Below, in pieces: positions 1 through 64,000 of a stretch of 64,000 nucleotides of DNA. This stretch comes from a virus: the IMG/VR virus record IMGVR_UViG_3300025418_001265, positions 1 through 64,000 of that record; one strand, given 5' to 3'. Both the position numbers and the translations under genes were made by a program. The notes under the pieces were generated by a model. The model was not told the DNA's origin. It made no database searches and saw only the letters and a list, made by a program, of their open reading frames with translations. How positions within the stretch are numbered: the stretch's first letter is position 1; each line of letters begins with the position of its first letter.

Positions 1-1053
1 ATCCTAAATGGTTTATTAATCACAGCATTCTTATGTGTACCTTATTTTATTGGATTACGCTTATTTGCTAATTACGGATATCTTACGGATTATACCTGGC
101 CTACTTTAGCGGTATTGTTACCCTGGGTAGGAGCTTTGTTCTTTAGATTTGTAATGGAATTTAAGTTAAAGCAGCAAATCAAGAAGCAATTTGGAACGTA
201 CTTAAGTGCAGCTTTAGTAGAAAAATTACAAAAGAACCCAGGACTGTTAAAGCTTGGTGGAGATGAAAGAGAGTTATCTATTATGTTTACTGATGTAAGA
301 GGCTTCACAACTATATCAGAGCATTATGGTAAAGACGTACAAGGTCTGACAATGATAATGAATCGTTATATGACTGCTATGACCCAAGCCATATTAGATA
401 ACGACGGAACCCTCGACAAATATATTGGTGATGCGCAAATGGCTTTCTGGAATGCTCCTTTAGATGATCCCGACCACGCTCGGAATGCTGTAAAAACAGC
501 TATGCAAATGCTAAAGAGACTTGATACATTTAATGAAGAAATAGCTAAAGAAGGTATACCAGCATTTGGTATGGGCTTAGGTATTAATACAGCTTCGGTA
601 GTAGTGGGTAATATGGGTAGCACTCAGCGATTTGATTACACTTGCTTAGGTGATGGTGTTAACCTAGCTTCTCGTTTAGAAGGACAATCTAAACCTTACG
701 GAGTACGTATTATTATTGGACCTTTAACTAAGAAGTATATTGAAATGTCTTATCAATGCTTTGAACTAGATTGTATTGCAGTTAAAGGTAAAAAAGAAGG
801 TGTAAAGATATACACAGTGCTTGAAAACAAGCTAAGAGAAAACGGCTTAGAAGTTATAAGAATGCACGAAGCGTTTCTTATAAACTACAGAAAACAAAAC
901 TGGGAAGAAGCAAAACTTTTAATAAACGCTTTAAAGAAATATAACCCTGAACTTAAAAAGTATTACGAAGCAATGGAAGAGAGAATAAAAGAGCTCCAAG
1001 GAGCTAACCTTGGAGCTGATTGGGACGGAGTTTATAGAGCTACGTCGAAATAA
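1..1053 (+). CDS. Class III adenylate cyclase, membrane-anchored (probably CHASE2-type), 5'-truncated by window edge
   Basis: Frame is open from base 1 (hydrophobic ILNGLLITAFLCVPYFIG...WPTLAVLLPW); motifs FTDVRGFT, DKYIGDAQMAFW, RFDYTCLGDGVNLASRLE with the ATP-specifying K/D pair; C-terminal WDGVY. Confidence 0.93.
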   Translation: MLNGLLITAFLCVPYFIGLRLFANYGYLTDYTWPTLAVLLPWVGALFFRFVMEFKLKQQIKKQFGTYLSAALVEKLQKNPGLLKLGGDERELSIMFTDVRGFTTISEHYGKDVQGLTMIMNRYMTAMTQAILDNDGTLDKYIGDAQMAFWNAPLDDPDHARNAVKTAMQMLKRLDTFNEEIAKEGIPAFGMGLGINTASVVVGNMGSTQRFDYTCLGDGVNLASRLEGQSKPYGVRIIIGPLTKKYIEMSYQCFELDCIAVKGKKEGVKIYTVLENKLRENGLEVIRMHEAFLINYRKQNWEEAKLLINALKKYNPELKKYYEAMEERIKELQGANLGADWDGVYRATSK

Positions 1054-1054
1054 C

Positions 1055-1753
1055 TTAGTAACCTAAAAGGTACTTGCGGCGCTTTGTGGGGCCTTCTACT
1101 TTATAACCTACTGGTGTTAAAGCAACAGCCTGTGCACCACCACCACGGCTACCTGTAGCAGGTACTGTAAATTCAAAGCAAGTATAATCGTGCTTTTGTA
1201 AATACATTTTGTGAGCTACTGGAACTGAGAATGTTACTGTTGCAGTACCTGGGTTAGCATAACCTGAACCCGTGTTAGTGATCTGTACACCAATAATGTT
1301 ACCATTACCCAAAATAGGTACACCAGTTGTAACATTTGAGCCAGAATCTGGAGCTGAGAATGTACAAGTTACTGCGCCATCATTGCCTGGACCCCAATAA
1401 CCTAAGCCACCATTTGTTATTACTACACCGCTAATGCTTTGTGTGTAGGTACCGCCAGCTAGATATGATACTGTACCTGTTGCACGAATGCATTGATAAG
1501 CACCGTCAATATAAATAGTACCTGTTCCAGAAGATTGACTCTCTACACCGCTAATATTAGCTGTATTCGTGTATGTTAACGCGAAATTAGCTTGAGCACT
1601 ACCTGTGCCGGACAGACTATTTGCGTAGCTAGGTATTACGTTAAATAATATAGCAGCTCTAGGATCGCTGATATTACAATCAACACCTTGATAGGTGGAT
1701 GGATTGTTACCAATTTGGTTTTGTGTAACTTGAGAATTAAAATAAGTAGCCAT
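1055..1753 (-). CDS. Putative virion structural protein, Gly/Thr-rich beta repeats
   Basis: VITNGGLGY/ITNTGSGY repeats typical of myovirus structural proteins; C-terminus paralogous to 1766..2134. Confidence 0.6.
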   Translation of the reverse strand: MATYFNSQVTQNQIGNNPSTYQGVDCNISDPRAAILFNVIPSYANSLSGTGSAQANFALTYTNTANISGVESQSSGTGTIYIDGAYQCIRATGTVSYLAGGTYTQSISGVVITNGGLGYWGPGNDGAVTCTFSAPDSGSNVTTGVPILGNGNIIGVQITNTGSGYANPGTATVTFSVPVAHKMYLQKHDYTCFEFTVPATGSRGGGAQAVALTPVGYKVEGPTKRRKYLLGY

Positions 1754-1765
1754 AGTGTTTAAAAA

Positions 1766-2134
1766 TTAATATCCTAAGAGATGTTTTCTTAAGTCGTTCA
1801 TACTTGAAACTGTACGACCTACAGGTGTTAAAGTAACTTTCTGTGTAGTAAATGCAGCATCTGCAGATACGGAGAACGAAAACGATTGTTTATCTGCTGT
1901 ATGTAGATATAAGGTATTGTTTAACTGTTTACCGTCTACTACTCCAGTACCAGATAGAGTATGAACTCCATTCAAGCCAACTGTATCATTCCAAAAAATG
2001 TTGATCCAGGAACCAGAAAGAGCTGTAGTTGGAGCATTATAAACTAATGTTTGACCGTTATTTGCTTTAGCGGTTTGAAAACCAACACCGGTGTTATTGT
2101 TTTCACCTACTTTTAATTCTTGATTGAAGTACAT
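1766..2134 (-). CDS. Hypothetical late protein, paralog of the 1055..1753 C-terminus
   Basis: Shared LYL..LTPVG...RK.LLGY ending; TAAATA box 6 nt upstream. Confidence 0.6.
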   Translation of the reverse strand: MYFNQELKVGENNNTGVGFQTAKANNGQTLVYNAPTTALSGSWINIFWNDTVGLNGVHTLSGTGVVDGKQLNNTLYLHTADKQSFSFSVSADAAFTTQKVTLTPVGRTVSSMNDLRKHLLGY

Positions 2135-2159
2135 ATGTATTATTTAGTAATAATACGAC

Positions 2160-2471
2160 TTAAAATCCTACACCACTACTATCTGTTTCTCTATTTGGAT
2201 CGGCACTATCACCGTTAGGTGTAACTAAGAATTCATCTTCTTCTTTAGCTACCTGTGTTTGGGTGTTTAACGAACTATTAGCAGCCTGTTTAACATTCTC
2301 ATCAGTGGAGTTAAGCAATGCTAATAATAACTCGTTAAAAGATGCTGTTAATTCTCTATTTGCACTCTGCTGAATTAAATTCTTAACATTAGCTAATTTT
2401 GTTGAGAAATCCTCTACAGCGGATTCTTTAATTACTTGTAGGTACTTCTCCGCTAATATTTTGTGTGTCAT
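2160..2471 (-). CDS. Hypothetical acidic late protein, possible internal head protein
   Basis: ORF; start moved to MTHK because TAAGTA (2477-2482) lies 5 nt upstream; LAEKYLQVIKES. Confidence 0.55.
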   Translation of the reverse strand: MTHKILAEKYLQVIKESAVEDFSTKLANVKNLIQQSANRELTASFNELLLALLNSTDENVKQAANSSLNTQTQVAKEEDEFLVTPNGDSADPNRETDSSGVGF

Positions 2472-3087
2472 TATCATACTTAGGAGGTTGGAAGTTTTCT
2501 TCTAGTATAAATTCACCGGAAACGTGCGTAAGTTCATCCTTTAAACGTATTTTAAAAGGTACTTCAGCATCTGTCCAGATCTTTTGCAGTATTCTTTCAT
2601 CTATCTTAAACGTTTCAAACTTATAGAAATCCGCAAATGCTTCTTTAATATATTCGTTAACAATCTTTAAGGTAACAGCCTCGTCTTCATTAAGAGTTTT
2701 TGCAAAGCCTATATATTTTGTATCGAAAAAGTAAAACTTAATTTCAACTGGTTCCCCTGGGTTAGCGCTATAACTGCAGGTTCTAAAAGCACGACCTGGA
2801 GTAACATAGTACGGTCTCCATTGTCTTTCAAGACTCTTTACAAAAAGGTCTTTACCCACTTCTCCAGCTGTTAAGCTTATTGTTGTACCACAATCTCTCT
2901 CAACTATTACAAAACAAGTATCAAACCAAGGGTTGATGGTGTGCAATATACGGTAGTCTGATTTGTTTCTTAAATTTTGAGAAGGGTGTATAATGCCCAT
3001 TGCTGGTCCACGATACTCCTCAGACATAGGGTTTTGTCTACCGTCTAGAAAAGATTGACTTTTATATAGTATAGGTGTTTTAGCCAT
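2428..3087 (-). CDS. Hypothetical protein
   Basis: 219-aa ORF co-oriented with its neighbours; no motif recognised. Confidence 0.6.
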   Translation of the reverse strand: MAKTPILYKSQSFLDGRQNPMSEEYRGPAMGIIHPSQNLRNKSDYRILHTINPWFDTCFVIVERDCGTTISLTAGEVGKDLFVKSLERQWRPYYVTPGRAFRTCSYSANPGEPVEIKFYFFDTKYIGFAKTLNEDEAVTLKIVNEYIKEAFADFYKFETFKIDERILQKIWTDAEVPFKIRLKDELTHVSGEFILEENFQPPKYDNDTQNISGEVPTSN

Positions 3088-3090
3088 ATA

Positions 3091-4620
3091 TTATGCGCAT
3101 TCGGTTTTACAGAAGTGATAGAATTCTGCCATTTCAGGGAACGTACCTAAGAAACTTGCGCCTCTACGGCGGTCGTGCTCATCAATAAACATATGGAAGC
3201 CTCGACGATCTACTAGTACATCGTTGTTACGACCAATATTGTTTACAATTGCGTTCTTCATTACCCCGTATACCCGTCGCATATCGTGTGCATTATAAGC
3301 TGCAAACCCGGTCTTAACCATTTTTCTGAGACCATCTTCTCCTACTTTAAATACTGCTAAGTTTTGCTCAATAAACTTTATAGTTTCATCCATATAGTCT
3401 AAATAATCTTCTGTAAGAATCCAAGCGCTTAAGAACTGAGGGTGTCTTAGATATGGCATATCTAAATTAATAGGAAACCAATTTGCACGGCCATATACAC
3501 CGTCCATTTCACCATACACCGTATGTTTATGGTATAGAGGTAGTAAGTCTTTTAAGAACCCGGTAAACGAGGTAACACTTAGTGCATTATAAGTGCACAT
3601 AATTGAAATCTGTATATATGGGCATTCGGTAAGAATGCGGTCGAGATTGCTAAGCCAATATTTATAATTTAAACCATTACGAATGTACTCAGCACGAGCA
3701 CCTTGTGCTTCACAACTTGTAAAAATTGTTATGTTGCTTGCAGCCTTAGCATTATGTATTCTTTTGATACCTTCAATAAGTTTATCAATATATTGTTTAG
3801 GTGCACCTAGATTCGAATTAATATCAAATTGGCATTCAGGTTGTGGGTGTTCGACTAGGTAATCGATTAGTTTAAAAGTATTTTTACTTAGAAGCGGTTC
3901 TCCACCGGTAACTCGTAATGTACGTAAATTACCTATAATATCTGGCAACCATTTCCAGAATGCTTGAATGTATGGATTATCGTCTTCGTCAACTTCTAGA
4001 GGCATACCACCATCTTCAGCAATAGCTTTAGTAGAATTAAAAACACTAGCTCCTACGTTATAAGGACCGTGCTCTCTAATCTCTTTAGCCCAGGTAGTAG
4101 AATAAGACGGAGAACAATATATACACTTAAAATTGCAGGAACTAGAAAAGTCTAGCTCAACATATTTTGGTGCTATATTAGTATCCCAGGGCATTTGCGG
4201 GATAGTATTAATGGTTTGATCGTTCCATTTATTAGAACTCTTCTTAACTCTATCACTATACAGACCAGGCTCGTTTAAATCTTCTACTCGCCAACAGAAA
4301 TTACACTCAGATGGTCTTTCCCCGTTTAGCATCATTTTACGGGTATTTTTCTTTTCTTTAGTATTATGTAATGCAGAAGGATTGTCCTTTAATTCTTCTA
4401 AAGGTATTTTATGTACTCTGCAGTGATGGCAGCTATGTGTAGTTCCATTAGCTAAATGAATAGTGACTTGATTCCATTTAGCTAAACAGAAGCTAGTACT
4501 AGTTCTATCGAGTTGGTCTTTAGTTTTTTTCAACCAAGGCAAATCTTTAGCGTTATTTTTTAACGTCCAGTGCTCATCTGGCTTATCAATGGAAGGTGTT
4601 ATTTCTTCATTTTCTGTCAT
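3091..4620 (-). CDS. Radical SAM protein with Twitch/SPASM-like Fe-S domain
   Basis: CNFKCIYC (CxxxCxxC), TGGEPLL, N-terminal CLAKW...SCHH and PSECNFCW cysteines. Confidence 0.9.
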   Translation of the reverse strand: MTENEEITPSIDKPDEHWTLKNNAKDLPWLKKTKDQLDRTSTSFCLAKWNQVTIHLANGTTHSCHHCRVHKIPLEELKDNPSALHNTKEKKNTRKMMLNGERPSECNFCWRVEDLNEPGLYSDRVKKSSNKWNDQTINTIPQMPWDTNIAPKYVELDFSSSCNFKCIYCSPSYSTTWAKEIREHGPYNVGASVFNSTKAIAEDGGMPLEVDEDDNPYIQAFWKWLPDIIGNLRTLRVTGGEPLLSKNTFKLIDYLVEHPQPECQFDINSNLGAPKQYIDKLIEGIKRIHNAKAASNITIFTSCEAQGARAEYIRNGLNYKYWLSNLDRILTECPYIQISIMCTYNALSVTSFTGFLKDLLPLYHKHTVYGEMDGVYGRANWFPINLDMPYLRHPQFLSAWILTEDYLDYMDETIKFIEQNLAVFKVGEDGLRKMVKTGFAAYNAHDMRRVYGVMKNAIVNNIGRNNDVLVDRRGFHMFIDEHDRRRGASFLGTFPEMAEFYHFCKTECA

Positions 4621-4655
4621 ACTATGAATTACGTGTTTTAATTGAGAAAGCTACT

Positions 4656-6128
4656 TTAACAAAATATTTTTAAGTTGGTATGGCTAAATTCTTTTGCCTG
4701 TACTTTACTATTAATCAAGGGTTTACCTTTTACATTTAAACTAGTATTAAGAAGTATTGGGCAACCGGTCTTTGCGTACCACTTTGTGAGTAATTGATGG
4801 GCAAACGGAGTATCAACATCCACAGTCTGTATTCTAGAACTACCATCAACGTGCACTATACCTGGATATAGGTCAGGACGTTTACAGATATGTGTAAATT
4901 GCATATAAGGATATGAATCTGTCTTGCCCTTATTAAAGAAGTTATCATTAAAATGCTCTTTTAATATCATTGGAGCAAACGGTCTAAACTTTTCCCGGCC
5001 TTTTACTTCGTTAACAATATCTTTAATATTGTGTACTCTAGGGTCAGCTAAAATAGAACGATGACCTAATGCTCTAGGTCCGAATTCAGCTTTACCAAAT
5101 ATAACTCCTGCCATTTTATTAGTATCTAAATAGTTTACTAACTCATCAATATCGATGTTTGTTTCAGCATCGTGCCCTAAATAAAGGTTTCTAAATTCTA
5201 CAGATTCATTAAGATAAGCTAATGCAGCACCTACTGCAGAACCTGAATCGCCTGGATTAGGAAATATATGCATTTCATCTACTAGTTCTAAAAGAAAACT
5301 ATTAGCTGTGCAATTAAGTGCGCATCCACCTGAAAATACTAATTTCTTATAGCCAGTTTTATTAAGATACTCTGTTGCTATATCAACAACAATATCTTCG
5401 TATATTTTTTGAGCTGCCAAGGCAATATCAAATTTATTAGCTTCAATCTCATCCTGCGGTATCAAACCTCTACAACCTCTACGAAGATCTAGTACTAGAT
5501 TACAATCTTCGTCGAATAAATTTTCTAGAAAAAACTTATAATATTTCTGCCAATTCGAAGTACCAAAAGCAGCCATACCCATCATAATATACTCTTCTTC
5601 TTGAGGTTTAAGCCCAAGTAGCTGGGTTATAGATGAATAGAACAAACCTAGTGAATTAGGGTAGTTACGAGAGTGTATACATTTATATTTTCCGTTATCT
5701 ATGTCCCACACCGATAGAGTTTTAAATTCTCCTACTGAATCTACTACTAATCCTAATGTTTTATCCGTGTTGAATGGTGCTGTATATAGAGATGCACATA
5801 AGTGAGATACGTGATGATCTACGTACTGGATTGGTGCTTTAACTCCGTACATTTCAAATGTACGCGCCACGCTATACGGTTCCCATAATTTATCTACTAC
5901 TAGACGTCTTACGAATTTCTTGAAAGGCTTTTCGTACCAAACAATAACATCAGGTTCCCCGTACTGTAGTGCATCAGCAATTAACTCTATATTAAAATTA
6001 GGGTCGTTCTTTATCCGGGAATAACGTTCAGAAGAAGAAGCAAATACAAGCTTACCATTGCTTATAACAGCAAGAGCAGCGTCGTGAGATAATCCGGATG
6101 CACCCCAAATTACTTGTTGTTTTCTCAT
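4656..6128 (-). CDS. Carbamoyltransferase (NodU/CmcH/TobZ family)
   Basis: HDAALA, ERYSRIK, HHVSH, SLGLFY, SGGCALNC, EFGPRALGHRSILADP, RPFAP, HVDGSSRIQTV, LLNTSLN. Confidence 0.95.
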   Translation of the reverse strand: MRKQQVIWGASGLSHDAALAVISNGKLVFASSSERYSRIKNDPNFNIELIADALQYGEPDVIVWYEKPFKKFVRRLVVDKLWEPYSVARTFEMYGVKAPIQYVDHHVSHLCASLYTAPFNTDKTLGLVVDSVGEFKTLSVWDIDNGKYKCIHSRNYPNSLGLFYSSITQLLGLKPQEEEYIMMGMAAFGTSNWQKYYKFFLENLFDEDCNLVLDLRRGCRGLIPQDEIEANKFDIALAAQKIYEDIVVDIATEYLNKTGYKKLVFSGGCALNCTANSFLLELVDEMHIFPNPGDSGSAVGAALAYLNESVEFRNLYLGHDAETNIDIDELVNYLDTNKMAGVIFGKAEFGPRALGHRSILADPRVHNIKDIVNEVKGREKFRPFAPMILKEHFNDNFFNKGKTDSYPYMQFTHICKRPDLYPGIVHVDGSSRIQTVDVDTPFAHQLLTKWYAKTGCPILLNTSLNVKGKPLINSKVQAKEFSHTNLKIFC

Positions 6129-6742
6129 TGAATCTGTGAAGCAGTAAGTTTCTTAATTATTAACTGTTCGGCTTCAAATAATATTTCATAACGACCGGCT
6201 TCAGTTCTACGAAACACTTCAACCATTTCTCTATAATGTGTACTCTGTTTACCTAAAGCAGTTACTTTAGCCTTAGCATCATAATTACCAATTATCATTA
6301 TACCTTTATCTTTTAATAAAGTAAAAGCTGTAAGAAATTGTCTTAATGCATCTCTACTAACAGTAGTACCGTGTATATAAATTAAATCAAATTTGCTATT
6401 TGCTAAGACAGGCCCTAGTAATGCAAGCTCGTACATTTTATACTCTACATTACCTTTTACTTTTACTATTTTATATGATTCGTCAGTACCAGTTACATTT
6501 CTATCAAATGTCTTTTCTGTTTCCCGTTGTATCCAGGTATCACAGCAATAGACTCTATCTCCGGTGCCTGTTGTTACGTGTTTTTGCATCCATAAAGACG
6601 CCATACCTTCACCTGCACCTATATCTAAAGCATAAATTAAATCTGGTCGTTTCTGAGAAGCTTTAATATCCTCATCATTGAGAATACAGTCTTCCCAAAC
6701 AGGAATAAATTTAGTGAAATTGTCGTATGTAAATTTAGGCAT
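6125..6742 (-). CDS. Class I SAM-dependent methyltransferase-like (Methyltransf_24-like, degenerate)
   Basis: ALDIGAGEGMASLW, CCDTW, FDLIYIHG, LKDKGIMII. Confidence 0.75.
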   Translation of the reverse strand: MPKFTYDNFTKFIPVWEDCILNDEDIKASQKRPDLIYALDIGAGEGMASLWMQKHVTTGTGDRVYCCDTWIQRETEKTFDRNVTGTDESYKIVKVKGNVEYKMYELALLGPVLANSKFDLIYIHGTTVSRDALRQFLTAFTLLKDKGIMIIGNYDAKAKVTALGKQSTHYREMVEVFRRTEAGRYEILFEAEQLIIKKLTASQIQ

Positions 6743-6746
6743 ATTG

Positions 6747-8621
6747 TTACTGTATTGTTCCGTCTAGTAGTGAACCGTCTTCTCTTCTATCCATAAAGTA
6801 TTTTTGAATCATTTTTAACCAGGTGTCAGGTACATTGTGTAATTCTAGTATACCTTGTTCATTAATATAGATATGTTTTTCAGGGTTATACCAGGTCATA
6901 AGGAATGCCCGGTCTACGTAGCTACGGTTAAATATGTCGCCGTGCCATTCGTGAAAGCAATTACCTTTAACATATGATACTAACTTCTTTTGACCTGCAC
7001 CTTCACCTGAACCTGGTAATTTACCCGCAGCCCAATCTATAATATGTTTTTTCCAAGAGTGGAAAGGTGCATATTCAGGGTTATTATTTAAACCAATACC
7101 TATATTAGTATTTTCTTGGAATGGAGTTTCAAATATAGTATATAAGAAAGTAGTGTCGCCGTGACCTAATGGACAGTATGGGTATAAACCACCAATGTTA
7201 GGTGCCCACATTGATCGGTTTGCGGCTATACCGAAACCAGGATGTCCTGACCAGGAATCAGGTACTGGTGGGTATTTGCACATTGCAGGTGCTTCTTTAG
7301 CAACTGTACCTGTCTCAGTAGTCCAATATGCATTTTCGAATACCTGTACCAATTGATGATTATCTAAAGCAAATGAGGTTTCATCATACCAGGTATCGTT
7401 ATCTAAAAATACATCACAATCAAACCAGGCGATCTTAGTATATTCATCCGGTACTAACTTTTCAGCTAAATTAAGAAGGCATTCCTTTTGGAATAAAATG
7501 TTATTGTCTGTGCATTTAATACGTAACCAATTTTCATTACCCTCTGTTACGAAGTTACCGTGTAATGAAAGTTCAACGCCATATACTGGAATCTGCTTAG
7601 ACTCCATATAACGAATAAATCTATTTAAGTTAGCAATCGGTCTCTTATAGCCAGGCCAATTAAAATGACAGGTAATTACTGCCATATCGTTACGATGACG
7701 TAATAAAGGTTTCTTTTTACGCCAATCTGTTAAAAACTTTACGTCTATCGTCTCTAATGCTGTTGCTTGTATATGGAATTTAGTTTGTAACTTTACATTA
7801 TGTAAGTGACGAACTCTATTTGCTACTTCTTCATCTATCTTTTCAGAATGTATTATAACAGCTTGACTATTAATTGTCTGTATATCAACGCTGTTTAACA
7901 ATAGTTTACGATAAAGATCTAAACCTTCATAACAGCTACCGATAAAGTTTTCATCGAAACCTCCATCCTTAAGAAACTTCTCTCTCTTATAAATAAATGA
8001 AATATCACCGTATAAGCTTAAATACGCACCTTGTTGATCAGTGTAGTCGATCTCAACTTTTTCATTATTGAGAATCTTAATTGTTTCTTCTTCAGTAGTT
8101 CTTTTTGCTATCTTATACGGTTGAACATAGTTATAAACAGAATCAATCCAATCAAAGATTGATTGCCAGTTCATTACTGTATTAGCTTCATTAACCCATA
8201 TCCATTCTGTATCTACGTGATACTTTGTTATATAATTCAGTAATGCAGTTCTATGTATTACCTTATCTTCACTACTCTCAAATTTTCTTGGCCACATTAC
8301 GTACTTTGTATTAGGTGCGTTTTCGACTAATTGCTTAACTGGCGTAATTACTGGCTCGTCTACCTGCTCAGCAACAATAATTTTACACCCTGTTGCAGCA
8401 AGTCGTGGTAGAATATAAAGAAGTCCTTTTAACTTATACCCCTTTATCTTGTATACTGGGATAACAAAAGTGAATTCTTTTTTATTAACCCGAGTTATCT
8501 CTTTAATAGGCTCAGGTGTTGTTAGTTCAAATTCTAAACTTGTATTAGCCGCTTCAAATTTTTCTCTAGCATATTTTGAATACAGCGGTAGTTTATCTGA
8601 AGGTATAGATGTTTCGGACAT
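6747..8621 (-). CDS. Two-domain glycosyltransferase-like protein (GT-A folds)
   Basis: TFVIPVY, GGFDENFIGSCYEG (GT2/GT7-like); second domain FQKECLLN...AWFDCDVF (DxD), GHGDT, HEWHG. Confidence 0.75.
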   Translation of the reverse strand: MSETSIPSDKLPLYSKYAREKFEAANTSLEFELTTPEPIKEITRVNKKEFTFVIPVYKIKGYKLKGLLYILPRLAATGCKIIVAEQVDEPVITPVKQLVENAPNTKYVMWPRKFESSEDKVIHRTALLNYITKYHVDTEWIWVNEANTVMNWQSIFDWIDSVYNYVQPYKIAKRTTEEETIKILNNEKVEIDYTDQQGAYLSLYGDISFIYKREKFLKDGGFDENFIGSCYEGLDLYRKLLLNSVDIQTINSQAVIIHSEKIDEEVANRVRHLHNVKLQTKFHIQATALETIDVKFLTDWRKKKPLLRHRNDMAVITCHFNWPGYKRPIANLNRFIRYMESKQIPVYGVELSLHGNFVTEGNENWLRIKCTDNNILFQKECLLNLAEKLVPDEYTKIAWFDCDVFLDNDTWYDETSFALDNHQLVQVFENAYWTTETGTVAKEAPAMCKYPPVPDSWSGHPGFGIAANRSMWAPNIGGLYPYCPLGHGDTTFLYTIFETPFQENTNIGIGLNNNPEYAPFHSWKKHIIDWAAGKLPGSGEGAGQKKLVSYVKGNCFHEWHGDIFNRSYVDRAFLMTWYNPEKHIYINEQGILELHNVPDTWLKMIQKYFMDRREDGSLLDGTIQ

Positions 8622-8674
8622 ACAGGTATAATAATTTAACCTGTTTTCTTAAAATATCAATACCTAAAATAGTA

Positions 8675-8926
8675 TTAATAACCGTAATATGCAAATATGT
8701 AGCGCAGATCTCCGTTAGGAGCACCAGACCCTTTATTAATCGACTTATAATTAGTATTATAACTAATTTGATCGAAGCCTTGGTAGTTACTGGATTGAAA
8801 CAATGTAGCTAAGTCAACACCACTAACTTTATAGCCTGTGTTTGAAGGGTGCGTACCGCTTACGTAAGCTTTAAATATACCGCTTAGATCGCCGTGTCCA
8901 GATACTTTGTAAGGATAACCTGCCAT
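8675..8926 (-). CDS. Small late protein with three Y-x-x-x-G-x-DL-x-x-[IL]F repeats
   Basis: YKVSGHGDLSGIF / YKVSGVDLATLF / GDLRYIF; resembles 28095..28400; TATAAGTA upstream. Confidence 0.6.
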   Translation of the reverse strand: MAGYPYKVSGHGDLSGIFKAYVSGTHPSNTGYKVSGVDLATLFQSSNYQGFDQISYNTNYKSINKGSGAPNGDLRYIFAYYGY

Positions 8927-8943
8927 AGTTCAATATACTTATA

Positions 8944-9264
8944 TTAACCTAGGTAATTTCCTGGCGGTAAAGATGAAATACCAGGCGCTGTAGTAACGAC
9001 CTGGGCATATGGTACATAACGTTGACCGTAACCACCTACCTGGTTACCAGCTGACAACGTTCCTGTTGTTAAAATTACTGATGCACTAACTCCAGCTACA
9101 ATCGTATAAACTGCATTAGGTGTACCACCTGTATTGCGAACAGTCATAGGGGTATAATCCCCTGCATTTAAATATGTGGCGTTAATATTACCACTACTAT
9201 CATTTATAAATGCTAAATAGGAACTGTTTAAATTATTTACAAAATTGACGTCTGGATTAGCCAT
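8944..9264 (-). CDS. Hypothetical late/virion protein
   Basis: N/T/G-rich 106-aa ORF, TAAGTA upstream. Confidence 0.55.
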   Translation of the reverse strand: MANPDVNFVNNLNSSYLAFINDSSGNINATYLNAGDYTPMTVRNTGGTPNAVYTIVAGVSASVILTTGTLSAGNQVGGYGQRYVPYAQVVTTAPGISSLPPGNYLG

Positions 9265-9310
9265 ATAGGGTAGTACAGTTAATACTTACATAATTAACTG
9301 GTAAACTACG

Positions 9311-9583
9311 TTAGCTTTGTTTATTATTTTGTAGCTTTTTACCCTCTGCAGAAATATATGTCTTTTTTACTTCTTCTATAGTGCCGTGCTTGGCAATAAG
9401 CTTACGAATATATGCTAAAGATGTATATTTGTTAGTTTTATTCGTTACAGGGCAAGTGAGATATAAAGGTAGAGGAAATCCGCGAGATTGTTCTTTTTGT
9501 GCCTTAGTAGCAGCTCTCTTAGCTGAAGGTGCGCGACGTTTTTTAACTGGTTGTACAGTGGATTGAGTATTAGTATCTTCCAT
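9311..9583 (-). CDS. Hypothetical basic protein, paralog of the 11049..11594 N-terminus
   Basis: CPVTNK...YIRKLIAKHGTIEEVKKTYISAEGKKL. Confidence 0.6.
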   Translation of the reverse strand: MEDTNTQSTVQPVKKRRAPSAKRAATKAQKEQSRGFPLPLYLTCPVTNKTNKYTSLAYIRKLIAKHGTIEEVKKTYISAEGKKLQNNKQS

Positions 9584-9615
9584 AGTATAATGACTTAAGT
9601 TAAAGTATTAATAAA

Positions 9616-9915
9616 TCAACGGTGATTTAAACGGAACACTATATGTGCTCTTTGAGATTCGGAAGTAACTTCTGCAGCTGGATAATAACGATAAACTGCA
9701 TTTCTAATATTCTCTACAATCTTCATATTCTCTCCCCAAATTTCAAGCCCTTGACCTGGTCTTGGACGTGTTAATGCACCGTAATTGCACCAGAGTAATA
9801 AATCCGGACCGTCTTTTCTACTGAAAACCTTAATATTATTTAAAACTAACTCTTTAACTAAATCTGGATGTGGTTGATTTGGGTTGTGCTGTTGTTTTTG
9901 TTGTTTACGGTTCAT
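9616..9915 (-). CDS. Hypothetical protein
   Basis: 99-aa ORF, TAAGTA 9 nt upstream. Confidence 0.55.
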   Translation of the reverse strand: MNRKQQKQQHNPNQPHPDLVKELVLNNIKVFSRKDGPDLLLWCNYGALTRPRPGQGLEIWGENMKIVENIRNAVYRYYPAAEVTSESQRAHIVFRLNHR

Positions 9916-9935
9916 ACAAGCACTTACTTAATGTA

Positions 9936-10553
9936 TTAATCAAATCCAGCTGCTTTAAGCATTTTTAAACCTTTATTTTTATCAATTATATCCATTCTTA
10001 CTGATTGAGAATTATTAGGTCTATAATCATACCAATACAAATAACCATCTGCTAAAACTTCAGTTTTAATAAAAGGTTTTATGCCTTCTGAATAAAACTT
10101 ATCTTCCCCGTAATATAAGTCAGGAAAAGCACTCTTTAAAGCTATTTCTCTTTTGATAGGGTTAATATGGTTAATAGGTTTACATACAACACCATTCTTT
10201 AATTCACACCATTTCTTATGATTTGAAGAACATTCAAAATACTTAAACTCTTTTAAGTCAGTTGTTTGAAACCCTTTTAAACCCACTACATCAGGATTAC
10301 TCTGTAAAGCTTCTAATACATTACGTACATAATAACAACTGATCTTATCATCATCGTCTATATAAACAATATAATCACTAGTAGCTGCTTTTTTAAGTGC
10401 CTCTCTCTTTGCTCCAATTGTTATTTCTCCATTATCACAATAATTTAAGAACTGTACATCTGGAGTAATCTGCCTACTAAGCTTTTTGTACAAAGCATCA
10501 AAGAAATGCTTTCTTGAGTTAATAGTGCAAACCAATATAGAGAGCTTAGGCAT
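9936..10553 (-). CDS. Glycosyltransferase family 2
   Basis: KLSILVCT, IGAKRE, YIVYIDDDD, GED. Confidence 0.85.
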   Translation of the reverse strand: MPKLSILVCTINSRKHFFDALYKKLSRQITPDVQFLNYCDNGEITIGAKREALKKAATSDYIVYIDDDDKISCYYVRNVLEALQSNPDVVGLKGFQTTDLKEFKYFECSSNHKKWCELKNGVVCKPINHINPIKREIALKSAFPDLYYGEDKFYSEGIKPFIKTEVLADGYLYWYDYRPNNSQSVRMDIIDKNKGLKMLKAAGFD

Positions 10554-11067
10554 TTGATTTAATATCGTCTATAATATCGCTTATTAAACTATGTGTTATA
10601 CCTTCTTCTTTATTGCCGTAAAAAGCAGGTATCTGAATATAACCACTTCTACCGAATCTTTTAATAAAAGCAACTTTTTCGTAATTATCTCTAACGTCTA
10701 AATCGTCAATAAGAAAGTTTTTACCTTGCGATATATTTTTTGGTATTTTGTACTTTTGAAAATTCCTATCAAATATTTTATCTTCATCAAACCCAAAGTT
10801 AAAAGCCTTGTTCATTGCTATAGCATAGTCTTTAGTAGCTCTTGTAAGCATATAAACCTTACCAAAGTCTCTTAAAGCAAATAACAAGTAGTTAGCACCA
10901 GGCCTTAATACTGTTACGTATTGTTCTTTCTTGCTTAAAGCAACAGTTACAGGTGTATCGCAAAGATTAGATTCATCACCAAGATCTCCTGCGATGGTTT
11001 TCATACCAAGAGTATGAATTAGAGTTTCGTCTAAATCGACGAATATGTTTATTGTTTCAGAGGGCAT
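10546..11067 (-). CDS. HAD-superfamily (NIF/FCP1-like) phosphatase
   Basis: IFVDLDETLIH (DxDxT), LRPGA, LIDD. Confidence 0.85.
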   Translation of the reverse strand: MPSETINIFVDLDETLIHTLGMKTIAGDLGDESNLCDTPVTVALSKKEQYVTVLRPGANYLLFALRDFGKVYMLTRATKDYAIAMNKAFNFGFDEDKIFDRNFQKYKIPKNISQGKNFLIDDLDVRDNYEKVAFIKRFGRSGYIQIPAFYGNKEEGITHSLISDIIDDIKSNA

Positions 11068-11594
11068 TGGCAAATTTCGTAATACTTACAACCGTTACAT
11101 TCATCATCAAGATAGATATGAGGCATTAAACAAGCTTCAGCAGTAGTAGCTGCTAAATCTGTATACGCTGGTTCGCTTCTAAAATAATCTGGGTTACCAG
11201 TCCAAGGATAAATCCTTACTTTTTCTATTTCTCCGTCACTATTGATAGTAGTGGTGGTAGATTCTGCGTGTGAAGCTAAACGTTTACGCCTTTCTTTCTT
11301 AGGCATATTAGGGTGCTTCTTAAGCTTAACATTGATCTTAGGTAATTTGTTGTTCTTACATTTAGAAGCTAAGTCTCTAATTTGCTCTGGTGTATAGCCT
11401 GCTGCTAGATACTTTTTAGTTTCTCTTGTAATGTACTCTTTAACGAACCTTTCAACACTGCCACCGTATTTCTCGGTGACAGTCTTTTTGAAGTAATCGA
11501 TAGGAGCAAACGTCTTATGACCAGAGATATGATCTACTGGATAAACGTATGCTCCATCTTTAGAGATGGCTATAAGTTTAGGATCAATGTTCAT
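11049..11594 (-). CDS. Hypothetical protein with C-terminal Cys cluster
   Basis: C-terminal CLMP...ECNGCKYYEICQC; N-terminus paralogous to 9311..9583. Confidence 0.65.
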   Translation of the reverse strand: MNIDPKLIAISKDGAYVYPVDHISGHKTFAPIDYFKKTVTEKYGGSVERFVKEYITRETKKYLAAGYTPEQIRDLASKCKNNKLPKINVKLKKHPNMPKKERRKRLASHAESTTTTINSDGEIEKVRIYPWTGNPDYFRSEPAYTDLAATTAEACLMPHIYLDDECNGCKYYEICQCPLKQ

Positions 11595-11631
11595 AGGTAC
11601 ATTATGGTACCTTACTTGTTGTTATGCAAGC
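11595..11631 (-). promoter_or_regulatory. Sigma70-like promoter with GTAC palindrome around the -10 box
   Basis: Minus strand GC-TTGCAT-N17-CATAAT-6 nt-ATG; AGGTAC-N6-GTACCT at 11595-11612. Confidence 0.65.
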
Positions 11632-11934
11632 TTATTGTATAGGTGTTTGTGGTCTTGCCAGTCTACGCTCTTGACCTGGATCGTTAGGTTGAGCAAAGTA
11701 ATGCAAACACTCTTTATCTAACTTAATAGCATTCTTCTTATTAAAATCTTGCAGTTCCTTATCGGTTGGGTTACTCTTATTGAGTTTGACACGATTAGGC
11801 ACCTTCTTACCAATGATATTATGAAAAGTCTTTGCAGTTTCAACAATACGTTTAATCTTCCTACGGTATATAGGTGAACCATATAACTTTAGAACTTCAG
11901 GGTGTAGTTTAGATGGATTGTTTTTAGTTGCCAT
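11632..11934 (-). CDS. Hypothetical basic protein
   Basis: 100-aa ORF in co-oriented run. Confidence 0.55.
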   Translation of the reverse strand: MATKNNPSKLHPEVLKLYGSPIYRRKIKRIVETAKTFHNIIGKKVPNRVKLNKSNPTDKELQDFNKKNAIKLDKECLHYFAQPNDPGQERRLARPQTPIQ

Positions 11935-11960
11935 ATGTAGTATTATAAGAACAGTTACTA

Positions 11961-12719
11961 TTAAATCAAGTTATGTTTAGTAATATATTCCTGCACTAAT
12001 TTACTGTATTCTTCGTGTCCTTTTGCGCTAGCGTGATAATCAGCTTCGGTAGCACTATACTCATTAGAAAGTATAAAATCATCAAAACCATTGTCTTGAA
12101 AGAGAAATTTAGTATAATCCAAACTACTTAAAGCATAACAAAACTCTTCTTTATGTGGAACACTTTCCTTAAGTAAGTTTTTATTGTTTAGTACAAACAC
12201 ATATTTGTAGTTTCTATTATTTAAATAATCTTGTACAGATAATAAAGTATCTAATGTATCGCCGTATGATTCTATTAGAGAAAAATACGTATGATAATAA
12301 ACATCAAAATAGTAATTACCGAATACATTCTTATGATCGTTTAGCGTTACAGCGGACTTTGCCCCTTTTTTACAGCTAAGTTTACCTTTAGATCGGTACC
12401 AACCCTTATTATCTTCCCCTGTAAAGCTTGGATACCATATATGATTATCCTTTTCGATAGGTTTATCTTCATCAAACCAGAATAATTTTCTTGTAAACGG
12501 TGCGGTATGAAACACGACGAATGTTTCTTCCGGTTTAAACTTAACTATATTTGAAAGCAAACTACGCTTAATAAACGTATTATCTACACCTGGTTTACTG
12601 TAATTAAATAATTGTAAATTATTGTATTCAGCTAACCACTGACCGTAGCTTTTAACTGTACCACACTCCATTGTGTAACCAGCAGATTGACTGTCACCAA
12701 CTACAATTATATTTTTCAT
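11961..12719 (-). CDS. SGNH/GDSL hydrolase-like protein
   Basis: VGDSQSAG block I, NYSKPGVDN, C-terminal DYHAS.KGH (DxH). Confidence 0.75.
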   Translation of the reverse strand: MKNIIVVGDSQSAGYTMECGTVKSYGQWLAEYNNLQLFNYSKPGVDNTFIKRSLLSNIVKFKPEETFVVFHTAPFTRKLFWFDEDKPIEKDNHIWYPSFTGEDNKGWYRSKGKLSCKKGAKSAVTLNDHKNVFGNYYFDVYYHTYFSLIESYGDTLDTLLSVQDYLNNRNYKYVFVLNNKNLLKESVPHKEEFCYALSSLDYTKFLFQDNGFDDFILSNEYSATEADYHASAKGHEEYSKLVQEYITKHNLI

Positions 12720-12937
12720 TTTTTATCTTTATTATAGGTAGGTATACTTTGTAGTATTTTCCAGTCTTTATCACTGAAATCATTTTCAATACCCTCGTAA
12801 AACTTATCTTGTTTAAAGATCTCAAGTATACGGTTATGCTCATAGTTAGAGGTAAGGATCCATTTAGGTTCTTCTCCTTTTAACATAATAACTGTATAAT
12901 CTCTACCACCTTTAGAAGCTCTACGTATTAAGATCAC
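12716..12937 (-). CDS. Hypothetical protein
   Basis: 73-aa ORF with start/stop overlaps on both sides. Confidence 0.55.
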   Translation of the reverse strand: MILIRRASKGGRDYTVIMLKGEEPKWILTSNYEHNRILEIFKQDKFYEGIENDFSDKDWKILQSIPTYNKDKK

Positions 12938-15354
12938 CTTGTTTTACCGTAATGTATTACTTTTATAGTAGTGTTATCTGTTTTAAATTTTCTCCAAGGA
13001 TCTATTACTGTACAGTTATCTGGCCATTTAATCTTCTCTACCCAATCTTCCCAATAACCGATAAGGTAAATATCCGCTTTATCATTGAATACATTATCTC
13101 CTGTATTAGGATCAAAATACGTTACAGTGCCGCCGTCATTATGTTCAATGAACCACCCGATCAATAAACTATAGGAACCGTTTGTGTAAGGTACACCTGG
13201 TTTATAAGCTTTACCCACAATACAAACATTACTACCGACTTGAACACAGCGTAGAGCCAGGTTTTCAGCCTGTACTTCTCTACTCTTCATTATACCGTCA
13301 AATAAGTCGTAACCTAAATTTAAGCGCTGCGCCATATACCGCAAAGCAATATTATCTCTAGGGTGGCACGCACCACCATCTCCCATACCTGCAGTCATAT
13401 AGGCAGGACCCATAATACGGTATGTACTATCTTTAAGAGCATTAGTGACAACATCTACGTCTATGTTGCCGTTCTTTTCAGCAACATCTTGTACCATATT
13501 AACTAAGGCTAATTTAGCCGATATAAACGTGTTATAAAATATTTTAATACATTCAGCTTCATCCCAGGTACCTTGTACGATTCTGGTTTTTTCATTAACT
13601 ATTGACTTGTAGAAATTAATAAGCTCCTCACTATCTGCATTAGAATTACCATCTTTAGTACCTATAATAATCATTTCCGGGTTTATCATATCATTCTTAA
13701 TGGTACCCATAGCTATTAAATAAGGATTGTATACAAATCTTCTATCCTGTAAAATTTGAATGAATTGATTACGTACTGTACCAGGTAGCACCGTACTAAT
13801 GAGTACGATTAATTGATCTGAAGTGGTTGCGTCGTGTACCTTACTGATAACGTCTTTTAATATCGTATAGTCAAAGTCTTTAGGCTCTAAATGACTTGTA
13901 GGTCCTTCTCCACCATAAGCAGAATCGTGAGGTGTGGGTACAGCTATAAAAATAATATCTCTACCTCTGACAGCGTCTTCTAACGTGGTAGCTATTTTTA
14001 CAGTATCCGATTGTACAGGTCTGATATCGTAACCTGTAACGAAGTGTTTAGTAGCCATTACTTCAGCACAATCTTTACCGAGCTTACCCATACCTACCAT
14101 ACAAATATTTTTTGTACCGTTGTTCTTCCAGTCTTGAGCTATTGCATTGATAATATCTCCGTAACCAGTATTCTCTTTGCTTCTTTGTTGATATAAGTTA
14201 TAATTGTATTGTAATGTAGGTAAAAGGTTAACTAGTAAATCTTTTACTTCATCTTCAGTAAGACTACTTAAACGTTTAATTTCTTTATAAATTAAATCAA
14301 GTCTTGTTTCAGGGTTTACTTCATCATCATAAGACTCATCTATGTAAGGTGCAAAGGTTTTATAGCCTAGAGCTCTTAATTGCTTTAAAGAATGAGGTAC
14401 ATTTACAGCTATGAATGGCTGTAAACAAGCAATAGGTTTAAATGTTTTTTCACTTAAATATAAATTAGGACAATCGGGGTTTACGTAATAGAACGTTTCT
14501 GTTACTATACATATATAGGCATCAAGTTGTGCCTGTATGTTTAAGTCTGTTGGGTTGTTATTATAGTAATCGGTAATATCATACGTAATAGGCGCCCGTG
14601 CCATTACATTAGGTATACGTTCCGCTATGTGTTTAAATCTGTTTTGAGTTAAATGTTGTTCTTCTAACTCCGGTGATAATGTTGGCCATCCGTAACTCGA
14701 GTTGCCAAGAGTTAAGATCATATCTTTATCAAGACCATCTGCTAGTACTTTTTCAACTAAAAGCACTCTATGCATATGAGCACGTCTATTGAAGAAAACA
14801 AAGCGTTTTTTACGGCTAGCCCTACTTGTAATACTAGCTACTGTAGAATCGTAGTTATTACTGAAATAACCAGCGTGCACGCTCTCAAAAGAATTATAAT
14901 AATATGCAGGTATTGTCTTATATATGTAAGGTGTTAAGAAGTTAGCATCTGCATAAGCCATAGAAGACAGTTTAATATTGAGTAACTGAGCCTGTATAGC
15001 AAAAACTTCTTCTCTTTTTTCTGTATTTGGTTGACCTTCGGTACTGTAGTCAAAAATAATCCTACATAAGCCATTTCTAACATCTTGTAATACTTTTTCT
15101 GACAAGTATAAAGCTCGTTCTCGGAAAGGTGAACCCTGTACGAAAAACTTACTTGATGTAATCTTTATAGGGTAAAAATATTTTGTATTAGCTGGTACCT
15201 GTTCAGTTGGTAGATATTGAACAAGCTCGCTAGGAAAATTCATAATCGCGGTCAGTAGTGGCTCACCTGTATCCATATCAAGAGGCAAACCGTTAGGCTT
15301 GTCTTGGTAACCACTTCCACTCCAATTATCTAGAGCAATTATTAACTTATCCAT
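12934..15354 (-). CDS. Fusion of a putative glycosyltransferase-like N-domain and a UDP-glucose/GDP-mannose dehydrogenase-family C-domain
   Basis: C-half GMGKLG, AVPTP, STVLPGT, KIFYNTF, GGACHPRD; N-half NRRAHMHR, IVTETF, SEKTFKPI, GYKTF..IDESYD. Confidence 0.85.
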   Translation of the reverse strand: MDKLIIALDNWSGSGYQDKPNGLPLDMDTGEPLLTAIMNFPSELVQYLPTEQVPANTKYFYPIKITSSKFFVQGSPFRERALYLSEKVLQDVRNGLCRIIFDYSTEGQPNTEKREEVFAIQAQLLNIKLSSMAYADANFLTPYIYKTIPAYYYNSFESVHAGYFSNNYDSTVASITSRASRKKRFVFFNRRAHMHRVLLVEKVLADGLDKDMILTLGNSSYGWPTLSPELEEQHLTQNRFKHIAERIPNVMARAPITYDITDYYNNNPTDLNIQAQLDAYICIVTETFYYVNPDCPNLYLSEKTFKPIACLQPFIAVNVPHSLKQLRALGYKTFAPYIDESYDDEVNPETRLDLIYKEIKRLSSLTEDEVKDLLVNLLPTLQYNYNLYQQRSKENTGYGDIINAIAQDWKNNGTKNICMVGMGKLGKDCAEVMATKHFVTGYDIRPVQSDTVKIATTLEDAVRGRDIIFIAVPTPHDSAYGGEGPTSHLEPKDFDYTILKDVISKVHDATTSDQLIVLISTVLPGTVRNQFIQILQDRRFVYNPYLIAMGTIKNDMINPEMIIIGTKDGNSNADSEELINFYKSIVNEKTRIVQGTWDEAECIKIFYNTFISAKLALVNMVQDVAEKNGNIDVDVVTNALKDSTYRIMGPAYMTAGMGDGGACHPRDNIALRYMAQRLNLGYDLFDGIMKSREVQAENLALRCVQVGSNVCIVGKAYKPGVPYTNGSYSLLIGWFIEHNDGGTVTYFDPNTGDNVFNDKADIYLIGYWEDWVEKIKWPDNCTVIDPWRKFKTDNTTIKVIHYGKTR

Positions 15355-15393
15355 AAACTTTACTTACTCTGTAAAGCTTTATCTTCAATATCT

Positions 15394-16338
15394 TTAGTGA
15401 TGTTTTTTAGCTTTTCCTCTACGCATATTTGCCTGCCAATGAGCTAGTTGTTTTTTGCGTGGGCTTGCTGTTTTAGAGTGTACTATTTTGTCTAAAGACG
15501 ATAAACTGGAATGCTTCTTAATGCCGTGGCGGTTACTATCACCTGGTTTACCTGGACCTTTATGATCGATAAAATTCTCACCTACTGCACCACCCAATAC
15601 ATCTGGATTAACAGTAGGATTGTCTCCAGGCGAATCTTCGTCTTCAATCAAGGATTGAGCCTTAATGTCCATTAAGTCCTGTAAAGCGCCCTTGCCCGGA
15701 TTACCTGGCGAAGAAGGCCCACGAATCAAATATTGTTTAGCCATATTAGGCTGCTTAATTGTAGCAATTATATCTACCGGTTCAATACTAATCTTGTCTA
15801 AATCATCTGCCAAATGTTTAAGATCTTTTAAGAACTTATCTAGTTCCTTACCTGTATTAGGTAAAGGCTCGTCAACGTACTTGTTGAGGTAGTTAATAGC
15901 TTTATCTAAAGTATCAATACGGCTCTTCTTAGCTTCATATTCTATTGGTGTAGCTGGCCCGCCAGGCAAAGTATCATACCCATTTGGTTCAGGTACTTCA
16001 TCTTGACCAGGCATATACATACTCTCTGCGGTAGCACTATCAGTATTACGTATATTACCATCAACACCTGTTACATCTTCGTAATAATCTTTAAACGATT
16101 TAAATCTTCTTCTATCGTAACTCTTCTTACTTTTGTGAGAAGTCGTTGGTGGTGGCATAGATTTACGCACACCGGACATTACGTCTTTTTGAGTAATTTT
16201 GCTAGGTGTTTTAGATTCTTCGTGACCGGTATTAATATGTAAAGCAGCAAGATATTTTTTTACAGGGCCAGTTGTACAGCCTACCTTTTTACCAGTATCT
16301 TTTCTATAAACACATTTTCCACGAGCTGTATATGGCAT
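15394..16338 (-). CDS. Modular late protein, probable internal head protein
   Basis: TATAAATA 5 nt upstream; alternating basic and acidic modules; internal FKSFKDYYE. Confidence 0.55.
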   Translation of the reverse strand: MPYTARGKCVYRKDTGKKVGCTTGPVKKYLAALHINTGHEESKTPSKITQKDVMSGVRKSMPPPTTSHKSKKSYDRRRFKSFKDYYEDVTGVDGNIRNTDSATAESMYMPGQDEVPEPNGYDTLPGGPATPIEYEAKKSRIDTLDKAINYLNKYVDEPLPNTGKELDKFLKDLKHLADDLDKISIEPVDIIATIKQPNMAKQYLIRGPSSPGNPGKGALQDLMDIKAQSLIEDEDSPGDNPTVNPDVLGGAVGENFIDHKGPGKPGDSNRHGIKKHSSLSSLDKIVHSKTASPRKKQLAHWQANMRRGKAKKHH

Positions 16339-16361
16339 ATTAATATTTATATTTAAACATT

Positions 16362-16418
16362 AAAAAAGCCGGCAGCTATAAACACCTATTTCACACCCAT
16401 TAAAAATAGCTACCGGCC
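16362..16418 (-). terminator. Intrinsic terminator-like hairpin with unusually large loop
   Basis: Minus strand GCCGGUAGCUAU...AUAGCUGCCGGC (one U-G pair) followed by U6. Confidence 0.65.
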
Positions 16419-16455
16419 ACTTAATAATTACTACAGGTTTTATAGAGGCAACTAG

Positions 16456-16683
16456 TTATCCTCTAAAACCGAACTTTTTTATACCAGATCTATGGCCTGG
16501 TTGCGCCATATATTGCTTAGCCTGTTTAAAGCTATCACCAGTCATAACTTGGCAAGTTCCAGCAGTTTTATGATCCCATACCATCACACCGAACCTGTTA
16601 GCTACTTTTTCCCTTGGAACGTAGTTTGGATCGGGAAGTATTCCCATTTCGATTAGTTTTTTCACCTTTTGGTCTGTATTCAT
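16456..16683 (-). CDS. Hypothetical protein
   Basis: 75-aa ATG ORF overlapping the low-complexity tail of the upstream gene. Confidence 0.5.
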   Translation of the reverse strand: MNTDQKVKKLIEMGILPDPNYVPREKVANRFGVMVWDHKTAGTCQVMTGDSFKQAKQYMAQPGHRSGIKKFGFRG

Positions 16684-17113
16684 TTAGTATAGCAAATATT
16701 TTTTTCTGTTTCTCAATACGATTATATAACCTTCTAGCGAAGTGCAAACCTTTATTTTCAAAATATCTGGCATCTATTTCTATTGGATGGCGATAGTATA
16801 GTTTTTCGTAATCAGAAGTTATACGTATATGTAGTATCTTATCCTGAATGAAATGTCTAAATTCGTGTATTATAACTCTATGAAATTGACCGATTCTTAA
16901 GTCTGATACAATAACAAAATAGCCTCCTTTAGAGTCGGAATTATACCAATTCCAACGGCCATTTTTTATCCCTCTAATTCTTATAACAAAGTTTCTTTTC
17001 TTTTTAGCTTTGTATACAGGGTCAAGTATTGCTGAATAAACAAGAGAAAGCGTATCCCAGTTAATCATAGGATATGCTTTTTTAATGAATTTATTTGGTT
17101 TAAATATAACCAT
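16598..17113 (-). CDS. HEXXH zincin-like protein
   Basis: IIHEFRHFIQ plus downstream HPIEIDA. Confidence 0.65.
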   Translation of the reverse strand: MVIFKPNKFIKKAYPMINWDTLSLVYSAILDPVYKAKKKRNFVIRIRGIKNGRWNWYNSDSKGGYFVIVSDLRIGQFHRVIIHEFRHFIQDKILHIRITSDYEKLYYRHPIEIDARYFENKGLHFARRLYNRIEKQKKIFAILNEYRPKGEKTNRNGNTSRSKLRSKGKSS

Positions 17114-17119
17114 ATAAAA

Positions 17120-17281
17120 TGAAGGCCTTTATGAAATTCTACAGCCCCGTATTTTTGCTATAGTTGCATCGCGAAGGTATACGTTATTGCGCGGGGATCA
17201 GGCTCTGACAAAGCCTCGTGCTCTGTTGAGAAGAATCTTTGTTAATGTAAGCGATTAAACTTACAAAGTGTTTAAAGAACA
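17120..17281 (-). ncRNA. Candidate structured ncRNA or 5' leader, family unrecognised
   Basis: Non-coding and GC-enriched with several stems; upstream promoter and boxA-like GUUCUUUAAACA. Confidence 0.45.
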
Positions 17282-17287
17282 AAAATG

Positions 17288-17317
17288 ATTATAGTACCTA
17301 ATCAATTAAGATCAAGC
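17288..17317 (-). promoter_or_regulatory. Sigma70-like promoter (GC-TTGATC-N16-TATAAT, GGTAC before the -10)
   Basis: Same GCTTG...GTACYATAAT architecture as the promoters at 11595 and 18081. Confidence 0.6.
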
Positions 17318-17321
17318 ACTA

Positions 17322-17774
17322 TTATTTACTTGTTAAAACCTGGAAGATATCGGGATTGCTCGAAGGCCAGATATACTCTAATCCCTCTGGTGCATCCGGA
17401 AACTCTTGTTTATAATGATCCGGATATTTCTTTATTAGCATTGATTGGTGTGATAAATGTATATCTAACATACCTAACCACCAAGGAAACGTTGTAGGTT
17501 TGGATTCATCGTAGTAAGCACGTATTTTCTCATAACAGGTATCTTTATAACCACGCTCTTTCCATACCTCGCATATAACCATACCGTATAACGCTAATGC
17601 ATTTTCGTGGCCACGCCACATTTCCCGGCAAGGATGGTTTTTCCAACCTTTATAGTTAGGTCTATGAAATGAGTTAAGTAGCTGTAGTACTTCTACACGC
17701 TGCTTACCGAGTCTTTTCATATCAAGACTTTTAGCTGATTCTCTAAAGTTAGCGTATGGTAAGAACGTTTGTAT
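17322..17774 (-). CDS. MSMEG_6728 family / pyrimidine-dimer DNA glycosylase-like protein, apparent ATA start
   Basis: IQTFLPYANFRESAKSLDMKRLGKQRVE, NHP..MWRG, SHQSMLIKK.P.HY, YIWP; the family-type QTFLP begins 18 codons upstream of the track's ATG. Confidence 0.85.
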   Translation of the reverse strand: MQTFLPYANFRESAKSLDMKRLGKQRVEVLQLLNSFHRPNYKGWKNHPCREMWRGHENALALYGMVICEVWKERGYKDTCYEKIRAYYDESKPTTFPWWLGMLDIHLSHQSMLIKKYPDHYKQEFPDAPEGLEYIWPSSNPDIFQVLTSK

Positions 17775-17786
17775 GGCGAGGGTCTC

Positions 17787-18080
17787 CTATTTGCGGTTTT
17801 CTATTATTTGTTTATCCCATACTTCACGAATATAGGCAACATATTTGTGTAAAAAGTTTTTAGCTTCATCTAAAGTATTAAGTTGATGGTAACCTTCAGG
17901 TGGCAAATCAGCGCCAGGCATACTTAAATCAGCCATAGCACCAATCATTGGCTTGAATTTACCATTATCAAGTTGACGTATGACAAGATAGCAGCAACGA
18001 TAGTCCCATCGTTCCCAAATACCGCATTGTAAGTCTTTCCACTTAGATGCGGCTTGTCTACGTAAGAATGCTTTATTCAT
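17787..18080 (-). CDS. Hypothetical protein
   Basis: 97-aa ORF ending in TAG, own promoter. Confidence 0.6.
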   Translation of the reverse strand: MNKAFLRRQAASKWKDLQCGIWERWDYRCCYLVIRQLDNGKFKPMIGAMADLSMPGADLPPEGYHQLNTLDEAKNFLHKYVAYIREVWDKQIIENRK

Positions 18081-18117
18081 AGTACCTATTATGGTACTTT
18101 ATTAGACTAGTGCAAGC
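18081..18117 (-). promoter_or_regulatory. Sigma70-like promoter with GTAC palindrome
   Basis: GC-TTGCAC-N16-CATAAT-7 nt-ATG; AGTACC-N6-GGTACT at 18081-18098. Confidence 0.6.
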
Positions 18118-18118
18118 T

Positions 18119-18370
18119 TTAAGCTGAAGCTGAACCAAACGCTACTTTATTACCACGGAAATTCGTGATAATCCAGTTAACGCTGGCAGAAGCAGACAAA
18201 CTACGTAAAGCAGGTAAATTAGGTAGTACCTCTTTACCTTGACTCACGAAGTCTTTTGCATCTGCAACAAGGTAATATATACCTGTTGTAATATCAGCAC
18301 CGTCATTATAAAGAGCTTTTTGCTCTACAGCAGTTAGCTCGTTAACATTACCAATTATGGTTATTTGCAT
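18119..18370 (-). CDS. Hypothetical protein
   Basis: 83-aa ORF. Confidence 0.55.
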   Translation of the reverse strand: MQITIIGNVNELTAVEQKALYNDGADITTGIYYLVADAKDFVSQGKEVLPNLPALRSLSASASVNWIITNFRGNKVAFGSASA

Positions 18371-18379
18371 ATTTCTATA

Positions 18380-18625
18380 TTAAATAAAATCTCTATATTC
18401 TGTATTATCGTATACTTTTTTAGGAGGTCCACTGAAAAATATCGCATCAGGATTATTTATGTGCAACCACTCTCTAAAACTACGTGGAAAATCAGCTGCA
18501 AACAATTTAACTGTTTTAATATCTATTGTTACGTCTTTTTCAATACAGAGTAAGGCTCTTACTGCATCTTGTTGGAAAGATGCCAGATTGCATTCAAATG
18601 CAATATCAAGAAAATTAACCGTCAT
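18380..18625 (-). CDS. Hypothetical protein
   Basis: 81-aa ORF. Confidence 0.55.
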   Translation of the reverse strand: MTVNFLDIAFECNLASFQQDAVRALLCIEKDVTIDIKTVKLFAADFPRSFREWLHINNPDAIFFSGPPKKVYDNTEYRDFI

Positions 18626-18630
18626 AGTAG

Positions 18631-18674
18631 AAAAAAAAGAGGCATAGTATATATTAGAAATACTATGCCTCTTT
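18631..18674 (-). terminator. Intrinsic terminator
   Basis: 15-bp inverted repeat AAAGAGGCATAGTAT/ATACTATGCCTCTTT running into a U8 tract on the minus strand. Confidence 0.8.
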
Positions 18675-18685
18675 GCGATTACATA

Positions 18686-18916
18686 TTATCGTGTCTGACG
18701 AATCTTTGCCCAACGACCTTTTGAGTCGCGAACATTGTAAAAACGAGGTTGTAAAACAACTTGACTCGAACGATTAATAAAACCAAGCACGTTGTACTTA
18801 GTTGGATTAAAACGACGAGTTACTGCATTCATACGTTGCTCAACACTCTCGTCACCAAGAGTGCGGGTATAGATATCTTTAACGATAATATTTTCACTAA
18901 TTGTTGTAGCGTTCAT
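18686..18916 (-). CDS. Hypothetical protein
   Basis: Start moved to MNATT (GGAG upstream); C-terminal RDSKGRW. Confidence 0.55.
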   Translation of the reverse strand: MNATTISENIIVKDIYTRTLGDESVEQRMNAVTRRFNPTKYNVLGFINRSSQVVLQPRFYNVRDSKGRWAKIRQTR

Positions 18917-19027
18917 ATTTAATTTCTCCAATAGTATAACATAGTTTTTTAAAAGTTCTACTAGATATATTAAGATTTGTTATAAATAATTGTATAATCC
19001 AAAATAACACTTTTTAATGACTAAAAT

Positions 19028-19243
19028 ATGAACAAATATATTGCCGCTTTAGGCATCGTCGATGAATTCCTCGGGGAGGAAATTCCACTAAAAGAAATAA
19101 GTGTTACAGCAAAAGATCATTATGAAGCACATAAGACTGCTTTGTACAAATGCAATTTAGGCAATAAGGAAACTGTCTTTAAAATTAAAGAAGCTTCTAC
19201 CGGTATTGTAAGGTTTGATTATAAGACCGGTTTTAGTGCTTAA
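19028..19243 (+). CDS. Hypothetical protein
   Basis: 71-aa ATG ORF; TATAAATA at 18981-18988. Confidence 0.55.
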   Translation: MNKYIAALGIVDEFLGEEIPLKEISVTAKDHYEAHKTALYKCNLGNKETVFKIKEASTGIVRFDYKTGFSA

Positions 19244-22200
19244 CCGTGGAAGTAGACCTGTACGTTCTTATCACCGTCTACGTATATATTAAACTTAGCG
19301 CCTGAAGAGGTGCTACCTTGAACAGTGCCCTCTCCTACTGTATTGAGTGGAGACTCTCCAGCTGCAGTATAGCGGCCTGGATCAAATATACCAGCACCAG
19401 AAACAATAATTGGTGAATCGTGAGATTGACCTGGACCGTAATTAGCTACTGTGTTGATACCAACCCCGTGCATTACTCTTACTGTACCTGCCTTAAACAC
19501 CCCGCCACCAGTTACGTAGCCAGTACCCTTTGATACAGATCCTGTTGAAGTTGAGATCGTGTAGTAAGGTGTAGCAGGTTTTGGATAAAGCGTTCTACCC
19601 ATACTTAATACTACTTCAGTTTCACCTGGATCGGTTAAACGAGAAGCAGAAAGGGTAATAACATCAGTTGGGAATTGAGGTGTAAAGTTTACAATTGGGT
19701 TTTCTGTGGTTTGTACACCAGATAGGGACCAGGCGTGGCGAATATATGGATCAATACCAATATCTAACCAACCACCTATCGTATTATTAGCTACAGTAGC
19801 ATAAGGCATTGTACCGTATGTGCTTAATAACGACATTTGAGTTGTTCTATAAGTTTCTGAACTGTATAGGTTATTGGTAAAGTTAGCATTATACAGATAA
19901 CCTCCGTATTGTACACTAGCCACAATTGAAGGGTGGCTGTAAGCTGTACTTGTTGTTGTACCTAAAGATAACGAAACATCGATAGTACCTGCAAATGTAC
20001 CTGGGTAACCGTCTGCCCCAACCGAGCTACTATCTGTAACAAGGTACGCGCTTAATGGTATAGCGATATTAGCTGAAACTGAAGTTTGTAATACTGAAAG
20101 CGGTACGCTGTTTTGACTTATCGTAATAGTTACTAGGTTGTTAAATGACCAAGGTGTAGCACCATACGTTTCTTTTAACGTTAGCATTAGCACACTCTGC
20201 TCTGTAGCATTAATAATACTGAGATTTGCAGTGTAGTCGTTACCGTAACGAGTAGTTAACCATTCTGTAGATTCAAGTAACGGATCAGTAATGGTTGTCG
20301 GGAAGTAATTACTATAGAGATTACCAATGAACTGAGCTGATGCAAAAGCAAATAATGTACCAAGAGATACACCGAGATAAGCTGGGTTAGATACGACTGA
20401 ACCTACATTATCGGTTGCACTTAAGGTGTAGTAACCGATTGAACTTAATTCAGGTATAAATGTATAGTCCGTAGCAGAAGCACCGACAATAGCTGTATTT
20501 TCAAATAACCATTGATAGCTTAAGGCGTCTTGACCAGCTGCAGAGGAAACAGCAGCATAAATCGTAACCGGCTCACCTGCAATAATGTTTTGACTTGAAG
20601 GTTGAGTGGTTATTACTGGTAAAGGCTGGAAGTACTGGTTGACTACGTATGGTGTAGCAGCAGTTACTAGACCTAATTTATTAATTTGAGAGTTTGGTAA
20701 AGTTACAGTTACTTCAGGCTTGATAGCACTTAATATAGTTGTCTGTATATTGTAGATACTAGCTAGTACTCTATTAATAACAGCAGAACTTACTATCTCA
20801 TTACTATATACAAAGTTAGAGTCAGTAGTACCAAGTGAATTAATTAACTGATCGTTGTAACCTGAAACCTTACCGAATACTGCTTGACCGAAATTAACTA
20901 GATTATTAGTGTAGTCTACTGTTTCAGTGTACTTACCGTTAATGTTCTTTGCAAGCACTTCGTGATTGAAGATCATTTGACCGATGGCCTTATTATACAC
21001 CCAGTCCTGTATAAGTTCGTTTTCTTGAATCTTATAAGATGATAAAGGAGTGTAGTAACTGTTAACAGTATCAGTGTTAATTAAGTCAGCTGTAGTTGGT
21101 ATATCAATAAACTTAAACAGTCTCGATTTTGTAGCTATATAAAGATAAAATCTATCATCAATAAACGCATTAACAATATCTTCATTCAATAGTAACGGTG
21201 AACTACTTGGTCCGTTGAATCTATTAATGAATAGTCCAGTTACTGTGTACTTGTAAATAAAGTCACTTGTAATAATGTAGTAGAACGTACCTGTAGGATC
21301 TACTAATATTTTAAGTATGCTTGCTGTAGAAGGTATTTGAGGTGTAGTAAAGCGGTTGGTTAAACTGCCGTTATTATCAAATACAAACACTGTAAATGGA
21401 GATGGGAAAGAATCTGCATTAGGTACTACTGTACTTGAACTTGGTTGAGAGTTACCATCTGCACCTAGAGCTACTACTGAGAATGATGTATAATTGGTAC
21501 CAGAATGGAACACATATTGGGTTAATCTTGGTGGGTTAGGTGTTTGCTTCCAATTATAAATTGAATCATAAACTGAAGTTGTTAATGCTGGTATTTCCTG
21601 TGAAATTACTGGGTTAAGCGCGGTACCTATTAAAACGTAGTTGCTGCTACTCTCAGGTTTACCGTAAACCGCGAAATTAGCTGTAGCATCACGGTACACG
21701 CTAGCTAACCGATAACCATCGTGGTTCCAAGTAACTTTATACTGGGTTTCACCACTACTAATAGGAGCCGTTACAACTGAAGTAATTGCAGGTGCATTTG
21801 GCGCTTTAATTTTACCTACCATATACACATTACCTGTATTAGCATCAATATCAAACGGACTTACATTATAAGCACTTAAAGACTGATCTGTAATTTCAGT
21901 AATATAAGTTAATGCAGAGTTGTAAACCTTAATACGGTTATTTTTCTTATCCCCTACATAAACTTTATTGTTAAACGTCTTTATAGCAGTAGGTATATCA
22001 GCTATTGTCGCACCAGAACCAAATGCGTATTCATCGTCAGGGTTTTGACTTGCTAAACCACCTATTTGATTAACTAAGGTTAAAGAACCATCTCCGTAGT
22101 TAACATTATACCTATAAACACTTACAGGGTTAATAGAATCTACGTTTTGTGGGTTTGTTTCTGAAGCAAGTAAGTACAGGTTCGTACCGCTTACATCTAC

Positions 22201-24549
22201 TGAGTAAGCCTTAAAGTTGATTGAACCAGGTATAATAGAACTTAATACAGAGACCTTAGTGTTGTAGAAATCATTCTTTCTTACTTCTAAAATACTGTGA
22301 GCACTTAAAGAGGTATAGATAATGTAGTTATAGTAATTAGGGGCTGTAAATGGGGTTTTAAATGACTTGAACTCTACAATTGAACCCGGTGTAATACCAT
22401 AATTGTAGGTACCCCATATTGGATAAGCTCCGTAATACGTATCTGAACCTGAAATAAATGTGTTCCAGGTTGGGTAACCAATTAAATCGTACAACCACTC
22501 TATATATTCTGGGAAAGGTGTCTTTCTTATAGTACTTGCTATTGTTCTTAAATAATTGTAGTTAGATTCAAGTTTACCTAATGCTGCATTGATATTATCT
22601 GCAACTACCCATTCGTTAGAACCGATTTCTACCTGCTCTTTACTATAAGGTAAGGTTAAGTTGTTGTTTAACGATTTAGAATAGTCTTCAAGACTGATTT
22701 CAGGGAAAGTATCTTGTATATAAAAACGTGCACTTAAAGAATAAGATGCAACAAAGTTATTACTGTTAATATTAGTATTGTTATACGCGGAAACTGTTAC
22801 TGTGTATGGGGTATCGCTTGCGTTAGTATAAGAATGCGTAAAATAGAACGCATCTGTAGGTATTGGGTTTGGATAATTGTTTACAATTCCATCTCCCCAG
22901 TTAATTGAGAACGCAGCATAACCTGTAGGTGCATTTAAGTAAGGTGGTACGGTTTGTACCCAAACTGGCTGGTTAGTTAACGCAAAAGTATATGGCGTGT
23001 ATAACTTTAAAGGTGTAATGTCCTGAATTAATGAACTTGCTACATCAAAAGAAATTATTAAGTCTTTTGAATTATAACCATAAGGTGTGTTTAATGTGCT
23101 AGTAGATATCTCAGCAAAACCAACTTCAGTCGGATCTACATTAGTACTATTAGCTGGTAATAGTACCCCATAATCAGGATTCTGAAAACCTTGATTAGCT
23201 AATCTGTATATAAAGTTATTATTTGCTGCTCCTATCGGTACCATAGTACCGTTAGTTAATTCAGTTGTTTCAAATAAACTTACATCTCTAATATATGTAC
23301 CTGTAGAGTAACCACCAGCATATAATGCCATACCGTTACCAATAGGATAGTTACCTGCATTAGGGCCAAACACTATAGCACGGCTTGAACCTTGTAAAAT
23401 ACGAGCAGTACCGGTTGCGCTTAATGTAACGGTTGGAATCCACCCTGTACCGTTATTATCGGTCTGCACTAAACAGGTTACAACAGTTGTATTAGACGGA
23501 CACTTATAATATAGTGTCATACTCTTTTCTGTACCTGTACCTAAAGAATAACCATAAGCTAATTGGTTATTATTAGAATCATATAAACCAATTGTAGTGC
23601 CTTTAGGTATTACATTATTGTTATACTCTTTTACATTAGCTATAATGTAAGAATTTGTAGAGTTTATGAATTCAGCGCCGAGATCGTGAAAATTGTTAGT
23701 ACCAGGGGCAATATATGATATGCCTCTTATATATTTCGGTACTTTATTGTCTGCAGTAGGAGAAGGTACATCTCCAGGCGTGCTTGGTGGGGTCCAAGGT
23801 GTAGGGGCTGCTGCTTTTACCGAAAATGTATATGTAATGCTACCAGTATTGCCAAGGGAGTCAGTAGCTTCAACTGTAAATGTATAAGTTCCTACTACAG
23901 TAGGTGTACCAGCTAAGTGGCCACTTTGAGAAAGCGTAATACCTGGAGGTAAAAGATATTGACTAGATACATTAGAATTATCGAAGTTAGCTATAACAGT
24001 AACTCCGTTTGGTGGCATATAAAAATCTATCTGTAAGCCGTTTTGTTCAAAAGTAGGGGTATCTGAAGTGAATGGCGTACCATCCGCATTAATAATTGTC
24101 CAACCCTTAAACGTGTGACCGGTATTAGGAGTAGCAACTAATAGTACGGGGTCTCCTGCAAAGAAACCGCCTGCCTGTTTTGGTGCATAACCTGATTTGT
24201 AATTAACTGTGCCTGCAGTATTAGGTGCAGTTACAATATTAACAAAATATACATTTGTACCGTTAACCGAGGTAACTAAATTGCTACTATTTACAGCAAA
24301 CGTGTAAGGCCCTGTACCGCCTGTAGCGGTTATGGTTTGATTATAAGCTACAGTTAATTGGCCGTCAGGTATATTGGTAGGTGTTAAAGTTAGTTTAGTT
24401 GTAGGTGTTGCAACTGAAGCTACACTAGGGTCAATCGATAACTGTATTCTTGAACTACTATTAGGAATATAAGAATATGTAACAGTACTTTTATACCCGT
24501 TTTTGCCGGTATAACTAAAAGAAATAGGATTATCTGTAGTAGTAGCCAT
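19240..24549 (-). CDS. Large virion structural protein with putative-Ig (He_PIG), B-repeat-like, PKD, propeller-like and Ig domains
   Basis: YNQTITATGGTGPYTF...LPPGITLS..GTPT..GTYTFTVEATD; INWGDG..HSYT; ITTQPSSQ...YQW...GYYTL. Confidence 0.7.
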   Translation of the reverse strand: MATTTDNPISFSYTGKNGYKSTVTYSYIPNSSSRIQLSIDPSVASVATPTTKLTLTPTNIPDGQLTVAYNQTITATGGTGPYTFAVNSSNLVTSVNGTNVYFVNIVTAPNTAGTVNYKSGYAPKQAGGFFAGDPVLLVATPNTGHTFKGWTIINADGTPFTSDTPTFEQNGLQIDFYMPPNGVTVIANFDNSNVSSQYLLPPGITLSQSGHLAGTPTVVGTYTFTVEATDSLGNTGSITYTFSVKAAAPTPWTPPSTPGDVPSPTADNKVPKYIRGISYIAPGTNNFHDLGAEFINSTNSYIIANVKEYNNNVIPKGTTIGLYDSNNNQLAYGYSLGTGTEKSMTLYYKCPSNTTVVTCLVQTDNNGTGWIPTVTLSATGTARILQGSSRAIVFGPNAGNYPIGNGMALYAGGYSTGTYIRDVSLFETTELTNGTMVPIGAANNNFIYRLANQGFQNPDYGVLLPANSTNVDPTEVGFAEISTSTLNTPYGYNSKDLIISFDVASSLIQDITPLKLYTPYTFALTNQPVWVQTVPPYLNAPTGYAAFSINWGDGIVNNYPNPIPTDAFYFTHSYTNASDTPYTVTVSAYNNTNINSNNFVASYSLSARFYIQDTFPEISLEDYSKSLNNNLTLPYSKEQVEIGSNEWVVADNINAALGKLESNYNYLRTIASTIRKTPFPEYIEWLYDLIGYPTWNTFISGSDTYYGAYPIWGTYNYGITPGSIVEFKSFKTPFTAPNYYNYIIYTSLSAHSILEVRKNDFYNTKVSVLSSIIPGSINFKAYSVDVSGTNLYLLASETNPQNVDSINPVSVYRYNVNYGDGSLTLVNQIGGLASQNPDDEYAFGSGATIADIPTAIKTFNNKVYVGDKKNNRIKVYNSALTYITEITDQSLSAYNVSPFDIDANTGNVYMVGKIKAPNAPAITSVVTAPISSGETQYKVTWNHDGYRLASVYRDATANFAVYGKPESSSNYVLIGTALNPVISQEIPALTTSVYDSIYNWKQTPNPPRLTQYVFHSGTNYTSFSVVALGADGNSQPSSSTVVPNADSFPSPFTVFVFDNNGSLTNRFTTPQIPSTASILKILVDPTGTFYYIITSDFIYKYTVTGLFINRFNGPSSSPLLLNEDIVNAFIDDRFYLYIATKSRLFKFIDIPTTADLINTDTVNSYYTPLSSYKIQENELIQDWVYNKAIGQMIFNHEVLAKNINGKYTETVDYTNNLVNFGQAVFGKVSGYNDQLINSLGTTDSNFVYSNEIVSSAVINRVLASIYNIQTTILSAIKPEVTVTLPNSQINKLGLVTAATPYVVNQYFQPLPVITTQPSSQNIIAGEPVTIYAAVSSAAGQDALSYQWLFENTAIVGASATDYTFIPELSSIGYYTLSATDNVGSVVSNPAYLGVSLGTLFAFASAQFIGNLYSNYFPTTITDPLLESTEWLTTRYGNDYTANLSIINATEQSVLMLTLKETYGATPWSFNNLVTITISQNSVPLSVLQTSVSANIAIPLSAYLVTDSSSVGADGYPGTFAGTIDVSLSLGTTTSTAYSHPSIVASVQYGGYLYNANFTNNLYSSETYRTTQMSLLSTYGTMPYATVANNTIGGWLDIGIDPYIRHAWSLSGVQTTENPIVNFTPQFPTDVITLSASRLTDPGETEVVLSMGRTLYPKPATPYYTISTSTGSVSKGTGYVTGGGVFKAGTVRVMHGVGINTVANYGPGQSHDSPIIVSGAGIFDPGRYTAAGESPLNTVGEGTVQGSTSSGAKFNIYVDGDKNVQVYFHG

Positions 24550-24800
24550 TATGGTAGTGCTGAAAAATTCGAAACAGGGTTACCTGGAGGCGGTAATACA
24601 CCTGTACTTGGAGGGGTTACCGGGGTACTAGTAGTAGTGCCTGTTTGCTGCTGCATACCTGGTGCAATTGTAGCTAATGCTTCAAGACAGTCATCTCTTT
24701 GAGCAGGGGATAAATCCGGACTAGCTTTTACAAAAGCTACAATATTATTGTAAGCATCGGTATAGTTATATTGTACTTGAGAGTCGAATGTTACTGTCAT
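24549..24800 (-). CDS. Hypothetical protein
   Basis: 83-aa ORF, TAATG-coupled to the downstream gene. Confidence 0.55.
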   Translation of the reverse strand: MTVTFDSQVQYNYTDAYNNIVAFVKASPDLSPAQRDDCLEALATIAPGMQQQTGTTTSTPVTPPSTGVLPPPGNPVSNFSALP

Positions 24801-24801
24801 A

Positions 24802-27800
24802 TTATTGCCAGATTATTTGGTTTAATTGAGTGTAAACAGGTGTTGTTTTACTTAATGAAGCTATTATGTTTTTCTCTATAATACTGCGTATTCCTGGATC
24901 AGTTATATTAGAGTTCTTTATCTTTATGTTGAATTTAGCGGATTTTGCACCGGGTAAACGATGTAAGAAGAACCGTTCAACCTGTTCTATATAGTAACGG
25001 GTACCTGCAGGAGCGGCCCAGGTTAAATCTGAAAAACTATTCAATAAAAAGCGCTTTTGTACAGCAACTATATCAGCTCTTTGTAGTGCTTGATTGTAGA
25101 AACGTACATCAGCTATATAACCGTTGAAACTATAAGGGTCTGTAGTTTGATTAGTAAATTGAGATAGCGTTTGATTTTTAAAACTTGTTGTACCAATAAC
25201 CAAGTTAGGATTATTACGAGAGTTGTACACTCTGTATATACCATTACTTAAATTACCTATTGATGTACTTGCAACAAGATCCCCATCTACATATAAATTG
25301 AGTTTATTATAAGGATCTACTGTAATTGCAAAATGATGCCAACCAGGTGTTAATGTGGATGCGTTAAAATCTAAAGTACTGACTTTTCTATCTGCATTTA
25401 ACGTAGAAACGTTTTCAACTAAAGCTTTAACTATTAAATCGCTTGGGTTACTATCGGCATAGTAGTAGTATTTGCGTTGATAGTCATAACCGGTAGCATC
25501 TCCTAAAGTCTGTAATAATAAAGCAGTTGTACTTAATGTATAGTACGTAGTAGTCGTTAATACATTACTTGTAACTACAGAACCGTCTACAGGATTAATT
25601 TTATATAATATTTGATTCTTGCCATCTAGTAATAAACCATAATAATTTGTACTACCGCCATTTAATTCAGCAACAAAGTTAAGAGTTCTAGTTGCACCAA
25701 ATAATTGATTACCCGGTAAGTTAACATCCCATACAACTCTACCGTAATTGTCTAATTTGCTTAAGTTGTTACCAGAGTACAGTACCCATATATTGTCTAA
25801 ATGATCACAGACAATGGATTCAGCTTGACGAGCAGATAATACAGCATTTACTGTACTTGTATTAATGCCTCTTACAATGGTGTCTCCATCTAAGGCCCAG
25901 ACAACGTTATTACTATCAACTACCGTACCGGTACCTTTACCATCGTGAGTGTTTATGTAATAATTGATCTGGTTGTTTAAATCAACATAGTACGTCGATA
26001 CATTGTTTTGAGAGCCACTATTAGTAGTATTAGGATCTAGTATCCCTGTTGTTAGGTATTTGCGCCAGTCAATAGTAGTACCTACTTTGAAGAATATAAG
26101 AAGCTTACGAACGCCACCTTCAAGTATTAAATTAGCACCAATAACAGTAGCATTAGATACCCCACTATCTTGAACAGCATTAAATTCAGATACTAATGCA
26201 CCGTCTTGATCGTATTCGTGTACAATTCGGTTACCGTCAATAATAAAATAACTTTCATCATAGTTACTCTTTACAATATAACTATTACCAGCCTGTATAG
26301 CTGGAGCATTAGGTGTATTGCTACTTAAGCTTACCAAGTTAGTATTAAACGTACGAATCTTATCCCCGATTATAGTAACAAATGGTGTTAATAAAGGATT
26401 GTTCTTAAATAAACCGATACCACCATTATAGTAGTTGCCTAAAATTTGTTCTCCTTGTATATTTAACCAATTTGTACTGTAAGCTTGAAACGCTATTGTA
26501 AACCCTGGTGTGTAAAAATCGTCATTGGTTAAGCTCAAAGTGGCATAACTTACTGCAGTGTTTAACGCAGGATCTCTAGTACCAGGAAATGTTTGTACTG
26601 AGTTAGAACTTAAACTGTAAACATCGCCAGTGGTTAAACCGTTGGCAGCATCAATTAACGGACTAGTCCAGTTTTCTACATAATGTGTTAAAGAGCCGGA
26701 AAGAGTATCAACAACGAGCATATTGTCGTTATCACCAATTTTGTGATACACATATAAGGACTCAGGGCTAAATACCTGTGTTGAAGGTACGTCCCAAATT
26801 AAGTTAGGATAATTGTTATTACTTGGTCCTGCTCCTGTAGAAGTTAGTACTTGAGTGAGATCAACAGCTGATGGTGCAAAATAACGATCCATCCATACTG
26901 GTTCAGATCCTATATCTGATGCAGATAACCAAGAACAGAAAAATACACCTGTTTGGTTACCGTTATAGTTGCCCCAAGGGCTGTACTTTCTATAGTCTGC
27001 TTTTTTAACAAATATACGATCGGATCTCCAAGGCGAAGAGCCTGGTTGTGCACCTGATTTAGCTAAAGTACTACCTGATAATGGTACGTTAACTGCACTT
27101 ACAGGATAATGAAAGTATGTGTCGATATCTTTTTTGAATGATTCAACTACTTCATTACCAAGATAACTTAAATAAATTTTTTCCGATCCTGCTTCTGTGT
27201 TTAACCCGGTATGCAATTTATTATATAATCTTGAACGAGCAGACAAAGCAGGGGTCTGTATGTACTCTGGAGAGTAATAATTCTTAAGTAGTGTTATACT
27301 GTAATCGAGAGTGTTCTGTACCGGGTCTACAGTGACGTAAGGTGTAGTTATTAAATAATTAAAATTAAGCGGGTTAGTTGCTTCGTCTACCTTTATACTG
27401 TTAGGAGTCTTTACATATTTTACATTACTTGATGTACCTACTTCTCCATATTCTGCATAACTAAAGCGGTCTATATTAATAATATTAAAATTACGGTCAA
27501 ATGAGCTAAAATTACCTATAGATAATGTACCAGAATTGTTATAAACAATGAGTCCTTGATCTCTCGTAAAGAGGGACATTACCTTTTCATATAAACTGTA
27601 ATAAAAGCTTTGATTTTGTAGTTGTCTAGGAGAAGAACTTAATAATAGTGTACCAGTACTGTCTTTACATATATTATTATTGCTATAAGAAATAAAAACT
27701 ATATTATTAGTAGTATCAAAATTTAACCCCCACACTGTTGCTTGGGTGTAGTCAGTAGTAAAACCAATATGACCACTATCTAAAGCCTGTAAGTAGTTAC

Positions 27801-28059
27801 CGCCAATATCTAAAGTAGAGCTTAAGGTAAAATTAACATCATAAGGATAATCCTTACTACTTAAACTATCTGCTAATGAAAAATTATTAGTTAATATATT
27901 AAGAGAATTTTGACTAAAAGTAGCATCTTTAACTCCTGAAAGTAAAGGGCTTAAAGCGTAATTAAATCCGTCTGAACTTATATATAAGTCATTGATAGTA
28001 CCTACGTTTTGACCGTTATTGTAGGTTAATTTTATAGGATAAGTACTAGCAATCGACAT
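24802..28059 (-). CDS. Virion/baseplate-associated protein with LamG (ConA-like) domain
   Basis: GWHHFAIT...LYVDG...FNGYIADVRFYNQAL; TAAGTA upstream. Confidence 0.7.
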   Translation of the reverse strand: MSIASTYPIKLTYNNGQNVGTINDLYISSDGFNYALSPLLSGVKDATFSQNSLNILTNNFSLADSLSSKDYPYDVNFTLSSTLDIGGNYLQALDSGHIGFTTDYTQATVWGLNFDTTNNIVFISYSNNNICKDSTGTLLLSSSPRQLQNQSFYYSLYEKVMSLFTRDQGLIVYNNSGTLSIGNFSSFDRNFNIINIDRFSYAEYGEVGTSSNVKYVKTPNSIKVDEATNPLNFNYLITTPYVTVDPVQNTLDYSITLLKNYYSPEYIQTPALSARSRLYNKLHTGLNTEAGSEKIYLSYLGNEVVESFKKDIDTYFHYPVSAVNVPLSGSTLAKSGAQPGSSPWRSDRIFVKKADYRKYSPWGNYNGNQTGVFFCSWLSASDIGSEPVWMDRYFAPSAVDLTQVLTSTGAGPSNNNYPNLIWDVPSTQVFSPESLYVYHKIGDNDNMLVVDTLSGSLTHYVENWTSPLIDAANGLTTGDVYSLSSNSVQTFPGTRDPALNTAVSYATLSLTNDDFYTPGFTIAFQAYSTNWLNIQGEQILGNYYNGGIGLFKNNPLLTPFVTIIGDKIRTFNTNLVSLSSNTPNAPAIQAGNSYIVKSNYDESYFIIDGNRIVHEYDQDGALVSEFNAVQDSGVSNATVIGANLILEGGVRKLLIFFKVGTTIDWRKYLTTGILDPNTTNSGSQNNVSTYYVDLNNQINYYINTHDGKGTGTVVDSNNVVWALDGDTIVRGINTSTVNAVLSARQAESIVCDHLDNIWVLYSGNNLSKLDNYGRVVWDVNLPGNQLFGATRTLNFVAELNGGSTNYYGLLLDGKNQILYKINPVDGSVVTSNVLTTTTYYTLSTTALLLQTLGDATGYDYQRKYYYYADSNPSDLIVKALVENVSTLNADRKVSTLDFNASTLTPGWHHFAITVDPYNKLNLYVDGDLVASTSIGNLSNGIYRVYNSRNNPNLVIGTTSFKNQTLSQFTNQTTDPYSFNGYIADVRFYNQALQRADIVAVQKRFLLNSFSDLTWAAPAGTRYYIEQVERFFLHRLPGAKSAKFNIKIKNSNITDPGIRSIIEKNIIASLSKTTPVYTQLNQIIWQ

Positions 28060-28094
28060 ATAAAATACTTAGTGAAGAAGATTGGTTTTACTAC

Positions 28095-28400
28095 TTAAGC
28101 CTGTTGACCACCACCGCCACCAGGAGGACCACTAGGGGGCCCGCCACCACCTCCTCCGCCACCACCAGTACCAGCACCGCTGTAACCTATTGATCTAAAA
28201 AGAGAACCTATATCTGTACCGTTTGCGCTATAACCTACATTATATCCGGGCGTGTCTCCACCTGTTGAAGAGTAATATCTATCGGCAAGATCTTGTGCTC
28301 CACCTATAGTATAACCAGTATTTGCCCTAGCTGCAGAATCTCCACGCGGTGCAAATATACTATCTAAATCAAGACCGTTATATTTGTAGTTAGATGCCAT
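28095..28400 (-). CDS. Small fibre-associated protein with Y-x-x-x-G-x-DL repeats and poly-Gly tail
   Basis: [37 protein letters not shown]; directly after an S74 fibre gene. Confidence 0.6.
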
Positions 28401-31400
28401 TGTTAACTAGTAAAGCTTTAAGTAGAATTACTGAAAGTCTAGAGTAGTCAACAGTTAGTATTCCGTTAACTTCAGTTACTAGTTCTGGAAATAATTCTTT
28501 TACTTCTTCAGCTATTAAACCAAAATCTTTTTTACCGTTGTAAGGGGTGTTTTCATTCCAGGTAAAACTTACTGGTCTTAGCTGTTTTAATTTGTCCACT
28601 ACATTAACGTTTAAGTTTTGTATGTCATTCTTTAATAAACGAGATGACCTTGTATTGTAACTGTTAGCAGTAACTGCACCAGATGTTTCTAGCACCACAC
28701 CACCACCGCCGCCTACTGAGAAAGTAGATTCAAAATCCCCACCGCCGGAGCTTTGTAGACCACCACTACCTAATGTTACACGGTCAAACGTTACATCGTT
28801 ATATGTATTTAAATCTTGATTATAAGAGGAACCACCACCACTAGGACCTTGCGGGCCTGTTGGGCCAGTATTACCTTGAGCACCGGTAGGCCCTCTTTGA
28901 CCTTGTGCACCAGTAGGACCGATGTTACCTTGAGCACCGGTAGGACCGATGTTACCTTGTGCACCAGTAGGACCTGCAGGTCCTTGTGGACCAGTACCAC
29001 CTGTAGGCCAGGTTGTACGAGTTACACCGCCTAAAGTCATACTACCAGCACTCATATTACCGGTTATAGCTACATCATTATGAAATTCTGCATAACCAGT
29101 AGCGCTATCGATGTATGCTTTTTGATTACCACCGCTATCTAAAGCCTCAAAAGCACCGCCTCGAGCTACTACAGCATAGAATGTCGGGCTTGACGCACTA
29201 TCTATATTTTGTGGTAAACTTAAAGTGACATTACCAGTAGAAGCGGAAGCTATAACTTGTTCTGCAGTACCAGTAATACTAGTTACTCCACCACCGCCAC
29301 CTCCACCTGCTTGCCAAGTAACAGTACCGGAACCATTTGTGGTTAACACATAACCACTATAACCGTCTGAGTTTGGTAGAGTGTAGGAACCGATTTTCGC
29401 GGTTCCGCCTACAACTAAGTTATTATCTACTTTTAAATTGCCTGCATTTGCACCACCACCGTTATTGTAAACGTTAACTAGACCATCATAGTTTATCCAC
29501 ATTCTAACGTAGTTAGCATTAGTACCGTTAGAACCTGTACCAAATCGTATAGCTCCGTCATTTGGTGTTTGAGATTCTCCTCCAACCATTGAACCGGCGT
29601 TAAGACTTAATACACCTGCAATATGAGAACCTGATTGTACCGGTAATTGATTACCGACAAAGTCGATTTGTGCACCGTGGTCTACACCATTAGCTCCACC
29701 ACCGGTAATTGTAAACACACCGGTGTCGTCGGTATACCTCATACCTTGATTTGATGTAATAACAATGCCATCTACAGACTCAACGCCTTTTATCTTAAGA
29801 GAATCTGTAGTGGTATTCCACTGCATATACTTGTTAGATGTTGTACTACCAAAAGTAAACGTGTCAGTACCGTTATAAGAGAAACCAGAACTTAAGCTAA
29901 ATTTACCTTGATAATCTGCATAGAGTTTAGCGTTAGGATCGAGGTACGTACTACTACTACCTATGTACATTTTCTTATTAGTACCGTCTAATACTATAGG
30001 AGAACTACTACCAACGGTAAAGTTACCAGCAATATAACCACTTGCACCGGCTAAATAAGGTCCGAATATAGCATTACCTTGTATAAAGGACATACCCGCC
30101 CCGCTATAGCCACCGCTAGCTAATAAATTAACGTACCCGCTAACAGTACTCATACCGGCAGTAAGATCACTTGTTGTAGTTGTATTACTACCAGCTACTG
30201 CGTTAATTACACCATTTACTGTTAATGTTTGAGTTGAAGGGTTAAATGAAAGCTTGTTACCTAAGGAGAAGAACCCTCCAGTAGACCCACTATAACCGGT
30301 AAAGAAAGGAGTATCACTACTATTCCAGTTACCACTACCTATATAGATCTTTTTAGCATTACCATCAAGTACTATACTTGGAGATGAACCTACCTTAAAG
30401 GTACTTGCAAAGTAGCCATCTACACCAGTAATAACAGGGCTAAATATACTAGAACCGTTAATAAAGGTCGAAGGTGTGCCTGGATAGGTACCTGCAGCGA
30501 TTGAATTAGCTAATGCAGTTGCATCAGTATAAATTTGAGCAGAAGTAGAACGTACAAATGTTTGTGTAGCTGCATTACCACCGGTAACTGTAATATTACC
30601 GTTAATATAAAGGTTGCTACCATCCCATTGTAGGTAGTTACCTGTAGTACTCAACGAGTAGCTACTAGTCAATCCTGTTGCACCTAACAATAGATTAAAT
30701 GTAGGTGTAGATGTACCAGCTTTTTTATACCACTTAAATGAATCGCCTAGATATAATATAGCTGTGCTTACGTTAGATGTATCAACTGCACCAGGAGATG
30801 CATTTAAATAAAATGGAGTCGAAGCTGTACCTGCTGTGCCTGGGTTACCAGTGTATATATGAGCTGAATCAATACCAACCTGACCAATAGAACCGTAACT
30901 TGCAGTAATACCGCCAGATACGTTGAAATAGTTTGTACCGTTATGACGGTAGTATTTTAAAGAACTACCTAATGAAAAATACGAACGATCTGTCATACCG
31001 TCATCGTATGTCCCGTTAATATACAACGGAGTAGTGTCTTGACCTGCCGTAGAAGGATTACCTGTATAGATTTGTCCTTGTGCTACACCAACACCGCCAA
31101 TTGAACCATATAAAGCGGTGATACCACCAGATACGTTAAAATAATTTGTACCACTATAACGGTAATACTTTAAAGAATCTCCTAAAGAGAAGTATGAACG
31201 ATCTGTATGACCATCATCAGCTGTACCATTAATATAAACAGGTGTAGTAGATTGACCGGCAGTAGAAGGATTGCCTGTGTATAATTGGCCCTGTGCTATA
31301 CCTACTCCACCAATAGAACCAGCATTTGCAAATATAGTACCAGATAATTGTAATTGACCAGTATCTCCTCTATATAATAAACCATTGTTTGGATAGTTAC

Positions 31401-32268
31401 CAACAAAGAGGTAAGCGTTACCATCAGTGTAGTTACCTAACCATACTCCGTGAGAGCCAGATGTGCCTGGCCAATCTGCATTAGCTGTACGAATAAAACC
31501 AGCAGAAAGATCACCTACTGTACCTAACACAATACCTTGTGTAACTGATACGTCCTGTGCTAATAATAAATCAGTTGCTACACTAGCAAAAGTAGAACCA
31601 AACGAAGCCCAGTCATTTAAATCTGTACCGGGTACACCCCAACCTGTATAACCAGAATATGTAGAACTACTTAAAGTACTACTTCTTGCAATATAATACG
31701 CTAAACCACTTGTACCGGAATAACTTGCAACGTCAACACGATTAGGTGTGTCATAGTAAACATATGTAGGTCCTCTATAATAACCGGTATACACTAAACC
31801 TGGACCGGGGTTACCATTGTTAGCACCTGCAGGGCCTGAAAAACCAGAGGACCCGCTTACACCGCTAAAACCTGAACTACCAGACCAGCCAGACGCACCA
31901 GAATCTCCGCTAAAACCAGAATAACCAGGACTACCAGACCAACCAGAAGCGCCTGAATCTCCGCTAAAACCAGAATAACCTTGACTACCAGGTATACCTT
32001 GCACACCAACTGCACCCTGTGCACCTATACCACCCTGAGCTCCTTGGGAACCAGCGCCCATAGGCCCTGTTGCCCCAGAATAACCCGAAAAACCGGACTG
32101 ACCACCAATACCTGCACCAATGCCCTGGGTCTGTAACCAGGCTACTAATTGAGCGGTAGACATTTTATATGTCTTTGGATCGTTCTCAGTTTTCGCAACC
32201 GGTATAGTAATATCCTGAGTAATAATACTATTCGGTGCGAGTGGTAAATCTGTAATCTTAATAGACAT
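28390..32268 (-). CDS. Tail fibre/spike with collagen-like segments and peptidase S74 intramolecular chaperone
   Basis: [10 protein letters not shown]-terminus; G-X-Y runs; SSRLLKNDI...LRPVSFTW...GLIAEEV...VDYSRL. Confidence 0.85.
30700..31320 (-). repeat. Internal 213-nt (71-aa) tandem repeat, two close copies plus one diverged
   Basis: [59 protein letters not shown]. Confidence 0.9.
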
Positions 32269-32279
32269 CTGTATTATAT

Positions 32280-32771
32280 TTATCCATTATAGTTAACTAA
32301 CAAATAGTTAGGGTTGTTAGTTTCCAATAAAAACACTTGATTGTTGTTGGTTCCCCAAGCACGAGACTTTAATAAATGTACTTCTCCAAATGCATAAGGC
32401 TGAGAGTAATCTAGAGGGGATTGAGTTAAATTAGTAGCCACTGTTTGTGCAGATAACGTGTAAGTTGTAGGTGTGCTATATAAATCCGGGCCTATGTATA
32501 CTGTTATGGTTATGATTTGTGAATTAACACTATAAGGTAATGTATAAACAAAGTCTACTCTACTATCTTCTGTCCAGTCATCATAATCATAGTAGTTAAA
32601 AGTGTAGATCTTAGTTTGTGTACTATCCGGAAAGTTGTATACAATCTTGCTTAAGAAACGAGGCGTACTCCCACCAGTTAAACTAATAAAGCTTGGTTTA
32701 AACGTAATAGTGGAAGGTGCATTAATTTGAAATGCTGAAAAAGTATTGGTAAATGTATAGTTAACGTTCAT
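32280..32771 (-). CDS. Hypothetical virion protein
   Basis: T/N/Y-rich 163-aa ORF in the structural operon. Confidence 0.6.
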
Positions 32772-32772
32772 A

Positions 32773-34350
32773 TTATACAGCAGTTATAGTATTATCATCG
32801 CCTGTTACGATTGGATCGGATTGTTCGTCGGTTAATATTCTACCTAATACTGAAGCATTGGTTAAGTAGGTTATAATATTAAACTTTTGTTTATTAAACC
32901 CTACAAAGTTAATTACATAGCTTGTAATATCTTTATTGTATGTAATAACTGGTGGTTCCATATATGTAATGTACTCTTTATTAGGATCAATAGCCGATGC
33001 ACCCTGAGCATATAAGAACTGATTGTAGTCTGTAGTGTTGGTTGGAAAGATTCTCTTTCTCTTAGCTGGACTGTTAATATCGTACTGATACAATACCGGT
33101 ACAATTAGTCCCTGATTACTATAACCAGACAACACCCCTGTACTATTTGTTACATTAGCCGATAACAATAAACAGCTTGTAAATGTTTTGTTAGTCTCAT
33201 CGTACCAATTGCCACCGTAATATGGTTTAGCGAAATCTGCTACTGTAATACCTGTCAATGATAACGATGAAAGTAAACGAGTTGAAACATTTTGGTGATA
33301 ATCTAACTCAGTAAAGTCTACTTCAAAGTTATTAATATTAACAGTACTATAATCAAAAGTAATCTTTTCGAATAAAGTATAACCGTTCAGTTCTATTACT
33401 AAAGTATCAAAAAATACTTCAAAGTTTTTAATGCTGTTAGAAATTAACTGATTGTATATACTTGGCTCATTTATATGCTTATTAAAAATAGCAGATAATG
33501 CAGAAGTTGCAGGTGTTACAGTACCATCTACTGTTTTTACCCATAACTCTCCAGCCGTATTGTTCATATTATATACTGTACGACCACTACCAGGTACTGC
33601 CTTGTATAAAGCATATTGATTACCATACACATCGCTATGCCAGGAATAAAGCTCTTTACCATTAGAAATAAGCAAACTCTTTACCCTAGAATCAATATCA
33701 AAATACTTTAACCAATCTTCTTCTGTAAATTTATTTGTAGTTAACCAAATGTTTTTCTTGTCACCTGTCCAAAATTCGTAATCATTACCTACTGTTATAA
33801 CTCCGTTGTTATCAGTTTTAGTAGTTTCATAATTAGATTGATACGGGATAAATTTCTGATACGTACTGGTATCGATTACCTGTCCATCATAAGCTGTACC
33901 CGTGCTAGTGGCTTTTAACCAATTTAAATTCTGTAAATGAGTAATGACATCATCTTGATCATTCTTAGTTAAACCACGTCCTTTATTGAATATAGTAGGA
34001 TCTATGTACTTGTATATTGCACCAGGTGCAATTGCATTTATGTTTATATATGGTGTTAAGTTTTTAGCTAGATAAACTGAAGCACCTACATTGTTAGGTG
34101 TAAAATAGCCTAATTCTGCTTTTGTTAATATGTTATCACCGCTTTGCGGTATTGTTGCAACAGTTGGATAGTAACGATTAGCTAAATTACCCCAGGGTGC
34201 CAATGGAGATACTTCTGCCCCTACATAACCTGTATTTGTACCAGATAATACATATTCTTTATTACCAAGATACTTTTCAGTTAAAGTTACAAGCTGAGCG
34301 TTTATTTGTTCAGCAGTAGTATTAGCATCGACTTGATTTGCTGATAACAT
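32773..34350 (-). CDS. Putative baseplate/virion structural protein
   Basis: 525 aa, structural-operon context; C-terminal ILTDEQSDPIVTGDD peptide. Confidence 0.55.
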   Translation of the reverse strand: MLSANQVDANTTAEQINAQLVTLTEKYLGNKEYVLSGTNTGYVGAEVSPLAPWGNLANRYYPTVATIPQSGDNILTKAELGYFTPNNVGASVYLAKNLTPYININAIAPGAIYKYIDPTIFNKGRGLTKNDQDDVITHLQNLNWLKATSTGTAYDGQVIDTSTYQKFIPYQSNYETTKTDNNGVITVGNDYEFWTGDKKNIWLTTNKFTEEDWLKYFDIDSRVKSLLISNGKELYSWHSDVYGNQYALYKAVPGSGRTVYNMNNTAGELWVKTVDGTVTPATSALSAIFNKHINEPSIYNQLISNSIKNFEVFFDTLVIELNGYTLFEKITFDYSTVNINNFEVDFTELDYHQNVSTRLLSSLSLTGITVADFAKPYYGGNWYDETNKTFTSCLLLSANVTNSTGVLSGYSNQGLIVPVLYQYDINSPAKRKRIFPTNTTDYNQFLYAQGASAIDPNKEYITYMEPPVITYNKDITSYVINFVGFNKQKFNIITYLTNASVLGRILTDEQSDPIVTGDDNTITAV

Positions 34351-37232
34351 TATAATATAGATGATAAGGATTGCTTCAATGTATATACTTCTGTTCTAAG
34401 TTCTTTTACAGCCTCAATAAGCACCGCTGTTAAGCGAGTATAATCAATACCTACGCATTCTTCTCCAACGCTTGTTGCACTAGTTGATACTACATAAGGT
34501 AATATAGGTAATACATCTTCTGCAATAAGACCGATTTGATTAGTAGCACTAGTATCTATTGTACTATCATATGCTACACCTGATAAAGAGTAAACCGTAT
34601 TTAAAGAATTACCAATTAAACTGTTTAATGGTCGTATATTAGTTTTATATTTTCTAGATGATGTTGTATTGTACGATACAGCTGTAACATTACCTGTACC
34701 GTCTACATAGAAGTTATTACCACCAGCATATACTGTGTGGCCGCCTATGCCTAGATAAACATCATTATAGAAACCTGCAACAGCATTAGCTATAAGCCCG
34801 CCATTTAATGTAAATGCACCACCACCAATAGTACCTGACGAACCATTTATATAACCACTACCATCAATACCGTATCCAGTAGATGCAATTGCAAAACCTC
34901 CAGGATTAGCGTTTACCCCTGCAAAGTTTACATATGAATTAGTGTTTAAGGTTTGATTAGCACCGGGGCCAGCAGATCCTTGAGCGCCTTGAGCACCTTG
35001 GCTACCAGTACCACCAGAACCACCTGAAGAACCTTGAGCGCCTTGTGCACCGGTACCAGTAGCACCTTGTGCGCCTTGTGCACCGGTTGAACCTTTTGCA
35101 CCTTGTGCTCCCTGAGCGCCAGATCCAGTAGCTCCTTGAGCGCCTTGTGGACCGGTACCACCAGTACCGCCTGTTGCACCTTGAGCACCTTGCGGTCCAA
35201 TACTACCGGTTGAACCTTTTGTACCTTGCGCACCTGTTGCACCTTGTGCGCCTTGCACTCCCGTAGAACCAGTTGCACCAGAGTAACCGGAATAACCTTG
35301 CGCTCCTGTGTTACCTGTTGAACCTTGAGCGCCGGTTGCACCTTGTGCACCGTTTATACCGGAATAACCGGATGGGCCTTGCGCTCCTGTGTTACCTGTT
35401 GAACCTTGAGCTCCAGTAGCTCCTTGCGCGCCTGTAGCTCCTTGTGCACCATTTACACCAGAATAACCGGAATAACCTTGTGAGCCTGCAGCACCCTGCG
35501 AACCCTGTGAACCTGTTGAACCTTGCGCTCCGGTAGCTCCTTGCGCGCCTGTCGAACCTTGACTACCGACCACTCCAGAGTAACCGGAATAACCTTGAGC
35601 GCCTTGTGCACCGGTAGAACCAGTTGCGCCTGTTGCTCCTTGAGAACCAGTAGCGCCTTGAGTACCGGCAGTACCTTGTGCGCCTTGAGGGCCTGTAAAA
35701 CCGCTTATACCAGAAAAACCAGAATAACCAGAAGTGCCTTGATTACCAGTAAACCCTTGGTTACCTATAGAACCTTGTGCTCCTTGAGCACCTTGAGTAC
35801 CAACAGTACCTGAGTAACCAGAATAGCCTTGAGAACCTGTAGCCCCTTGTGCGCCAGATGCACCTTGATAACCTATTACACCCTGAGCACCTAAACCACC
35901 CTGTGCACCGGTATTGCCTTGTGCACCAGTAGCGCCTTGAGCACCTTGAGCTCCTTGCGGGCCCGTGCCTTGCGGGCCGGTAGAGCCTTGAGCTCCTTGA
36001 GAACCTGTAGCTCCAGAATAACCAGAGTAACCTTGCGCGCCTTGTGGGCTGCCAGCTGCACCTTGCGGTCCTTGACCGCCTAAAATACCTTGTGCGCCTT
36101 GGGCGCCTTGAAAGCCTGAAAAACCAGATACGCCGCTGAAGCCGGTATAACCGCTTATACCGGTAGAGCCTTGAGCTCCCTGATTGCCTTGAAAACCATT
36201 AGAACCTTGTGCACCTTGTACGCCTGCAGAACCTGTAGAACCTTGTGCTCCTTGAGCACCCGTGGCCCCCTGAGCGCCTATGCTACCAATACTACCTTGT
36301 GCACCTACTGATCCACTAAAACCAGAATAACCAGAAATACCAGAAGTACCTTGAGTACCAATAGCTCCCTGTGCACCTTGGGGTCCAGATGGACTACCTG
36401 CAGGTCCTTGGGGTCCTGGAGAACCACTATAACCACTATAACCAGAAATACCACTAAAACCACTAAAGCTACTATAGCCGCTATAACCAGAGATACCAGA
36501 TTGACCGGATAAACCTATACCACTAAAACCTGATACACCACTAAAGCCCGATGCACCAGACAAGCCAGAATAACCTGAAGTACTAATACCACTATAACCG
36601 GATATACCACTAAAACCTGAACTACCGGTATCTCCTTTAATTTTACCTACATTAGTAAACCCATATAAACTACCAGGTGCAGATGAATTTGAATAAACCC
36701 ATAAATCACCTGTATCCTCTGCAACAATACCGTCTCCTAAAGTAGGTGTTGGATCGATACCTGAGAAACCAGAAACTGAAGCTGTAGCAACAGAACCGAT
36801 AATAGTTACTGATGTACCGTTTTTACCGGAAATACCAGACCAACCAGAAATACCGGACCAGCCTGAAGTACCTTGAGCGCCTTGCGCGCCATTTGAACCA
36901 CTAAAACCAGAAAAACCTTGAGCGCCTTGAGCACCTGTTGCGCCTTGTGCTCCAGTACCACCCTGAGCACCTTGTGCACCGTTAATACCATTGGTTCCGT
37001 TAGTACCATTAACCCCAGAGTAACCTGAATAACCTAAACCTTGAGGTCCTTGTGGTCCAGTAGCGCCACTATAGCCAGAATAGCCTGAATAACCAGAATA
37101 ACCTGACGTACCACCAGGAGCACCTTGTGAACCTGTAATACCTGGAAAACCAGAAAAACCACTAAAACCGGAATAACCTGAAGCAGCTGCTGCAGGTATC
37201 ATTTGAATTTGATTGACAGTAGTTAGTGCCAT
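34350..37232 (-). CDS. Collagen-like fibre (GAQ/GYS triplets) with S74 chaperone
   Basis: Very long G-X-Y runs; SSRKYKTNI...GLIAEDV...IDYTRL.AVLIEAVKEL. Confidence 0.88.
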   Translation of the reverse strand: MALTTVNQIQMIPAAAASGYSGFSGFSGFPGITGSQGAPGGTSGYSGYSGYSGYSGATGPQGPQGLGYSGYSGVNGTNGTNGINGAQGAQGGTGAQGATGAQGAQGFSGFSGSNGAQGAQGTSGWSGISGWSGISGKNGTSVTIIGSVATASVSGFSGIDPTPTLGDGIVAEDTGDLWVYSNSSAPGSLYGFTNVGKIKGDTGSSGFSGISGYSGISTSGYSGLSGASGFSGVSGFSGIGLSGQSGISGYSGYSSFSGFSGISGYSGYSGSPGPQGPAGSPSGPQGAQGAIGTQGTSGISGYSGFSGSVGAQGSIGSIGAQGATGAQGAQGSTGSAGVQGAQGSNGFQGNQGAQGSTGISGYTGFSGVSGFSGFQGAQGAQGILGGQGPQGAAGSPQGAQGYSGYSGATGSQGAQGSTGPQGTGPQGAQGAQGATGAQGNTGAQGGLGAQGVIGYQGASGAQGATGSQGYSGYSGTVGTQGAQGAQGSIGNQGFTGNQGTSGYSGFSGISGFTGPQGAQGTAGTQGATGSQGATGATGSTGAQGAQGYSGYSGVVGSQGSTGAQGATGAQGSTGSQGSQGAAGSQGYSGYSGVNGAQGATGAQGATGAQGSTGNTGAQGPSGYSGINGAQGATGAQGSTGNTGAQGYSGYSGATGSTGVQGAQGATGAQGTKGSTGSIGPQGAQGATGGTGGTGPQGAQGATGSGAQGAQGAKGSTGAQGAQGATGTGAQGAQGSSGGSGGTGSQGAQGAQGSAGPGANQTLNTNSYVNFAGVNANPGGFAIASTGYGIDGSGYINGSSGTIGGGAFTLNGGLIANAVAGFYNDVYLGIGGHTVYAGGNNFYVDGTGNVTAVSYNTTSSRKYKTNIRPLNSLIGNSLNTVYSLSGVAYDSTIDTSATNQIGLIAEDVLPILPYVVSTSATSVGEECVGIDYTRLTAVLIEAVKELRTEVYTLKQSLSSIL

Positions 37233-37233
37233 A

Positions 37234-38262
37234 TTATGAAGTTGGAGCTACAATGACTATTTCTGCACCAGCAGGCGGTATACCTGAAAATTGTATTTGA
37301 CTGTTTTGTACGCTAATTATATAAGCAGCTCCAGGTGTTTGTAACAAACCATCTATTGAAACTCTATACAAAGAGGCATCAGTTTTGGTAATACCAGTTA
37401 AGGTAAATGTGGAACTAGCTCCATCTCCGGTATATACATATACATTGCTCATTGCTGTGTTATTACTTATAGTTGTGCCTACGAAACCAGAAACTCCGTA
37501 GCAAGGATTTAAGGTGTTTGCAGATTGCAAAGCACTTAATATTAAACCTAACAAATACTCAGAAGGCACTGCATATAATGATGTTTCATAATCACTTGCA
37601 CTAAAGCCTTCCGAAAACGTTGTGTATTGGTTAATATCTACGCTAGGGTCCCGATCAAAGTAATTAGCTGTATCGTACAGTTCTTCAATTTCTACACTAA
37701 AAGTATCCGTTATATCACTTAGTTTAGGAAGATACTGTAATAGATTACCGTTTGTAACAATTAAACCGGTATTGCCGGAATCAGTTCTTTGGGTAAAAAC
37801 ACTGAGGATATAAGAGTAAAATAAACTCTCTAAATAACCATTAGTACCTAATAAGTTATATTTTAACTTGGAATAAACTATGTTGCTCCTACGTTCAGCT
37901 AGGTAACGTGATACGTCTTTTAGTTTACGGGCATAGTATGTAACAGCTGCCTGTAAGTCTAAGTCATCGCTATAATTGATAGCACTAAAAAATTGTTGTT
38001 CTTCAGGGTTACGAGTTGATAATCCAAGCTGTTTTAAGAAGTCTACATATAAACTCTTAACATACAAAAACATAGCGCCTGGAGTATTGGCCCTATTTTT
38101 ATACCATTCTTTTAAGTACTTGTTATACTGCTCAATTTGAGCTTTATTATCTATATTAGTATTATTAGCTTTCCATTCCTGAAAACTGTACGGATTTCCT
38201 GTATCTGTTTCAGTAGTAAGAGTGGTGGGTTTAGCTAAAGACTGTATGTTGATAACAGGCAT
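37234..38262 (-). CDS. Putative baseplate/virion protein
   Basis: TAAGTA upstream; C-terminal GDG..TFTL...VSIDGLLQTP..AY...IQF...PPAG fibre-type domain. Confidence 0.55.
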   Translation of the reverse strand: MPVINIQSLAKPTTLTTETDTGNPYSFQEWKANNTNIDNKAQIEQYNKYLKEWYKNRANTPGAMFLYVKSLYVDFLKQLGLSTRNPEEQQFFSAINYSDDLDLQAAVTYYARKLKDVSRYLAERRSNIVYSKLKYNLLGTNGYLESLFYSYILSVFTQRTDSGNTGLIVTNGNLLQYLPKLSDITDTFSVEIEELYDTANYFDRDPSVDINQYTTFSEGFSASDYETSLYAVPSEYLLGLILSALQSANTLNPCYGVSGFVGTTISNNTAMSNVYVYTGDGASSTFTLTGITKTDASLYRVSIDGLLQTPGAAYIISVQNSQIQFSGIPPAGAEIVIVAPTS

Positions 38263-38290
38263 TAGTAATACTTACAGGCAGAGTATGATT

Positions 38291-38524
38291 TTACCATTTT
38301 CCTGCAGGGCATTTTGATGCTTCTAGTCTTACTTTTAGGTTCATCATACAACCGCATTTATTGCATATGCCGTGATCTGTAAGCTCTGGACAACCAGCAC
38401 ATATACCTATACGGCTTAATTGCTTGTTATCTTCAGCTAAAACAGCGCCTTGCTGTCTATACACTCTTACAGCATTGATAATAGTTTCGGTAAGATTAAA
38501 TGCGCTTGTTTTAAGTGTAGCCAC
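38291..38524 (-). CDS. Small Cys-rich protein (DUF6171-like)
   Basis: RIGICAGCP...CNKCGCMM..KVRL...CPAGKW. Confidence 0.7.
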   Translation of the reverse strand: MATLKTSAFNLTETIINAVRVYRQQGAVLAEDNKQLSRIGICAGCPELTDHGICNKCGCMMNLKVRLEASKCPAGKW

Positions 38525-38537
38525 ACTTTAACTTACT

Positions 38538-39611
38538 TTACAGTCCTAATTTTGCATTAAGAGCAGCAACCTGAGCCTGTAATGTCTTTACAGCTTCAAC
38601 AAGTACCACTACAACACGGCTGTAATCGATACTTCTTGGATTACCGTCTGCAATTTGTACAACTGAAGGTAATACTGGGTAAACGTCTTCAGCTAAGAAA
38701 CCAATTTCATTAGTTAAACTTGGATATGTAATGCTATCGTAGGTTACACCTGATAATTGTGAAATTACCAATGAAGCATTAATTGAATTGTTTAATGGCT
38801 GAATGTTGGTCTTAACTGCACGTGTTGAAGTCGAGTTAAACGATGTTGCGTCGAATTCACCGGCAGATGTTAAAAATGCTAATGTTGTACCAGGGACGTT
38901 AGCCTGGAAGAATGTAACAACAGCATTATTTGCTGTAGCACCACCTGTACCGCCCCAAACTACTAATGTATTAACTGCAGCTGAAAGAGCCTGTGTATTA
39001 GCAGTACCGTTCGGTCCTACCTGATGGCTTATTGCAGAAATGTTACCACCGTTAGTAATATTAACGTTACCAGCAACCTGTAAAGGAGCGTTAGAAGTAC
39101 CGCCAGTATTAATACCGATATAACCGGTTGTTGGGTTCTGGAAAATATTAGCAGCACTTAATGAACTTGCACCTATAAATACTGCTAAAGCTCCGGAAGT
39201 GCCTGTACCAGCAAATGCACCAGAGAAGCCTGAATAACCAGAAGCACCTTGCGCGCCTGTAGAACCAGTAGCACCTTGAGCGCCTGCTGTACCTGTTGCA
39301 CCTTGATTACCTTGAAAACCTTGAGCACCTTGTGCACCAGTTGCACCTGTAGCACCCTGAGCGCCGTTAGTACCGTTTGTACCTGAAAAACCTGAAGTAC
39401 CAGTTGCGCCTTGAGCGCCAGCTGCACCCTGCGCGCCTTGAGCACCATTTGAACCAGTAGATCCTTTAACACCAGAGTAACCAGAAATACCTTGAGCTCC
39501 TTGTGTTCCGGTAGCGCCTTGTGCGCCAGTTAAACCTGTAGCGCCTTGAGCTCCCTGAGCGCCGTAGCCTGAATATCCTGAATATGCGTTTGCTGGATTA
39601 AAATATGCCAT
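38538..39611 (-). CDS. Short collagen-like fibre with S74 chaperone
   Basis: GAQ repeats; STRAVKTNI...GFLAEDV...IDYSRV. Confidence 0.85.
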
Positions 39612-39694
39612 AGTAGTATTGGTTGTTAATTATTTAGTAAAAAATACTACAGTTTATATGGGTTTTGAGTTAAAAATAAACGGATATGTCAAAA

Positions 39695-39827
39695 CTAAAA
39701 AACAGAAGCAAATCCACCTTCAAAACCGTGAGAATGTTGTTGCGCTCCAAACTTTCTAATATAACGTAAACCAAATTCAGCTTTTTCTGTTAACTCATAT
39801 GCAAATCCAACTTTATAAGTTTTTCAT
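39695..39827 (-). pseudogene. Remnant of an outer-membrane beta-barrel (porin-like) gene
   Basis: TYKVGFAYELTEKAEFGLRYIRKFGAQQHSHGFEGGFASVF* has amphipathic strands and a terminal Phe; out of frame with the ATG at 39827. Confidence 0.45.
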
Positions 39828-40891
39828 TTAATAAAAGTAAAAATAGCTGCAGTTAATAAAAGTAAAAATGCCCAGGTACCTAATGCTTTATAATATGTGG
39901 ATAGAGGGGTACCAAAGTAACGTTTACCAATCATAACACATTCGTGCATTGGAGTTAAAAGATAACCACAATAATCTAATGCAAAAAACCATAGTAGATA
40001 CTGTCTACCGAATACTGTTGTAGCTAATACTGTTAGTGCAGCAAACTTACCGTCACTACCCATACTAAAGCTAGCAGCAAATAGTAACATACTAATAATG
40101 TACATACCACTAAACGTGTGCGGATTTAATCCCCAGCTTCTTATAGCGTATTCAATCCAGACTCTGTGCTCTTGCATATAACCAGAAGTAAAAAATATAA
40201 CACCGATTAATGCAATAGTAGTCCAGTTAACATAACTACTAATCTTTTTCCAACTATATGTCTTAGTAATATATAGATAATAAGCTAGTAGAGCACCGAA
40301 GATAGGAAACACTAACTCTGGGCCTTCTCCTCCAAGTAGCATATACGTAAGAACAGCAGCAATAAACGGTATTACGTTTTTGATAAAATTACCAGCGCCA
40401 AGATTTTCTTGAGGTGTAATCTCTATTTCGTCTTCTTTAATAACAAAGAATAAATAGTAAAAAATAAATGCAGCACTAACAGCTATCAACGGCCATAACA
40501 TTTTTAACCATACTGCATATGTAATACCAAACGCAGCCATTGGTAGTATTACTGGTTTCTCAATAGGAGACCACATATAATAGTGATGGGTGGTAAGGAA
40601 GTCGATAGGTCCAAGTTTTTGACGTGCTTTTACATCTTTCTCCTTTGAAGCTGTTGCTGTATCTAATATACCTGCACTAACTGTACTTCTACCTTCTAGG
40701 GGCAATATACCACTAATAAGACTAATAACAGCAATAACTAACTTGTTACTTTTAAGTTTAAATTTTAACCATCCATACGTACACCCGAATAGGTTATGCT
40801 CTTTGGCAATACCCGCTACTACCATAATAGTAAAGAGTACAAAGAGATAGATTTCGTCTCCGAGATAAAAACGGTCTAAAAAGACACTCAT
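39824..40891 (-). CDS. Polytopic membrane protein, DUF401/IT-superfamily transporter-like
   Basis: Many hydrophobic segments; GILPLEGRSTVSA, HHYYMWSP, GYLLTPMHEC...YF. Confidence 0.65.
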   Translation of the reverse strand: MSVFLDRFYLGDEIYLFVLFTIMVVAGIAKEHNLFGCTYGWLKFKLKSNKLVIAVISLISGILPLEGRSTVSAGILDTATASKEKDVKARQKLGPIDFLTTHHYYMWSPIEKPVILPMAAFGITYAVWLKMLWPLIAVSAAFIFYYLFFVIKEDEIEITPQENLGAGNFIKNVIPFIAAVLTYMLLGGEGPELVFPIFGALLAYYLYITKTYSWKKISSYVNWTTIALIGVIFFTSGYMQEHRVWIEYAIRSWGLNPHTFSGMYIISMLLFAASFSMGSDGKFAALTVLATTVFGRQYLLWFFALDYCGYLLTPMHECVMIGKRYFGTPLSTYYKALGTWAFLLLLTAAIFTFIK

Positions 40892-40905
40892 AGCTATATT
40901 TTATA

Positions 40906-42540
40906 TTATTTCTTTACAATAGCCAGGTAAAAACCATTCCACCACATATCAGGATCTTCTAAATCATTTAATAATATCTTATCGTATATTACTTCTAAAC
41001 TAGCATCAGCAATACCGCGTTTAGCACCATTAACTACCCCATCAAAATTTGCATCATCAAATATAAGAACAGCTTCATCTACTAGCTTATCTGCAAAGTA
41101 CATTATAGCTTGATAGTTAGCTTCTTCACTATGATCTGCATCATAAAAGAAAAAGTCTATATTACCAATATCAGATTTTTCGACTTGTAAGAAGTGACTG
41201 TTAAATACCTTTAAAGTATTATTACCTTTATACTTTTTAGCATTCTCAATAAACTTTTCTTTCGAAGATTCAAGATCTACCTTACCATTAGCAGATTTGG
41301 TTTGTTCTTGCCAATGATCGACTGCATATGCCTTGAGATTATTATCTTTAATGGTAGCGCAAAATGTACCACCATTTAACACACCTACTTCGAGGTAACC
41401 TGTCGATATTTTACCAATACCGTTCAATAGCTGTTTCATTTTGTCTGAAGTAATACCCTCTACAGTATCACCTATCGGTTGGTTAACAGTGTCTATTAGT
41501 AACTGAGTTACCTTTTCAACTTTCTTATTGTTTTTATTACCCTTGGCTCTCCATACTTTTGTACAGTAATCACAATCCCAACAGTTAAACTTACACGTCT
41601 TAATCTTTTGACGCCAAGTGTTTATAGGTTTTTCTATTAAGTTCGTGTCTTCTATATAAGGCTCGAAACCACTGAACAGTATTTCTTCTTTATTGGCAAA
41701 CCTACGAATAATGTCCATTGTCTCATTAAGACGGTTACTATTCTCTCTACCGTGCATTTTAATCGTATCAATACCTAGCTCTAAAAACTCTAACCAATCT
41801 TCTCTCCAAGGTGGAAAGTTAGCATTAGTTAACTGTACAGCTGAATCTTGAGTCTGCCATTTAGGGCAACTAACTCTACTAATAGGATCTGTAAAGTACT
41901 GATTGCCTGTTGTTCTAGTATTATTAAAGTGGTAATGCTCATCCATTACAGGGCACCCGCCTACACAACCTTCATTAGCTAATAAAGATAGCTTGATACC
42001 GTATTTGTCTTTAACTCTTTTTATCTCTCTAAGTCTATCGTGATCTCTCATAAGAACACGATCAAGGTTAACATAGTTGAACCCGGCCTGAGCTAAAGCA
42101 GCTACTTCTCTTGGTTCTTTAACCGCTCTTAAAATAGTGTTCTTAACAAATAGTTCTGGAAAGTTATGTTTAACCTGTTTAGTTAACATCCAGTGTGTAT
42201 GGGGTAGGGTACAAGACCTTATACCAGCATCATATAAAGGTTTAAAGTTTTTTATCCAAGTCTCTAAGTTCTTTTGACTAGCTCGTACTGATATATTATT
42301 AAATGTAGCAGATACAGTTATACCTGTTTCTTTTTGTACATATAAAGCTGTTTCAATAGCAAACTGATGTGCATCTTTTTGTACAAACACATCACCCATT
42401 GCATCTTGCAAGAAAGGATCAATACGACAAGTAAAATATATGTCGTATATATAATCTTTATACTCTTTACAGAACTCTAAAAACGTGTAGAACTGTTGTT
42501 CTGTAAGCTTAGGGTTAAGAGGTATACTAAATATCTTCAC
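40906..42540 (-). CDS. Peptidase U32-family Fe-S protein fused to a class I SAM methyltransferase
   Basis: NLDR, LANEGCVGGCP..DEH, SRVSC, IKMHGRE, CKFNCWDCDYC; C-domain YLEVGVLNGGT, FFYDADH, IFDD. Confidence 0.8.
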   Translation of the reverse strand: MKIFSIPLNPKLTEQQFYTFLEFCKEYKDYIYDIYFTCRIDPFLQDAMGDVFVQKDAHQFAIETALYVQKETGITVSATFNNISVRASQKNLETWIKNFKPLYDAGIRSCTLPHTHWMLTKQVKHNFPELFVKNTILRAVKEPREVAALAQAGFNYVNLDRVLMRDHDRLREIKRVKDKYGIKLSLLANEGCVGGCPVMDEHYHFNNTRTTGNQYFTDPISRVSCPKWQTQDSAVQLTNANFPPWREDWLEFLELGIDTIKMHGRENSNRLNETMDIIRRFANKEEILFSGFEPYIEDTNLIEKPINTWRQKIKTCKFNCWDCDYCTKVWRAKGNKNNKKVEKVTQLLIDTVNQPIGDTVEGITSDKMKQLLNGIGKISTGYLEVGVLNGGTFCATIKDNNLKAYAVDHWQEQTKSANGKVDLESSKEKFIENAKKYKGNNTLKVFNSHFLQVEKSDIGNIDFFFYDADHSEEANYQAIMYFADKLVDEAVLIFDDANFDGVVNGAKRGIADASLEVIYDKILLNDLEDPDMWWNGFYLAIVKK

Positions 42541-43237
42541 TCTTGGTCTTGGCTTCGATCTTTAACTGATCTTTAGCAACATCATCAATATAAGCTAAAT
42601 CGGTTCCTTTTGAACCTATTAACTGCTTCATTGTTGCTTGACCAATAGCATCGATACCTTTACCTAACACGCCGTTGTATTTAATAGCTAACTGAAGTGT
42701 TTCTTTAACATCTGTTAAAGGCATCATTAAAATCGAATCTAAGTTACCTTGACCGATACGACCGATAGTATTTAAGTCCATTGCAGCCTGTTTAGCCATT
42801 CTTGTAATCCAGTACTCGCGTTCTAGCTCTTCATTGTTGTCTTTATATTTCTCTAAACTCTGCATATCTGGACACATTGATCTTACCATATCAGAAAACA
42901 TATCAATTTCATTTTGACACATTTTCTCTTTCTTGTCATACATATGAATGTCCCAAACTGCTTGCTCTAAGTCTACCTGTAATATTTGTTTTTTAAGATC
43001 ATCAAACTCATTATCGATATCTCTTTGTAACATTTGTTTTTCGATAATACGCTTTTTACGCTGACGTTGAACCTGTTTTAACATACCGTTACGATTGTCA
43101 ATCTCTAATAAAGCTTGACGCACTCTGCGGTAATCTGTTACCTGAGAATTTACAACAAAATAACGAGCCTGAAAATCGGACATACCGATAGAGTTTTCGT
43201 TTTCATCGACAAATTTAATAATATCTTCGTTTTCCAT
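42527..43237 (-). CDS. Coiled-coil protein of unknown function
   Basis: GMSDFQARYFVV..QVT.YRRVRQALLEI, helical E/K/Q-rich; start MENED coupled by TAATATG. Confidence 0.65.
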   Translation of the reverse strand: MENEDIIKFVDENENSIGMSDFQARYFVVNSQVTDYRRVRQALLEIDNRNGMLKQVQRQRKKRIIEKQMLQRDIDNEFDDLKKQILQVDLEQAVWDIHMYDKKEKMCQNEIDMFSDMVRSMCPDMQSLEKYKDNNEELEREYWITRMAKQAAMDLNTIGRIGQGNLDSILMMPLTDVKETLQLAIKYNGVLGKGIDAIGQATMKQLIGSKGTDLAYIDDVAKDQLKIEAKTKSEDI

Positions 43238-43238
43238 A

Positions 43239-43871
43239 TTAGAATTGGTATCCAAATTTTACTTTTTCTTTTCTAGCGTTTCTAGTATCATCCCAAAGTC
43301 CTTTTCTACTAGCAAGATCCTTTGTCATTTCGTGACCAAGTACCGTTTCTCGTGCTTCAACGTGATCATCAATAGAAGATAAACTATCTGCCTGTGTTAA
43401 CAATTCGGCGTGTTTATCTGCGTCATAAGCAGGTCTTTCAGTGCTATCAAGATTAGGTAAACCTAAACGTCTATCTTCCATTTCTTGATCAATGTGTAAC
43501 TTATGAGCTTTCTTCATTAGTGATATAGTAGCTGCTGTCATATCATCAGTCAAGTAAATTTTTGTTTTTCTGCTACCTTTTGCTAACTCATCAGCATCCG
43601 GTTCTAATCCTTCTAGATCGGAATATGCTTTACGGTAACCACGAGTTTCAGCATAAAACTTATGAGCAGACAGTGCTTCAACTTCAGTCAACTCTACCAT
43701 AGGTATTGTCTTTGGTATGCCTTCAAAAGGATGTGCTTCGTAAGCACTTAATGTTGCAATAGCAGTATCGGTTGCAAGGCTGACAATATTAAAATTATCA
43801 ATACCTGTTATAACGGTCATACCATCAATATTAGGTATGTATCGGAAAAATTTAGTAAGATAATAATTCAT
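43239..43871 (-). CDS. Hypothetical protein
   Basis: Start moved to MNYYL to avoid overlap; sits in the cassette. Confidence 0.6.
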   Translation of the reverse strand: MNYYLTKFFRYIPNIDGMTVITGIDNFNIVSLATDTAIATLSAYEAHPFEGIPKTIPMVELTEVEALSAHKFYAETRGYRKAYSDLEGLEPDADELAKGSRKTKIYLTDDMTAATISLMKKAHKLHIDQEMEDRRLGLPNLDSTERPAYDADKHAELLTQADSLSSIDDHVEARETVLGHEMTKDLASRKGLWDDTRNARKEKVKFGYQF

Positions 43872-43884
43872 ATTCGTTAAATAG

Positions 43885-44955
43885 TTACATTGATGTGCCT
43901 GGAAGTCCACCTAATAAAGAACAACTACCTGTACCGCAACCGCCAGAAGAAGCACCTCCGTGTCCTTTAGGTTGAGTAGTGGAACCCATTGATACACAAG
44001 AATCTGTTGTATAATATGTTTTAGTAGAGTTATTAGTTTGTGCACCACCGTTATAAGAACCTAACGTATAGCCCCAGTCTTGTCCTATTTCACAGTTTTC
44101 TTCCCCGCAAGATTCTGGACGGCTGAATGAGGAGATTTGAGATCTTGTTGTATCGTTAAATTTGTAATATGTTGAACTACCATTATACGTACCTGAAGAG
44201 TTATACCCGTAACCTACTTTACTTGATAGACCTTTCGGTTGTCCGTCAGTACTAGAAGCAAAAGACCAGGTACCAGTAGTCCAGGTTTCATTTGAAAAGT
44301 TTAAAGAAGCTGATGAACTGTTTGCTCCAACTGTACCGTAAAACTGACCGAAGAACCCGCTAAGACCGCCTGCAGTACCACCAGAACAACTTGATCCGCC
44401 AACATTACCGGAGTTAAGAGTTGTATCTGATACGGTATTAAGTTTATCAGTGCTAGAGTTACCACCACCGGTAATATATATGTAGGTTAATGTAGGGCTC
44501 ATAAGCGTTTTACAATCTGTCCTGCTTACAGTCATATTTGCATTACCTGTATATCCTATTAACGACTCTGTAGTCATATTCATTCTAGAAACAGTAGTTG
44601 AACTACCTTGAAATGAACCGCTATCGTTAAACACATAAGAATGATAATCACTAAACCCACAATCCATATAGTTTGCAACGTTATCCATCATATCACCGAG
44701 ATTGGTGGTAACGTCAGTACTATGTACAGTCCTGTTAGTGTTTCTCCAAAGTGAACTATTTTGATATCCACAGTGCATATACCCACGAGTGTAAAGTGTA
44801 CGGTATAAAAAGCTGGTAAACCAGGCTGATATAGCATTGGTAAACGTGTTTGGAGTCATTACCCATTCGTAGCCATCAAAAACATAAAGATAGCCATTGG
44901 CAAACCCTTCGTATATTGTACCTGCTGGATGTGTTGATGGAAAACTTAAAGGCAT
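43885..44955 (-). CDS. Kelch-like beta-propeller protein, paralog 1
   Basis: Repeating Y(I/V)xGG/GY blades about 45 aa apart; N-terminal FP....YVFDGYEW module. Confidence 0.6.
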   Translation of the reverse strand: MPLSFPSTHPAGTIYEGFANGYLYVFDGYEWVMTPNTFTNAISAWFTSFLYRTLYTRGYMHCGYQNSSLWRNTNRTVHSTDVTTNLGDMMDNVANYMDCGFSDYHSYVFNDSGSFQGSSTTVSRMNMTTESLIGYTGNANMTVSRTDCKTLMSPTLTYIYITGGGNSSTDKLNTVSDTTLNSGNVGGSSCSGGTAGGLSGFFGQFYGTVGANSSSASLNFSNETWTTGTWSFASSTDGQPKGLSSKVGYGYNSSGTYNGSSTYYKFNDTTRSQISSFSRPESCGEENCEIGQDWGYTLGSYNGGAQTNNSTKTYYTTDSCVSMGSTTQPKGHGGASSGGCGTGSCSLLGGLPGTSM

Positions 44956-44967
44956 AAAAATATTTAT

Positions 44968-46029
44968 TTAACCACCTAATGAACCACCTAATAAAGTTAC
45001 ACTACCAGAACCGCAACTACCGGATGACATTCCACCGTGGCCTTTAGGTTGAGTAGTGGAACCCATACCTGAACAGGTATCTGTGGTGTAGTATATCTTT
45101 TGAGTGTTATTTGTTTGGTTACTACCGTTATAGGAACCAAGGGCATATCCCCAATCTTGCCCTACTTGCATATTTTCTTCTCCGCAAGATTCAGGACGAC
45201 TAAAACTTGATACTGAAGTACCGTTAGTATCGTTAAACTTATATAATGTTGACGAACCAGCATATGAACCGGTTGAGTTGTATCCAAATCCCCATTTACT
45301 AGATAAACCTTTCGGTTGACCGTCTGTATCTAAACTGTAGTTGATGACTGTTATATAAGTTTCAGTACTCCAAGCAAAACAACTAGTGCCAGAGTTATTA
45401 CTACTAACCCAGCCATAGTACTGACCCCAAAAACCGCTAAGACCACCTGCTGTTTGACCTGAGTTACCACCGCTAATAAGACTTAATGACAACATTGTAT
45501 CTGTAATAGTGCAAAATTTATCTGTATTAGAAGAGTTACCACCAGTAATATATATTGAAGTGAGTCCTGCGTTCATTAACGCTTTACAGTTTGCACGAGA
45601 CTGTTTTAAATCTCTATTACTATTATGAGTTCTTAAAGATTCAGTCGTCATACTCATTGATGACGTGTAAGAAGAAGTACCATTAACTGCACCAGAGTCA
45701 TTAAACACATACGTGTTATAATCACTAAACCCACCGTCAATGTATGATGCACCATTATCCATCATATCACCTAAGTTAGTGGTTGTATCGGTTAAATGTA
45801 TAGTTCTATTAGTATTACGCCAAGGACTACCACCTTGATAACCGCAATGTACATAACCACGAGTATACACGGTACGATATAAAAATGAGTTTTCAGCTGT
45901 AAACCCAGCCATACCTAACCTACCTGTTGTATTCCAGGTATAACCGTCATAAGTGTACACCCACCCTATAGGAGAAATGTACCTTTGTGCACTTGAAGGT
46001 GAAGTTGGAAAACTTAGCTGGTTTGCCAT
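44968..46029 (-). CDS. Kelch-like beta-propeller protein, paralog 2
   Basis: Collinear with 43885..44955 (RGY.HCGYQ..S.WRNTNRT, RPESCGEEN, STTQPKGHGG). Confidence 0.6.
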   Translation of the reverse strand: MANQLSFPTSPSSAQRYISPIGWVYTYDGYTWNTTGRLGMAGFTAENSFLYRTVYTRGYVHCGYQGGSPWRNTNRTIHLTDTTTNLGDMMDNGASYIDGGFSDYNTYVFNDSGAVNGTSSYTSSMSMTTESLRTHNSNRDLKQSRANCKALMNAGLTSIYITGGNSSNTDKFCTITDTMLSLSLISGGNSGQTAGGLSGFWGQYYGWVSSNNSGTSCFAWSTETYITVINYSLDTDGQPKGLSSKWGFGYNSTGSYAGSSTLYKFNDTNGTSVSSFSRPESCGEENMQVGQDWGYALGSYNGSNQTNNTQKIYYTTDTCSGMGSTTQPKGHGGMSSGSCGSGSVTLLGGSLGG

Positions 46030-46032
46030 ACT

Positions 46033-47214
46033 TTAGGCCTTTGCTTTAATGAGTGCTTTAAGTTCCTCTATCTGAGCTTGCTGTTCTTTTATGGCCTCAA
46101 CAAGTAAAGGAATCATTCTTTCATATTGTATAGTTATATAGTTTTCACCGCTCTTAGAATATGTTGAACCATCTTCATTGGTTACAGTATCGAACGGTGC
46201 TAACTTAATAACTTCAGGTAAAACTACCTGTACTTCCTGAGCTATTAAACCTACTTCAGGAGTTTCAGATGAATAACCGTAACGTTGAGCAGTTTCATTA
46301 GCAGTGTAGTTCACACCATTAAGTAATAAAACTTTTGACAACGCATTTAAAATATTGCCTTTAATATCTTTAAGTCGTTTATCAGAATAATTAGCAGTAA
46401 TACTACTAGTAGCTGTAATAGCACCTGTTACGTTTAACGCTCCAGATATACCAACGTTACCAGTTATGTTACCACCAGAAGTTTTAAATATAGTAGAAGG
46501 ATCAACATATGGCACTGCAACTACCCAAGAACTAGAAGACGATATCCAAATGTTTAAGGCACCAGTATCTGTGTTCCACCAAAGATTACCATTACCCGCG
46601 GCTGTAGGTACACCACTTACTGAACCACTTTGTACATACACAGTAGTGTTAGCGCCAAGCTGGCCTGAAAAACCAGAAGTACCGGTTGCGCCTTGAGCGC
46701 CTGATCCTGTAGCACCTTGTGCGCCAGTGGAACCTGTAGCACCTTGTGCGCCATTTGAACCGTTTGTTCCAGCAGCGCCTTGAGCGCCGGTTTGACCGTT
46801 TTGGCCAGCTGAACCTTGCGCGCCTTGAGCACCAGTAACACCCTGTGCTCCGTTTGAACCAGCTGCTCCTTGAGCGCCAGCTGCACCCTGAGCACCATTA
46901 GATCCAGCTGCACCCTGAGCACCATTAGATCCAGCTGCACCCTGAGCACCGGTTGCACCTTGAGCACCGTTTATGCCTGAATATCCTGAAGCTCCTTGCG
47001 CACCATTAGATCCAACAATACCGTTAGTGCCTTGAGCACCGGTTGCACCTTGTGCACCGTTTATACCTGAATACCCTGAAGTTCCTTGTGCGCCAGTAGC
47101 GCCCTGTGCACCTAGAGTGCCGTTTGTACCTTGAGCTCCCTGAGCTCCTTGTGCACCTAGAGCCCCAGAAAATCCTGAAGCTCCTTGCATACTATATGTA
47201 AACGGTGTTGCCAT
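46033..47214 (-). CDS. Collagen-like fibre with S74 chaperone
   Basis: GAQ repeats; YSDKRLK, GLIAQEV, IQYERMIPLLVEAIKE. Confidence 0.88.
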   Translation of the reverse strand: MATPFTYSMQGASGFSGALGAQGAQGAQGTNGTLGAQGATGAQGTSGYSGINGAQGATGAQGTNGIVGSNGAQGASGYSGINGAQGATGAQGAAGSNGAQGAAGSNGAQGAAGAQGAAGSNGAQGVTGAQGAQGSAGQNGQTGAQGAAGTNGSNGAQGATGSTGAQGATGSGAQGATGTSGFSGQLGANTTVYVQSGSVSGVPTAAGNGNLWWNTDTGALNIWISSSSSWVVAVPYVDPSTIFKTSGGNITGNVGISGALNVTGAITATSSITANYSDKRLKDIKGNILNALSKVLLLNGVNYTANETAQRYGYSSETPEVGLIAQEVQVVLPEVIKLAPFDTVTNEDGSTYSKSGENYITIQYERMIPLLVEAIKEQQAQIEELKALIKAKA

Positions 47215-47246
47215 TATTAATATTTACAATGTTTACTTAAAAACTA

Positions 47247-47525
47247 CTATGTATTAGGTGGATAAAATACATTATTAACAGGGTCGTATGTACAACCAAC
47301 TCCACCCCAAGTACCACGAAATGGTACGCCTCCATCAGGTTTACCATCAATACCGTAATGCACGCTATTAGTTGTATAATAATCTGTCTTTATCCAGTTA
47401 CCGCTTAAATTAAGAGTATTGTTTATATAAGCTTGACCGGATAAATCTGACGTAGCATATTCATCCGGTATGGATATTAATCCAGTAACTACATTGTTTA
47501 AATCTATTTGAGAGTAGTATGTCAT
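47247..47525 (-). CDS. Tail-fibre-associated small protein
   Basis: YSQIDLNNVV...WIKTDY...FRGTWGGVGCTYDP..NVFYPP pattern, typical of genes following fibre tips. Confidence 0.65.
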   Translation of the reverse strand: MTYYSQIDLNNVVTGLISIPDEYATSDLSGQAYINNTLNLSGNWIKTDYYTTNSVHYGIDGKPDGGVPFRGTWGGVGCTYDPVNNVFYPPNT

Positions 47526-47532
47526 ATTGTTA

Positions 47533-48348
47533 CTATGCTATGAACGGTACAGTGGTAGATACAGAAATATTGCCATTGGTAGTTATAGTTATATTACCAC
47601 TTCCGTCGGTAGTAGCGCTTGGATATCTACAAGCTAAAAGTGTTGTACCACTTATATTTGTTAGTTCGCTTGAAGGTGGTGTAAAATTGCTTGTATAAAG
47701 AGCATTAGTGTTACATCTCAAGTTTGATGCGTAACCGTTCAAAGCATTCGACGAAATATAATTTTGAAAACTGCAATATGTTAAGTGCTGACTAGACTGT
47801 GTTATTGTATTACCACCGCCTGTAGATCTTTTTTGAGTACAAGCATTACCATTAATATACATTGTAATAGTGCCAGATTGAGCTACAAAAGCGACGTGTG
47901 TCCAGGTGTTTAAAGATACTGTTTCGTTAGATTCCCAATAATTATCACCACCTGCGTATGAAAACATAAACATTGAACCGTTCGGGCCAATAGCTAATGT
48001 CCAAGCTGTACCCGGTCCGGTTGGGTTTAAGTCTCCTACTACTGGCCAGTAGTCACCCCAAGTTTGATAACTGGTCATATAGATAAAACATTCTGCTGTG
48101 AACGTCGCCCCGGTCGTGTAAGATACTGGAGAATTATTATACGTAAGCCAACCACCGCCAGTAGAGCTAGTGTATATAGAGTAATTACGAGCCTTATTAT
48201 GACCGGAATTCATATCAATAGCTCCAGATTGTATACCGAATAGTTTACGCACATTGGCATCATTAAAACCGATCTGAGCAGTAGAGGTAAGAGACAGTTC
48301 AGTATTAACCTGACCCATATCAATTTGTCCTGATGCTGGTAAAGACAT
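47533..48348 (-). CDS. Putative fibre-tip adhesin with LamG domain
   Basis: MSLPASGQIDMGQVNTEL; FTAECFIY, NTWTHVAFV, LNGYASNLR, YTSNFTPP. Confidence 0.75.
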   Translation of the reverse strand: MSLPASGQIDMGQVNTELSLTSTAQIGFNDANVRKLFGIQSGAIDMNSGHNKARNYSIYTSSTGGGWLTYNNSPVSYTTGATFTAECFIYMTSYQTWGDYWPVVGDLNPTGPGTAWTLAIGPNGSMFMFSYAGGDNYWESNETVSLNTWTHVAFVAQSGTITMYINGNACTQKRSTGGGNTITQSSQHLTYCSFQNYISSNALNGYASNLRCNTNALYTSNFTPPSSELTNISGTTLLACRYPSATTDGSGNITITTNGNISVSTTVPFIA

Positions 48349-48349
48349 A

Positions 48350-49639
48350 TTACTTTAAAGCTTTAATTTCAGCTCTCAGTTCTTTAATAGCTTCGATTAA
48401 TAATGGAGCTAATCTTTCGTAACGCACTGTTAAATACTTTTCGTCAATAGGAGCAGGAGCTACTATTTCTGGTAATACTTTTTGTGTAGCTTGTGCAGAA
48501 ATACCAACTTCTTTAACTGGTTTATAACCAAGAGCTTGTGCAGTTTCATTTGCTTCATAATAGAAGCCTTCTAGTGAACAGATCTTGTCTAAAGCGTTTT
48601 CGATTTTACCTAACTTAGTCTTTAACCGGTCATCAGAGTAGTAAGCTGTAATGTTATTGGTAGCTCTGATTTCACCAGCTGTACCGGATGCCGAGGTATT
48701 AACACCTAATGAATTTACTTGAGCGTTAGAGCTTGTTGTAAATCCACCAGCTGCACCTTGCGAGCCTGCAGGTCCTGTTGAACCTTGAGCACCATTAGAA
48801 CCGGTTGCACCTTGTGAACCAGTAGCGCCTTGAGCACCAGTAGCGCCTTGAGCTCCATTAGAACCAGCAGCTCCTTGTGCACCATTAGAACCGTTAGTAC
48901 CAGCGGCGCCTTGTGCGCCTGTCGAACCTTTAGCACCCTGCGCACCAGTAGCGCCTTGAGCTCCGTTAGAACCAGCTGCACCTTGTGCACCAGTAGCACC
49001 CTGCGCACCGTTAGAACCTACTGTACCGTTTGTACCTTGCGCACCAGCTGCACCTTGCGCGCCTGTAGAGCCATTCAATCCGGAATAACCAGATGCAGCT
49101 GTAGCGCCTTGAGCACCTGTAGATCCTTTTAACCCAGAATAACCAGAATAACCAGAATTTGAACCAGCTGGTAGTATTTGAGAACCAGGATATTCAACAA
49201 TTTGAGCTGCAGTGCTACCAATAGCAATTAAAACTGGTTTAATAATAGAACCAATTGCTGAAGGAGGTATTACCGTTAATGCCCCTGCTACTGTGTCTGA
49301 AAGATAATAATTAGCCGCGTCTACTAAACCAGTAAACCCAGTTGCATAACCGTTTGCTACGTATGTAAACGTTGTACCAGTAGATGCTGTAACAACACCA
49401 AGTATATCTGAAGCAGAAGCAGCATTTGCTAATGCTAGAGCATAACCACCGGTAGTTTTGTATATAGCTTGTCCAGCACTAAAGGAATTCGAGTATGTTA
49501 CCGATACAGTGGTAGCATTAGCACCACTTGCACCGGTAGAACCATTTGCGCCTTGTGCACCCTGTGCTCCTGCAGGCCCTGTAGAACCTGAAAATCCAGA
49601 AGCACCTCTAAGCGCGTTGTATACAAATGTATTGCTCAT
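48350..49639 (-). CDS. Collagen-like fibre with S74 chaperone
   Basis: GAQ repeats; [19 protein letters not shown]; [17 protein letters not shown]. Confidence 0.88.
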
Positions 49640-49667
49640 ATTTCATTAGCAATAATATTTATATACA

Positions 49668-52600
49668 TTATATAATAAACCAGTTATTACTTGCGCTGTA
49701 TACTAATGTTACTGCTTCGTAGTTATAATTTAATACGTAAGTGGCTTGACCGTCGATTGTAACACCTGCACCGGATAGTGTAATGTTATTTGTCTTAGCT
49801 GCACCAGATTCGTCTTTAATTGTTACGAATAAGCCTGTTGAAGGTAGAGCTGGCAAGTAAATTGTAGCAGCACCGGCAACGTTAACACCAATGTATTCAT
49901 CTGTTGATTGTACTACATAAGGTGTAGTGCTTACTACTCTTGCACCTTGTACGTTTGGATATACAATTTGAGAGTTGTCAGAGTTTAAATAACCTCTTTC
50001 ATTGACTACTACAGCTGTTGTAGATGTAATAGCTCTCATAATTGGTTTCGATACCGTACCGAAAGCACTTGGAGGTGTTGAAGTAACTGCACCAGCTACC
50101 GTAGGTGATAGGAAGTAACATTCACCTGGTGTTAAGCTTTGTAGGCCTGTAATTAAGCCCATATATATGATTTGGAACGCAGCAGCTGAAGCTGATTGAA
50201 CAACGCCTGTTGCTTCTGCGTCAGTTACGTTATCAGCTATTGCTAAGAACCAACCACTTGAACCGTTATCAAGACGTACTACTTGACCAGCGCTAAAGCT
50301 GTTTGTGTATGTAATGACCTGGCTTGAAATATTTGTTGTAGCACCAGATGTACCAGAGAAACCTGTATAACCTGAAATACCACTGAAACCGCTAATACCA
50401 GTAAAGCCTGAGTAACCAGAAATACCTGTAAAGCCGCTATAACCTGAAATACCAGTGAAACCAGAGATACCTGTATAACCTGATATACCAGTAAAGCCTG
50501 AGTAACCACTAATACCAGTGAAACCAGATATACCAGTATAACCACTAATACCAGAGAAGCCGGTGTAACCACTAATACCGCTCCAGCCTGAAATACCGCT
50601 GAAACCGCTTATACCAGTGAAACCAGAAATACCTGTATAACCCGAAATACCAGTGAAACCAGATATACCAGTATAACCACTAATACCAGAGAAGCCGCTA
50701 TAACCAGATATACCGGTAAAGCCTGAGAAACCAGTGTAACCGCTAATACCTGTAAAACCAGATATACCAGTGTAGCCTGAGTAACCACTAATACCAGTGA
50801 AACCGGATATACCAGTATAGCCAGAATAGCCTGACCAACCACTAATACCTGTGAAACCAGAAATACCACTGAAGCCACTATAACCAGATATACCAGTGAA
50901 ACCAGAAATACCGCTAAAGCCGCTATAACCCGATATACCAGTGAAACCACTTATACCTGTAAAGCCACTATAGCCTGAAATACCGCTAAAGCCGCTATAA
51001 CCCGATATACCAGTGAAACCACTAATACCGGTGTAACCACTAATACCTGTAAAGCCTGAATAACCGCTAATACCAGTATAACCACTTATACCTGTAAAGC
51101 CTGAGTAACCTGAAATACCAGTGAAACCAGAGATACCTGTATAACCTGAAATACCTGTATAACCGCTATAACCGCTAATACCGGTGAAACCGCTAATACC
51201 ACTAAAGCCGGAATAACCGCTTATACCAGTGAAACCAGAAATACCGGAATAACCAGAGGCACCGTAACCAGAATAACCAGATGTACCACTAACACCTTGA
51301 CCGATTGGAGTACGTAAAGCGGAATATACTGAACTACCGTTATATTGGAAAGCAGCAGTAAGTGTTGTTGTACTTGTTGTGTAAGCTGCAACTTGTAATA
51401 AGATACGATCTGTTGCAGAAAGCTTTGTAATCGTGCTTGTAACGTAACCTAATTTTTGAAGAGTTGAAACTGTATCTGTGACAGGGCCTGAATCAGCACT
51501 TAAAATGAATGCGCTAGTAGCGCTCGTAGCCATTGAGTAGCTGTATACGCTAATAACAAAGTTTGCAGCGCTAGCAGAAACGTTGCGATAGAAATCGAAT
51601 TCCCACAAACCGGCTGGAATTTCAACTAGGCCTGGTTCACCGATTGGTGTTAAGTACCAACCGAAAGCACTTGGACTGCCTGGACCTGCTGTAGTAGAAT
51701 TAAGAGCTAGTTGGTCGTCATTAACTGTCGTACCACCACCGCCTGGTACTAACGACATTACTTCAAATACTGTTGGGTTTTGATCACTTGTTACTTCTTG
51801 TAGGTAGTACGTTCTACCGTAAATGGATGCACCAGTAGGACCAGATACACCAGAGTAACCTGTATAACCTGAAATACCAGAGAAACCACTAATACCTGTA
51901 AAACCAGATATACCAGTAAAGCCGGAATAACCGCTAATACCAGTAAAGCCTGAGAAACCTGTATAACCCGAAATACCTGTAAAGCCGGAATAACCTGATA
52001 TACCAGTATAACCACTTATACCTGTATAACCGCTAATACCTGTAAAGCCAGAGTAACCAGAAATACCTGTGAAACCGCTTATACCGGTAAAGCCTGAATA
52101 ACCACTAATACCTGTAAAACCTGAAATACCAGTGAAGCCGGAGTAACCTGAAATACCGGTAAAACCACTGATACCAGTATAACCTGAAATACCTGTAAAG
52201 CCTGAATAACCGCTTATACCAGTAAAGCCGCTAAAGCCTGAAATACCACTAAAGCCGCTATAACCAGAAATACCTGTAAAACCAGATATACCAGTAAAAC
52301 CTGAAATACCGGTGAAACCTGAAATACCGCTAAAGCCGGAATAACCAGAAATACCACTAAAGCCGGAATAACCAGATATACCTGTAAAGCCACTAAAACC
52401 GCTTATACCGGTATAACCTGAAATACCTGACCAACCACTAATACCAGTGAAACCTGAAATACCTGTGTAACCAGAAATACCTGTGAAACCGCTATAACCT
52501 GTAAAGCCGGAATAACCACTTATACCGCTAAAACCAGAATAACCTGAAATACCAGATGTACCAGAGTAACCAGAAATACCTGTAAAGCCGCTAAAACCAC

Positions 52601-52898
52601 TGATACCTGTAAAACCTGAAATACCAGTGTAACCAGAAATACCTGTAAAGCCGGAGTAGCCAGAAATACCACTGAAGCCACTATAACCACTAATACCTGT
52701 AAAACCTGAAATACCAGTGTAACCGCTAATACCTGTATAACCACTTATACCAGAGGCACCGGTAAAGCCTGAATAGCCGGATATACCGGTTGCGCCAGAA
52801 TAACCTGATATACCGGACGCACCGGAAAACCCGACGCCGCTATAACCAGAAAAACCTGATTGACCTCTTATTGCTTGGTAGACGAAGGAATTTGCCAT
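49668..52898 (-). CDS. Gly-[YFIW]-[ST] repeat fibre protein
   Basis: Two long GISGYSGFT-type blocks around a ~180-aa insert; C-terminal TIYLP..TIKDESG..IDG domain. Confidence 0.8.
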   Translation of the reverse strand: MANSFVYQAIRGQSGFSGYSGVGFSGASGISGYSGATGISGYSGFTGASGISGYTGISGYTGISGFTGISGYSGFSGISGYSGFTGISGYTGISGFTGISGFSGFTGISGYSGTSGISGYSGFSGISGYSGFTGYSGFTGISGYTGISGFTGISGWSGISGYTGISGFSGFTGISGYSGFSGISGYSGFSGISGFTGISGFTGISGFTGISGYSGFSGISGFSGFTGISGYSGFTGISGYTGISGFTGISGYSGFTGISGFTGISGYSGFTGISGFTGISGYSGFTGISGYTGISGYTGISGYSGFTGISGYTGFSGFTGISGYSGFTGISGFTGISGFSGISGYTGYSGVSGPTGASIYGRTYYLQEVTSDQNPTVFEVMSLVPGGGGTTVNDDQLALNSTTAGPGSPSAFGWYLTPIGEPGLVEIPAGLWEFDFYRNVSASAANFVISVYSYSMATSATSAFILSADSGPVTDTVSTLQKLGYVTSTITKLSATDRILLQVAAYTTSTTTLTAAFQYNGSSVYSALRTPIGQGVSGTSGYSGYGASGYSGISGFTGISGYSGFSGISGFTGISGYSGYTGISGYTGISGFTGISGYSGFTGISGYTGISGYSGFTGISGYTGISGFTGISGYSGFSGISGYSGFTGISGFTGISGYSGFSGISGFTGISGYSGFSGISGFTGISGWSGYSGYTGISGFTGISGYSGYTGISGFTGISGYTGFSGFTGISGYSGFSGISGYTGISGFTGISGYTGISGFTGISGFSGISGWSGISGYTGFSGISGYTGISGFTGISGYSGFTGISGYTGISGFTGISGYSGFTGISGYSGFTGISGFSGISGYTGFSGTSGATTNISSQVITYTNSFSAGQVVRLDNGSSGWFLAIADNVTDAEATGVVQSASAAAFQIIYMGLITGLQSLTPGECYFLSPTVAGAVTSTPPSAFGTVSKPIMRAITSTTAVVVNERGYLNSDNSQIVYPNVQGARVVSTTPYVVQSTDEYIGVNVAGAATIYLPALPSTGLFVTIKDESGAAKTNNITLSGAGVTIDGQATYVLNYNYEAVTLVYSASNNWFII
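50345..52865 (-). repeat. Degenerate 9-nt-period G-[YFIW]-[ST] coding repeats (about 50345-51300 and 51835-52865)
   Basis: Visible in DNA and translation; synonymous codons vary between units. Confidence 0.95.
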
Positions 52899-52955
52899 AG
52901 TAGTATTTCTTTATTGTTAATATTTATATTTCTTTACGCATTTTTGAGTGTGTTA

Positions 52956-55900
52956 TTAAACTAAATTCCACACACCATTAATGTATATTACTGAAACCGT
53001 TTCAAACGGAGATGTAATTTGATCAAAAGTAGCACCGTCAATTAAATCCGGCGGGGTAGCGGATATTGTTATCGCAAACGTTGTATTATTAGCGTATCCA
53101 AGCATATCTTTAATTGTAAACGTCTTGCCTGGAGTACCGACTGGCAATACAACTGTTGAAGTACCACTATACCTTACACCAATAAAGTAATCTTGTGCAG
53201 AGGCAGCATAATAATTGTTTGTTATTTGAACTGCTGGCACTGTTGAGTTTAGAGCAGAATCGCTCGTGTTTAATATACCTCGTTCATTAACAACCACACC
53301 AACGTTTGAAGTAATGGCACGCATTACTGGTTTGGATACTGTTCCAAACGCACTTGGAGAATATGTCGCTAAGGCACCTGCAACAACTTCACTTAAGAAA
53401 TAACATTCGCCTGGATTTAATGTAACGGTATTATCAAATGTAATTAAACCATTATATACTACGTAAAAGTTGTAAGGTGTAGCAGATTGTACAATACCGG
53501 TTGCTTCGGCATTAACAACATTATTAGCCTGAGCTAAGAACCAGCCGCTTGAACCATTATCAAGTCTTACTACCTGGCCAGCACTAAAAGTATTGCTATA
53601 TGTTATTAGTTGACTGGAAATATTAACAGGTGAACCACTATAACCGCTAAAGCCAGAATAGCCTGACCAACCAGATTCACCGGAATAACCTACAGCACCG
53701 CTAAAGCCAGAATAGCCTGACCAACCGCTTATACCGCTGTAGCCATCTAAACCGCTATAACCAGAAATACCGGAAGCACCTGAAAAACCGCTATAGCCAG
53801 AATAACCTGTTATACCGCTAAAACCAGAAGTGCCTGAGGTACCACTAAAACCAGAGGTACCGGAGTCGCCTTTTACTTGGCCAACATTAGTCCAAACACC
53901 GCCTGCATATACCCATAAATCACCAGATGTTTCATCGATAACCCCGTTACCGTCAACTGCTAAAGGGAAAGCTGCACTTAATGTTACTTGTGGGTCGTTA
54001 GGCGGGTTAACATATGCATTAGGTACTGTACCAATAATAGTAACTGAGGAACCATTAACACCTGAATAACCAGATATACCTACGTCGCCTTGTGCACCTT
54101 GCGCGCCGACATCTCCCTGTGCGCCTTGAGCGCCCTGGAAGCCTTGATCTCCTTGCGCACCTTGTGGACCAATGTCACCTTGGAAGCCTTGTGGACCAAA
54201 ATCTCCCTGAGCGCCTTGTGGTCCGAAATCGCCTTGTGCACCTTGATAACCTTGAAAACCTTGAGGTCCTGTGTCACCTTGCGCGCCTTGAGGTCCTACA
54301 TCGCCTTGGGAACCTTGTGCACCTCGTGGACCGAAACCTGAATAACCAGATACACCGGAACCACTAAAACCACTATAACCAGATGTACCTGTAAAACCGC
54401 TATAACCAGAAATACCAGAATCTCCACTAAAGCCTGAAATGCCGCTAAAGCCGGAATAACCTGACTCACCGGAATAACCGCTTATACCAGAATAACCACT
54501 ATAGCCGGAAATGCCACTATTGCCAGACCAGCCCGATATACCAGAATAACCAGATACACCAGTATAACCGCTTATACCTGAAAAACCAGATATACCACTA
54601 TAACCAGAGTAACCAGAAATACCTGAATAACCGCTAGCGCCTGTATAACCGCTTATACCAGTATAACCGCTGTAGCCTGAAATACCAGACCAGCCAGATT
54701 CACCACTAAAGCCTGAATAACCGCTTAAACCAGAATAACCTGATATACCACTAAAGCCAGAGTAGCCCGATGTACCAGTAAAACCTGAATAGCCCGAAAT
54801 ACCGCTAAAGCCTGATATACCACTTGCACCACTGTAACCCGAGATACCAGAAAAACCGCTATAACCAGAAATACCTGTAAAGCCTGATACACCGCTAAAG
54901 CCAGAATAGCCCGATGTACCAGTAAAGCCTGAATAACCGCTTATACCTGTATAACCACTAATACCAGAGAAACCTGAAATACCGGTATAGCCGCTTATGC
55001 CGCTAGCACCGGAATAGCCTGAAGTACCTTGTGCACCAGACCAACCAGAGGTACCAGAGTCACCTTTTATTTGACCAACATCAGTCCAAGTTGTGCCGCT
55101 ATATACCCATAAATTACCAGTAGTTTCGTCTATAACACCATTACCAGCTACTGCACCAGGAAATGCTGCATTTAAAGTAGCTTGTGGGTTACCGCCAACA
55201 GTTGGTACCGTACCAATAATAGTAACTGAAGTACCGTTTTTACCAGAGTAACCTGATGTACCTACATAACCACTATAACCAGAAATACCTGTAAAACCAC
55301 TTATACCACTAAAACCAGATATACCGGTGTAGCCTGAAATACCACTAAAGCCGCTATAACCTGAAATACCAGTATAACCACTTATACCGCTGAAACCAGA
55401 TATACCTGTATAACCGCTAATGCCTGTAAAGCCTGAGTAACCAGATGTACCAGAATAACCTGATATACCAGTATAACCAGATGTACCCGTAAAGCCTGAA
55501 TAACCGCTTATACCAGTAAAACCGCTAATGCCACTAAAACCAGATATACCACTAAAGCCAGAGTAACCAGAAATACCACTAAAGCCAGATATACCACTAT
55601 AGCCGGTGTAACCACTAATACCGGTGTAACCGCTCGCACCAGAGTAACCGCTAATACCAGTGAAGCCGGAATAACCACTAAAGCCTGAATAACCTGAAGT
55701 ACCTGTAAAACCACTATAACCGGAAATACCAGAATCTCCACTAAAGCCGCTAATACCTGAGAAACCAGAATAGCTACTATAACCGGAATAACCACTTATA
55801 CCGCTAAAACCAGAAGCACCGGAATAGCCAGATACACCAGAACCACTAAAACCGGAATAACCTGAAATACCGCTATAACCTATATAACCAGAGTAACCAC

Positions 55901-57035
55901 TAAAACCTGTGAAACCGCTAATACCAGAATAACCAATTGGACCGCTATAACCTGAAATACCAGAGAAACCAGAATAACCAGAAGTACCTATACCACTGAA
56001 ACCAGAATAACCTGAAGTACCAGAAGCACCGTCTTTACCAAAAGGTAGGTTAGTTACTATTCTACTATAGTGCTCGGTACCGAGATAATAATATGCAACG
56101 TTTACACCACCACCAGCATTCGGATCAGACATATCAGTTGTCTGAGCATAAATGTCAATCTTAATTCTATCGTTAACATCTAATGGTATAGGTTCACTAA
56201 TATAATACTGTGTTCTACTAAACAGTATTTGTGCACCATAGGTTCTAGTTAATGGATCGCTAGTTACCGAAAATAATTGAGTAGCTGTAACATTATCAGC
56301 AGACAATTTGCTTACTACATATGTTAAATATGTATTTGCTGAAGCGCCTGGACCATAACAGCTATAATACGAATCAAAGTACCAACTACCTGAGTCAATT
56401 AATGACCTACCAGGAAAACCAGAAAGGGTAATTGTTTTGGTAATTGGTACTGGGTTTAATGGCTGATTAAAAAACCCTGAATCGTCTTCTGTTTCGTCTC
56501 CTATTTCTCCAGTAGGTTCAGAAAGTACTACATAACCAGGAAATTCAGAAGGTATATTAGTAGGGTAAAGAACTAAACCGATAACCGATTGACCAGAATA
56601 ACCAGACTCCCCACTATAACCAGATAAACCAGAATCCCCACTAAAACCGCTTATACCTGACGCGCCAGATGTACCGCTAAAACCAGAATAACCAGAAATA
56701 CCTGTATCGCCGGAATAACCACTAATGCCGCTAAAACCAGATTGACCATCAATACCAGAATAACCAGAATAACCTGAAGCAGCTGCAATACCAGGTAAAC
56801 CAGAGTAACCAGACATACCGGTTGCACCACTATAACCAGATTGTCCTTGAGGGCCTACATCACCTTGCGCACCTTGAGGTCCTTGAGCGGATACAGCAGA
56901 AACTGCAACTGAATACGTAGAAAATGTACCGTCTGGGTTTTGTTGTTCAAGAAACAGCAGATCCTGAGGAAGTATCACGCCTGCTGCTGACAGCTCGTGT
57001 GGATAGACTATTGACGGGTAACTAGTATCAGCCAT
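52956..57035 (-). CDS. Gly-X-Y repeat fibre protein with inserted globular modules
   Basis: GYS/GFS/GIS and GPQ/GAQ blocks; two GTSVTIIGTVP modules; C-terminus paralogous to 49668..52898. Confidence 0.8.
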   Translation of the reverse strand: MADTSYPSIVYPHELSAAGVILPQDLLFLEQQNPDGTFSTYSVAVSAVSAQGPQGAQGDVGPQGQSGYSGATGMSGYSGLPGIAAASGYSGYSGIDGQSGFSGISGYSGDTGISGYSGFSGTSGASGISGFSGDSGLSGYSGESGYSGQSVIGLVLYPTNIPSEFPGYVVLSEPTGEIGDETEDDSGFFNQPLNPVPITKTITLSGFPGRSLIDSGSWYFDSYYSCYGPGASANTYLTYVVSKLSADNVTATQLFSVTSDPLTRTYGAQILFSRTQYYISEPIPLDVNDRIKIDIYAQTTDMSDPNAGGGVNVAYYYLGTEHYSRIVTNLPFGKDGASGTSGYSGFSGIGTSGYSGFSGISGYSGPIGYSGISGFTGFSGYSGYIGYSGISGYSGFSGSGVSGYSGASGFSGISGYSGYSSYSGFSGISGFSGDSGISGYSGFTGTSGYSGFSGYSGFTGISGYSGASGYTGISGYTGYSGISGFSGISGYSGFSGISGFSGISGFTGISGYSGFTGTSGYTGISGYSGTSGYSGFTGISGYTGISGFSGISGYTGISGYSGFSGISGYTGISGFSGISGFTGISGYSGYVGTSGYSGKNGTSVTIIGTVPTVGGNPQATLNAAFPGAVAGNGVIDETTGNLWVYSGTTWTDVGQIKGDSGTSGWSGAQGTSGYSGASGISGYTGISGFSGISGYTGISGYSGFTGTSGYSGFSGVSGFTGISGYSGFSGISGYSGASGISGFSGISGYSGFTGTSGYSGFSGISGYSGLSGYSGFSGESGWSGISGYSGYTGISGYTGASGYSGISGYSGYSGISGFSGISGYTGVSGYSGISGWSGNSGISGYSGYSGISGYSGESGYSGFSGISGFSGDSGISGYSGFTGTSGYSGFSGSGVSGYSGFGPRGAQGSQGDVGPQGAQGDTGPQGFQGYQGAQGDFGPQGAQGDFGPQGFQGDIGPQGAQGDQGFQGAQGAQGDVGAQGAQGDVGISGYSGVNGSSVTIIGTVPNAYVNPPNDPQVTLSAAFPLAVDGNGVIDETSGDLWVYAGGVWTNVGQVKGDSGTSGFSGTSGTSGFSGITGYSGYSGFSGASGISGYSGLDGYSGISGWSGYSGFSGAVGYSGESGWSGYSGFSGYSGSPVNISSQLITYSNTFSAGQVVRLDNGSSGWFLAQANNVVNAEATGIVQSATPYNFYVVYNGLITFDNTVTLNPGECYFLSEVVAGALATYSPSAFGTVSKPVMRAITSNVGVVVNERGILNTSDSALNSTVPAVQITNNYYAASAQDYFIGVRYSGTSTVVLPVGTPGKTFTIKDMLGYANNTTFAITISATPPDLIDGATFDQITSPFETVSVIYINGVWNLV
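53635..56890 (-). repeat. Interrupted G-X-[ST] and G-X-Q coding repeats
   Basis: Visible in DNA and translation. Confidence 0.9.
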
Positions 57036-57045
57036 ATTCTATTAC

Positions 57046-58074
57046 TTAGTTGTTAGGGCTGCGAAGTCCGAAATAACCTAGATTTACTCCATTAGTTTCT
57101 GCAGCTAGTGCACTAGCGGTAGGTGTATGCATACCACCACCAGCATATAGATTTACTAAAGTTATATTGCTATCGTAAGCACCATATACTCCTGTGTCTG
57201 GGTTACCGGTTACCCCGCTGTAACCGCTATAACTTAAATATCCAGATAATGGTGCGTTATGATTAGCTGTATAATCGTAAACATTATTTCTAGTGTATTT
57301 GTCAACGTTCTGAAAATAATTCTTTTCGTTTCTATTTTCAATAACTCTAGCATTATTATTACCATTAATTGTAGCAGCAAGAGGTACTGGGCCGGCAACT
57401 TTATTGTCGAATACTTGTTGGCTGAGATTTTCTCTAGGAGATTGTGGTTCGTAGGTATAATCAAAGCGCTTACCTCTTACCATCCATATATAATGACCGA
57501 GTAATTGATTGTTTTGCCCTGAACCAGATTGATCTACACGTTCTGTTATTTCATATATCTGTCCAGATCTACCGTTTGGACGGGTAGTACCATATTCATA
57601 TAACTCTATAAGATCACCTGCTTTAGGTTCAAATGTATATCTACTTGCAACTGAACTTAATGCAGAACTTGACATAGTACTTGTAAATGTTTTAATAGCA
57701 ACAATAGCTGTAAGATCTGCTGTACCTTGTATACCGAATTTACTTAATATAATACTGTCATTATTAAGAGTTACTGCCATTACAATTGGTATGGGTGGTA
57801 AATACCCAGCTAAAGGCTGTTCACCATAGAAAAAGTCGTGACCGGAAAGAGTGTATTGATTAACGTAATAATTTACGTTCATTCCGTATTGGTTTATTTG
57901 TTCAGCCCACCAATTATTAAATAGTTGGATTTGACTAGCATTATTTGTAACATCTAAATAACGTATTGGTCCGATCGCGCACTCATAACCCCCGGGTACG
58001 TTTGTACCAACTGGATATGCTGTTCCTGGTGCAATATATGGACCGGTATCTACACAATACTGAGCTATTGACAT
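57046..58074 (-). CDS. Neck protein, T4 gp14-like
   Basis: EQINQYGMNVNYY, LSKFGI, PKAGDLI; start moved to MSIAQ (TAAATA 5 nt upstream, avoids overlap with the divergent gene). Confidence 0.72.
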   Translation of the reverse strand: MSIAQYCVDTGPYIAPGTAYPVGTNVPGGYECAIGPIRYLDVTNNASQIQLFNNWWAEQINQYGMNVNYYVNQYTLSGHDFFYGEQPLAGYLPPIPIVMAVTLNNDSIILSKFGIQGTADLTAIVAIKTFTSTMSSSALSSVASRYTFEPKAGDLIELYEYGTTRPNGRSGQIYEITERVDQSGSGQNNQLLGHYIWMVRGKRFDYTYEPQSPRENLSQQVFDNKVAGPVPLAATINGNNNARVIENRNEKNYFQNVDKYTRNNVYDYTANHNAPLSGYLSYSGYSGVTGNPDTGVYGAYDSNITLVNLYAGGGMHTPTASALAAETNGVNLGYFGLRSPNN

Positions 58075-58079
58075 AAAAA

Positions 58080-58121
58080 TATTTACAATATCTATAGAAT
58101 TAATCAGCATTATACTAAATA
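58080..58121. promoter_or_regulatory. Back-to-back late promoter boxes
   Basis: TAAATA on minus at 58080-58085 and on plus at 58116-58121, 5 and 8 nt before the respective ATGs. Confidence 0.65.
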
Positions 58122-58129
58122 ATATTACA

Positions 58130-59140
58130 ATGAGTAAGATAAAGAGTTTATCCGAGTTGGGTGATTTGTATGGCACGATTCAAGAATCTGCTGTCAACCA
58201 GCCTGCAATTGATATGGGCAATAATATGCCTGATATCCTTTTAACAGATGCTACACAATATGTACCAGCTGGAAAAGCCCCTAAAACAGGTTCTGCTTTC
58301 GGTAAAGAAGACGGTATTGAAGAAGTAGCTAAAGGCACGGGTCCAGAAGCTGCGGATAACTTTGATAAGAAACTTGCTAAAGAAGCTGATCTTACAAAAG
58401 CTGGTGAAGCTACAAAGGGTGTAGCTAAAGAAACTAAAAAGGAAACTAAAGAAAAGAGGGAAGCTCTTCCTGATAAAGAAGAAAAAGTAGAAGAGACTGT
58501 AGATTCTGCTTCGAAAACTCCTAAATATAAGAAACAACAATTTATTATGCCTAAATCAAAATTCCAACAATTGTATGAGGACGCAATGCAAAAAGGTCCT
58601 TTCGTTAAAGAAGAAGAAGAAATGGCTCCTATCGCCCCTGCAGCAGATGATACTAGTGCAGAGATCGATGCTGAACCAACTGGTACAGAAGAGAAGCCTT
58701 TGACCCACGAAGAGATTATCGAAATGCTTGAAAAAGCACTAGAAGCTCTTAAGAAGCACGCTGGTTATGAAGATACCCACGGTGGTAAAGACATCAGCGC
58801 TGGTGGAGAAGAAGAAACAGCTCATATGGAAGACTCTTCCGAAGAAGAAGAGGAAGAAGAAGAATCAGCAATGGAAGAAGCTGTTGATGCTGAAGATCTA
58901 GGTCACCCACTTGAAGGTGCTAAATCAGAAGAGCTCAAAGATGGTCACAAGATTCATAAAGTCGGTGGTTCAGGTGTAACTAAAGTTAAAGGCGCTGCTT
59001 CAGAGCAGGGCGCTAACTTTAAGAACGAGCCAGCTCCTAAGAAAGAAAAAGAATCAGCTCATCTTAAAGACGGACATAAACTTCACACAGTCGGTAGCTT
59101 AAAGCCAACTAAGGGTGAAGAAAATATGTTCACACAATAA
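58130..59140 (+). CDS. Acidic prohead core/scaffold-like protein
   Basis: Very Glu-rich; twice-repeated LKDGHK.H.VG; located between neck and terminase genes. Confidence 0.55.
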   Translation: MSKIKSLSELGDLYGTIQESAVNQPAIDMGNNMPDILLTDATQYVPAGKAPKTGSAFGKEDGIEEVAKGTGPEAADNFDKKLAKEADLTKAGEATKGVAKETKKETKEKREALPDKEEKVEETVDSASKTPKYKKQQFIMPKSKFQQLYEDAMQKGPFVKEEEEMAPIAPAADDTSAEIDAEPTGTEEKPLTHEEIIEMLEKALEALKKHAGYEDTHGGKDISAGGEEETAHMEDSSEEEEEEEESAMEEAVDAEDLGHPLEGAKSEELKDGHKIHKVGGSGVTKVKGAASEQGANFKNEPAPKKEKESAHLKDGHKLHTVGSLKPTKGEENMFTQ

Positions 59141-59178
59141 GTTTTTAGGCATAACTTAATTCGGAGTTAAATTCTCCT

Positions 59179-59205
59179 AAAACCCGCTGCAAAGCGGGTT
59201 TTTTT
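59179..59205. terminator. Intrinsic terminator between convergent genes
   Basis: AAAACCCGC-TGCAAA-GCGGGTTTTTTT. Confidence 0.85.
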
Positions 59206-60976
59206 ATCTTAGAAACCTGTTACCTAAGATACTTGGTACGGTTGTACCAGGATAACGCCATCCCTGTTCGTGTAATTCATCTAGGTCAGAGTTAACCTGA
59301 TCATTTGGTTTATTACCAATAAAGACAGGATTGTACGGTACTATGTTTTCTTCTTTTTCTGTACCAAACTTTCTATACATTTCAGATGGCTTTGGAAAAC
59401 TCACTACAAAAGGGTCCCAGTTGTTAGGTAACATTTTTAACGGTCTACCATTAGCATCTTGCTGAGTTACTTCATAGAATTGTTCTACTACTTTAGGTTC
59501 TAATATAAACATTGCCCATATAAGAGCTTCTACTCTATCGTCCAAATACTTATCTGATTGTTTCTTCCACACCCCGTTATCTTGACGTATGTATGTTTTA
59601 AATTCGTTTATAGTTTCCTTATCGTATAGTTTAACGCAGCGCAATACGTTCATCCAATAACGAAAATTGGACATTGAATTAAACTTACTATTAGTATGAG
59701 CGTAAACACCTAAGCGATTATCCTTTTCAGCTTTTTCAGTGAACGAACCCATACTTGGAGTATACTTTACTATATTAGGATATTGATGAGTATTAACTAA
59801 AGCATCTATAACAGATGCACCGCAATTATTGCGTTCAATTAGCAACGGTGGGTTACCCCATTGACCGGCTATTTCTAATAATTTCCCAGCAAAATTAAAC
59901 GGGTCTAGTTTATTATTAGCATATGTAGCGACCTGTTCTATGTTAGTTAAATCTGTTACATCTACTACCTGTATAACAGAGTTAGCTCTACCAATACCTT
60001 CTCCAACGTCAACACCTATACTATAGAAGTGTCCGTCGATATGATCTTTGTATATTTTAAATGTATTTTCATCATCTACAAACACAGGTTCCGGTGCATT
60101 AGCAGCGAGTTCATCTAACTGGTCTTTATCGAATATGTTTTCACCAGCCGCTCTAAACTCATTACCATATTCTTGATTAAAAGCTTCCACAGAACCTAGC
60201 GCTCTTGCAGTCATTTCTTTCCATTGTTCATCTCTACCAGGTACCTCCCACCAGTCTACTCTTTCACTATGCCAGCCGTTTTTATTTGCAACTGCATCTG
60301 TGTATGTGTTAAAAAATAAATTGCCTACACCGTTAGGGGTAGATAGCATAAAAATTTTTGATTTTTTAGAAGACGAAATAACAGGAAATACCGATTCCCA
60401 AAAGTCGTCCATAAACTCTGGTGGAATAAAGGCGGCTTCGTCTATGAGTAGACAATTAATAGACTCACCTCTGGCAGCATCAGATGTCGTAGTACTAATA
60501 CCAATTGAACTACCATTAGCTAGTACTAAGCCTGTTTTAGCATATTCTATTACACCAGGCTTCATATAATTGGGTAACATTTCATATGCTAAACGAATAC
60601 GTTTAAATATATTAATAGCAGTGCCTTCTTTATTAGCAATTAATAGTACTCGAAAATCGTCTTGGAAGCAAACCATCCACAAAGCAAATATAGTTAAAAT
60701 GGTAGTTTTACCAATTTGACGGCTTGCTAACACAACGTTAAATCTATTTTCTACTAGGGCTTTTAATATACGTTTTTGGTAAGGGTAAAGTTTAATTGGT
60801 TGTTTGCCTTCGTCTAGATTAACAATATAAAAGAAACGAGAGAAGTGTAATATAGATTTGCGAGCTCTTTCTAGATCTTCCACCATTTCTGGTGTCCAGT
60901 TAAATTGTGTTTCTGGAACAGGTAAGTTCTTATTACCTAAGTAGAACGTTGTCTGATCTTTTTTTGCCCGTGGCAT
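59204..60976 (-). CDS. terL: Terminase large subunit (T4 gp17-like)
   Basis: LYPYQ, SRQIGKTT (Walker A), LLIDEAAF (Walker B), STPNG, GVDVGEG nuclease motif. Confidence 0.96.
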   Translation of the reverse strand: MPRAKKDQTTFYLGNKNLPVPETQFNWTPEMVEDLERARKSILHFSRFFYIVNLDEGKQPIKLYPYQKRILKALVENRFNVVLASRQIGKTTILTIFALWMVCFQDDFRVLLIANKEGTAINIFKRIRLAYEMLPNYMKPGVIEYAKTGLVLANGSSIGISTTTSDAARGESINCLLIDEAAFIPPEFMDDFWESVFPVISSSKKSKIFMLSTPNGVGNLFFNTYTDAVANKNGWHSERVDWWEVPGRDEQWKEMTARALGSVEAFNQEYGNEFRAAGENIFDKDQLDELAANAPEPVFVDDENTFKIYKDHIDGHFYSIGVDVGEGIGRANSVIQVVDVTDLTNIEQVATYANNKLDPFNFAGKLLEIAGQWGNPPLLIERNNCGASVIDALVNTHQYPNIVKYTPSMGSFTEKAEKDNRLGVYAHTNSKFNSMSNFRYWMNVLRCVKLYDKETINEFKTYIRQDNGVWKKQSDKYLDDRVEALIWAMFILEPKVVEQFYEVTQQDANGRPLKMLPNNWDPFVVSFPKPSEMYRKFGTEKEENIVPYNPVFIGNKPNDQVNSDLDELHEQGWRYPGTTVPSILGNRFLR

Positions 60977-61020
60977 ACTAATACTTATATGGATATTTTA
61001 TAAATCCAATATAAATCACA

Positions 61021-61719
61021 GTGATGAATGGCTTATCACTTACCGGAAACAAGTTTAACACTGAAGGTTATTGGCGTACGCCTTTATTAAATTATATTGA
61101 TATTAGGTTTACACACGGCCCTAATCCAGTTTATCCTGGGCCAGAGTTCTTAGAATTATTTGATCAAGAAGGGTACGTAATAACGAGACTAGAGCAAAAC
61201 TATGCGGAAGTTAATGGTACCCAGCTAGACTTACATTATAAAGATCAGCATTGTATAAAGAGAAAATGGATGGTACAGGATGAAGCGTATATTAAAAAAG
61301 AAGGCGTATTTACCGGGGCTTGTCTTAACCATAGTCTATTTCTTGAACGTAGAGGCTTTGCTGATAAAGCTTTAGAACAACTTAAAGAGTGGGCTGTATG
61401 GAACACTCAAATGTATAAGCTTATTAATTTAAAACCAAAATGGGGTATAGACTTTTCAATAGACTACACTGATAAAGAAGGTAACGCTATTGAAGTAATA
61501 CATTACGAGCACGATGAGTTTAGCCTTGATGCTATAGAAGAACGTAGAAATGAAGTAGAAGGTAAGTTTTTAAACACGGATTGGAATGATTTTGCTATTG
61601 AAATCTTAAAACGAAAAGACGAATGGATAAATCTAGATTTATTTGCACAAGGTGACTGGAAGTGTGCGTATTTAGGCATAAAAACAGACAGTCAGAAAAT
61701 GATATCCTGGGCAGTTTAA
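61021..61719 (+). CDS. Hypothetical protein
   Basis: 232-aa ORF, no motif recognised. Confidence 0.65.
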   Translation: MMNGLSLTGNKFNTEGYWRTPLLNYIDIRFTHGPNPVYPGPEFLELFDQEGYVITRLEQNYAEVNGTQLDLHYKDQHCIKRKWMVQDEAYIKKEGVFTGACLNHSLFLERRGFADKALEQLKEWAVWNTQMYKLINLKPKWGIDFSIDYTDKEGNAIEVIHYEHDEFSLDAIEERRNEVEGKFLNTDWNDFAIEILKRKDEWINLDLFAQGDWKCAYLGIKTDSQKMISWAV

Positions 61720-61748
61720 GTTGATTATTATGTAAATATCTACATAGT

Positions 61749-62816
61749 ATGTTACAAACCGATAGCAGTCTCACATTTCAGTATCACGACGAACTCAATC
61801 CGTTGATATGGGAACAGGGTGTACTTAAACCTGAAATAAAAGAAAAGCTGCTACAAACTGCAGAAGCATTTCTCGAAACTGTAGAAATACCAGTTGACGT
61901 AGAAGATATAACCTTGACTGGTTCTTTGGCTAATTACAATTACACTAATTACAGCGATTTTGACTTACATATTATAACAGATTGTAGAGAGTACAATATT
62001 AATAAAGATATACTCAAAGATTATTTTAAAGCTAAAAAAACAGTCTGGAACAGCTCTCACGAAATAAAAATCAAAGGCTACGATGTTGAGGTCTACATAC
62101 AAGACATTTTAGAGCCTCATCATTCTTCAGGTGTATATTCTATTAAAAACAATGAATGGCTAGTTAAACCGGTTAAAGCTGAACACGTTGATAAAAAAGC
62201 TATACTTAAAAAAGTAGAAGCTATGAAACAAATGATCGATCACGCATTAAGCGATGATTGTGACTTAGAGTGTGCAGAAATGGTGAAATCGAAGTTATTA
62301 AAAATGAGACAGGCCGGACTAGAAAAAGACGGAGAGTTCTCTGCGGAAAACTTAGCTTTTAAAGAGCTAAGAAGATCTAAAGATTTAGAAAGATTAATAT
62401 TAGGTGTAATTGCTAAAAAAGATAAAGAACTGTCCTTAAACCAGGAGAGTACATTTAAAAACTATTTTAGTATGCCTGGTATACAAAAAAGCGGTAAGGG
62501 TAGTCGCGGTCCTAGACACCAAGGGGTGACGGCTGGTTTAAGTAAGCTTGCAAAAGCTAATACAAAATCAGTCAATGTAGTCGCTAAAGTACATAGCGGA
62601 ATGGAGACGCCTTTTCACGAAATTGAGAATCTAAAAAAGAAACCTCAAGGTAAAACTTATATTACACCTCAACTAGCTCATACTATTACCGGTCATTACA
62701 ATATGAATATAGATAAGGTCAGTAACGGAGAACCACGCGGTTTAAGCACTAGTGGTATCAAGATCGGTTACGATCCTGTTGTAAAAAAATACTATTTAAT
62801 TAAAAATAAAAAATAA
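61749..62816 (+). CDS. Pol-beta superfamily nucleotidyltransferase-like protein with basic C-terminal extension
   Basis: LTGSLANYNY...SDFDLH (GS + DxD), third acidic residue in DVEVY. Confidence 0.75.
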   Translation: MLQTDSSLTFQYHDELNPLIWEQGVLKPEIKEKLLQTAEAFLETVEIPVDVEDITLTGSLANYNYTNYSDFDLHIITDCREYNINKDILKDYFKAKKTVWNSSHEIKIKGYDVEVYIQDILEPHHSSGVYSIKNNEWLVKPVKAEHVDKKAILKKVEAMKQMIDHALSDDCDLECAEMVKSKLLKMRQAGLEKDGEFSAENLAFKELRRSKDLERLILGVIAKKDKELSLNQESTFKNYFSMPGIQKSGKGSRGPRHQGVTAGLSKLAKANTKSVNVVAKVHSGMETPFHEIENLKKKPQGKTYITPQLAHTITGHYNMNIDKVSNGEPRGLSTSGIKIGYDPVVKKYYLIKNKK

Positions 62817-63436
62817 TGAGCGAAACTCCAAATTACCAACAAGCTATACTCAATAAAAGTAGAAAAGATAAATTTCTATTAGTGTTGGATTTGCCTGATG
62901 TTCTTAAAAAAATTAACGCAGTAAGCCAGGAAGGTAGAGAAAGTAAGAGTGTGTTTCTAGATTCTTTACAATATTCAGTTTACGGTACTGTAGTGCCTCC
63001 AACTAATATTAACGCTGCAGCTCTATCATATGCAGGCCAAACTTTAAGTCTATCTACAGGTAAGAGAGAAAAATATGCAGATATAACAGTTAACTTTACA
63101 GTTGACAATGGATTCAATAACTGGTGGGTATTGTGGAAGTGGCTGGATTATATAAACGGAGCGCAAACCAGTATACAGGATTCTGATAACTTAAACCCGG
63201 CAGCTACTGATTTTCAAGGCAGGCCATTTTATGCAAGTACCGGTAATTTACAACCTTACCAAACCACCATTAATGTGTTTGGTTTGGATGAATACAACAA
63301 TAAGAAAATCCGTTGGACGTATTCAAAAGCATTTATTACCAATTTAACTGGAATAACTTATAGTTATAGAGATGCTGAACAACTTGAGTCCTCGTTTACG
63401 TTCTCATTTAGTCAGTTAAATGCAGAATTACTTTAA
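62816..63436 (+). CDS. Tail tube / tail completion-like protein
   Basis: ITVNFTVDN...WKWLD, LDEYNNK, AFITNLTGITYSY...FTFSF; directly before the sheath gene. Confidence 0.7.
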   Translation: MSETPNYQQAILNKSRKDKFLLVLDLPDVLKKINAVSQEGRESKSVFLDSLQYSVYGTVVPPTNINAAALSYAGQTLSLSTGKREKYADITVNFTVDNGFNNWWVLWKWLDYINGAQTSIQDSDNLNPAATDFQGRPFYASTGNLQPYQTTINVFGLDEYNNKKIRWTYSKAFITNLTGITYSYRDAEQLESSFTFSFSQLNAELL

Positions 63437-63464
63437 ACTTACAGAGTTTCGTTTCGAAATAGCC

Positions 63465-63470
63465 TAAATA
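63465..63470 (+). promoter_or_regulatory. Late promoter box TAAATA for the sheath gene
   Basis: Recurrent motif, 16 nt before the ATG. Confidence 0.6.
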
Positions 63471-63486
63471 ATAGTATATCACTACT

Positions 63487-64000
63487 ATGGCAACTTTACG
63501 TACTATACAATCTCCTGGTGTACAAATTAGAGAAGTAGATCTAAGCCAAACAGCGACTTCCCCAAACGGAACAAGCGTGTTTATCGCAGGTTTTGCAGCT
63601 CAAGGACCAACGTCCGAAATTGTAACACTTACATCTGTTTCTGATTTCGCTAATATATACGGTACACCAACAAATGCCGCTGAACGTTATTTTTATTATT
63701 CTGTACAACAACAGTTTACAGGCGGTACAAACGCTCAAGTACAGGTTGCTCGCTTACCATACGGTCCTGCGTTAGGAGATGGTTTTTCAGATAAATACAG
63801 TGCTTTAGTTTACCCAGTAGTACCTGTAACAAATTCAACCCCGCTTTCTGCTGCAGTACAAGCCGGATATACAGCATTATTAAGTAATGCAACATCATAT
63901 TATTTCGGTCAACCAACATTAATAACACTTTCAGAAACTGATTACATTAATTTAAAGCAAAATAACTTATTCTGGAGTGCAAGTGCAGGTGGTAATTATC
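63487..64000 (+). CDS. Tail sheath protein (T4 gp18-like), 3'-truncated and absent from the ORF track
   Basis: Own translation MATLRTIQSPGVQIREVDLS...IAGFAAQGP...FANIYGTP...VARLPY; open to the window end. Confidence 0.92.
   Translation, partial: MATLRTIQSPGVQIREVDLSQTATSPNGTSVFIAGFAAQGPTSEIVTLTSVSDFANIYGTPTNAAERYFYYSVQQQFTGGTNAQVQVARLPYGPALGDGFSDKYSALVYPVVPVTNSTPLSAAVQAGYTALLSNATSYYFGQPTLITLSETDYINLKQNNLFWSASAGGNY

Follow-up and report, generated by a model that had tools for sequence, protein, structure and literature searches.

A mobile fibre-region cassette of aquatic myoviruses as a candidate for late O2-independent hydroxylation and O-methylation of a protein target

The U32 proteins RlhA, TrhP and UbiU/UbiV are Fe-S, O2-independent hydroxylation factors and not collagenases. 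Their 4Fe-4S site consists of four cysteines in the arrangement CX6CX15CX3-4C, which in UbiU are C169, C176, C193 and C232. RlhA and TrhP, two of the three characterised kinds of U32 hydroxylase, act on RNA, and UbiU/UbiV act on a small molecule. To our knowledge, U32 enzymes are the sole O2-independent aromatic hydroxylases, and all those characterised act on RNA or quinones and none on proteins. In B. subtilis, yrrMNO combines the U32 proteins TrhP1/TrhP2 with the methyltransferase TrmR/YrrM, and tRNA U34 is converted to ho5U34 and then to mo5U34.

A second point of comparison is a set of four gene families of cyanomyoviruses, T4-GC 351-354. In the parts of Sullivan et al. 2010 (PMC3037559) covered here these genes are listed only as hypothetical, and in the supplement the T4-GC351-354 rows were found in the gene-cluster table only. 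The P-HM2 members, PHM2_098-101, are all classed as Late (PMC5082946 supplement).

The window analysed here is a stretch of 64,000 nucleotides from an uncultured marine phage. Between two collagen/S74 fibre genes it carries six co-oriented genes and one gene remnant on the minus strand, with overlaps or gaps of at most 14 nt between neighbouring cassette genes. This is the tightly packed arrangement that the original prediction had described, and its coordinates and the Pfam matches of the flanking genes agree with it. The features are as follows.

49656..49663, minus strand: nearest upstream T4-type late-promoter match, TATAAATA, preceding the fibre gene 48350-49639
46033..47214, minus strand: upstream flank, collagen-like fibre with a C-terminal S74 chaperone domain, 393 aa (Pfam Collagen 6e-26, Peptidase_S74 2.2e-10)
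44968..46029, minus strand: A1, Kelch-type six-bladed propeller, 353 aa (phrog_1417 6e-70)
43885..44955, minus strand: A2, paralog of A1, 356 aa (phrog_1417 1e-65)
43239..43910, minus strand: B, small protein without a known family, 223 aa from GTG (weak phrog_1604 match, 5.6e-6)
42527..43255, minus strand: C, helical coiled-coil protein, 242 aa from TTG (phrog_1409 2e-56)
40906..42540, minus strand: D, whole two-domain enzyme, 544 aa
41506..42540, minus strand: D N-terminal domain, divergent U32-superfamily TIM barrel (by fold and profile-profile match)
41563..41595, minus strand: D CX3CX2CX2C motif at the C-terminal end of the U32-like domain (by alignment invariance)
40906..41505, minus strand: D C-terminal domain, class I SAM methyltransferase (PF13578 1.5e-9)
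39824..40891, minus strand: E, DUF401-family (IT-superfamily) transporter-like membrane protein, 355 aa (PF04165 2e-7)
39695..39827, minus strand: remnant of a small outer-membrane beta-barrel gene (tblastn against an intact relative)
38538..39611, minus strand: downstream flank, collagen-like fibre with an S74 chaperone domain, 357 aa (Pfam Collagen 7.5e-18, Peptidase_S74 4.3e-7)

The upstream fibre at 46033..47214 also matches many tail-fibre PHROGs. According to record notes and the gene-cluster table of the Sullivan supplement, the core of the cassette corresponds to T4-GC 351-354. The four families are the same and stand in the same order as in, for example, PHM2_098-101, but identity is only 30-44 %, and the window phage adds a duplicated propeller, a transporter and the outer-membrane gene remnant. 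A, C and D were found by tblastn in the same order in P-HM2, S-RIM12 and S-H25. The window phage itself is not a member of the Kyanoviridae, its terminase being at most 36 % identical to that of any isolate.

Enzyme D had been predicted to contain a U32 domain. No PF01136 match was found in its N-terminal domain, even up to E 10, nor in any of 48 relatives; current Pfam and NCBIfam models leave this U32-like branch undetected, and single-sequence comparisons with U32 proteins gave nothing significant. The link appears in profiles and structure. When the 48-sequence alignment of the domain was compared by hhalign with an alignment of E. coli UbiU/UbiV and those of 32 U32 proteins taken from genomes that are no longer than 480 aa, the match had a probability of 97.4 % (E 1.3e-11, 199 columns). 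The AF2 model (pLDDT 91.5) has as its top VIA match the U32 protein Mk0906 (5D88; Z 17.0, rmsd 3.1 A over 224 residues, next match Z 12.9), and 5D88 is also the top Foldseek match (E 2.7e-8). Judged from profile alignment and predicted fold, the domain is a true but very distant U32 relative, as had been proposed, and it is the most divergent U32 branch among those compared here.

D shares with UbiU/UbiV, TrhP/YegQ, RlhA/YdcP and Mk0906 the TIM barrel, a K-x-x-G-R motif and a C-x3-C pair after strand 6. K261-M-H-G264-R265, in which K261, G264 and R265 are invariant, is aligned by hhalign to K273-I-E-G-R of UbiU, and H202 is also conserved. The cysteine motifs named in the original prediction are present as described: E190-G-C192-x3-C196, C225 and C316-x3-C320-x2-C323-x2-C326 are invariant or nearly so in the 48 relatives. 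C192-x3-C196 pairs with U32 C-x2-P-C, while the U32 C-x6-C segment falls in a gap, so that D differs from the U32 hydroxylases in having only the other half of the four-Cys site. It differs from them further in adding C225, H202 and the C-terminal CX3CX2CX2C, in lacking the U32 C-terminal domain, and in being phage-encoded next to propeller genes. The C-terminal Cys4 motif is invariant in four alignments of relatives and has no counterpart in U32. It may bind a metal or an Fe-S cluster, and together with C225 it could substitute for the missing U32 ligands.

The predicted fusion to a SAM methyltransferase was borne out. Residues 383-496 score 39.1 bits with PF13578 (Methyltransf_24), above its cut-off of 26.3, and the domain is O-methyltransferase-like. 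Invariant residues (alignment numbering) are E39-x-G41-x3-G45, Y121-D122 and D150-D151-A-N153, where by analogy the Gly-rich and D-D-A-N motifs would be SAM-binding and metal-binding. The methyltransferase is a separate gene adjoining the U32-like gene in another lineage and is fused in others. Like yrrMNO, the cassette pairs a U32-type protein with a SAM O-methyltransferase of the cation-dependent type; unlike yrrMNO, its two domains are fused (or encoded by adjacent genes), stand in a late fibre operon and come without an RNA-binding domain, and Pfam places the methyltransferase in Methyltransf_24.

A1 and A2 are 59 % identical (E 4e-135) and belong with T4-GC351 ('sericin 1 precursor-like') to phrog_1417. 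Searches up to E 10 found no Pfam family in either protein, Kelch repeats included. The AF2 model of A1 is of moderate confidence (pLDDT 64, pTM 0.65); its residues 53-346 match 6HRL, 6FMP and 2VPJ (KLHL17/Keap1/KLHL12) in VIA with Z 26.0, 26.0 and 25.9 (rmsd 2.7-2.9 A, about 270 residues), and Foldseek likewise gives a Kelch-like match (E about 1e-10). Structure prediction, which had been suggested as a check, thus returned Kelch-like propellers and a U32-type barrel. The phage proteins share the six-bladed fold with Keap1, KLHL12 and KLHL17 but carry an N-terminal extension of about 50 residues and a Gly/Ser-rich tail, are phage-encoded and occur in one to three copies: one in 37 related loci, two in 20 and three in six. 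They had been described as Kelch-like paralogs conserving Cys and His. The fold and the His stand, H78 and H331 being invariant in the family; the Cys are conserved only between A1 and A2, and none is invariant.

Protein C belongs to T4-GC353, and its counterpart in Ralstonia phage RP12 is ORF140. Its family has the motifs FV..Q.T...Q..E and E...W..R..KQA..D....GR...GN. For B, Pfam, NCBIfam and Atlas gave no lead, and a B-like gene adjoins C in relatives, with the order either way.

The cassette genes co-occur widely across viral contigs, which was the outcome foreseen for a gene-neighbourhood search. Relatives of D number more than 1,900 in the protein collection and at least 586 in IMG/VR, and a propeller gene and gene C lie upstream of D in all 63 viral contigs with enough flank. 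E adjoins D in 43 of 75 loci and is absent from 22. Among phage records D occurs in 126, mostly cyanomyoviruses of Prochlorococcus/Synechococcus, and E in 12. RP12 keeps gene C, the U32-like gene and E and has neither propeller nor methyltransferase. The idea of a dedicated pathway was not upheld: the cassette is neither peculiar to this phage nor a fixed set of six genes, as the loci without E, the broken outer-membrane gene and the reduced RP12 version show. The papers searched contained no function or description of the cassette, in keeping with the earlier statement that none was known, nor did the literature searched include virion proteomics of any carrier phage. No T4-type late-promoter motif lies inside the cassette. 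The window holds 8 copies of this motif where 12.75 would be expected, so there is no enrichment and the match at 49656..49663 is weak evidence taken alone.

Three further neighbourhoods were seen. In one phage lineage the U32-like gene is overlapped by a radical SAM gene whose product ends in a Cys-rich C-terminus. In Dehalogenimonas the neighbours of a distant homologue are two radical SAM genes, one of them for a B12-radical SAM protein that has a PqqD domain, and another distant homologue follows a six-bladed propeller gene.

We propose that the cassette probably modifies a protein chemically. In its specific form, as a mobile accessory cassette of aquatic myoviruses that carries out late O2-independent hydroxylation and then O-methylation of a protein target, the proposal is the likeliest of the readings considered but tentative: a serious possibility that stops short of being probable. 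The genes, folds, homologies, synteny and P-HM2 late transcription on which it draws are direct observations. The core would consist of one to three Kelch-type propellers, the two small helical proteins B and C and the two-domain enzyme D. The D barrel, whose conserved cysteines probably hold Fe-S or another metal, would add a hydroxyl to a C-H without O2, on the model of the U32 hydroxylases and methyltransferase partners such as TrhP/TrmR, and the fused cation-dependent-type domain would then methylate the new hydroxyl. The most likely substrate would be a co-made protein, that is C, the propellers or a neighbouring fibre. The radical SAM neighbours and the propeller-linked homologue hint that the substrate is a protein or peptide. 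RP12 lacks propeller and methyltransferase, so the enzyme cannot depend on a propeller as its substrate, and coupling to methylation is not universal. Against the proposal count the half-present four-Cys site and the missing Pfam U32 match, the scarcity of E in cultured cyanophages, the lack of U32 genes beside cellular DUF401 genes, and the RNA and quinone substrates of all characterised U32 hydroxylases. A phage U32 version tied to fibre-region propellers would extend O2-independent chemistry to a new setting, possibly host recognition by abundant ocean viruses. The cassette is widely shared among phages, with no account of its function in the papers searched, and cultured carriers (P-HM2, Syn19, S-RIM2) make the question testable.

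E matches PF04165 with 31.1 bits (cut-off 24) over model positions 62-384 of 393, and three phage relatives reach 40-42 bits. It is above the Pfam cut-off but distant from the cellular DUF401 members (about 21-24 % identity), and its 36.5 bits to TIGR00529 are far under the cut-off of 378. We know of no member of DUF401 (PF04165, TIGR00529) with a known substrate. The HH (TTHHYY) and H-E-C (PMHECV) motifs reported earlier are found in E, and the adjacent porin remnant is equally real. It is the tail of an OMP_b-brl outer-membrane barrel gene that is intact in contig L068 (5732-6340, 202 aa, with a signal peptide), where it follows E. Positions 39713-39823 match the last 37 residues of that gene (residues 161-197, 54 % identity by tblastn). 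The start ATG-AAA (start plus 3 codons) survives at 39827 and the last 40 or so codons are kept, ending in GGFASVF and a stop; the middle is deleted and the frame shifted, leaving no intact barrel here. Intact relatives score 32.1 bits (L039) and 21.9 bits (L068) against OMP_b-brl PF13505, with a cut-off of 28.7.

The core is frequently accompanied by the transporter and the outer-membrane protein as extras. In 49 of 109 loci a barrel gene from one or other of two unrelated families stands no more than 1.5 kb from E, which favours reading the two as a transport pair. Under the protein-modification proposal E, with an intact barrel where there is one, would move an anionic co-substrate or metal complex across the host envelope. 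A closed version, in which a self-contained phage system uses a U32-type Fe-S enzyme to make a methoxy group or built-in cofactor on C or on a propeller receptor-binding protein, with barrel and DUF401 protein as a phage-encoded path through both membranes that supplies an oxygen-donor carboxylate or metal, is distinctly unlikely. Were it real, no earlier U32 enzyme is known to modify a protein, and virion maturation would have gained a novel type of chemistry.

The same genes bear on the best-surviving alternative, that the substrate is a small molecule. Here an anionic aromatic, carboxylate or metal chelate would be moved in or out through barrel and DUF401 protein, and D would hydroxylate and methylate it in the way that quinone precursors are handled by UbiU/UbiV and UbiG; the modified compound, or its target, would be bound by the propellers. 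In many phages, and in RP12, translation of E is coupled to that of D or of the U32-like gene, which in RP12 overlaps E; relatives of E have sub-threshold CitMHS matches. In contig L006, D and E are 97 % identical to those of the window and A, B and C 55-77 %, and therefore D and E behave as one unit. The recruitment of two barrel families beside E and the UbiU/UbiV precedent fit as well. However, E is missing from most D-carrying cultured cyanophages and from the 22 loci mentioned above, the outer-membrane gene is dead in the window, the cassette has no other small-molecule pathway genes, and no U32 neighbour was found for cellular DUF401 genes. We regard a small-molecule substrate as unlikely.

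D might instead modify nucleic acid as a one-chain analogue of TrhP plus TrmR, by C5 hydroxylation of pyrimidines (tRNA, rRNA or phage DNA) followed by O-methylation, with the propeller, B and C as unrelated fibre genes travelling along. Besides the precedent of RlhA and TrhP, hydroxylase and methyltransferase stay paired, fused or adjacent, and the best PDB sequence match of the methyltransferase is B. subtilis YrrM/TrmR (5ZW3), the ho5U34 O-methyltransferase. That match is marginal (E 0.012), and the Pfam assignment is Methyltransf_24. D shows no further Pfam match that would correspond to the U32 C-terminal RNA-binding domain, and no tRNA gene was found within the 64-kb window. The invariable linkage to C and A, late expression and the fibre-gene setting also speak against this alternative, as does RP12, which retains C, the U32-like gene and E without the methyltransferase; we find it rather improbable.

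Very improbable is a purely structural fibre-tip module, with receptor-binding propellers, B and C as assembly factors, D as a non-catalytic or merely metal-binding chaperone, and E and the outer-membrane gene as unrelated morons like lom of the lambda fibre region, for although the position between fibre genes, late expression, variable propeller number, fast divergence of A, B and C relative to D and E (as expected of host-range proteins) and decay of the outer-membrane gene alone would fit, D is the most conserved cassette gene, positions of the kind used in catalysis and in binding a cofactor or SAM do not vary even among relatives as low as about 25 % identity, and RP12 and bacteria have the U32-like gene but no propellers with it.

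The starts of the two small proteins may be shorter than listed: for B the ATG at 43871 is more likely than the GTG, and for C the ATG at 43237 is more likely than the TTG.

The cassette consists of six head-to-tail ORFs on the minus strand, bracketed by two fibre genes and separated by spacers or overlaps of at most 14 nt. It lies within a series of collagen-like fibre genes.

Features of the cassette and its flanks
46033-47214, minus strand: upstream flanking fibre gene with collagen repeats and an S74 intramolecular chaperone domain, matching many tail-fibre PHROGs
44968-46029, minus strand: A1, cassette ORF, first of the twin propellers
43885-44955, minus strand: A2, cassette ORF, second propeller
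43239-43910, minus strand: B, cassette ORF, small protein
42527-43255, minus strand: C, cassette ORF, small protein
40906-42540, minus strand: D, cassette ORF, fusion of a U32-like domain and a methyltransferase
39824-40891, minus strand: E, cassette ORF, DUF401 transporter
38538-39611, minus strand: downstream flanking fibre gene with collagen repeats and an S74 intramolecular chaperone domain, matching many tail-fibre PHROGs

The parent IMG/VR virus record has 96,979 bases and an estimated completeness of 46 %. The large terminase of the window (59204-60976) shares no more than 36 % identity with its counterpart in any cultured phage, the closest being Sinorhizobium phiM12-like phages, and we therefore place the virus in an uncultured T4-like lineage outside the Kyanoviridae. 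The same comparison leaves a cyanophage identity unsupported. Relatives of the outer-membrane gene described below suggest a diderm host. ARAGORN detected no tRNA gene in the whole window (1-64000), a megablast search of the cassette against phage records returned no match, and PADLOC had no hit among A1, B, C, D and E.

The N-terminal domain of D (residues 1-345) is confidently modelled by AF2 as a TIM barrel (pLDDT 91.5). No Pfam model matched this domain or its 47 relatives, NCBIfam likewise gave none for the domain, and searching PDB sequences with D or with the 48-sequence profile of its family returned chance zinc-finger matches only. Among solved folds the U32 protein Mk0906 (5D88) is clearly the nearest, with a VIA Z of 17.0 and an rmsd of 3.1 A over 224 residues compared to 12.9 for the next entry; 5D88 is also the top Foldseek hit (E 2.7e-8). 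For a homology test we aligned U32 proteins drawn from genomes together with E. coli UbiU and UbiV. Compared by hhalign, the 48-sequence D-family alignment matched this U32 alignment with a probability of 97.4 % (E 1.3e-11, 199 columns), a signal obtained only with the alignment of U32 proteins, the comparison to the single UbiU or UbiV sequence being not significant. Taken together, the fold match and the hhalign result establish that the U32 assignment of the original prediction is right at the superfamily level.

In the hhalign alignment, D K261-M-H-G-R265 falls on K-I-E-G-R of UbiU and D C192-x3-C196 on the U32 C-x2-P-C pair, while the U32 C-x6-C segment (UbiU C169/C176) lies opposite a gap in D. 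Residues D33, N81, E190, C192, C196, E201, H202, C225, K261, G264 and R265 are invariant or nearly so, as is the block C316-x3-C320-x2-C323-x2-C326. The domain is thus a new U32 branch whose cysteine site has been rebuilt and which may hold a putative Fe-S cluster. The C-terminal domain of D belongs to Methyltransf_24 (39.1 bits, cut-off 26.3), with an invariant SAM loop and Y-D ... D-D-A-N motif; by sequence, the closest protein of solved structure is YrrM/TrmR of B. subtilis, though the match is marginal (E 0.012).

Relatives of D number more than 1,900 in the protein collection, and the N-terminal domain alone is found in 333 cluster representatives. The 126 phage records carrying D are nearly all cyanomyoviruses, together with the Ralstonia phages RP12 and RP31. 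As had been predicted, the cassette genes co-occur in other phages. Among the best 80 IMG/VR loci, A and C were scored in the 63 with at least 4 kb of upstream sequence and lie upstream of D in all of them (63/63), with A present once in 37 loci, twice in 20 and three times in 6. E adjoins D in 43 of 75 loci; another 10 carry it at a different place in the locus, and 22 lack it. The arrangement of D itself varies: in a second phage lineage its halves are two separate neighbouring genes, and two further genes have been inserted (L153:6994-7995 and L153:9737-10738). One encodes a radical SAM protein whose C-terminus is Cys-rich, and it overlaps the U32-like gene; the other lies between the methyltransferase and E and codes for an outer-membrane-type protein of 333 aa that has a signal peptide and ends in Phe. 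RP12 has a C-like ORF140, a stand-alone U32-like ORF139 and E as ORF138, which overlaps ORF139, and has no propeller and no methyltransferase.

Positions 39824-42540 of the window correspond to L006:10001-12711 in the related contig L006, with D and E 97 % identical, compared to 55-69 % for A1/A2, 60 % for B, 77 % for C and 63 % for the flanking fibre. A sharp mosaic boundary marks the C/D junction, and D and E behave as one conserved block beside fast-changing A-C. Beyond the stop codon of E the two sequences are no longer similar, so that a recombination junction lies exactly there.

A1 and A2 are 59 % identical, both fall in phrog_1417, and neither has a Pfam or NCBIfam family. An AF2 model of A1 built from 31 sequences, of moderate confidence (pLDDT 64, pTM 0.65), clearly resembles Kelch domains, with VIA Z of 26.0 for KLHL17 and Keap1 and 25.9 for KLHL12 (rmsd 2.7-2.9 A, residues 53-346) and a Foldseek E of about 1e-10 against Kelch structures. 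The propellers had been described as Kelch-like paralogs conserving Cys and His; the Kelch likeness and the His hold, as His, Tyr, Trp and acidic residues are invariant in the family, but no Cys is, its conservation being confined to the two paralogs.

E belongs to DUF401 (31.1 bits, cut-off 24), and its relatives show sub-threshold similarity to CitMHS, placing it among the IT-superfamily anion carriers. We also looked for cellular DUF401 genes adjoining U32 genes in one phylum, where 62 of 201 genomes carry DUF401; none of the 32 loci examined has a U32-like or D-N-domain-like neighbour within 1.5 kb. After the TGA of E the sequence reads ATG-AAA-AAC-TTA-TAA, followed in another frame by some 40 sense codons that close with ...GGFASVF-stop. 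The E of contig L068 is 79 % identical, and behind it stands a 202-aa gene whose product has a signal peptide and ends in Phe; window positions 39713-39823 correspond to residues 161-197 of this product at 54 % identity. Together with related genes in L039/L210 and L074/L218, this gene matches OMP_b-brl (32.1 bits for L039, where the cut-off is 28.7). The remnant is therefore the leftover of a small outer-membrane barrel gene after internal deletion. The "porin remnant" of the original prediction was correct as to an outer-membrane gene, and the barrel is of the small OmpA/OmpX-like kind and not a classical porin. A tblastn search of the remnant against phages gave no match. Of 109 loci, 49 have an outer-membrane gene no more than 1.5 kb from E, belonging to one or other of two unrelated families. 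The roughly 42 sense codons of the remnant (39695-39826) are in frame with E after its TGA, so that read-through would lengthen E; this shared frame is probably a coincidence, with a chance of one in three.

Orthologs of the block are transcribed late. In P-HM2 it corresponds to PHM2_098-101, equivalent to T4-GC 351-354, and all four genes are of the Late class on Prochlorococcus MED4 (Thompson et al. 2016, PMC5082946, supplement file 3). Where Sullivan et al. 2010 (PMC3037559) mentions T4-GC 351-354, they figure as hypothetical genes only, and we found no description of the cassette in the literature searched. On the cassette strand, the only T4-type late-promoter matches in this stretch are at 49656 and 52921, both upstream of fibre genes, with none within the cassette. 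This placement is compatible with the cassette being co-transcribed with the fibres, a faint hint, since the window shows no enrichment of the motif.

Homologs of the D N-terminal domain that are 25-30 % identical occur in MAGs of many phyla. A complete Dehalogenimonas chromosome (CP139473.1) has three copies adjoining reductive dehalogenase rdhA and rdhB-like genes (L089:5630-12765, L092 and L095). Downstream of one copy are two radical SAM genes, the first of them encoding a B12-binding protein that includes a PqqD domain. In another MAG (L091:6890-11108) the gene just before the homolog encodes a six-bladed propeller (DUF5128/NHL) and a multihaem cytochrome-like gene comes after it, pairing a propeller with this U32-like family outside phages too. 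Other cellular contexts differ. These neighbourhoods hint at peptide or protein substrates.

By analogy with UbiU/UbiV, TrhP and RlhA, we hypothesize that the barrel of D would bind a cluster and hydroxylate without O2, and that the fused methyltransferase may then O-methylate the new hydroxyl, as in the succession of TrhP and TrmR. The target would be a late-made protein, possibly C, the propellers or a fibre, with E and the outer-membrane barrel perhaps delivering a co-substrate or metal. This sequence of events, which retains the outline of the Fe-S hydroxylation, methylation of a virion target and solute or metal import first proposed, is tentative, and we give it somewhat less than an even chance. 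Alternatively, D and E may be the centre of a small-molecule pathway; their behaviour as a unit would suit this, the lack of E in 22 of 75 loci would not, and we consider it unlikely. A nucleic-acid target, suggested by the marginal TrmR match but at odds with the constant linkage of D to A and C and with the late expression, is a little less likely again. A fibre module devoid of catalysis, its membrane genes being unrelated morons, would agree with the fibre-rich surroundings and sits poorly with the invariant motifs of D; we hold it quite improbable. These readings together leave some of the probability unassigned.

B weakly matches phrog_1604 and C strongly matches phrog_1409, both PHROGs of unknown function; C is a helical protein in which two motifs are conserved. 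Neither has anything in Pfam or NCBIfam or a usable match in the ESM Atlas. A paralogous origin of B and C is unsupported, there being no detectable relationship, and C as a chorismate mutase is without Pfam support. ESM Atlas entries begin at residue 14 of B and residue 7 of C, each as Met, so that the true starts are probably ATG 43871 (B) and ATG 43237 (C) and not the upstream GTG and TTG of the ORF finder. One C homolog (L027:8707-10050) carries an N-terminal extension of about 170 residues that begins Cys-rich (C..PC.SC...PCC).
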